The position numbers were made by a program, and so were the translations under genes. This document shows, piece by piece, positions 1 to 25,144 of a stretch of DNA of 25,144 bases. The stretch is from an uncultured bacterium (GTDB lineage Bacteria; Abyssobacteria; SURF-5). The notes under the pieces were generated by a model. That model saw nothing but the letters and a program-made list of their open reading frames with translations. It did not search any database and was not told where the DNA came from. Position 1 is the first letter of the stretch, and every line of letters starts with the position of its first letter. The stretch lies in NCBI GenBank assembly GCA_964607485.1, contig CAZSKP010000056.1, positions 1 to 25,144 of the forward strand, given 5' to 3'.

Positions 1-1312
1 CTATCCACGAGCCGGTGTGAAGATTGTCGAGGTGATGCCTGTTCGGATTGCGGTCGAGGAACTCGCTGATGGTGACCGTGTGCAGGGCGTCATCGTTGCT
101 CAGTCTCTCATAGACCCGCGACAGGAAGTCCTCGCCGCCGTCGGGATAGTATTCCCACGCGTTCTCGCCGTCGAGGATGATGGGCACGATGGGCTGTCGG
201 TCGGCCCGCCAGTGCGCGCGGGCAATCTCCCGCAGGCGGAACAGGAAGTCGTCGCTGGCCTCCTTCGGCTTGTTGCGCGAATAGGTGAAGCCGAGCATGT
301 CTGAAAGCCCTCGGTCGCGGAATATGATATCAACCTCGCGGTTGTCAAAGCGCGCACGATAGGGGAAATAGAGGTGTTCGTAAATATTGTGGGCTCTCAA
401 CGTATGAGCGAGGATGGCCTCGTCGGTAGCGAACCACTCGATCCCGGCGTCGCGGGCCAGTGGGATAAGCTCGGGACACACCGAGCCCTCCGAGGGCCAC
501 ATCCCCCTGGGCGGCCGACCGAAAAGTTCTTGATGAAATGCCACGGCCTTCCTCACCTGCTCCCGCGCATCCTCCGGATGGCGAAACCTCTGGGGCAACC
601 TCGCCTGCGGCATCGAGCGCCACGCGAATTCGGAATCGTAGACGAGCGGAAGAATCGGATGGTAGAACGGGCTGGTCGTCAGCTCCACCTGATTCCTTGC
701 CTGCATACGGCCGTAAGACGGGACGATCTCGGCTACGACTTGAATCTGAGTCGAGAGCACTTCGCCCTTTTCATCTTCGGAGAAGTTGCGCCCCTTCTTG
801 ATGAGTTCGTCCAGCACGGGAAATCGCTTGCGCGCCCTGTAGCCGAACCATACCAGATTGAACCACACCTGAATGTCGCGGTAGGCCTGGGTGTTGAACT
901 TTCCCGTGGTGTAATCGTTTATCGTGTCGGGACTGATGTGCAGCCCGCGCTCGCGCATGAGCTCCCAATAGCGTTCGTGGGGACGTATCATATTGTCCCA
1001 GTTCGCCTGAAAGAATTCGCGCAGGATGAACTTCTTCTGGTCGGTCGTGAGCTCCTTCGCGGGGATGAGGCTGTGTTCATAGAACTTGTCCTTTGCGGCG
1101 CCGTCGCGATATGCGAGAAGCTGGGTGGCGAGGGAGGGCACGATGTTGAAGGTCGCCCTGATCCCCGGGAAATCCTCCAGGAGCGACATCATGTCGTAAT
1201 AGCCCTTGATAGAGTGAAGGCGCACCCACGGCATCGATATCTCGCCCGTGATTCGGTCGAGATAGAACGGCTGGTGCATGTGCCAGAGGAAGGCTATCGA
1301 GGCAGAACTCAA
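1..1312 (-). CDS. Glycoside hydrolase family 57 protein (3' end beyond the window edge)
   Basis: Not in the ORF track. Hand translation from TTG at 1312 (TTGA overlap with the GalT stop) gives FLWHMHQPFY...MPWVRLHSIKGYYDM, GMWPSEGSV (~480-506) and ILDGENAWEYYPDGGEDFL (~122-180), which are GH57 conserved regions. Confidence 0.9.
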   Translation of the reverse strand, partial: MSSASIAFLWHMHQPFYLDRITGEISMPWVRLHSIKGYYDMMSLLEDFPGIRATFNIVPSLATQLLAYRDGAAKDKFYEHSLIPAKELTTDQKKFILREFFQANWDNMIRPHERYWELMRERGLHISPDTINDYTTGKFNTQAYRDIQVWFNLVWFGYRARKRFPVLDELIKKGRNFSEDEKGEVLSTQIQVVAEIVPSYGRMQARNQVELTTSPFYHPILPLVYDSEFAWRSMPQARLPQRFRHPEDAREQVRKAVAFHQELFGRPPRGMWPSEGSVCPELIPLARDAGIEWFATDEAILAHTLRAHNIYEHLYFPYRARFDNREVDIIFRDRGLSDMLGFTYSRNKPKEASDDFLFRLREIARAHWRADRQPIVPIILDGENAWEYYPDGGEDFLSRVYERLSNDDALHTVTISEFLDRNPNRHHLDNLHTGSWI

Positions 1313-2328
1313 GCCTCAACCTCCCGCAGGAATTTGGCCGCCTCCTCGGGAACGGTCGGATTGATGAAAAAGCCGGTTCCCCACTCGAACCCTGCGACCA
1401 GAGTGAGCTTCGGCATGATCTCGATGTGCCAGTGGTAGTCCACGTCGAGCGTGACCCAATAGCCCATCCTCGGCCAGCGTACCGGACCCGTGTGGAGGAT
1501 GAAATTGTACTGCGGCTGGTTCAAGGCGACGGCCAACTTCTTCATGACGAAGATGAACGTGTCGCTGAGAAGCATCATCTCCTCGTGTTCGAGGGCGTGA
1601 AAATCAGGATGATGGCGTTTGGGCAGTATCCATATCTCGAACGGGAACCTGGCGGCAAACGGGCAGAAGCTCACGAAGCCTTTGTTCTCATATATAATCC
1701 TCGATTCCTGCGAGATTTCCTCCCTTATGATGTCGCAGAACACACAGCGATCCTTGTAATTGAAATATTCCTTCGCGCCCATCAGCTCTTCCCTCACCCG
1801 CTTGGGCGTGACCGGCGTGGCGATGAGCTGCGAATGAGGATGGCTGAGCGACGCGCCCGCCTGGCGTCCCTCGTTCTTGAAGACGAGGATATATTTGAAC
1901 CGCTTGTCGTTGTTGAGGTCGATGAGCCGGTTCTTGTACGCGAGGAACACCTTCGTGAGGCTTTCCTGCGTGTGCATATGGAACTTCTTGAAGTGGTCGG
2001 GCGTCTCGATAATCACCTCGTGCGCTCCGATGCCGTTCATCTTGTCATACATCCCCACCCCCGCCTTGCCCATCTCGCCCTCGACGCGGAGTGCGGGAAA
2101 CTTGTTGGGGACTACCCGAACCTCCCATCCCGGTCCGTTGGCCGCCTGATGGTTTTCCCGGAAGGCAAGGATCTCGGGCGGTGTCTTGTCCTCGTGACCC
2201 TCGCAGAATGGGCAGAAGCCGGTGTCGTCGGTGACGGGTTCCGAGTAGAAATCCGTCGGACGCTTGCCCCGTTCGGTTGCAATGATCACCCAGCGGCCAA
2301 TCACCGGGTCTTTACGTAATTCCGGCAT
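1309..2328 (-). CDS. galT: GalT-like nucleotidyltransferase (galactose-1-phosphate uridylyltransferase family)
   Basis: MPELRKDPV...RGKRP, CPFC, VVPNKFPAL, GAHEVIIE and the GASLSHPHSQ motif. Confidence 0.88.
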   Translation of the reverse strand: MPELRKDPVIGRWVIIATERGKRPTDFYSEPVTDDTGFCPFCEGHEDKTPPEILAFRENHQAANGPGWEVRVVPNKFPALRVEGEMGKAGVGMYDKMNGIGAHEVIIETPDHFKKFHMHTQESLTKVFLAYKNRLIDLNNDKRFKYILVFKNEGRQAGASLSHPHSQLIATPVTPKRVREELMGAKEYFNYKDRCVFCDIIREEISQESRIIYENKGFVSFCPFAARFPFEIWILPKRHHPDFHALEHEEMMLLSDTFIFVMKKLAVALNQPQYNFILHTGPVRWPRMGYWVTLDVDYHWHIEIMPKLTLVAGFEWGTGFFINPTVPEEAAKFLREVEA

Positions 2329-2369
2329 TATTTTTTTCTCCTCTCATGAGGATGCGACCTCACGATCCT

Positions 2370-3830
2370 TCACCTATTCCTGAGCGAGATGGCCTTCTGG
2401 TAGAGCTCTTCATACTTCTTCGCAGAGGCGTTCCAGGAAAAATCACACGCCATCCCGTTCAACATCATTCGTTTCCATTCGTCCGGTTTCGAGTACAGCC
2501 CGCGGGCCTCCCGGAGCTTTTCCAGCAGCGCGGAAGAGGAATACTCTTCAAACTTGAATCCGTTGCCCAACGAGAAAGCGGAGGCGACATAGTCGGTCAC
2601 GGTGTCTTCCAGGCCGCCGGTGGCGCGGACCAGCGGGACCGTTCCGTATTTGAGGCTGTACATTTGATTCAGCCCGCAGGGTTCATACCTGGAAGGCATG
2701 AGGAAGACGTCGGCGCCCGCCTCGATCTTATGCGCCAGCTCGTTTGAGAAGGCGAGTTTCAGTCCGAGCTTCCGGGGATATTTTTGCGCGAACTCCTTGA
2801 ACAAGTCGTGATATTTCTTCTCCCCAGTTCCCAGCAGAACGAACTGGTAGTCTTCCTTCATGATGTCATCCATCACGGGAGCCAGTATGTCAAAACCCTT
2901 CTGGTCGGCCAGACGTGAGACGACGCCCAACAAGGGAGTGTTGTTCATCTGGGGCAGGCCGAACTGTTCGAGCACGTCGGCCTTGCACCTGGCTTTACCG
3001 GAGAGGTCGTCGGGCCCGTAATTCGCGATGAGATATTTGTCGGTTTGGGGATTCCACTCGTCGTAGTCAACCCCGTTGAGCACCCCGAACAGGCGGCCCG
3101 AGCGTTTTCTCAATATGCCTTCCATCCCGCAGCCGAATTCCGGCGTCTGAATCTCTTCGGCATACCGGGGGCTGACCGTGTTCAGAACGTCGGCGCCGAC
3201 GATTCCCGCTTTCAGCAGGTTGATCTTTCCGTAGAATTCGATGCCGTCGGGAGTGAACAGGTCCCACGGCAGATTCGTGAGATGCATGTCCAGATGCCAG
3301 AACAGGCCCTGATAGCCTATGTTGTGGACGGTGAAGAGCGTGCCCGTGCGCTGGAAATCGGGCCTCTCGCGCCGGGGGAAATCCATGTAAAAGGGCACAA
3401 GCCCCGTCTGCCAATCGTTGCAGTGAATGACGTCGGGAGTGTAACCCAAAACCCTGCAAAGTTCGACGACGGCCTTCGAGAAGAAGATGAAACGCTCGGC
3501 ATTGTCGGGGTAATCGCCCTTCGGAGTGCCGTAGAGCCCGTCGCGGAGATAATAGGCCGACTTGGCGATAAAGTAGATCGTGGCGCCGCCGTTCAAAACG
3601 GTTCGGAACACTTCGCCGTATTCCTCGCCGTCCGACATGGGTACCGAGAAGGTCAGGTCCATATCATCGAGGTCGAACCCCTTCTGCTTCGTGGCCTCGT
3701 ACAGAGGGACGACCGCGGAAACCTCATGGCCGAGCTTGCTCAACGCCTTCGCAAGCGCTCCGGCCACGTCGGCGAGTCCGCCCGTCTTTGAGAACGGAAC
3801 CATCTCGCTCGTGGCAAGCAGGATTCTCAT
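2370..3830 (-). CDS. glgA: Glycogen synthase
   Basis: KTGGLADV, HCNDWQTG, MPSRYEPCGLNQM and TGGLEDTV motifs. Confidence 0.96.
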   Translation of the reverse strand: MRILLATSEMVPFSKTGGLADVAGALAKALSKLGHEVSAVVPLYEATKQKGFDLDDMDLTFSVPMSDGEEYGEVFRTVLNGGATIYFIAKSAYYLRDGLYGTPKGDYPDNAERFIFFSKAVVELCRVLGYTPDVIHCNDWQTGLVPFYMDFPRRERPDFQRTGTLFTVHNIGYQGLFWHLDMHLTNLPWDLFTPDGIEFYGKINLLKAGIVGADVLNTVSPRYAEEIQTPEFGCGMEGILRKRSGRLFGVLNGVDYDEWNPQTDKYLIANYGPDDLSGKARCKADVLEQFGLPQMNNTPLLGVVSRLADQKGFDILAPVMDDIMKEDYQFVLLGTGEKKYHDLFKEFAQKYPRKLGLKLAFSNELAHKIEAGADVFLMPSRYEPCGLNQMYSLKYGTVPLVRATGGLEDTVTDYVASAFSLGNGFKFEEYSSSALLEKLREARGLYSKPDEWKRMMLNGMACDFSWNASAKKYEELYQKAISLRNR

Positions 3831-5098
3831 GCTTTCCCTTCTGCCTTCTCGGTGGAAGGCATATATACTTTAACGGGCGGCGGCTTTATTTCCGTACCTT
3901 TGGCAATGACCACGATGCCCGAATCGGTCACGGTGAACCGTTCTCTGTCCTTGTCGAGGTCGTAGCCGATCTCCGTACGGGCCGGTACCCGGACATATTT
4001 ATCAATTATAGCATTTCTGATGCGACAGTGACGCCCCACGTCGACGCCGTCGAAAAGTATCGAGTCCTCGACCAGCGCGAAACTGTTTATGCGCACGCGC
4101 AGCGAAAGGACCGACCGCTTCGCCTTACCCCCACTGATGATGCATCCGCCCGAGACTATCGAGTCGAGCGCCACTCCGAGCCGTCCGCCCTTGTATTCCT
4201 GAGCGAACACAAACTTTGCGGGCGGATGCTGAGGGTGAAACGTGCGAACCGGCCAGTCGGGATCGTACAGGTTGAACACGGGACTGACCGCTACGAGGTC
4301 CATGTTTGCCTCGTAGTAGGCCTCTATGGTGCCGACGTCCTTCCAGTACTTCGCCGTCTTCTTGTTCTCGTCGATGAAATTGTAGGCGTAAACCTTGTAG
4401 GAATCCAGCATCGTGGGGATGACGTCCTTGCCGAAATCGTACAGGTGCCGTTTTTCGGGAGAATCGGCCAGCACCTCGACCAGAACGTCCTTGTTGAATA
4501 TGTAAATTCCCATCGACCCGAAACACAGGTCCTTTCTCCCCGGCAGAGGGGCCGGGTCGGAGGGCTTCTCCTGAAAACCGGTGATGCGCTCGTTTTCGTC
4601 CACCTGCAATATGCCGAACCGGTGCCCCTCCTCGAGGGGAATCTCCAGCGCGGCCACCGTCATGTCGGCCCCTTTGTCTTCGTGAAAATCGAGCATCTTG
4701 GCGTAGTCCATCTTGTATACATGGTCGCCCGAAAGGATTACGACTCTCGTCGTCCCGCCGTAATCGAGCAGATGAAGGTTCTGATAAATGGCGTCGGAGG
4801 TGCCCAGATACCAGTCCTTGCTCACCCGCTGCTGTGCGGGAATCAGCTCGATGAACTCGCCGAACTCCTGGGGGAAGATGCTCCAGCCGTTTCTCACGTG
4901 CCGGTTGAGGGAATCTGATTTGTACTGAGTGAGGATGAAAATGCGCCGCAGGCCCGAATTGACGCTGTTGCTCAGCGTGAAATCGATCAGCCGGTATATC
5001 CCCCCGAACGGGACGGCGGGCTTGGCCCTCTCCAGCGTCAGGGGATACAGTCGCTCCCCCTTGCCTCCGACCAGCAGCATTGCCAGCACATGCCGCAT
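3827..5098 (-). CDS. glgC: Glucose-1-phosphate adenylyltransferase
   Basis: GGKGERLYPLT, RAKPAVPFGG, LSGDHVYKMDY, FQEKP, SMGIYIF, YWKDVGT. 4-nt overlap with glgA. Confidence 0.95.
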   Translation of the reverse strand: MRHVLAMLLVGGKGERLYPLTLERAKPAVPFGGIYRLIDFTLSNSVNSGLRRIFILTQYKSDSLNRHVRNGWSIFPQEFGEFIELIPAQQRVSKDWYLGTSDAIYQNLHLLDYGGTTRVVILSGDHVYKMDYAKMLDFHEDKGADMTVAALEIPLEEGHRFGILQVDENERITGFQEKPSDPAPLPGRKDLCFGSMGIYIFNKDVLVEVLADSPEKRHLYDFGKDVIPTMLDSYKVYAYNFIDENKKTAKYWKDVGTIEAYYEANMDLVAVSPVFNLYDPDWPVRTFHPQHPPAKFVFAQEYKGGRLGVALDSIVSGGCIISGGKAKRSVLSLRVRINSFALVEDSILFDGVDVGRHCRIRNAIIDKYVRVPARTEIGYDLDKDRERFTVTDSGIVVIAKGTEIKPPPVKVYMPSTEKAEGKA

Positions 5099-5217
5099 TG
5101 CCCCTCAACCCCCTTCTGTCCCGAATCCCGGCGACGACGCCTGATCGACCCCGGGATAGAATCGGCGACACGTTGCATGCCGCCGTCACGCCCGCGCGCA
5201 ACCTCCCTGCCCCAGTA

Positions 5218-5246
5218 ATTTTAACAAAACAGGGGTCATTAGTCAA
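5218..5246 (-). promoter_or_regulatory. Sigma70-type promoter for the glg operon
   Basis: Minus strand TTGACT-17 nt-TAAAAT, with TGn just upstream of the -10. Confidence 0.6.
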
Positions 5247-5347
5247 CGGGCGCCGGACGGCTGTTTCGGGCATGAGAGTCTCCGGCCCGCGGGCCGATGC
5301 CGGGCTTCGAGCAAAGGCGCCGTGTAATACTTCGAGCAAATTTTTGC

Positions 5348-5376
5348 TTGACAACAAAAACGATTGGTGATAGTAT
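5348..5376 (+). promoter_or_regulatory. Sigma70-type promoter for the mraZ-like operon
   Basis: TTGACA (5348-5353)-17 nt-TAGTAT (5371-5376), with an extended -10 TGn. Confidence 0.7.
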
Positions 5377-5453
5377 CTAATTGTATGCCACGAAAAATAT
5401 TCATTATATATAGCACTCGGAGCTCGTCGGATTTTTTTCTTATGCCCGCGGAC

Positions 5454-5498
5454 GGGCAGATTTGGCATGTAATGGGCAATCGGGGGCGAAACGGGGCA
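5454..5498 (+). promoter_or_regulatory. 10-bp-periodic GGGC(A) direct repeats, putative MraZ-type operator
   Basis: GGGCA 5454, TGGCA 5463, GGGCA 5474, GGGCG 5484, GGGCA 5494, lying between the promoter and the likely start codon. Confidence 0.5.
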
Positions 5499-5530
5499 GG
5501 GTAGCCCCGGAACGACAAGGTCAACAACTC

Positions 5531-6007
5531 TTGTTCCTGGGAACATTCGAACGAAAGCTCGACTCTTCCTACCGATTCCGGCTTCCCAAGGAGCTGCTTC
5601 GCGAGCTGTCGCCCGGCTCTCACAACAGCCTTCCCTGCCTTTCAATCTTCGGAGAATGCCTCGTTGTATATCCTCCCAGGAGGTTCCGCCGGCTGGTGGA
5701 GAGTTTTTCCGCCTTTGAACTGTCCAACCCCGAACACCGGCAGCTCGCGCGGGACTTGTTTGCAAACATCGAAAACTGCAAGGTGGATTCGACGGGCAGG
5801 ATGACACTTCCGGAGCACTCGAGAAACTCCGCGGGTATCTCTTTCGACGTGGTCATCGTAGGCGCGGGAAAGTACTTCGAGATTTGGTCGAAGGAACGAT
5901 TCCGCGCACAACGCTCCGGCTCGGGAAACTCGTCGAGCAAGAACCTGAGCGGGAGTGTGTTGTTTAATGCACTTGAAGCGGATAGAACCGGGGGAATTGG
6001 AGAATGA
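5531..6007 (+). CDS. mraZ: MraZ-like transcriptional regulator (tandem AbrB/SpoVT fold), outside the dcw cluster
   Basis: (M)FLGTFERKLDSSYRFRLP, KVDSTGRMTLP (two DxxxR motifs) and VVIVGAGKYFEIWS. TTG at 5531, downstream of AAGG, matches the usual MraZ N-terminus better than the ORF-track start at 5462. Confidence 0.82.
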   Translation: MFLGTFERKLDSSYRFRLPKELLRELSPGSHNSLPCLSIFGECLVVYPPRRFRRLVESFSAFELSNPEHRQLARDLFANIENCKVDSTGRMTLPEHSRNSAGISFDVVIVGAGKYFEIWSKERFRAQRSGSGNSSSKNLSGSVLFNALEADRTGGIGE

Positions 6008-6792
6008 ATGTGAAGCACTGTTTCAGCCCTTGCAGAAAAGACAAAACGATGGGCGATGCCGCCCGTCCGGGTTCGGGGGAAGTCTTGCTTTCGCGGCAGA
6101 CGATGGATACGGTTGTGATATTTTCCCCCAACGAAAATTTTGTAGAACTTGCCGGCGACGCGCTTACGAAGCAGGGTTTTGACCCGCTTCCGGCAAACAG
6201 TCAGCGCCAGCTTACGAGCTGCCTTTCGGGGAGATACCTGAATTTCCTGATCGACTGCGATCAACCCAGCCTCCGAAAGGTGTGTTCGGTCGCCACAATG
6301 ATACGGAACCGCGCCCCCAACGCCTTCATCCTCGCCCATTGTCCCAACCTCAGTTGGCGAACACATGTGACGGCGGCCGGAACAGACGCAATCATGGACG
6401 GCAAGCAGGACCTGTCGCTCCAGATCATCGAATCTTCCACGGGGTTTCTGGAGAACATAAGCTCGCTCGTTTCGCAGCAGCTCCGGTCGACCCGCAGGAA
6501 GATGAGGGATGCCGCAATTCGGTCGAGCATAGAGAAGGCGACCGCCAGGCTCGCCCGTCTGTCGCTCAAACGGATGCTGCAGAACGACGAGAACGTCCGC
6601 GCCTTTTTCAACAATTCGTGGCCCGCCTCCAGACATGGTCAATACGTCGCAATCATCGGCGGCAAGACCATCGGGTTTGCCAGCAACCGGAAGGAACTCG
6701 CCGACCGCATCAAGCCTTTCATGCCGCCGGGAAACGTCTTGATTCAAAAAATCGACTGTGAGAACGATTCATACGGACAATACGCAACCTGA
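6004..6792 (+). CDS. Hypothetical protein with a degenerate receiver-like N-domain, a basic helical linker and a DUF5678-like C-domain
   Basis: ATGA overlap with the mraZ-like gene. Alternating beta/alpha pattern resembling REC (TVVIFSPNE...FLIDCDQP...AAGTDAIMDGK). C-terminal HGQYVAIIGGKTIGFASNRKEL resembles DUF5678. Confidence 0.6.
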   Translation: MNVKHCFSPCRKDKTMGDAARPGSGEVLLSRQTMDTVVIFSPNENFVELAGDALTKQGFDPLPANSQRQLTSCLSGRYLNFLIDCDQPSLRKVCSVATMIRNRAPNAFILAHCPNLSWRTHVTAAGTDAIMDGKQDLSLQIIESSTGFLENISSLVSQQLRSTRRKMRDAAIRSSIEKATARLARLSLKRMLQNDENVRAFFNNSWPASRHGQYVAIIGGKTIGFASNRKELADRIKPFMPPGNVLIQKIDCENDSYGQYAT

Positions 6793-6803
6793 GGGAGGAT
6801 GGC

Positions 6804-7151
6804 ATGAAGTTTCTGTGCGTCGCCGCAAATTCGGAGGTCTCCGTGAAGGTACGCAATTCGCTGTTTCCATGGAGATACTTCGAAGCCCAGGCCCTCATCG
6901 ACACGGGAGCCGACTTCTCCTGCGTTCCAACGCACATGATCCCCAACCTGGGCTTTGTCGCCTATCACATCATCGAGATAGGCGATTACGACGGAGTGAA
7001 GCGTCTGAAGCTCGCCTACAACCTCACCATCGACTTCTTCGGAAAATCCCATGACCTCGAAAGCGTCGTGGGCGTCGAGGGCGAAACCGTTCTGTTGGGT
7101 CGGGACGTGCTCGAAAACCATTCGCCCATGCTGCTGCTCCCCGCTCAGTGA
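6804..7151 (+). CDS. Retropepsin-like (clan AA) single-domain aspartic protease
   Basis: ALIDTGADFSCVP catalytic motif, C-terminal LLGRDVL, GGAGGA RBS, 115 aa. Confidence 0.85.
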   Translation: MKFLCVAANSEVSVKVRNSLFPWRYFEAQALIDTGADFSCVPTHMIPNLGFVAYHIIEIGDYDGVKRLKLAYNLTIDFFGKSHDLESVVGVEGETVLLGRDVLENHSPMLLLPAQ

Positions 7152-7264
7152 GCCCGCATTGAACCGCCGCTCTGCAGCCTCCTCCCCTTCTCCCGTGTTG
7201 GCTCCTTTTCTCTCCTCAACGAAGAAAAGCGAAAAAACCGGCGGACCTCCAAGGATATGACGGA

Positions 7265-7293
7265 TTGAATTTTGTTCGGGCATCAACTATAAT
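7265..7293 (+). promoter_or_regulatory. Sigma70-type promoter for the large MshEN-domain gene
   Basis: TTGAAT-17 nt-TATAAT. Confidence 0.65.
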
Positions 7294-7356
7294 ACCGACT
7301 GATTTGATTGGTCTGCCCGAATGCGGAAGCTGGCGGGACCCAAGAGGAGAGTGTCG

Positions 7357-10300
7357 ATGACGCAAGCACATGAGAACCTGGGCGACATGCTCGTGGAAGA
7401 AGGCGTCTTATCACGGGATGAACTCGAAGAGGTGCTCGAAAAATCCAAGGAACGCAACCTTCCCCTTGAGGAAACTCTTTTCAAGCTCGGCTACGTCTCC
7501 CGCGACAGGTTGGGAGCCATCCTGGCGAAACTCTATCAGTGCGACTTCATAGACCTGTATTCGTGCCGCGTCAACGACGAGGCCCTCAGCGCGATTCCCC
7601 CCGAGGTGGCATCGAGGCTGCGCGCACTGCCATATGCGCTCGAGGGAGAAACGCTCGTGGTCGCGCTCGCAGGAATCTTTGAGGACAGGCCGCTTCAGGA
7701 AATCGCGACCGAGCTCGAACGAGCCTCGGGAAAGAAGGTCCGCCTGACGTTCTGCAATCCCGACCCGTTGAAGGAACTGCTCCAGAGGTTCTACAAGGAG
7801 CAGACCGAGGCCGCGCACCTCCCCCGCGAAGGGCTGGGGTCGATAGTCGCCTCGATTAAGCCCGAAGAGGCGGGCGCGGGCCTTCGCGGACAATTCGAGG
7901 AACTCTACGACGTCGGCCAGACCGCACTGATAGGGGCGCGCTCGCACCCGTTCAGCCGGGCGGTGGCGGCCTCCATAGAGGAAGCGAGGGCGAAGCTGGC
8001 CGATTCGAAAAAATACGCCGAGTCGGGATTCGAGGAAGAGGCGGCCGAGATGGCTACGCAGGCCATCACGCTGCTCAAAGAGGCGACGACGAAAGCCGAC
8101 TCCGTGGAGAAGGATTGGGAAAAGCTCGTGCAGCAGGTGAAGAGTCTCCGCGCCAAGATAGTCGCGCTCGAGGAAGAGGGAGCGGCGCAGTATGCTTCCT
8201 CGGAATTCAGGGAACTCGCGGAAATACGCGACGCGCTCCTCGAGTGCGTCAACGAGCGGAACGTTGACAGGCTCCGCTCGCTGCTCGACCAGGGCATGAT
8301 TATCACGGAGAAGGTGGGCCTGCTGTCGCCCGATAGGAACCGGGGCCGCGAGCAGGTCATCGCAAGCCTGGCGCAGGTTCGAGAGGTGATAGCGCGCGCC
8401 CGAAAGGTCGGCGCGAAGGACCACGCGCCCGACGTGCTGAAGGAAGCCTACGACTTCCTCGACAAAGCCGAGGCCTGCGCCCGTCGCGCGCACTGGGACG
8501 AGGTTCGCGACTGCCTCTTCTCCGCCGAGGCGAAGGCCGTCGAGGCCGAGGGCATCGCCCTTCAGGCTCTCGAAAGAGAGAAGCAACTGACGGTCGAATT
8601 GCGAGAGGCGGTCCGCGACGCCACCGCCGTTCTTGAACAGGCCATGGCGCACTCTTTCGCGCAGGAGGTGATTGGAGACCTCATGCGCGCCAAGGACATG
8701 ATAAGCGAGGCCAAGAGCTGTTTCGAGACGGGCGGGCACGAGAGAGGCATCGGCCTTGCGCAGGATGCCGCCAGGCGTATCAGGGAGGAGATAATCCCGG
8801 GCGCCGACGACGCCGAGCGAGCCTGGAACGAGCTGTTTCGAAGGGCCGACGAGGTTTCGGCGCACGTTCAATCGATAGACATACCGCTCGCTATGAAAGT
8901 CGCTTCCGAAAAAATGGAACACCTCTTTCAGAACGAACGCAACATGGTAAGCTCTCTTTGCGGAAGAGATCGGGACAAGCTCGCCGACGCGATCTCAGCG
9001 TGCGAGGGCCTGATTCGAGAAATCAACGACTGCATCGACCCGGTGAGGGAAGGCATGCACCGGGCCGAGGGCGCAATTGCGAACGCGAGCGGCCTGCTGG
9101 CCGAGGCGGCTGCCTCGGGCGTTGACGAGAAGGTCGCGCCCGCCTATGAAGAGGCACGCCGGCTGCTGGAAGAGGCGAGGCACTTTGTCGGCGAGGGAAA
9201 CGCCGATGGCGCCATGAACAGCGCCGAGGCCGCGCGAGCCAAGCTCCAGGCAGAGGTGATCGAACGCCAGAAGTCGGCCCGGGAAAGATGGCTCGAGCTG
9301 ATTCCACGGTCGACGGAACTTTTCAAGAGGGTCGATCAGGCGTGTTCTCCCGACGCAGTCCACTACTGCCCCGAGCTTGTCCACACCCTCGAGGCTCACG
9401 CCGCCGACATGTTCTTCGCGCTCGCGGCGCGTGACCCGGAAAAAATGGAGGCGTGCATCGCGCCCATCGAAGAGACGATGCGCTCCGTCGCAGCGGCCAT
9501 CGAGGCGGCGAGATCGGAGCTTCACAGGAATATCTCCCAACAACTTGCCGAGATCGAGGAGGCCGTGCAGAAGGCAGTCCGCACGTGCTCGGGCAGCTAT
9601 GCGCCCGATATGCTCGAGGGCGCATACCTCGACTTGAACCGAATGAAAGAACAGGTAGCAGCCGGGCCGGAGGCGTTGGACGCCGCCCTGGAAAGCAGCC
9701 TGATGCGCGACCTCGCCGTCGCCCGGACCAAGGTGTGGCAGGTCGAGTTCTTGCGCGAAAGGTTCGAGCGCGAACGGCAGGAGGACCTGGAACAGCTTAG
9801 GCTGAAGATGACGGCGGCGCGGGAGGAAATCGACGAGTGCGCAAAACTCGATTTTATCGGCGAAGCCTCTCCGCTGGTGCAGCAGGCGCGCAGCCTGCTC
9901 GATCAGGCGGACAATCTGCTGATGGAAGGAGACATCGAGGGCAGCTTCGAGCTGGTGCGGCAGAGCCGCGCTACGCCCGAGCAGATGCTGGCCGAGGCCG
10001 AGAAGAAGGAACAACGCTGGAAAGAGCTGGCCGAGTCGCTCTCCGCCGAGGGAGCGTCGCACCGGACGGTCCTTGCCGACCCGGCGTCAGAAAGAATCGC
10101 CGAGGAAGAATATCGAACGCTCTCCGTGCTCGCCGCTCAGACTCAATCGATGATAGACGCCAAGGACGTCGAAGCTCTTGAACGACACGCCCAGACGCTG
10201 AGCCGGTTGTCCGACGACATCGTCGGGCGCGTCGAGACATCCAGAGAGAGGTCGCGGGCGAACATCGAAACGAAGATGCGGGACGCAAGACAGGAGATTC

Positions 10301-10641
10301 GACTTGCGGAACTGCTGAAGGCGGATGATTTCTGTCCGGACGTAATTAACGCCGCGCGAGCGTTCATCGACGTCGCGCAACGATATGCCGACAGCGAAGA
10401 TTTTGCACGGGCCGATTCCGCCGTCCGCGACGCGGCCGCAAAAGCGCGCGACGCCGGCACCCTGGCGCAGGCCGGTCTGGAACGAGCGGGCAGTCTCGCG
10501 CTCGATTACATGAAAATCGCGTCGGCCCACATCACACAGCAACAGCCCGAGGCCGCAACGCAGGCGCTGGCCCGCGGCCTGGCCCTCGCCGAGCTCGCCC
10601 GCGCCTCACGCGAATCGCGCGAGCCCGCACAACCCGACTGA
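7357..10641 (+). CDS. Large protein with an N-terminal MshEN/T2SSE_N-like domain and alpha-helical repeats, no ATPase domain
   Basis: NLGDMLVEEGVLSRDELEEVL...LEETLFKLGYVS...IPPEVASRLRALPY...LVVAL resembles PilB/GspE N-termini. The remainder is A/E/R/L-rich and helical. ATG 7357 follows GAGGAG. Confidence 0.8.
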   Translation: MTQAHENLGDMLVEEGVLSRDELEEVLEKSKERNLPLEETLFKLGYVSRDRLGAILAKLYQCDFIDLYSCRVNDEALSAIPPEVASRLRALPYALEGETLVVALAGIFEDRPLQEIATELERASGKKVRLTFCNPDPLKELLQRFYKEQTEAAHLPREGLGSIVASIKPEEAGAGLRGQFEELYDVGQTALIGARSHPFSRAVAASIEEARAKLADSKKYAESGFEEEAAEMATQAITLLKEATTKADSVEKDWEKLVQQVKSLRAKIVALEEEGAAQYASSEFRELAEIRDALLECVNERNVDRLRSLLDQGMIITEKVGLLSPDRNRGREQVIASLAQVREVIARARKVGAKDHAPDVLKEAYDFLDKAEACARRAHWDEVRDCLFSAEAKAVEAEGIALQALEREKQLTVELREAVRDATAVLEQAMAHSFAQEVIGDLMRAKDMISEAKSCFETGGHERGIGLAQDAARRIREEIIPGADDAERAWNELFRRADEVSAHVQSIDIPLAMKVASEKMEHLFQNERNMVSSLCGRDRDKLADAISACEGLIREINDCIDPVREGMHRAEGAIANASGLLAEAAASGVDEKVAPAYEEARRLLEEARHFVGEGNADGAMNSAEAARAKLQAEVIERQKSARERWLELIPRSTELFKRVDQACSPDAVHYCPELVHTLEAHAADMFFALAARDPEKMEACIAPIEETMRSVAAAIEAARSELHRNISQQLAEIEEAVQKAVRTCSGSYAPDMLEGAYLDLNRMKEQVAAGPEALDAALESSLMRDLAVARTKVWQVEFLRERFERERQEDLEQLRLKMTAAREEIDECAKLDFIGEASPLVQQARSLLDQADNLLMEGDIEGSFELVRQSRATPEQMLAEAEKKEQRWKELAESLSAEGASHRTVLADPASERIAEEEYRTLSVLAAQTQSMIDAKDVEALERHAQTLSRLSDDIVGRVETSRERSRANIETKMRDARQEIRLAELLKADDFCPDVINAARAFIDVAQRYADSEDFARADSAVRDAAAKARDAGTLAQAGLERAGSLALDYMKIASAHITQQQPEAATQALARGLALAELARASRESREPAQPD

Positions 10642-10672
10642 GTTGAGTTTCATCTGAAAGCGCAAAATCCGC

Positions 10673-10690
10673 TGTAGGGGCGCAGCATTG
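10673..10690 (+). repeat. Truncated GTAG REP-like element (left arm only)
   Basis: TGTAGGGGCGCAGCATTG with no matching right arm. Confidence 0.45.
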
Positions 10691-10697
10691 TCCGTGA

Positions 10698-11726
10698 CTA
10701 TTGAGGCAGTCTTGGCAGGTTTTTTCGCTTGAGTGGATCAGGTGCAGATGTATGTGTTCTTCTAATGCGGCGAGGACTCTTCTGGTGTTTGTCTACACTC
10801 GAACCGACAATTCTTCGAGAGAGAGAGCGTGCCTCGTCGACAGTTCCAAACAATCGATTGTCTCTCCGCTCAGCGTTTAGGAGCTCGTGAGCACGAAGGG
10901 AACTCAATGTCTTATGTCCAACGAGTTCTTGAATATTGTGTATATCCAATCCTTCATCAAGTAAGTGTTGTATTAAGCTCTTTTGCAGGGTCTTTGGGTT
11001 TATGGAGCATGCGGGCCATGCTTTTCGGGCATGCCTAGTTACAATCCGATGAATATCTCGTGTTTGTAGTGGATGTCCGTTGCCACTTAAGAACAGCGTT
11101 TTTCCTGAATGATGTCTCAACAAAACGTCCCGCTTCACAATGTATTCGCCAATTGCCCGTACAGTCATTAGGTTTAGTGGAAGAATGCGTTCGCGATCGT
11201 CCTTTCCGACTATTTTCAGTGTTTTCGTATTTAGGTCTACGTCATCAATTCCAATCCGTACAAGTTCATCCACCTTAATTCCAGTGTAATACAGCACAAC
11301 CATAATTGTTCTGTCGCGGATTCCACTGTCCTCATTGATGGGCAGGTTTAGCAGTTCTTCGATTTCTTCTCTCAAGAGGAATGTCTGTGGTTTCCAAGGC
11401 TCAGCATAGGGATGTGAAACCTCAAGCGCAGGATTGCTGTCCAATTCACCCTCATACTGGAAGAACCGAAAAAAGCTTCTGCATGCGCTGAGTCTCCTGC
11501 GAACGGTGTGCTTGTCCGAGTTACCGCTAAGTTGATATTCAAGGAAATCCTCTATCATGGGGCTGCTGACCTCACCGAGGGGGATGGATTTGGCCGGATA
11601 ACTGGGGAAAAAGCGATCTACCAAGAAATTCAGAAACTGTTTTATGTCGGTCACGTAGGCTCGTGTTGTTCTACTATCATAGTTGCTGATGTTCAAATAA
11701 TGCTGAAAGCGCTTGAGATGGCTCAT
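10698..11726 (-). CDS. XerC/XerD-like tyrosine recombinase homolog with degenerate catalytic residues
   Basis: N-terminal SAM-like region (TTRAYVTDIKQF, RRLSACRSFFRF, NPA), IRDRTIMVVLYYTGIKVDEL, GKDDRERILP, IQELVGH. Start is either ATG 11726 or TTG 11741. Low GC. Confidence 0.85.
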   Translation of the reverse strand: MSHLKRFQHYLNISNYDSRTTRAYVTDIKQFLNFLVDRFFPSYPAKSIPLGEVSSPMIEDFLEYQLSGNSDKHTVRRRLSACRSFFRFFQYEGELDSNPALEVSHPYAEPWKPQTFLLREEIEELLNLPINEDSGIRDRTIMVVLYYTGIKVDELVRIGIDDVDLNTKTLKIVGKDDRERILPLNLMTVRAIGEYIVKRDVLLRHHSGKTLFLSGNGHPLQTRDIHRIVTRHARKAWPACSINPKTLQKSLIQHLLDEGLDIHNIQELVGHKTLSSLRAHELLNAERRDNRLFGTVDEARSLSRRIVGSSVDKHQKSPRRIRRTHTSAPDPLKRKNLPRLPQ

Positions 11727-11771
11727 TTGAGACCTTGACAAAGCCTTAATAGTATTTGCTTGTTTTGAGAA

Positions 11772-11800
11772 ATCCTATCCCAAGAAATGAGGGAAGTCAA
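11772..11800 (-). promoter_or_regulatory. Possible sigma70 promoter for the xer-like gene
   Basis: Minus strand TTGACT-17 nt-TAGGAT. Confidence 0.5.
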
Positions 11801-11921
11801 GGGAGGATTAAGCGATAACGCCCGCCCCTCCGCGAAAAGTGCACTCGTGTATCTTTACCAAAGCCCTGGCCACATTTATCTGGATACTGTGACGCATAAA
11901 CTCGTGAGGTTGAAGAAAGAT

Positions 11922-11951
11922 TGTAGGGACGGTTCGCGAACCGCCCCTACA
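11922..11951. repeat. GTAG-family REP-like palindrome
   Basis: TGTAGGGACGGTTCGCGAACCGCCCCTACA, a near-perfect hairpin. Confidence 0.75.
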
Positions 11952-12120
11952 TTAACCGGCCTCGATTTTGCCAAAGTATTTTGGAAAGCGGCGCAACTCC
12001 GTATAACGTCACTCGCGCGACGATTTCAATTACCGCTTTCGGCCTTCGGGACGGGCGGTGTGTTCCTTTCTGGGGCTGCTTTGGTAAGTTCTTGGCAAGG
12101 CAGCAATCCTGTATTCATCT

Positions 12121-12876
12121 TCAATCGCGGACGCAGCGGAAGCCTACATTGTTGCCCCACTTGGTGGGGACGCCGCTTAGCCGGGACGCCGACCCTCTGA
12201 AGAAGCCACTGCTGACCCACGAGCCGCCGCGCATAATCCGGTATTCGCCCTCGGAGGGACCCTGCGGATTGTCTGTAGGACTATGCTTGTAATAGTCTCC
12301 ACCGTACCAGTCCTGACACCATTCGAACACGTTGCCGTGCATGTCGTACAGGCCCCACGCGTTCGGGGCAAAGCTGCCGACCGGCGCCGCTGTGTCCCAC
12401 CGATCTTTTCCGTCGGTGCCCGCAAAGTTGGCGTCGTCCTCGCTTATGATGTCGCCGACGTTATACTTGGTCGTCGTTCCCGCCCGACATGCGTATTCCC
12501 ACTCAGCCTCCGTCGGCAACCGCTTCCTCGCCCATTTGGCATAGTCGACGGCTTCATACCAACTTATTCCTACAACAGGATAATCATCACCCGGCGAGCA
12601 CCTGGACACCCACTCGGGAAGAGGACGCCAATAGCGGGTCGCTCGAAGAAACCTTTTGTATTCCCCAACCGTCACCTCGTATTTGTCCATATAAAAGGAA
12701 TCCACATATACCCGGTGCTGAGGATGCTGATCGGGAGCGCCCTCTCCCGGAGGGCTGCCCATGATGAATTCACCCGCGGGAATACGCACCATGCCCTTCG
12801 TAGTCGTGCCGCAGCCGGTGAGCGGTGTCAGGAGCAGGAGCAGAATCAGAATTCGTGCGAGAACATCAGATTTCAA
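12121..12876 (-). CDS. FGE-sulfatase (SUMF1/formylglycine-generating enzyme family) domain lipoprotein
   Basis: Lipobox LTGC after a hydrophobic stretch. RLPTEAEWEYACR, NAWGLYDMHGNVFEW, RGGSW, GFRC. Confidence 0.9.
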   Translation of the reverse strand: MKSDVLARILILLLLLTPLTGCGTTTKGMVRIPAGEFIMGSPPGEGAPDQHPQHRVYVDSFYMDKYEVTVGEYKRFLRATRYWRPLPEWVSRCSPGDDYPVVGISWYEAVDYAKWARKRLPTEAEWEYACRAGTTTKYNVGDIISEDDANFAGTDGKDRWDTAAPVGSFAPNAWGLYDMHGNVFEWCQDWYGGDYYKHSPTDNPQGPSEGEYRIMRGGSWVSSGFFRGSASRLSGVPTKWGNNVGFRCVRD

Positions 12877-12912
12877 CGAAATCCTCCAGTCCCAAGCAAG
12901 GTTGACAAGACA

Positions 12913-13668
12913 CTAACTTTTCTTCTCGATTCTCCGCGAGACTTTCTTCCATGAGTTCGTGATGAGGAAGCTTTCGTCCATGTCGTCGACCATCTGGCGG
13001 AATTTCTTCATCGGGGCCGCGAACGAAAGGACGTTCTCTTTCACGAACGGCCGGGCCGAGACGTCGAACATGCCCAGGACCGCCCTCGGGTTGTCGTTCG
13101 CGCGCTCGATGAGCGGATGGCTGATGATGCTTCCGCAGCCGGAGCAGAACGGCGCGATGACGGCCTGCGGGTCGAGAGACGGGAAGTTCGCAAGCGTGAA
13201 CAGGCCCGAAATCACGTCGGGCGTTCCCAGGAAGACGACGACCTGCGGCTCTTCCTCAGCCTCTATCTTGTCCCACCGCTTGAAGACGATGTGCTTGCCC
13301 TCGGCGGGAGGAACGGGCATATCCTTCATATATTCCTCGACGAGTTCGGGCGTCTTCTTGTAGCGCTCGCCCTCCAGCTTTCCGGGGATGCCGCACGAGA
13401 GGAAGTACTTGAACTCGGGCCGGTACTCGGACGGGAAGCCGGAGTAACGCACGCCGCCGAAGCAGCCAATGGTCTCCTGAGTGAACGCGAGCGTCTTCCC
13501 CGTTCGGACGACGCCGAGCTGGCCTATCATGCACACGTGTCCTTCGACGGGCCGCAGGTGCTTGGCATATTTCTCGTCGTCCGAATAGAAGAAGACGAAC
13601 GGCAGGTCGGCCTTCTTGAAATACTTCTTCCATTTTTCGATGAACTCTTTCTTGAAGCTCTGGTCCAT
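12913..13668 (-). CDS. DUF169-like protein
   Basis: Cys pattern (VCMIGQL, GCFGG, FLSCG, EGERYKKTPE, APFCSGCGS, GMFDVSAR). ATG 13668 follows AAGGAGG. The longer ORF-track N-terminus translates a palindromic repeat. Confidence 0.72.
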   Translation of the reverse strand: MDQSFKKEFIEKWKKYFKKADLPFVFFYSDDEKYAKHLRPVEGHVCMIGQLGVVRTGKTLAFTQETIGCFGGVRYSGFPSEYRPEFKYFLSCGIPGKLEGERYKKTPELVEEYMKDMPVPPAEGKHIVFKRWDKIEAEEEPQVVVFLGTPDVISGLFTLANFPSLDPQAVIAPFCSGCGSIISHPLIERANDNPRAVLGMFDVSARPFVKENVLSFAAPMKKFRQMVDDMDESFLITNSWKKVSRRIEKKS

Positions 13669-13735
13669 GACGCCCTCCTTCTTACACTTCGGGGACAATC
13701 CCCGCCGCGTCACTAGTCTGTGGCGTTTATTCCAG

Positions 13736-13798
13736 GTCATTCCCAACTTGATTGGGAATCTATCTGCCATTCTGGATTCCCGCTTTCGCGGGAATGAC
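13736..13798. repeat. GTCATTCCC...GGGAATGAC palindromic element (RPE/dRS3-like)
   Basis: Terminal inverted repeat enclosing two ATTCCC-N8/9-GGGAAT hairpins. Confidence 0.75.
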
Positions 13799-13844
13799 AA
13801 GGAGCAAGAACTAGACAAAGACCAAGAACTAATTTTACATTGCG

Positions 13845-15008
13845 CTAGTCCCTTTCAAGGACATCCTTCGCCAGTGTGATAATCTGCATCTCGGTCGTGC
13901 CCGCCCCGATTTCCATTATCTTTGCGTCGCGCGCCATGCGTTCGACGACGTACTCCTCCATGTAGCCGTATCCGCCCAGAATCATGATGGCCTCGTTCGC
14001 GACGAAGGTCGCCATCTCTCCGCAGTAGAGTTTTCCGGCGCAAATGTCGGCGACCGGTTGTTCGAGCCGGCGTCGGGCGAGGAATTCCTTGTACACAATG
14101 TTCTCAACGTTCATGCGCGCGGTGTACATGCGCGCCAATCGCGCCTGGATCAACTGGAACTCGGCGATGGGCTGGCCGAACTGTTGGCGTTCCTTCGCGT
14201 ACTTGACGGCGACCTCGAAGCAGCGCTCGATGATGCCGAGGCAGATGGCCGGAATGCCGCTCCTCTCGCCCGCGAGACTCTTCTTCACGTGGTCGCGCTC
14301 TTTTGCCCCGCCGCCGAGCATGTTGTCCAGCGGGACGCGGCAATCGTCGAAGAATACCTCTCCCGTGGGCGAGCCGCGCACGCCCATCTTCTTGAAAGGC
14401 TGGCCCGTGCTCAGGCCCGGGGAACCGCGGTCGACGATGAACGCCTGCACGCTTTCTCTCCCGTCGTCGAGCTTGTATTTCGCGTACACGAGGAAGGCCT
14501 CCGCGCACGGGGCGTTCGTGATGAACGTCTTACTGCCGTTGAGCACGTATTGGTCGCCGTCCTTGACCGCGCGCGTCTTCATGCCGCCGAGCGCGTCGGA
14601 GCCGGCGCCCGGTTCGGTGAGCGCCCACGCGCCTATCAGGTCTCCCTTGAGCGCGGGGATGCCGTACTGCTGAATCTGCTCAGGTGTGCCGCGGCGCATG
14701 ATATTGCCTGCGAACAATCCGACGCTCACTCCGAACCCGAAGGCGAACGAAGGGCTGATGCGCGCCATTTCAACGGTGAGCGTCGGCCACAGGAAAAATT
14801 GCAGGTGGTCTTCATCGTCCTCGGCGGGCGCGGCGGTGGCGGCGTACATGCTCATCATGTCGAGCTCGTCGATCATCTTCTTGATGAGCGGAAAGGCCGT
14901 CGTCTCCCCCGCCTCCATCGCCTCCACGTGCGGCTCGACCTCTTTCTCCATGAACCGCCGGAACGTTTGCTTGATCATCCTCTGGTTTTCGTTCAATTCG
15001 AGCGCCAT
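13845..15008 (-). CDS. Acyl-CoA dehydrogenase (isovaleryl-CoA dehydrogenase-like)
   Basis: ALTEPGAGSD, LNGSKTFITN, KMGVRGSPTGE, RQQFGQPI, GGYGY. EIGAGT rather than IYEGT, as in IVD-type enzymes. Confidence 0.92.
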   Translation of the reverse strand: MALELNENQRMIKQTFRRFMEKEVEPHVEAMEAGETTAFPLIKKMIDELDMMSMYAATAAPAEDDEDHLQFFLWPTLTVEMARISPSFAFGFGVSVGLFAGNIMRRGTPEQIQQYGIPALKGDLIGAWALTEPGAGSDALGGMKTRAVKDGDQYVLNGSKTFITNAPCAEAFLVYAKYKLDDGRESVQAFIVDRGSPGLSTGQPFKKMGVRGSPTGEVFFDDCRVPLDNMLGGGAKERDHVKKSLAGERSGIPAICLGIIERCFEVAVKYAKERQQFGQPIAEFQLIQARLARMYTARMNVENIVYKEFLARRRLEQPVADICAGKLYCGEMATFVANEAIMILGGYGYMEEYVVERMARDAKIMEIGAGTTEMQIITLAKDVLERD

Positions 15009-15332
15009 AATCCGATTCCTTTCTACCCGGTGCCGTCTGGTGCGACGACAATTCGGCCCAATTCACCTCGCACCGACGACTTCTCTTTGCAGTTGCATGA
15101 ATCCGAGCATTCGCGTCAAATCATACTACCTGTTTCGTTCGGGCAAATCAAGGTCGGGTCGCGCGCTGCACTCGCGCCGCAAGAAAGCCAGTGAGAGGCT
15201 GTTTCCATCGGCAATCCCAGAGTTGACGCGTGAAACGGCGACATGATAGCCTATTGGAAGCAATCTTGACAGTATTATGTAAACCCGTTGCCCGAATGGT
15301 TTCGATGGGGAAACAGGAAGGAAGAGAGACAA

Positions 15333-15788
15333 ATGGAACGGGAAGAGCTTGGAAAACGCGTTCGGGAGAGCGTCAGAAGCTACATGAGCCAAGGCTTCAA
15401 CTGAGCCCAGTCGGTGCTCGGCTCTTGGCAAGAGCTGCTCGACATGAAAGACAACCTCGTGCTCAAAAGCGCCACCGGTTTTGGCGGCGGCGTCGGCGCG
15501 CGCGGCTCGATGTGCGGCATCGTCTCCGGAAGCGTAATGGTCATAGGACTGAAGCATGGGCAGGGAAGAGAAGACGAGAGGAGCGTGGCCCTGGGCGCCT
15601 ACCTGCGCTGCGGCCAGCTTCTGGATTGGTTCAAGAAGGAGTTCGGCTCGCAGATGTGTCACGATCTGACGGGCGGCGTCGATTTCAGCGACCCGGAACA
15701 ACTTTCAAAATATTACGCCTCCGGCCATGAGAAATGCGTCGAGATGGCCGGCAAAACGGCGGCAAAGCTTGCGGATTTGTTGGAATAA
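15333..15788 (+). CDS. C-GCAxxG-C-C family redox protein, probable selenoprotein (in-frame TGA at 15402-15404)
   Basis: MEREELGKRVRESVRSYMSQGFN-TGA-AQSVL...GFGGGVG...MCGIVSG...C...C. The TGA occupies the conserved NCAQ Cys position and a stem-loop follows it. Confidence 0.82.
15419..15437 (+). promoter_or_regulatory. Putative bacterial SECIS stem-loop
   Basis: CGGCTCTT-GGC-AAGAGCTG hairpin starting 15 nt after the in-frame TGA, with G in the apical loop. Confidence 0.55.
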
Positions 15789-15833
15789 GAAGGAAAACCG
15801 GACTGGCTGGGATGAAGCTCGGGAGAAAGACCT

Positions 15834-16970
15834 ATGAAAGGTACTATTCTTGATTTCCAGATAGCGGGGAACGAGCTCTGGCGAATTGTGATTGTGTTCT
15901 TCATCCTGCTCGTTTCATTCGTCGTCGGCAGGATAGTGGCTTTCGCAATGGCCCGCAACGCCAAGCGGAAGGAACAGGCGGGCGAAGAAATCACCCTCTC
16001 GAAATTGATACTTCGGTCGGCCTCGGGCCCGGCAACATTCCTCATCTTCGCGGGTGCGCTCGACATCTCTTTCCTATTCCTGGAGATGACCGACCAGGTC
16101 AGGCAAACTGCTAACACGCTCGTACAGCTTTTCGTCTCGATCGGCATCGCTTATTTCTTGTATCGACTCGTCGATGTGGCCGAATACTACCTCAACCGCT
16201 ACGCGGCGAAAACGGACAGCAAGCTCGATGACATGCTGATACCGCTCGTCCGGAAAACGTTTCGAGTGGTCATCGTCATCATCGCGGGGCTGTACATCGC
16301 CGAGAGCATCTCGGGCAAGCCGATGAGCACGATCATAGCGGGCCTGGGGCTGGGCGGCCTGGCGTTTGCGCTCGCCGCGCAGGATTCGATAAAGAACTTC
16401 TTCGGCTCGGTCATGATTCTGCTCGACAAGCCGTTTTCAGTCGGCGAACGCGTCTCCATCGACGGCTACGACGGTCCGGTCGAGGAGGTCGGCTTCCGCT
16501 CGACGAAGATACGCACGCTGACGGGCCACGTCGTTACCATCCCGAACGATAAGACCGCCTCCAGTACGATCGAAAACATCGGGCGGCGGCCCTATATCAG
16601 ACGGCTCTTTAATGTGACGATCACCTATGACACTCCCCCGGATAAGGTCGAGCGCGCCGTGAAGATCATCGAGGGAATCCTCGAGAACCACGAGGGAATG
16701 CATCCCGACTTTCCGCCGCGAGTGTTTTTCAACGATTTCAACGACGCATCGCTCAACATCATCGTCATCTACTGGTATCACCCGCCCGATTATTGGCAAT
16801 TCCTCGCATTCACGCATAAGGTCAACATGCAGATCTTGCGGGCGTATGAGGAGGAGGGAATCGAGTTCGCCTTCCCGACGCAGACGCTCTATCTTGCCAA
16901 CGACGAGCGCCGCCAGCTTGCGCTCAAGTTGCTCGGGGAGGGCATTGAACAGAGGCCGCAATCCCGATAG
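15834..16970 (+). CDS. MscS-family mechanosensitive channel
   Basis: Several TM segments, GLGGLAFALAAQDSIKNFFGS, DKPFSVGERV, GFRSTKIRT, IPN, GIEFAFPTQT. Confidence 0.93.
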   Translation: MKGTILDFQIAGNELWRIVIVFFILLVSFVVGRIVAFAMARNAKRKEQAGEEITLSKLILRSASGPATFLIFAGALDISFLFLEMTDQVRQTANTLVQLFVSIGIAYFLYRLVDVAEYYLNRYAAKTDSKLDDMLIPLVRKTFRVVIVIIAGLYIAESISGKPMSTIIAGLGLGGLAFALAAQDSIKNFFGSVMILLDKPFSVGERVSIDGYDGPVEEVGFRSTKIRTLTGHVVTIPNDKTASSTIENIGRRPYIRRLFNVTITYDTPPDKVERAVKIIEGILENHEGMHPDFPPRVFFNDFNDASLNIIVIYWYHPPDYWQFLAFTHKVNMQILRAYEEEGIEFAFPTQTLYLANDERRQLALKLLGEGIEQRPQSR

Positions 16971-16994
16971 CGGAAGGAAAGCGTCAAGGCTCCA

Positions 16995-18017
16995 CTACCG
17001 GCGCTGCGCGAACTCCTCTAGCACGGCGATTGCGTTTGCGGTGGGGACATCTGCCATGAGAGGTTTTGCCGGAGCAAGGATGTAGCCGCCGCCCCGACCC
17101 AGTTTGGCGATGAGCCGGCGAATTTCACCCCTGACTTCCTCCGGAGTTCCAAACGGCAGAACCTGCTGCGTGCCGAGACCGCCCCACAGCCGGAGCTCTT
17201 TTCCGTATCTCCGTTTTATCTCATACACGTCCATCGCCTCAGGCTGAAGCGACTCGAGCACGTCCAGCCCCATCTCTATCATGTCGGGGACAACCTCGAA
17301 ATTGTTGCCGCAGCAGTGCAGCGCCGCGACTTTGCCTGCATCGCGGATACGGTCGAAAAGCTTCTTCGCGCGCGGCTTGATCAATCGCCGCCACCTGTCG
17401 GGGCCGAGGATGATGCCGCGCTGGTGGCTCCAATCGTCTTGAACCTGTATGCAATCTATCGGCAGCTCGCAGAGCCTGTCGATGAGCGCAAGATGCAGGT
17501 CCGTAATCCGGTCGAGCATTTCTCCGTAGAAATCCGGATGCAGGACGCTGTCAACCAGCGCGTTCTCGAATCCCCGAAGCTTCCACGACGTCTCGAACAA
17601 GCCCGAGCCATACTGTCCCACGAGGAATGCGTCTCGGTTCTCATTGATGATCGATTCGGCGCTGGCATCGTCAAACGCATCGAGAATTGTTTTTCGCACC
17701 GCGTCGAAATCGTATCCTTTCAGAATCGGCTCCTCGAGGGGAGAACCGACGAGGTGAATCGGGCGCGCGTGCGGATCCCACACGCAGCCGTATTCGTCCT
17801 TCACGCAGTTGTCGCCGACGAACTCCATCGAGGAAAAGTACGGGAAACTCACGAATGCGATGTGCTTCTGTATCATCCTTTCCCATTCGTTTCCACCATA
17901 GTGTTCGTTCAGGCGCTCCTCGACCTCGGGCTCGATGATGACATCGTACGGAACGATGTCGGTCTCCTCGTATGCGAGAGCGGCCACGACGCGCTCTTTC
18001 GGGGTGGGGCTTTGCAT
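16995..18017 (-). CDS. Uroporphyrinogen decarboxylase / MtaA-CmuA-like family protein
   Basis: TPKERV N-terminus, LRGFEN, DDWSHQRG, HCCGN, LQPEAMD, GTPEEVR, GGGYILAP. Confidence 0.85.
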   Translation of the reverse strand: MQSPTPKERVVAALAYEETDIVPYDVIIEPEVEERLNEHYGGNEWERMIQKHIAFVSFPYFSSMEFVGDNCVKDEYGCVWDPHARPIHLVGSPLEEPILKGYDFDAVRKTILDAFDDASAESIINENRDAFLVGQYGSGLFETSWKLRGFENALVDSVLHPDFYGEMLDRITDLHLALIDRLCELPIDCIQVQDDWSHQRGIILGPDRWRRLIKPRAKKLFDRIRDAGKVAALHCCGNNFEVVPDMIEMGLDVLESLQPEAMDVYEIKRRYGKELRLWGGLGTQQVLPFGTPEEVRGEIRRLIAKLGRGGGYILAPAKPLMADVPTANAIAVLEEFAQRR

Positions 18018-18094
18018 TAGCGATTCTCCCTATCTGCGTCCATCGTTGTTTATCGGCGGTTCCATCCTCTGCTCTCTTCATCCTTTGAAGGTTG

Positions 18095-18334
18095 TTACGA
18101 GAGCAGTCCGAGTCGTTTGAGGTCGTCTTCCGTCCAGCCGATATCGTCAATCATATGCCTGAGCGTTCCTATCGGAAAAGTATCGCTTGACTTGTGGTAA
18201 GAGACGACGACTCTCCTACCGTCAGGGTGGCGATACATATGATGGCTGCCCCTGGTTCGGGCGAGGGAAAAGCCTTCTTTCTGGAGGGCGGTGATCAGTT
18301 TTCGGGCGGTAAGGTTTCTTGGAATCCGACTCAT
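18095..18334 (-). CDS. hicA: HicA-family toxin
   Basis: LQKEGF...RGSHHMYRHPDGRRVVV..H...GTLRHM, 79 aa, basic. Confidence 0.9.
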   Translation of the reverse strand: MSRIPRNLTARKLITALQKEGFSLARTRGSHHMYRHPDGRRVVVSYHKSSDTFPIGTLRHMIDDIGWTEDDLKRLGLLS

Positions 18335-18585
18335 ACAGTTACTGCTACGCTCGGTGAACGAACCTCCAGGACACCCTTCTCAGGCGCGACAGCAATTTGT
18401 TCTCCTCTATCAAACAGGTCCTGGACATAGAGTTCGACGGCTTCCTCGATGTTTTTCAGAGCCTCGTTATACGTGTGACCCCACGTGTGACAGCCCTTGA
18501 GGCCGGGGCAAAACGCATGATACGCCTCGCGACCATCTTCGAACTGGTCCTTTTCGATCACCACCTCAAAGACATAGGTTTTCAC
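18331..18585 (-). CDS. hicB: HicB-family antitoxin (short form)
   Basis: YHAFCPGLKGCHTWGHTYNEALKNIEEAVELY. GTG start after AAGGAGG. ATGA overlap with hicA. Confidence 0.9.
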   Translation of the reverse strand: MKTYVFEVVIEKDQFEDGREAYHAFCPGLKGCHTWGHTYNEALKNIEEAVELYVQDLFDRGEQIAVAPEKGVLEVRSPSVAVTV

Positions 18586-18747
18586 AAGCTTCCCTCCTTC
18601 CCTGCATCCTTAATAGTATTGAGCGGACTGATACTTTATGGAATCCACAATATCTTATCAGATTTGTGAGGCCGGGACAAGGTCTCGGCGGCTTCTCAAT
18701 GGGGACAGAATCCGAAGGGAATGCAGGGCGTTCGCGTTATCAAGGCT

Positions 18748-18775
18748 TGTCACCATAATCTATCTTATGACGAAT
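18748..18775. other. dif-like (Xer) recombination site candidate
   Basis: TGTCACCATAA-TCTATC-TTATGACGAAT, an 11-6-11 layout with the CATAA-N6-TTATG core. Confidence 0.4.
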
Positions 18776-18818
18776 ACGTTACAGGCACGTCTGTATGCTT
18801 ACTGACGGAATGTGCAAG

Positions 18819-19592
18819 TTATCGTGCCGGATCCATGCCCTTGCTGTTCGGTGCAGCCGGGTTGCGGAGACGCCCAGCCTCATCAAAGAGCAGATCATAC
18901 AGGATCTCAAAGTAAGTATTCAGCAACGACTCGATGGATTCGTTCGTGCGCTCAATCCAGGCACGCTTCGCCTTGCGCACCTCGCGGTAGGTGCGCTCGT
19001 ACAAACTGGCGTAAGCCTGGCTCTCGTTCCGAATAACCTCGAATGTCCCCAGCCTGATGAAATCCTGGTCCATAAGGGCATGGCGCTGTTCGTGAACGTG
19101 GGCTCCACGAATTCTTGTGAAGCCCGATAAGACAGCGCTGAAATGTTTGCTGATCGCTTTGCTTGCGACATCGATCTCGCGACTGCGGGAGTCAGCTTTG
19201 AATAGGCGCGAGATGACGGTGAGGTACTGCTTCATCCTCTCGCGCAAGAGATAGATTTCGTTCAGGTAGTTCTCAACGTGATACCGGAGATAGGCGCCTT
19301 TCTCTATGCCGGCGTGCCGATACGGGAAACGACTGATGTAGACCGGGATGTTGCGAAGATTCTTTACAGACTCAAGAATCTCCACGAACCCGAAGAAAAG
19401 TCGTTCGACAGCGGCTTCGTGGGGGGGCATCTGTCGGCGCTCCGGTGGATGCTTACTGTGGGGATGGCCGAGATACTTGCTAATCGAGTACTGGGCCAAC
19501 GCGTGGTCGCTTTCCTGCATCCCATCGATGAGGTTGCCGGCCTCGTGAGTTATCGCAATACTGAAGTGGTCAAAAGCAGACATTGCCCACAT
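18819..19592 (-). CDS. HEPN-domain protein (Cthe_2314-like)
   Basis: Helical protein with YLRYHVENYLNEIYLLRERM and the Rx4H motif RGAHVH. Start may be ATG 19583. Confidence 0.65.
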   Translation of the reverse strand: MWAMSAFDHFSIAITHEAGNLIDGMQESDHALAQYSISKYLGHPHSKHPPERRQMPPHEAAVERLFFGFVEILESVKNLRNIPVYISRFPYRHAGIEKGAYLRYHVENYLNEIYLLRERMKQYLTVISRLFKADSRSREIDVASKAISKHFSAVLSGFTRIRGAHVHEQRHALMDQDFIRLGTFEVIRNESQAYASLYERTYREVRKAKRAWIERTNESIESLLNTYFEILYDLLFDEAGRLRNPAAPNSKGMDPAR

Positions 19593-19623
19593 TCCAATCG
19601 AGCGTGGTCCGGCAACGTGCCGC

Positions 19624-22076
<2,453 letters not shown>

Positions 22077-22208
22077 AGTTCTTCTCCTTACGTAAAAGAA
22101 AGCGACGTTGGGGCGAACAAACAAAAAACTTCCACGCATTCCCCCGCCGGATGAAGCTTGTCCGGACGACGGAAGCGGGAGATTGTGGTCATAGGCTGAG
22201 AACGGGGC

Positions 22209-22919
22209 CTAACGCTTGAATTGATTAATCAGCAGGTTGCAGTCAAGCCGGATACCGGGACCCATCGTCGAGGATAACGTTGCAACGCGCAGAAACTGCC
22301 CCTTTGCTGCGGACGGCTTCGCCCTCACAATAGCCTCGAAAACCGCGACGGCATTCGCATAAATCTGCTCTTCAGTGAATGAAACCTTCGCTATGGGCAC
22401 ATGGATGTTGGCGTTCTTGTCAACCCTGAACTCGATCTTGCCGGCTTTTATCTCCTTGACGGCCTTATCGACGTCGAACGTTACGGTGCCCGACTTCGGC
22501 GACGGCATCAGTCCTCTCGGGCCGAGAACACGCCCGAGCTTGCCGACGCTGCTCATCATGTCGGGAGTCGCAATTGTGGCGTCGAAATCAAGCCAGCCCC
22601 CCTTCACCTTCTCTATCATGTCTTCGGCCCCGACGAAATCGGCGCCGGCATCCTTCGCCTCGCCGACCTTCTCTCCTTTGGCGAACACCAGCACGCGCAC
22701 CTTCTTGCCCGTGCCGTGCGGAAGCGAAGTGGTTCCGCGCACCATCTGGTCGGCCTGCCTGGGGTCAACGCCCAGTTTCAGAGCGAGCTCGACGGTTTCG
22801 TCGAATTTGGCGCTCGCGGTCTTTTTCACGATAGCGACCGCCTCGCGAAGGTCGTACCCCTTGGACGTATCAACCTCGGCGCGAGCCGCCGCCATCCTCT
22901 TGCTCACACGTTTGCCCAT
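22209..22919 (-). CDS. rplA: 50S ribosomal protein L1
   Basis: [28 protein letters not shown]. Confidence 0.98.
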
Positions 22920-22950
22920 GTTCCTCTTTCCTCCCGAACCGAAGGCGCCT

Positions 22951-23376
22951 CTATCCGGCGATCTCTATGCCCATGCTGCGCGCAGTGCCTTCGATCATCC
23001 TCATGGCCGCCTCGACGCTCGCGGCGTTGAGGTCGGGCATCTTCGTCTTGGCTATCTCACGCAACTGTTCGCGCGTAATCGAGCCCACCTTTTCCCGGTT
23101 GGGCTCGCCCGAGGCCTTTGCCAGCTTTGCCGCCTTCTTGAGCAGGACGGCCGCCGGCGGAGTCTTGGTTATGTAAGTGAACGACCTGTCGGCGAAAACA
23201 GTGATAACCACCGGTATGATGAGACCCTGCTTGTCCTTGGTTTTCTCGTTGAACGATTTGCAGAACTCCATGATATTGACCCCGTGCTGGCCGAGGGCCG
23301 GGCCGACGGGGGGAGCCGGGTTGGCCTGCCCGCCGGGTACATGAAGCTTTATCATCGCCTTTACTTTCTTTGCCAT
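22951..23376 (-). CDS. rplK: 50S ribosomal protein L11
   Basis: [30 protein letters not shown]. Confidence 0.98.
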
Positions 23377-23397
23377 CTTCGGACTGCTCCTTCGATT

Positions 23398-24519
23398 CTA
23401 TATTTTTTCGACTTGCCAGAATTCGAGTTCGACCGAGGTCAACCGTTCGAATATCTCCACCATGACCTTGAGCTTGCCCCGTTCGGGGTTGACCTCATCG
23501 ACGTACCCCATGAAATTAGTGAAAGGTCCTTCGATAATCTTCACCTTTTCGTCTTTCTCAAAGCTTACTTTCGGCTTGGGCTTCTTCTGCTCGCCCCGCA
23601 TCTGCTCGAAGATCGATTCGACCTCTTCGGGCTCGAGCGGCGTGGGCATTTTGCCGGAACCTATGAACCCGGTGACTCCGGGCGTCGTGCGGATGAGATA
23701 CCATGTCTTGTGGGTCAACTTCATTTCCACCAAGACGTAACTCGGGAAAATCTTCCGACTGCTGATCCGCTTCTTTCCGCCCTTCACCTCGGCCACTTCC
23801 TCGGAGGGAATGAGAACCTGAGAGACGAGATGCTCCAGATGCTCCTGTCTGACCCTGTTTTCCAGGCTCTGCCTCACTTTGTTTTCGTGGCCCGAATGCG
23901 CGTGAATGACATACCATCTCTTCTCGGCGGTCTCTTCCTCGGGAAGGGTGGTCAGCCTGTCCGCCCTTGGCTTGGCGACACGGGGCTTTTTCTCGGCCAC
24001 CTCTTCCGCCGGAGCCGGCCGTGTGAGAGGCTCGGCCTCGACAGGCTCGGCTTCGCCTGCGGCCTCCGGTTCTGAAACCTGCTGCTCGGCCGGCGCCTCC
24101 TCCGCAGATTCCGGTTCCGGGAGGGGCTCCCCCGCTTCGGCCTCCTCGACCGCTTCGGCCTCTGGCTCGGGCAATGGTTGTTCGGCCGGAGCTTCCTCGG
24201 TCGCAGCCTCGACGGTTTCAGACTCGTCGCCGGTCGCGGTCACGGAAGCGGGTTGCGCGGTTTCCTCTGCGGCCGGTGGCTCGGCGCCCTCCGGCTCGGC
24301 TTCGGCGCCCTCCGGCTCGGCTTCGCCGACATCCGGCTCGGTGGACGAAGGCGCAGAAGGCGGCTCTTCAGATTCGGAGGATACCAATGCCTCCTCCTCC
24401 TCTTCCTCGCCGGACGTTTCTTCCTGAACAGCTTCAGGAGGCTGGGTCGGCTGCTCCTCTTTGGAGGCCTCCGCCTGTTCTTGTTCCTGAGTTTCCTTTT
24501 CTTCGTTCTCTGGCGTCAT
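23398..24519 (-). CDS. nusG: Transcription termination/antitermination factor NusG with a long acidic N-terminal extension
   Basis: [35 protein letters not shown] motif VKIIEGPF. Probable start is ATG 24519 or 24525, just after the secE stop. Confidence 0.93.
24281..24322. repeat. Perfect 21-nt tandem duplication in the nusG extension
   Basis: TCGGCGCCCTCCGGCTCGGCT twice, encoding repeated EAEPEGA units. Confidence 0.9.
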
Positions 24520-24535
24520 GTTCATTCCAATACTG

Positions 24536-24724
24536 TCAGAGGCCGAGGATTCGGGTGATGACCACATAGAGCATGTAGTCAACGACCCCGAGGAACACGG
24601 TCACGATGGCGACCAACACAAGCACCACACCGGTGGAATTGAGGAGGTCCTTCCGTGTCGGCCAGGCCACCTTCTCCATCTCGGCCTTCACCTTTTTGAT
24701 GTAATCAATGATTTTCTTAATCAT
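24536..24724 (-). CDS. secE: Preprotein translocase subunit SecE
   Basis: EMEKVAWPTRKDL plus one TM helix, located between tRNA-Trp and nusG. Confidence 0.93.
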   Translation of the reverse strand: MIKKIIDYIKKVKAEMEKVAWPTRKDLLNSTGVVLVLVAIVTVFLGVVDYMLYVVITRILGL

Positions 24725-24760
24725 TATCGCTTCGGCCCGTTCCTGCGATAACATAAAACG

Positions 24761-24838
24761 TGGCAGGCCTGGAGGGACTCGAACCCCCATCATCCGGTTT
24801 TGGAGACCGGCGCTCTAACCAATTAGAGCTACAGGCCT
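24761..24838 (-). tRNA. tRNA-Trp (CCA)
   Basis: Cloverleaf AGGCCTG...CCGGT-CTCCAAA-ACCGG...TTCGAGT...CAGGCCTG-CCA, with encoded CCA end. Confidence 0.97.
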
Positions 24839-24896
24839 GCACCCAAATCAACTTTCCGGGCCATTCACAGCGCCCGCCATCTTTCTTCTTTGTGTC

Positions 24897-25046
24897 CTAC
24901 TTGGTCTCGCGATGTGGGGTATGCGACTGGCAGAACTTGCAATACTTCCGCAGCTCCAATTTCTCCGGATGCTTCTTCTTATCCTTCGTTGTCGTATAAT
25001 TTCGCTGCTTGCATTCGCTGCATGCGAGCGTTATGATCTCTCTCAT
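24897..25046 (-). CDS. rpmG: 50S ribosomal protein L33 (Zn-binding, two CxxC)
   Basis: Hand translation: [49 protein letters not shown]. Confidence 0.96.
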
Positions 25047-25090
25047 ATCTCGTTCCTGCTCTCCAGACCGTCAATTACGGCTCGGTACGC

Positions 25091-25144
25091 CTATTCGATG
25101 ACTTCGGAGACGACGCCCGCGCCGACGGTGCGGCCGCCCTCGCG
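25091..25144 (-). CDS. tuf: Elongation factor Tu, C-terminal end only
   Basis: REGGRTVGAGVVSEVIE-stop. Confidence 0.93.
   Translation of the reverse strand, partial: REGGRTVGAGVVSEVIE

Follow-up and report, generated by a model that had tools for sequence, protein, structure and literature searches.

A predicted operon of an MraZ-like protein, a pseudo-receiver/DUF5678-like protein and a retropepsin-like protease that looks like an undescribed protease switch in a small group of uncultured bacteria

A stretch of DNA of 25,144 nucleotides from an uncultured bacterium (referred to here, at its full length, as the window) carries at positions 5531-7151 three co-directional and tightly packed genes for an MraZ-family protein, a second protein that we designate ORF2, and a retropepsin-like aspartic protease. 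This operon looks like an undescribed protease switch in a small group of uncultured bacteria. The explanation that we favor, with a probability of roughly 0.45, is that of an autoregulated, lineage-restricted three-gene operon encoding a regulated cytoplasmic mini-protease; we infer its function, in all of the steps proposed below, from sequence comparisons and structure models.

The first gene (5531..6007, + strand) starts with a TTG codon and encodes an MraZ-like DNA-binding protein of 158 amino acids; it is followed by ORF2 (6004..6792, + strand; 262 aa) and by the protease gene (6804..7151, + strand; 115 aa). The stop codon of the mraZ-like gene and the start codon of ORF2 overlap in an ATGA at positions 6004-6007, and a gap of 11 nt possessing the ribosome-binding site GGGAGGA (6793..6803, + strand) separates ORF2 from the protease gene. 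Since an alternative in-frame GTG start codon at position 6010 is better spaced from a GGAG at 5999-6002 than the ATG start, and since the ORF2 homologue of a related locus (L001) begins at the residue equivalent to this GTG, ORF2 may begin 2 nt past the stop codon of the mraZ-like gene, without an overlap. Neither promoters nor terminators were predicted between the three genes, except for a single weak terminator-like site within the mraZ-like reading frame. The divergently oriented neighbor of the triad is a glgC-glgA-galT glycogen operon with which it has the intergenic region in common; the predicted promoter of this operon (5218..5246, - strand), found in a promoter scan, is conserved in L001 and in a second related locus, L002. 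The GC content of the triad (0.556-0.563) is close to that of the window (0.577). A Pfam scan of 21 proteins of the window brought up no family that we recognize as dcw (rsmH, ftsL, ftsI); 4 of the 16 flanking ORFs yielded no Pfam family. A preliminary description of this DNA had depicted three tightly linked genes with the ATGA overlap and the 11-nt gap, transcribed from one promoter and lacking rsmH, ftsL, and ftsI as neighbors. Our analysis bears out this picture, with the overlap subject to the choice of the ORF2 start codon, and upholds its three domain calls: an MraZ-family protein, a protein that combines a pseudo-receiver with a DUF5678-like domain, and a retropepsin-like protease with the DTG motif.

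Judged by its profile matches, the product of the first gene is a divergent MraZ-family protein. It matches PF02381 with an E-value of 1.3e-22 (80 bits versus a cut-off of 23) in two stretches that correspond to tandem SpoVT-AbrB-like repeats, its residues 1-131 align to positions 1-128 of the TIGR00242 model, and full-length homologues start with the same MF[LV]GTFERKLD as the window protein. On TIGR00242, the window protein scores 85.6 bits and thus remains below the equivalog cut-off of 98.35, as do all 10 relatives tested (nine from our search plus the protein of L001; 72.2-88.1 bits), whereas an ordinary MraZ recovered in the same search, P0035, reached 150.9 bits. The DxxxR motif, described as the DNA-binding motif of MraZ in two studies (10.1101/2022.02.09.479790; PMC12957436), is present in each repeat (D11SSYR15 and D86STGR90). 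The MraZ protein of M. genitalium reads four GTG(T/G) boxes through Lys13, Arg15, and Arg86 (PMC12957436). In the window protein, Ser13 is found at the position of the base-reading Lys13 (M. genitalium numbering) while both Arg residues are kept, and DSSNR is present in 8/8 triad-type relatives read, as compared with DDKGR in P0035. Replacement of Lys13 by Ser with retention of the Arg residues fits an altered box sequence. A tblastn search of plasmids with the MraZ-like protein recovered ordinary mraZ genes only, with 27-35% identity. To our knowledge, MraZ has been studied almost solely as the repressor of the dcw cluster, and we found no report, among the literature matches listed, of an MraZ paralogue outside of it.

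The predicted sigma-70 promoter of the triad (TTGACA-17-TAGTAT, preceded by a TG at the -10 region; 5348..5376, + strand) agrees with the consensus in 10 of 12 positions; L001 and L002 retain both hexamers and also the upstream ATTTTGC. Between positions 5000 and 7500, three promoter-like sites were found, compared to 0.9 +/- 1.1 in shuffled sequences. In the transcribed leader, some 70-115 nt past the predicted -10 region, sequence comparison and simulation point to an array of five boxes (5454..5498, + strand) that adds to the observations of the preliminary description; on the basis of three related sequences, we consider it a putative operator of the MraZ-like protein. The boxes read GGGCA, TGGCA, GGGCA, GGGCG, and GGGCA and start at positions 5454, 5463, 5474, 5484, and 5494. 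Their spacings of 9, 11, 10, and 10 nt correspond to about one box per helical turn and are identical in L001, the locus in which, next to the window, they were measured. All five boxes are conserved in 3/3 loci (window, L001, and L002), with box 4 reading GGAC in L001 and L002. An array of five GGC units is unique within the 25-kb window, and at least one such array appeared in just 3 of 200 Markov-1 simulations (mean 0.015). The B. subtilis MraZ operator is described as three GTGG[A/T]G copies separated by 4 nt (10.1101/2022.02.09.479790), and the MraZ boxes of M. genitalium are described as lying upstream of the promoter (PMC12957436). As far as its sequence can tell, the leader array matches the layout of MraZ operators and is different in its box sequence. 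Like canonical MraZ, the window protein has two tandem MraZ/AbrB-type repeats with a DxxxR motif in each, is encoded by the first gene of its operon, and has short, G-rich direct repeats with a period of about 10 bp near its own promoter. It differs from canonical MraZ in the Ser that replaces the base-reading Lys13, in its score below the equivalog cut-off, in boxes that are of the GGGC type instead of the GTGG type, number five instead of three or four, and reside in the leader downstream of the predicted promoter, and in being followed by ORF2 and the protease gene, not by rsmH, in 3/3 loci (window, L001, and L002).

The location of the block in a transcribed leader would also suit a role other than that of a protein operator, be it as RNA element, G-quadruplex, or sigma-54 promoter; we regard this reading as very improbable. 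Positions 5474-5501 of the window do fit a four-tract G-quadruplex pattern, and boxes 2-3 (TGGCAT-N5-GGGCA) resemble the -24/-12 consensus of sigma-54 promoters at its GG and GC positions. However, neither L001 nor L002, with GGAC as box 4, retains the G-quadruplex pattern, the sigma-54 resemblance is weaker in L001, the region 5090-5560 had no Rfam match at E-values up to 1, and RNAalifold, applied to 168 columns, arrived at -14.2 kcal/mol, its covariation term being 0.01. None of these readings accounts for five evenly spaced boxes, and we judge all of them weaker than the operator reading.

ORF2 comprises a disordered basic N-terminus, a pseudo-receiver, a long helix, and a DUF5678-like C-terminal domain. 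No match to the receiver family PF00072 was found in ORF2 at E-values up to 1, and the link to receivers runs through a distant protein, P0019 (230 aa), one of three hits obtained when 1.84 billion representatives were searched with a profile. P0019 contains both a Response_reg domain (3.9e-9, above the cut-off) and a DUF5678 match (1.7e-4; 21.8 bits, below the cut-off of 23.2), and hhalign aligned ORF2 residues 35-251 to its residues 9-222 with a probability of 75% (E 2.5e-5). Since P0019 pairs a genuine receiver with DUF5678, it supports the pseudo-receiver reading of ORF2. This alignment and a residue table delimit a predicted, degenerate receiver-like (beta-alpha)5 domain at aa 35-147 (6106..6444, + strand). 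The phosphorylation pocket of receivers consists of an acidic pair after strand 1, an Asp after strand 3, a Thr or Ser after strand 4, and a Lys after strand 5. Among ORF2 and its relatives, D84 at the phospho-acceptor position is invariant (6/6 members), the acidic pair is lost (S41 in 6/6 and P or S at position 42), the position of the Lys is taken by S145 in 6/6, and the pocket Thr (T116) is present in 4/6 members and replaced by Leu in the window protein. By these comparisons, residues 35-147 of ORF2 resemble a receiver domain but lack its phosphorylation pocket. Another candidate from the profile search, a repeat protein of 1681 aa (P0018) to which ORF2 residues 13-84 matched in six stretches, was set aside as a repeat artefact.

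Searches with ORF2 yielded no match in PADLOC, NCBIfam, or PHROGs, and against Pfam a single sub-threshold one, to DUF5678 (PF18929) at aa 212-249 (E 0.0044; 17.3 bits versus 23.2). The model is hit at this same place, approximately aa 209-249, in 6/6 family members (ORF2 plus five relatives) with 16.4-20.3 bits; since every one of these matches lies below the gathering cut-off of 23.2, we name the domain DUF5678-like. These matches and the structure model place the domain, with a beta-beta-alpha-beta order, at aa 196-252 (6589..6759, + strand). As in DUF5678 proper, the C-terminal 50 residues correspond to the model at one place, as they do in all five relatives; ORF2 differs from it in that the domain scores below the cut-off and, instead of standing alone, shares one protein with a pseudo-receiver and a long helix. 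Our literature search found no function for DUF5678. Nor did it find a paper on the arrangement mentioned in the preliminary description, in which small DUF5678-type genes would often lie directly upstream of such proteases. The AlphaFold model of ORF2 has an overall pLDDT of 56, with about 75-87 in the DUF5678-like domain and only 40-66 at aa 37-143, where five strand-helix units are found. With this low-confidence model, Foldseek retrieved only generic alpha/beta folds from the PDB, the best of them designed Rossmann/P-loop folds (1.4e-4), with receivers at an E of about 0.03; these matches do not prove a receiver fold. Atlas look-alikes of the whole protein were receiver-like and OKR_DC_1_N clusters (0.88), and those of the C-terminal domain (0.78) included, as the third match, a cluster with DUF5678 in 75% of its members; both values lie below the level at which such a match counts as more than a lead.

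By sequence, the third gene product is an aspartic protease of the retropepsin-like kind, and its DTGA motif is intact. It matches RVP (PF00077) with an E-value of 3.9e-6 (27.5 bits versus a cut-off of 20.7) and TIGR03698 with 1e-6, the 29 bits of the latter match being below the cut-off of 57.35. The codons of the catalytic motif, D33-T34-G35-A36, were read from the sequence at 6900..6911 (+ strand); DTGA is invariant in 13/13 aligned family members, and G99 and D101 are each present in at least 90% of them. The window protease has the single domain, the DTGA, and the C-terminal G-[RK]-D in common with the small prokaryotic clan AA proteases (TIGR03698, RVP/gag-asp_proteas); it differs from TIGR03698 in its score below the cut-off and in belonging to a tiny family, of which 12 clusters were found. 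Its AlphaFold model is mostly beta with a pLDDT of 53, and Foldseek found no match for this low-confidence model in the PDB at E-values up to 0.001. PDB searches by sequence, either with the protease alone or with profiles of the protease and ORF2 families, gave no significant match; the protease profile hit only the HTLV protease (E 2), over the DTGAD stretch. No membrane segment was predicted in either protein and no signal in the protease, and the calculated pI is 9.45 for ORF2 and 5.19 for the protease. We know of no regulators of free-standing bacterial retropepsin-like proteases, and one of the characterized examples, APRc, is membrane-anchored. Among the studies listed, the characterized bacterial examples, APRc of Rickettsia (PMC4140852) and secreted enzymes of Pseudomonas (PMC11957051), are of other kinds than the window protease.

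A complex of two protease copies with ORF2 residues 185-262 was predicted, and the partner chain was scored. The score for the C-terminal domain of ORF2 and the protease was 0.67 (runs: 0.67, 0.66, and 0.69), compared with 0.02 for the best of three controls; this score expresses the confidence of the model and is not a measurement. Of 157 solved complexes, 116 reached the mark for such scores, as did 2 of 215 mismatched pairs; since our job had three chains and used alignments that we had built ourselves, these counts apply only roughly here. The runs share at least 94% of their contacts, and the pLDDT of the partner is at least 80. Predicted contacts connect protease residues 51-56, 67-70, and 73 with the last strand (244-249) and the helix 229-240 of ORF2. 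We take the flap hairpin of the protease, by analogy, to lie at about aa 51-73, and the prediction speaks for a complex in which the DUF5678-like domain binds these presumed flap strands.

These data can be joined into a working model of a regulated cytoplasmic mini-protease. An oligomer of the MraZ-like protein would bind the five boxes and repress its own operon, as canonical MraZ, a ring of 8-12 subunits, does on boxes of the GTGG type. The protease would work as a homodimer, to each subunit of which the DUF5678-like domain of ORF2 would bind, with its last strand extending the flap hairpin; this hairpin would have to move for substrate entry, and the DUF5678-like clamp would thereby restrain or direct the protease. 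The pseudo-receiver would form the input side, answering to a partner protein or a ligand instead of to phosphorylation, and its response would release or activate the protease.

Conservation of the triad as a unit and a contact between the C-terminal domain of ORF2 and the protease had both been anticipated in the preliminary description; the neighborhood check substantiates the former, and the complex prediction speaks for the latter. The same gene order, with tight spacing and beside glgC, was present in 2/2 related loci (L001 and L002), that is, in 3/3 when the window is included. The triad proteins are 53-70% identical across the loci, as compared with 73-86% for the neighboring galT, glgA, and glgC products. 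Since the three loci derive from close relatives in which the glycogen genes are syntenic as well, this conservation of gene order is weak proof of a functional link. The distribution is very narrow, with 5, 12, and 16 clusters in 5.8 billion for the triad proteins. None of them matched a PADLOC model at E-values up to 1, and tblastn searches of 72,556 plasmid and 50,697 phage records with the protease and the ORF2 C-terminal domain found no match.

Such synteny among three related genomes would also be seen if there were no functional triad and the ordinary, possibly only, mraZ gene of the lineage, whose product clearly is of the MraZ family, had been displaced from the dcw cluster to sit beside an unrelated, lineage-specific gene pair. 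We consider this improbable: the stop codon of the mraZ-like gene overlaps the start of ORF2 or precedes it by 2 nt, the junctions are devoid of predicted promoters and terminators apart from the weak site mentioned above, and the gene is not followed by rsmH in 3/3 loci. Moreover, the TIGR00242 scores of the window protein and its 10 relatives fall short of the equivalog cut-off that P0035 far exceeds, and neither the window protein nor any of the eight triad-type relatives read retains Lys13. Alternatively, the protease might cut the MraZ-like repressor or ORF2 upon a signal sensed by ORF2, and this cleavage would derepress the triad operon and perhaps the divergent glycogen operon too; the repressor/protease pair ImmR/ImmA serves as the model for such a switch. 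The presence of a repressor and a protease in one operon agrees with this idea, as does the intergenic region that the triad has in common with the glgC promoter in 3/3 loci, where a second run, made up of three GGC units spaced by 10 nt (5249-5271), directly adjoins the predicted -35 region of glgC. The three-GGC pattern has two matches in the window, both in this intergenic region, versus 0.51 expected; yet at least two matches also occurred in 11 of 100 shuffles of the window, the second run is poorly conserved, with just its first box kept in L001 and L002, and the glycogen genes may adjoin the triad simply through the relatedness of the genomes. We consider this alternative improbable.

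The preliminary description had further named a toxin-antitoxin or defense role as a possibility. In such a system, the protease would be the toxin or abortive-infection effector, ORF2 the antitoxin, and the MraZ-like protein, with its AbrB/MazE-type fold, a separate repressor. The small, tightly linked ORF2-protease pair with its predicted binding and its opposite charges would suit such a system, and the MraZ-like protein has a weak match to MazE_antitoxin (E 0.0003, below the cut-off). In addition, small proteins (about 100 aa) that contain a retropepsin domain are reported to lie beside type III CRISPR cassettes in Sulfolobales (PMC3973734). Our literature search found no paper that places retropepsins in defense islands. 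The stable chromosomal position beside glgC in 3/3 loci, the base composition matching that of the window, the lack of relatives in the PADLOC models and in the plasmid and phage records searched, and the narrow distribution, which is unlike that of mobile toxin-antitoxin families, all argue against this role, and we hold it to be quite unlikely. Omega-epsilon-zeta is a three-component toxin-antitoxin system with a separate repressor. The triad resembles it in the order of repressor, binding partner, and effector and in a repressor predicted to sit on an array of short repeats; it differs in the sensor-like domain on the partner and in the absence of any sign of toxicity, mobility, or defense among the PADLOC models, plasmids, and phages searched. 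A link to cell division, also suggested in the preliminary description, found no support in our analysis.

Going beyond the regulated mini-protease that we prefer, DUF5678 might be a dedicated flap-clamping domain for small prokaryotic retropepsin-like proteases, and the operon a new signal-gated proteolytic switch in which the pseudo-receiver controls the clamp and which is run by an MraZ paralogue recruited from cell division, with a re-specified DNA-reading residue and a five-box operator of its own; this wider proposal strikes us as doubtful. If true, a diverged MraZ that heads an unrelated operon would mean that the ring-on-repeats mechanism of MraZ has been reused outside cell division, and it would provide a natural instance of a shift in box specificity from GTGG to GGGC, with Lys13 changed to Ser. 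The predicted flap-clamping contact offers a first concrete, bench-testable hypothesis for DUF5678 and for the regulation of retropepsin-like proteases. With the module restricted to a few uncultured bacteria and no phenotype known for it, we expect a modest immediate impact, unless the pairing of DUF5678 with proteases proves to be general. The closest functional parallels are RssB and CpdR, phosphorylatable receiver regulators of proteolysis that hand substrates to ClpXP. Like these proteins, ORF2 would couple an input domain of the receiver type to the control of a protease; it differs from them in its degenerate pocket and in the dedicated aspartic mini-protease encoded next door. RssB itself was a weak Foldseek match to the low-confidence ORF2 model (E 0.07).

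Three linked, co-directional genes were found on the forward strand at 5531-7151, as the preliminary description had it: an MraZ-like gene with a TTG start (5531-6007; 158 aa), ORF2 (6004-6792; 262 aa), and a protease gene (6804-7151; 115 aa). The GC content of these genes is 0.556-0.563, that of the window 0.577. The 11-nt gap between ORF2 and the protease gene contains GGGAGGA, and the promoter proposed ahead of the triad was recovered in a promoter scan as a predicted sigma-70-like site (TTGACA-17 nt-TAGTAT; 5348-5376, +). The ATGA overlap described for the junction of the MraZ-like gene and ORF2 is present in the sequence, but an in-frame GTG at 6010 lies at a more favourable distance from GGAG (5999-6002) than does the start at 6004 and is the equivalent of the start of the ORF2 homologue in L001, one of two contigs of uncultured-bacterium assemblies (L001 and L002) carrying related loci; ORF2 may therefore begin 2 nt past the MraZ-like stop instead. 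Whichever ORF2 start is real, the three genes appear to be packed for coupled translation.

Each part of the triad can be placed in a known family. The MraZ identity of gene 1 held up in the HMM check, with two repeats of PF02381 (E 1.3e-22), and its match to TIGR00242 (E 3.1e-24) scored 85.6 bits, below the equivalog cut-off of 98.35. All 10 tested relatives likewise fell below this cut-off (72-88 bits); P0035, an ordinary MraZ from the similarity search, scored 150.9. Both arginines of the DxxxR motifs are kept (D11SSYR15 and D86STGR90), and Lys13 is changed to Ser, as it is in 8/8 triad-type relatives read (DSSNR); P0035 has DDKGR. The product of gene 3 is by its profile a retropepsin-like protease, as had been suggested: it matches PF00077 with 27.5 bits (cut-off 20.7) and, under the family cut-off, TIGR03698 (E 1e-6). 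D33-T-G-A is unchanged in all 13 aligned members and G99-[RK]-D101 is found in at least 90% of them; no membrane segment was predicted in the protease.

ORF2 gave a single, sub-threshold Pfam match, to DUF5678 (aa 212-249), no NCBIfam or PADLOC match, and no useful PHROGs match. DUF5678 was matched at one common place in 6/6 members of the ORF2 family (E 5e-4 to 8e-3). P0019, a distant 230-aa protein found with the ORF2 family profile, matches Response_reg above cut-off (E 3.9e-9) and DUF5678 (E 1.7e-4), and hhalign aligned it with ORF2 end to end (ORF2 35-251, P0019 9-222; probability 75%, E 2.5e-5). The receiver pocket is degenerate in the ORF2 family: the acidic pair reads S41 (6/6) and P/S42, the Lys position is S145 (6/6), and the Thr position holds Thr in four of six members and Leu in the window protein, while the phospho-acceptor Asp is retained throughout as D84 (6/6). 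The AlphaFold model of ORF2 is poor (pLDDT 56); it displays five strand-helix units (aa 37-143), a helix (148-194), and a beta-beta-alpha-beta unit at 214-249 modelled better than the remainder, and a Foldseek search with it returned nothing beyond generic alpha/beta folds, receivers appearing at E about 0.03. The preliminary assignment of a pseudo-receiver to gene 2, next to its DUF5678-like domain, is thus supported by sequence, not by structure.

The distribution of the triad is very narrow, and all three proteins are members of very small families. Similarity searches returned five ORF2 relatives from 952 candidates (identity 53-89%), 12 protease relatives from 17 (61-98%), and 16 MraZ-like relatives from 54, the sole hit below 55% identity being P0035 (35%). 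When 1.84 billion representatives were searched with the ORF2 family profile, the three hits were its own representative, P0019, and a repeat protein, which we discounted. A scan of genome contigs with ORF2 matched 33 stretches, two of which, L001 and L002, encode a relative. In both, glgC (-) is followed by the MraZ-like gene, ORF2, and the protease gene in the same order as in the window and with short gaps. Identities to the window proteins are 85-86% for galT, 78-79% for glgC, 73% for glgA, 64-70% for the protease, 59-64% for the MraZ-like protein, and 53-55% for ORF2.

Binding of the ORF2 C-domain to the protease, a contact that had been put forward for structure prediction, is supported, though not demonstrated, by a model built from alignments of the protease (two copies) and of ORF2 185-262 and run with three controls. 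The score was 0.67 (runs 0.67, 0.66, 0.69) compared with 0.02 for the best control. Of 157 solved complexes, 116 attain the score mark, as do two of 215 mismatched pairs; these counts apply only approximately here, the job being multi-chain and built on our own alignments. The runs agreed in at least 94% of contacts, with a partner pLDDT of at least 80. The lowest-error contacts join ORF2 strand 244-249 to protease strand 51-56, and others involve protease residues 67-70 and 73 and ORF2 helix 229-240. Protease residues ~51-73 are presumably the retropepsin flap hairpin, by analogy of position relative to D33, a placement that the poor structure model of the protease leaves unconfirmed.

Alignment of the intergenic regions of the window, L001, and L002 revealed two conserved promoters and one conserved leader block. 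The latter holds five boxes (GGGCA, TGGCA, GGGCA, GGGCG, GGGCA; 5454-5498, +) at spacings of 9, 11, 10, and 10, which are identical in L001; box 4 is GGAC in both relatives. This leader holds the one five-unit GGC array (6-8-nt gaps) of the 25-kb window; at least one such array arose in 3/200 first-order Markov simulations (mean 0.015). MraZ of B. subtilis is reported to recognize GTGG[A/T]G in three copies set apart by 4-nt spacers and to require both DxxxR motifs (10.1101/2022.02.09.479790), that of M. genitalium to read four GTG(T/G) boxes through Lys13, Arg15, and Arg86 (PMC12957436), and AAAGTG[T/G] repeats occur in Mollicutes (PMC8475190). The repeat layout is of the same kind here, but the box sequence differs, and whereas the M. 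genitalium boxes lie upstream of the promoter, those of the window follow the predicted -10 by ~70-115 nt. A changed base-reading residue (Lys13 to Ser) is coherent with a changed box, and we infer that the MraZ-like protein binds these boxes.

Starting from the gene order, motifs, box array, and conservation of the triad, we propose that the MraZ-like protein would repress its own operon from the five leader boxes, that ORF2 would hold or direct the protease dimer through the flap contact, and that its pseudo-receiver would be a non-phosphorylated input domain. The leader block might instead be something other than an operator, a reading that drew no support: the block has no Rfam match, its RNAalifold energy is -14.2 kcal/mol (covariation term 0.01), and it contains a G-quadruplex pattern in the window copy only. 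This four-tract pattern (5474-5501, +; coding strand) is formed by boxes 3-5 and the next GGG, and is lost in L001 and L002. Gene 1 could also be a displaced ordinary mraZ adjoining unrelated genes. No dcw family (the cell-division cluster rsmH, ftsL, ftsI normally headed by MraZ) was recognized among 21 window proteins compared with Pfam, as the preliminary description had noted for the surroundings, and the triad stands in identical order beside glgC in both relatives; since these genomes are related, synteny by itself lends modest support to a functional link.

The triad could also be read as a toxin-antitoxin or defence module, or as a repressor-cleaving switch, in which case the divergent glycogen operon might likewise fall under its control. 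Three further GGC units, spaced at 10 nt (5249-5271, +), abut the predicted glgC -35 on its upstream side, and the MraZ-like protein could act on the glycogen operon as well. The three-unit pattern has only two matches in the window, both within the triad/glgC intergenic region, and of the 5249-5271 run the first box alone is conserved in L001 and L002. We file the proposed autoregulated protease arrangement as a variant of regulated-protease or repressor-partner-effector modules; no description of the triad combination, of a re-specified MraZ with its own operator, or of the predicted DUF5678-flap contact was found in the literature searched.

The Pfam scan placed a glycogen operon (GH57, galT-like, glgA, and glgC, the last at 3827-5098; -) upstream of the triad and divergent from it, with a predicted promoter at 5246-5218. 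Downstream lie a largely helical 1106-aa protein (7321-10641, +; own predicted promoter 7265-7293) and a tyrosine recombinase (10698-11741, -). The former carries an N-terminal MshEN/c-di-GMP-binding domain (PF05157, E 3.3e-9; NF053729, E 2.5e-12), followed by weak DUF4398 matches and otherwise no clear family. Both genes are absent from the L001 and L002 loci while glgC is kept, so that the conserved unit is the triad with its divergent glycogen neighbour. In L002, galT is preceded by a gene (2521-2766) whose product shares only 30% identity with the window GH57 protein across 102 residues; the glycogen cluster thus differs beyond galT among the relatives. Downstream of the triad in L001, tRNA-Leu(CAA) (5675-5762) follows directly, and its 3' end is overlapped by an integrase fragment (5708-6013), the C-terminal part of a tyrosine-integrase ORF that is encoded on the other strand and lies at the edge of the contig. 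This is the usual signature of a tRNA-inserted island, outside the triad. Elsewhere in the window, ORFs at 18819-19592, 19550-20824, and 15126-15701 (all -; 257, 424, and 191 aa) gave no hit to any family in Pfam up to E 0.001. A NusG-domain protein (23398-24582, -; 394 aa) is encoded in the usual tRNA-Trp/nusG/ribosomal protein L1 neighbourhood; its NusG N-terminal domain lies only at aa 221-324, which leaves an N-terminal extension of ~220 aa.

Follow-up and report, generated by a model that had tools for sequence, protein, structure and literature searches.

Can a gene for a tyrosine recombinase lose much of its active site and still be kept by its host, and if so, as what? This question is raised by an open reading frame in the genome of an uncultured bacterium of the Abyssobacteria (SURF-5), located on a 25,144-nt stretch of DNA (contig CAZSKP010000056.1, assembly GCA_964607485.1) called the window here. 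The frame occupies positions 10698–11741 of the reverse strand and is intact over 347 codons from a TTG start, as the original prediction, made from the letters of the sequence, had stated; its product is a XerC-derived homologue of tyrosine recombinases with a degenerate active site, hereafter the degenerate Xer. A second possible start, an ATG at 11726, would yield 342 aa, and it is this shorter form that is deposited in the protein database, where it occurs a single time, on one contig. Three parts can be told apart, all encoded on the reverse strand: a core-binding (SAM-like) domain of predicted helices with pLDDT mostly above 90 (residues 1–110; 11412–11741), a catalytic-domain fold (residues 111–292; 10866–11411), and a diverged C-terminal helix with a basic tail at pLDDT below 50 (residues 293–347; 10701–10865). 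The predicted basic tail of about 55 aa was borne out (55 aa, net charge +10); it starts at the XerC end, reaches about 35 aa beyond it and may represent read-through that followed the loss of the old stop codon.

By its fold the degenerate Xer belongs to the tyrosine recombinase superfamily. It matched the Pfam family Phage_integrase (PF00589) with an E value of 1.4e-27 (97 bits, cut-off 27) and, in its N-terminal region, the SAM-like domains PF02899 and PF13495 above their cut-offs, and the best fold matches to the confident part of its AlphaFold2 model were XerA, XerD, IntI and other tyrosine recombinases. Among the more specific NCBIfam models, XerD gave 179 bits, about half of the cut-off of 330, and the XerC equivalog TIGR02224 gave 176.4 bits against a cut-off of 335.15; in PHROGs, matches were confined to generic integrase families. 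The top sequence match with a solved structure was 9i5v_14, a chain of 401 aa that was deposited under the name 'Ribosome-associated translation inhibitor RaiA' but of which the first ~280 residues align as a canonical Xer protein with R, H-x-x-R, GH and Y intact; either a Xer-RaiA fusion or a matter of naming might account for this.

A residue alignment with XerD of E. coli (1a0p) and 21 active Xer proteins from the same and related genomes confirmed the predicted substitutions and placed all the motifs (TGIK, GKDD, KTLQK, GH and the His at the nucleophile position) where they had been read by eye. At these columns R, K, H, R, H and Y are present in all 21 comparison proteins. In the degenerate Xer, four of the seven active-site positions are replaced: Arg I by K156 in TGIK (codon 11274–11276), His II by K250 (10992–10994) and Arg II by Q253 (10983–10985) in KTLQK, where the next His is likewise a Lys (K254), and the Tyr nucleophile by H285 (10887–10889), nine residues past H276. 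The other three are kept, namely E159 (Glu I), K180 (the beta-hairpin Lys, in GKDD; 11202–11204) and H276 (His III, in GH; 10914–10916), all codons being on the reverse strand. Across the six columns that make a member of the superfamily an enzyme (here K156, K180, K250, Q253, H276 and H285), only Lys and His III are thus retained. Arg II occurs in all 147 of the nearest database homologues of 240–430 aa, and the Tyr in 145 of them. A displaced Tyr nucleophile, proposed earlier as a point to check, is ruled out, since the last Tyr is Y200 and the C-terminal 147 residues are free of Tyr.

What such replacements do to a recombinase can be gauged from Cre, in which each active-site position has been changed to all 19 alternatives (PMC2943603). 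In the results reported there, none of the 19 substitutions of Tyr324, Tyr324His included, was active, His289Lys (the His II to Lys change) was inactive, and the Arg I to Lys change was inactive in vitro, with loxP binding lost in only one of 134 active-site variants (PMC2943603). The degenerate Xer combines four changes of this kind, so no recombination would be expected from it, and DNA binding need not have gone with the chemistry. The loss of catalysis put forward in the original prediction accordingly fits both the residues replaced, nucleophile and Arg II among them, and the inactivity of the Cre equivalents, and the protein is probably inactive as a recombinase.

An AlphaFold2 model of the protein has pLDDT values above 90 over most of residues 1–280 and below 50 from residue 283 onward, that is, from the helix of the nucleophile position through the tail. 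The model was built from 51 sequences, and because all of these are active Xer proteins the high values are partly borrowed from them. The net charge of the catalytic-domain region is +1, compared with +8 in XerC, and this lower charge, together with the poorly predicted nucleophile and C-terminal helices, suggests that the DNA clamp and the contacts with a partner subunit may be impaired. A complex prediction for the degenerate Xer with XerD of the same genome returned a score of 0.00, which speaks neither for nor against binding.

The origin of the gene can be traced within its own genome (4.7 Mb, 93 contigs), where a search retrieved four matches: the degenerate Xer itself, XerC, XerD and a more distant integrase. 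The canonical XerC (G000:C22) is 44% identical to it and the canonical XerD 25%. The gene for the former lies between topA and hslV, so that the conserved topA-xerC-hslV context is occupied by the copy on contig C22 and the degenerate gene stands outside it. In a 22-row maximum-likelihood tree, the degenerate Xer grouped with the XerC proteins of its own bacterial family, inside their clade (support 98/99), as a weakly supported sister (68/51) of the XerC of the same genome, and a 43-row tree recovered the same clade (SH-aLRT 97), with the protein at its base and in no settled position within it. Its end branch is very long in both trees, with 2.83 changes per site versus 0.09–0.61 in nine orthologues in the first and 1.42 versus 0.07–0.41 in the second. 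Being nested in the family's XerC clade, the degenerate Xer is a copy of the lineage's own xerC, an additional and fast-evolving one besides the bacterium's canonical gene. It may have come about through duplication in place or through passage via a close relative or a mobile element; Xer genes have reportedly been taken up again and again by mobile elements (PMC8138268).

No closer relative was found outside this genome. Eight of the nine other family genomes contain two matches each, one XerC-like (36–42% identity) and one XerD-like (about 25–29%), and the ninth contains none at the threshold used; in 60 related genomes there were XerC-like and XerD-like matches and no orthologue of the degenerate Xer. 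A full HMMER scan of 1.84 billion representatives retrieved nothing above 39% identity, the best match being a XerC of the family, and in a word-index search of 5.8 billion clusters the best match besides the protein itself was 33% identical. Viral contigs, plasmids (best match 32%) and metagenome contigs (best match 28%) likewise contained no orthologue, and none of the PADLOC models of defence systems matched the degenerate Xer or its two neighbours. Among the collections searched, the protein is therefore a singleton, from one sediment organism. Many of its strongest matches (P0027-P0033 and some 20 others) are tandem-fused Xer recombinases, proteins of 530–870 aa in which a Xer-like stretch occurs two or three times. 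The paralogues and the orthologous XerCs all keep R/H/R/Y. Intact residues in close homologues had been named in advance as a sign of recent decay or sequencing error; the residues are indeed intact in these proteins, which are only 36–44% identical to the degenerate Xer (BLASTP) and hence not close, so that neither recent decay nor error is indicated. At 44% protein identity, the synonymous sites between the degenerate gene and xerC are probably saturated.

The gene lies within a lineage-specific segment of 2.2 kb (10689–12912), which consists of the degenerate Xer gene, a spacer of 380 bp and a reverse-strand gene for a 251-aa FGE-sulfatase-like lipoprotein (12121–12876; GC3 0.67; 42% identity to its closest paralogue in the genome). 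In the relatives G006 and G003 the segment is absent and a DUF169 gene directly follows the gene for a protein with an MshEN domain, and both flanks of the segment are syntenic with relatives. The MshEN protein of the window (7321–10641) is 1106 aa long, has the N-terminal MshEN domain as its only domain, followed by a very long Ala/Glu-rich helical remainder, and retains 51–63% identity across the family. In G003, the same gap between the MshEN and DUF169 genes harbours a different small insert (L037, 3500–3900) with an ORF between the two arms of an inverted GC-rich repeat, which marks the gap as an insertion hot spot. The left edge of the 2.2-kb segment cuts through a repeat: only the first 16 nt, the left half, of a second type of REP palindrome are present at 10673–10688 (forward strand), cut off 9 nt from the stop codon of the ORF. 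The type is present as a complete palindrome at other places in the genome and, in G006, at the corresponding intergenic position; a search of the genome with its first 14 nt gave 15 matches, the window copy included, most of them extending to full palindromes. Another element, a 30-nt REP-like palindrome or terminator-like hairpin at 11922–11951, lies between the FGE gene and the degenerate Xer gene and has near-identical copies on 15 other contigs of the genome. In metagenomes, the summed contig depth is 7-fold to 70-fold higher at 11839–12005 and 13676–13842, as would be expected of repeats that several organisms have in common.

Past the terminator-like hairpin, the degenerate Xer gene stands alone. 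The plausible promoter of the original prediction exists as a sigma-70-like match, TTGACT-17-TAGGAT (9 of 12 positions, 11772–11800 of the reverse strand), upstream of the gene, although such matches are at chance level in the region (2 found, 1.5 expected from shuffled sequence). Of the sequencing runs listed as containing this DNA, none was of RNA. The 12 neighbouring ORFs that were scanned encode no transposition domain, transposase or excisionase, the flanks hold no direct or inverted repeats larger than chance-size matches, no tRNA gene adjoins (the sole one in the window is at 24761–24838), and Rfam gave no match near the gene; no hint of a partner or target was found in the neighbourhood. 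In composition, the gene is foreign to the genome (GC 0.57): by GC it falls among the lowest 1.3% of all genomic 1-kb windows, and its GC and GC3 are both 0.457, compared with GC3 of 0.73–0.85 in clearly native neighbours and 0.61–0.79 in the xerC genes of the family. The flanking intergenic DNA has a GC content of 0.49–0.52, near this GC3, and weak selection on the gene would also give such a value.

A search for homologues sharing the substitutions led, via the weak match P0009, to a large, conserved family of Xer-like proteins of about 284 aa from Anaerolineales/Anaerolineae (loci L040-L119; P0009, P0175-P0258), of which we found no printed description in the literature searched. Defined by L or M at the His III position, it comprises 83 of the 115 proteins examined. 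The Tyr is absent in 82 of the 83 (H in 46, F in 29, L in 5, and R and G in one each) and the catalytic Lys is lost in 81, with Arg I kept in 82 and Arg II in all 83. A collection limited to one genome per species yielded 211 loci of the family, with a constant setting: in all 48 loci with full flanks the family gene is followed downstream, on the same strand, by genes for a PNP_UDP_1 phosphorylase and an unknown protein of about 232 aa, and in 45 of them by genes for a GNAT protein and an unknown protein of about 609 aa. Five genomes have no better XerC/XerD-like match than the member of this family, which scores 101–137 bits there versus at most 92 for the other integrases. Like the degenerate Xer, these proteins are Xer-derived and intact, have H in place of Y and have R in place of Q two residues before the nucleophile column, and one subclade even has the SLIQHL and SLRA motifs of the degenerate Xer. 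In contrast to it, they keep Arg I and Arg II and lose Lys and His III. Common descent of the two was rejected by the AU test (lnL difference 44.3, p 0.004), so the resemblance is convergent or coincidental. Three further loci of Anaerolineae (L139, L140 and L143; genomes G062-G064) encode another degenerate integrase, with K, E, D/E/K, D, R, I and G at the active-site columns and hence devoid of Tyr, His II and His III.

Taking these observations together, we consider it most plausible, with a probability of roughly 60%, that the degenerate Xer is a non-catalytic, XerC-derived and probably DNA-binding protein that selection has kept folded. The main competing explanation holds that it is a relic without function: a copy of xerC, duplicated or carried in by a mobile element, would have been inactivated and be turning into a pseudogene, its frame still open by luck or recency. 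We regard this as possible, at about half the weight of the preferred reading, and a good part of the data is what such a relic would leave: a singleton without an orthologue in any of the collections searched, a very long branch, a GC3 near the intergenic composition in one of the GC-poorest parts of the genome, the lack of an operon partner and a tail resembling read-through beyond the ancestral stop. The pattern of divergence is nevertheless uneven rather than uniform. Relative to the divergence among the family's XerC orthologues themselves, that of the degenerate Xer is 1.5-fold in the core-binding domain and 1.8-fold in the first half of the catalytic domain, but 5.5-fold in box II and 3.5-fold in the C-terminal helix; active Xer proteins have 57 columns that hardly vary, and it keeps 33 of these, 24 of the 31 before residue 250 and 9 of the 26 after it. 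All indels relative to XerC are in frame. We also simulated unselected drift from the present xerC of the genome to the observed 43% identity, using a simple mutation model in which the present XerC stands in for the ancestor and indels and the true mutation spectrum are ignored. The sequence remained free of stops in none of 300 runs (mean 9.4 stops), and none of the 300 had replacements as conservative as those observed (mean BLOSUM62 score −0.37 in the degenerate Xer versus −0.72 ± 0.11 in the simulations). In a second simulation, at least four of the seven catalytic residues were altered before the first stop in just 11 of 3000 runs, indels not being counted. The two simulations argue against simple decay: an open frame at this divergence and early loss of the catalytic residues were almost never obtained by drift, which indicates that the frame was under selection as catalysis went. 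The concentrated loss of catalytic residues in the absence of frame decay, on which the original prediction had been built, is in this way upheld.

Two other explanations carry much less weight. That the protein is still an active recombinase or nuclease with non-canonical chemistry, employing His285 as nucleophile or the Tyr of a partner subunit, is highly improbable. It would fit the retention of Lys, His III and Glu I and the occurrence of His at the nucleophile column in 46 of the 83 members of the independent Anaerolineales family, but the Y to H change is a single transition, so its recurrence is mutationally easy. Moreover, the replacements extend to Arg I, His II and Arg II, a Tyr is missing from the entire final 147 residues, and in the Cre data neither Tyr324His nor any other substitution of the Tyr left activity (PMC2943603). 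Least probable of all, and very unlikely, is an artefact of assembly or binning by which foreign low-GC DNA was spliced into the contig. The sharp drop in GC, to 0.46 from the genomic 0.57, is what such a splice would produce; against it, an independent Logan assembly of run X1, which may be the source sample, contains a 5335-nt contig that spans 9000–13132 with zero differences, and two further samples of the same study contain short exact pieces of the gene (11563–11861 and 10881–11073) at low depth. The synteny of the flanks on either side, the position of the protein within the XerC clade of its own family and the presence of a native REP element inside the 2.2-kb segment also speak against a splice.

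If the degenerate Xer is a DNA-binding protein kept by selection, its history and mode of action might be pictured as follows. It is a third Xer-type protein of this bacterium, derived from the XerC lineage of its family, that would have lost recombination while selection preserved the fold. It came to its present place within the 2.2-kb insertion, which is specific to the lineage and sits in an intergenic hot spot rich in REP elements, after a period of fast evolution that would also have lowered its GC3. Binding to DNA would most likely be mediated by the core-binding domain together with the front half of the catalytic fold, perhaps aided by the basic tail, and the protein would act without cutting, as a site-specific DNA-binding or DNA-bending factor that regulates genes or modulates Xer sites. 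The data show where the gene came from, its substitutions, the insertion and an open frame for which drift does not account; the loss of catalysis is what we infer by analogy with the Cre variants, and the same goes for binding to DNA and for a regulatory function of any sort, though without that analogy. As for the putative roles originally suggested, those of a repressor, a competitor at Xer/dif or an anti-integration factor, the genomic context favours none over the others.

A search for candidate Xer sites did not reveal a convincing dif site in the genome. Compared with the 28-mer of E. coli dif, no site in the genome was within 8 mismatches, and at 9 mismatches there were 7 sites, one of them in the window (18748–18775). 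This site, about 7 kb from the degenerate Xer gene, matches 19 of the 28 dif positions and has a dif-like palindromic core (CATAA, 6 nt, TTATG). It is at chance level, because six other sites in the genome match dif equally well. The palindromic core pattern occurs twice genome-wide with about 1.7 occurrences expected by chance (a hand estimate from base composition). A bolder proposal, which we consider unlikely, is that Xer proteins with His in place of Tyr form a recurrent, functional class of non-cutting, site-specific DNA binders, of which the degenerate Xer would be a young member that docks onto the XerC half of dif-like sites or pairs with XerD and so blocks or redirects Xer recombination. 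If this were true, the protein could serve, for example, as immunity against elements that integrate via XerCD, and the Y to H and Q to R changes, which arose separately here and in the widespread Anaerolineales family, would amount to convergence on an active site that grips phosphate non-covalently.

Catalytically dead recombinases put to a new use are a kind already on record, and the degenerate Xer is a new, independently arisen case. It shares with XerC the two-domain architecture, the fold and, from the N-terminal domain to midway through the catalytic domain, the family-specific motifs, and differs from it in the degenerate box II and C-terminal helix, the 35-aa basic extension and the atypical GC3. 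A close parallel is the 'XerD' of streptococci and lactococci (YnbA), which, as described, lacks two of the R-H-R-Y residues and the extreme C-terminus, does not recombine at difSL and leaves XerS unaffected (PMC1914069). Like the degenerate Xer, it is annotated as a Xer protein and retained in genomes despite an incomplete tetrad (PMC1914069); unlike it, YnbA is conserved across streptococci and is said to be closer to phage integrases (PMC1914069), whereas the degenerate Xer is a singleton of separate origin that has lost another set of residues. The corresponding model for the streptococcal XerD-like/YnbA proteins, NF002685, gave a partial match of 24.7 bits, far below its cut-off of 178. 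TnsF of Tn6022-like Tn7 transposons is described as an inactivated recombinase that serves as a target selector (PMC10293859). Zinc fingers at its N terminus and a location among Tn7 genes (TnsABC/TniQ) set TnsF apart from the degenerate Xer; no zinc-finger family was detected by Pfam in the degenerate Xer, and none of its 12 neighbouring ORFs encodes a transposition domain. Finally, genes for tyrosine recombinases have been domesticated by eukaryotic hosts from Cryptons, according to the published account (PMC3212892), but these are eukaryotic and transposon-derived and have no sequence kinship with the degenerate Xer.

As a singleton from one sediment organism, the degenerate Xer has limited wider importance. 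A more general lesson is that an annotation as XerC, XerD or integrase does not always denote a recombinase, and the Anaerolineales family carries this lesson more strongly. For the bacterium itself, the gene is a clean natural case in which an essential housekeeping recombinase gene was copied, lost its chemistry and has still been kept, and the presence of the parent gene, xerC, in the same genome makes a direct comparison of the two possible. If the degenerate Xer binds Xer sites without cutting them, chromosome dimer resolution, or integration by elements that exploit XerCD, would have in it a natural dominant-negative or modulator.
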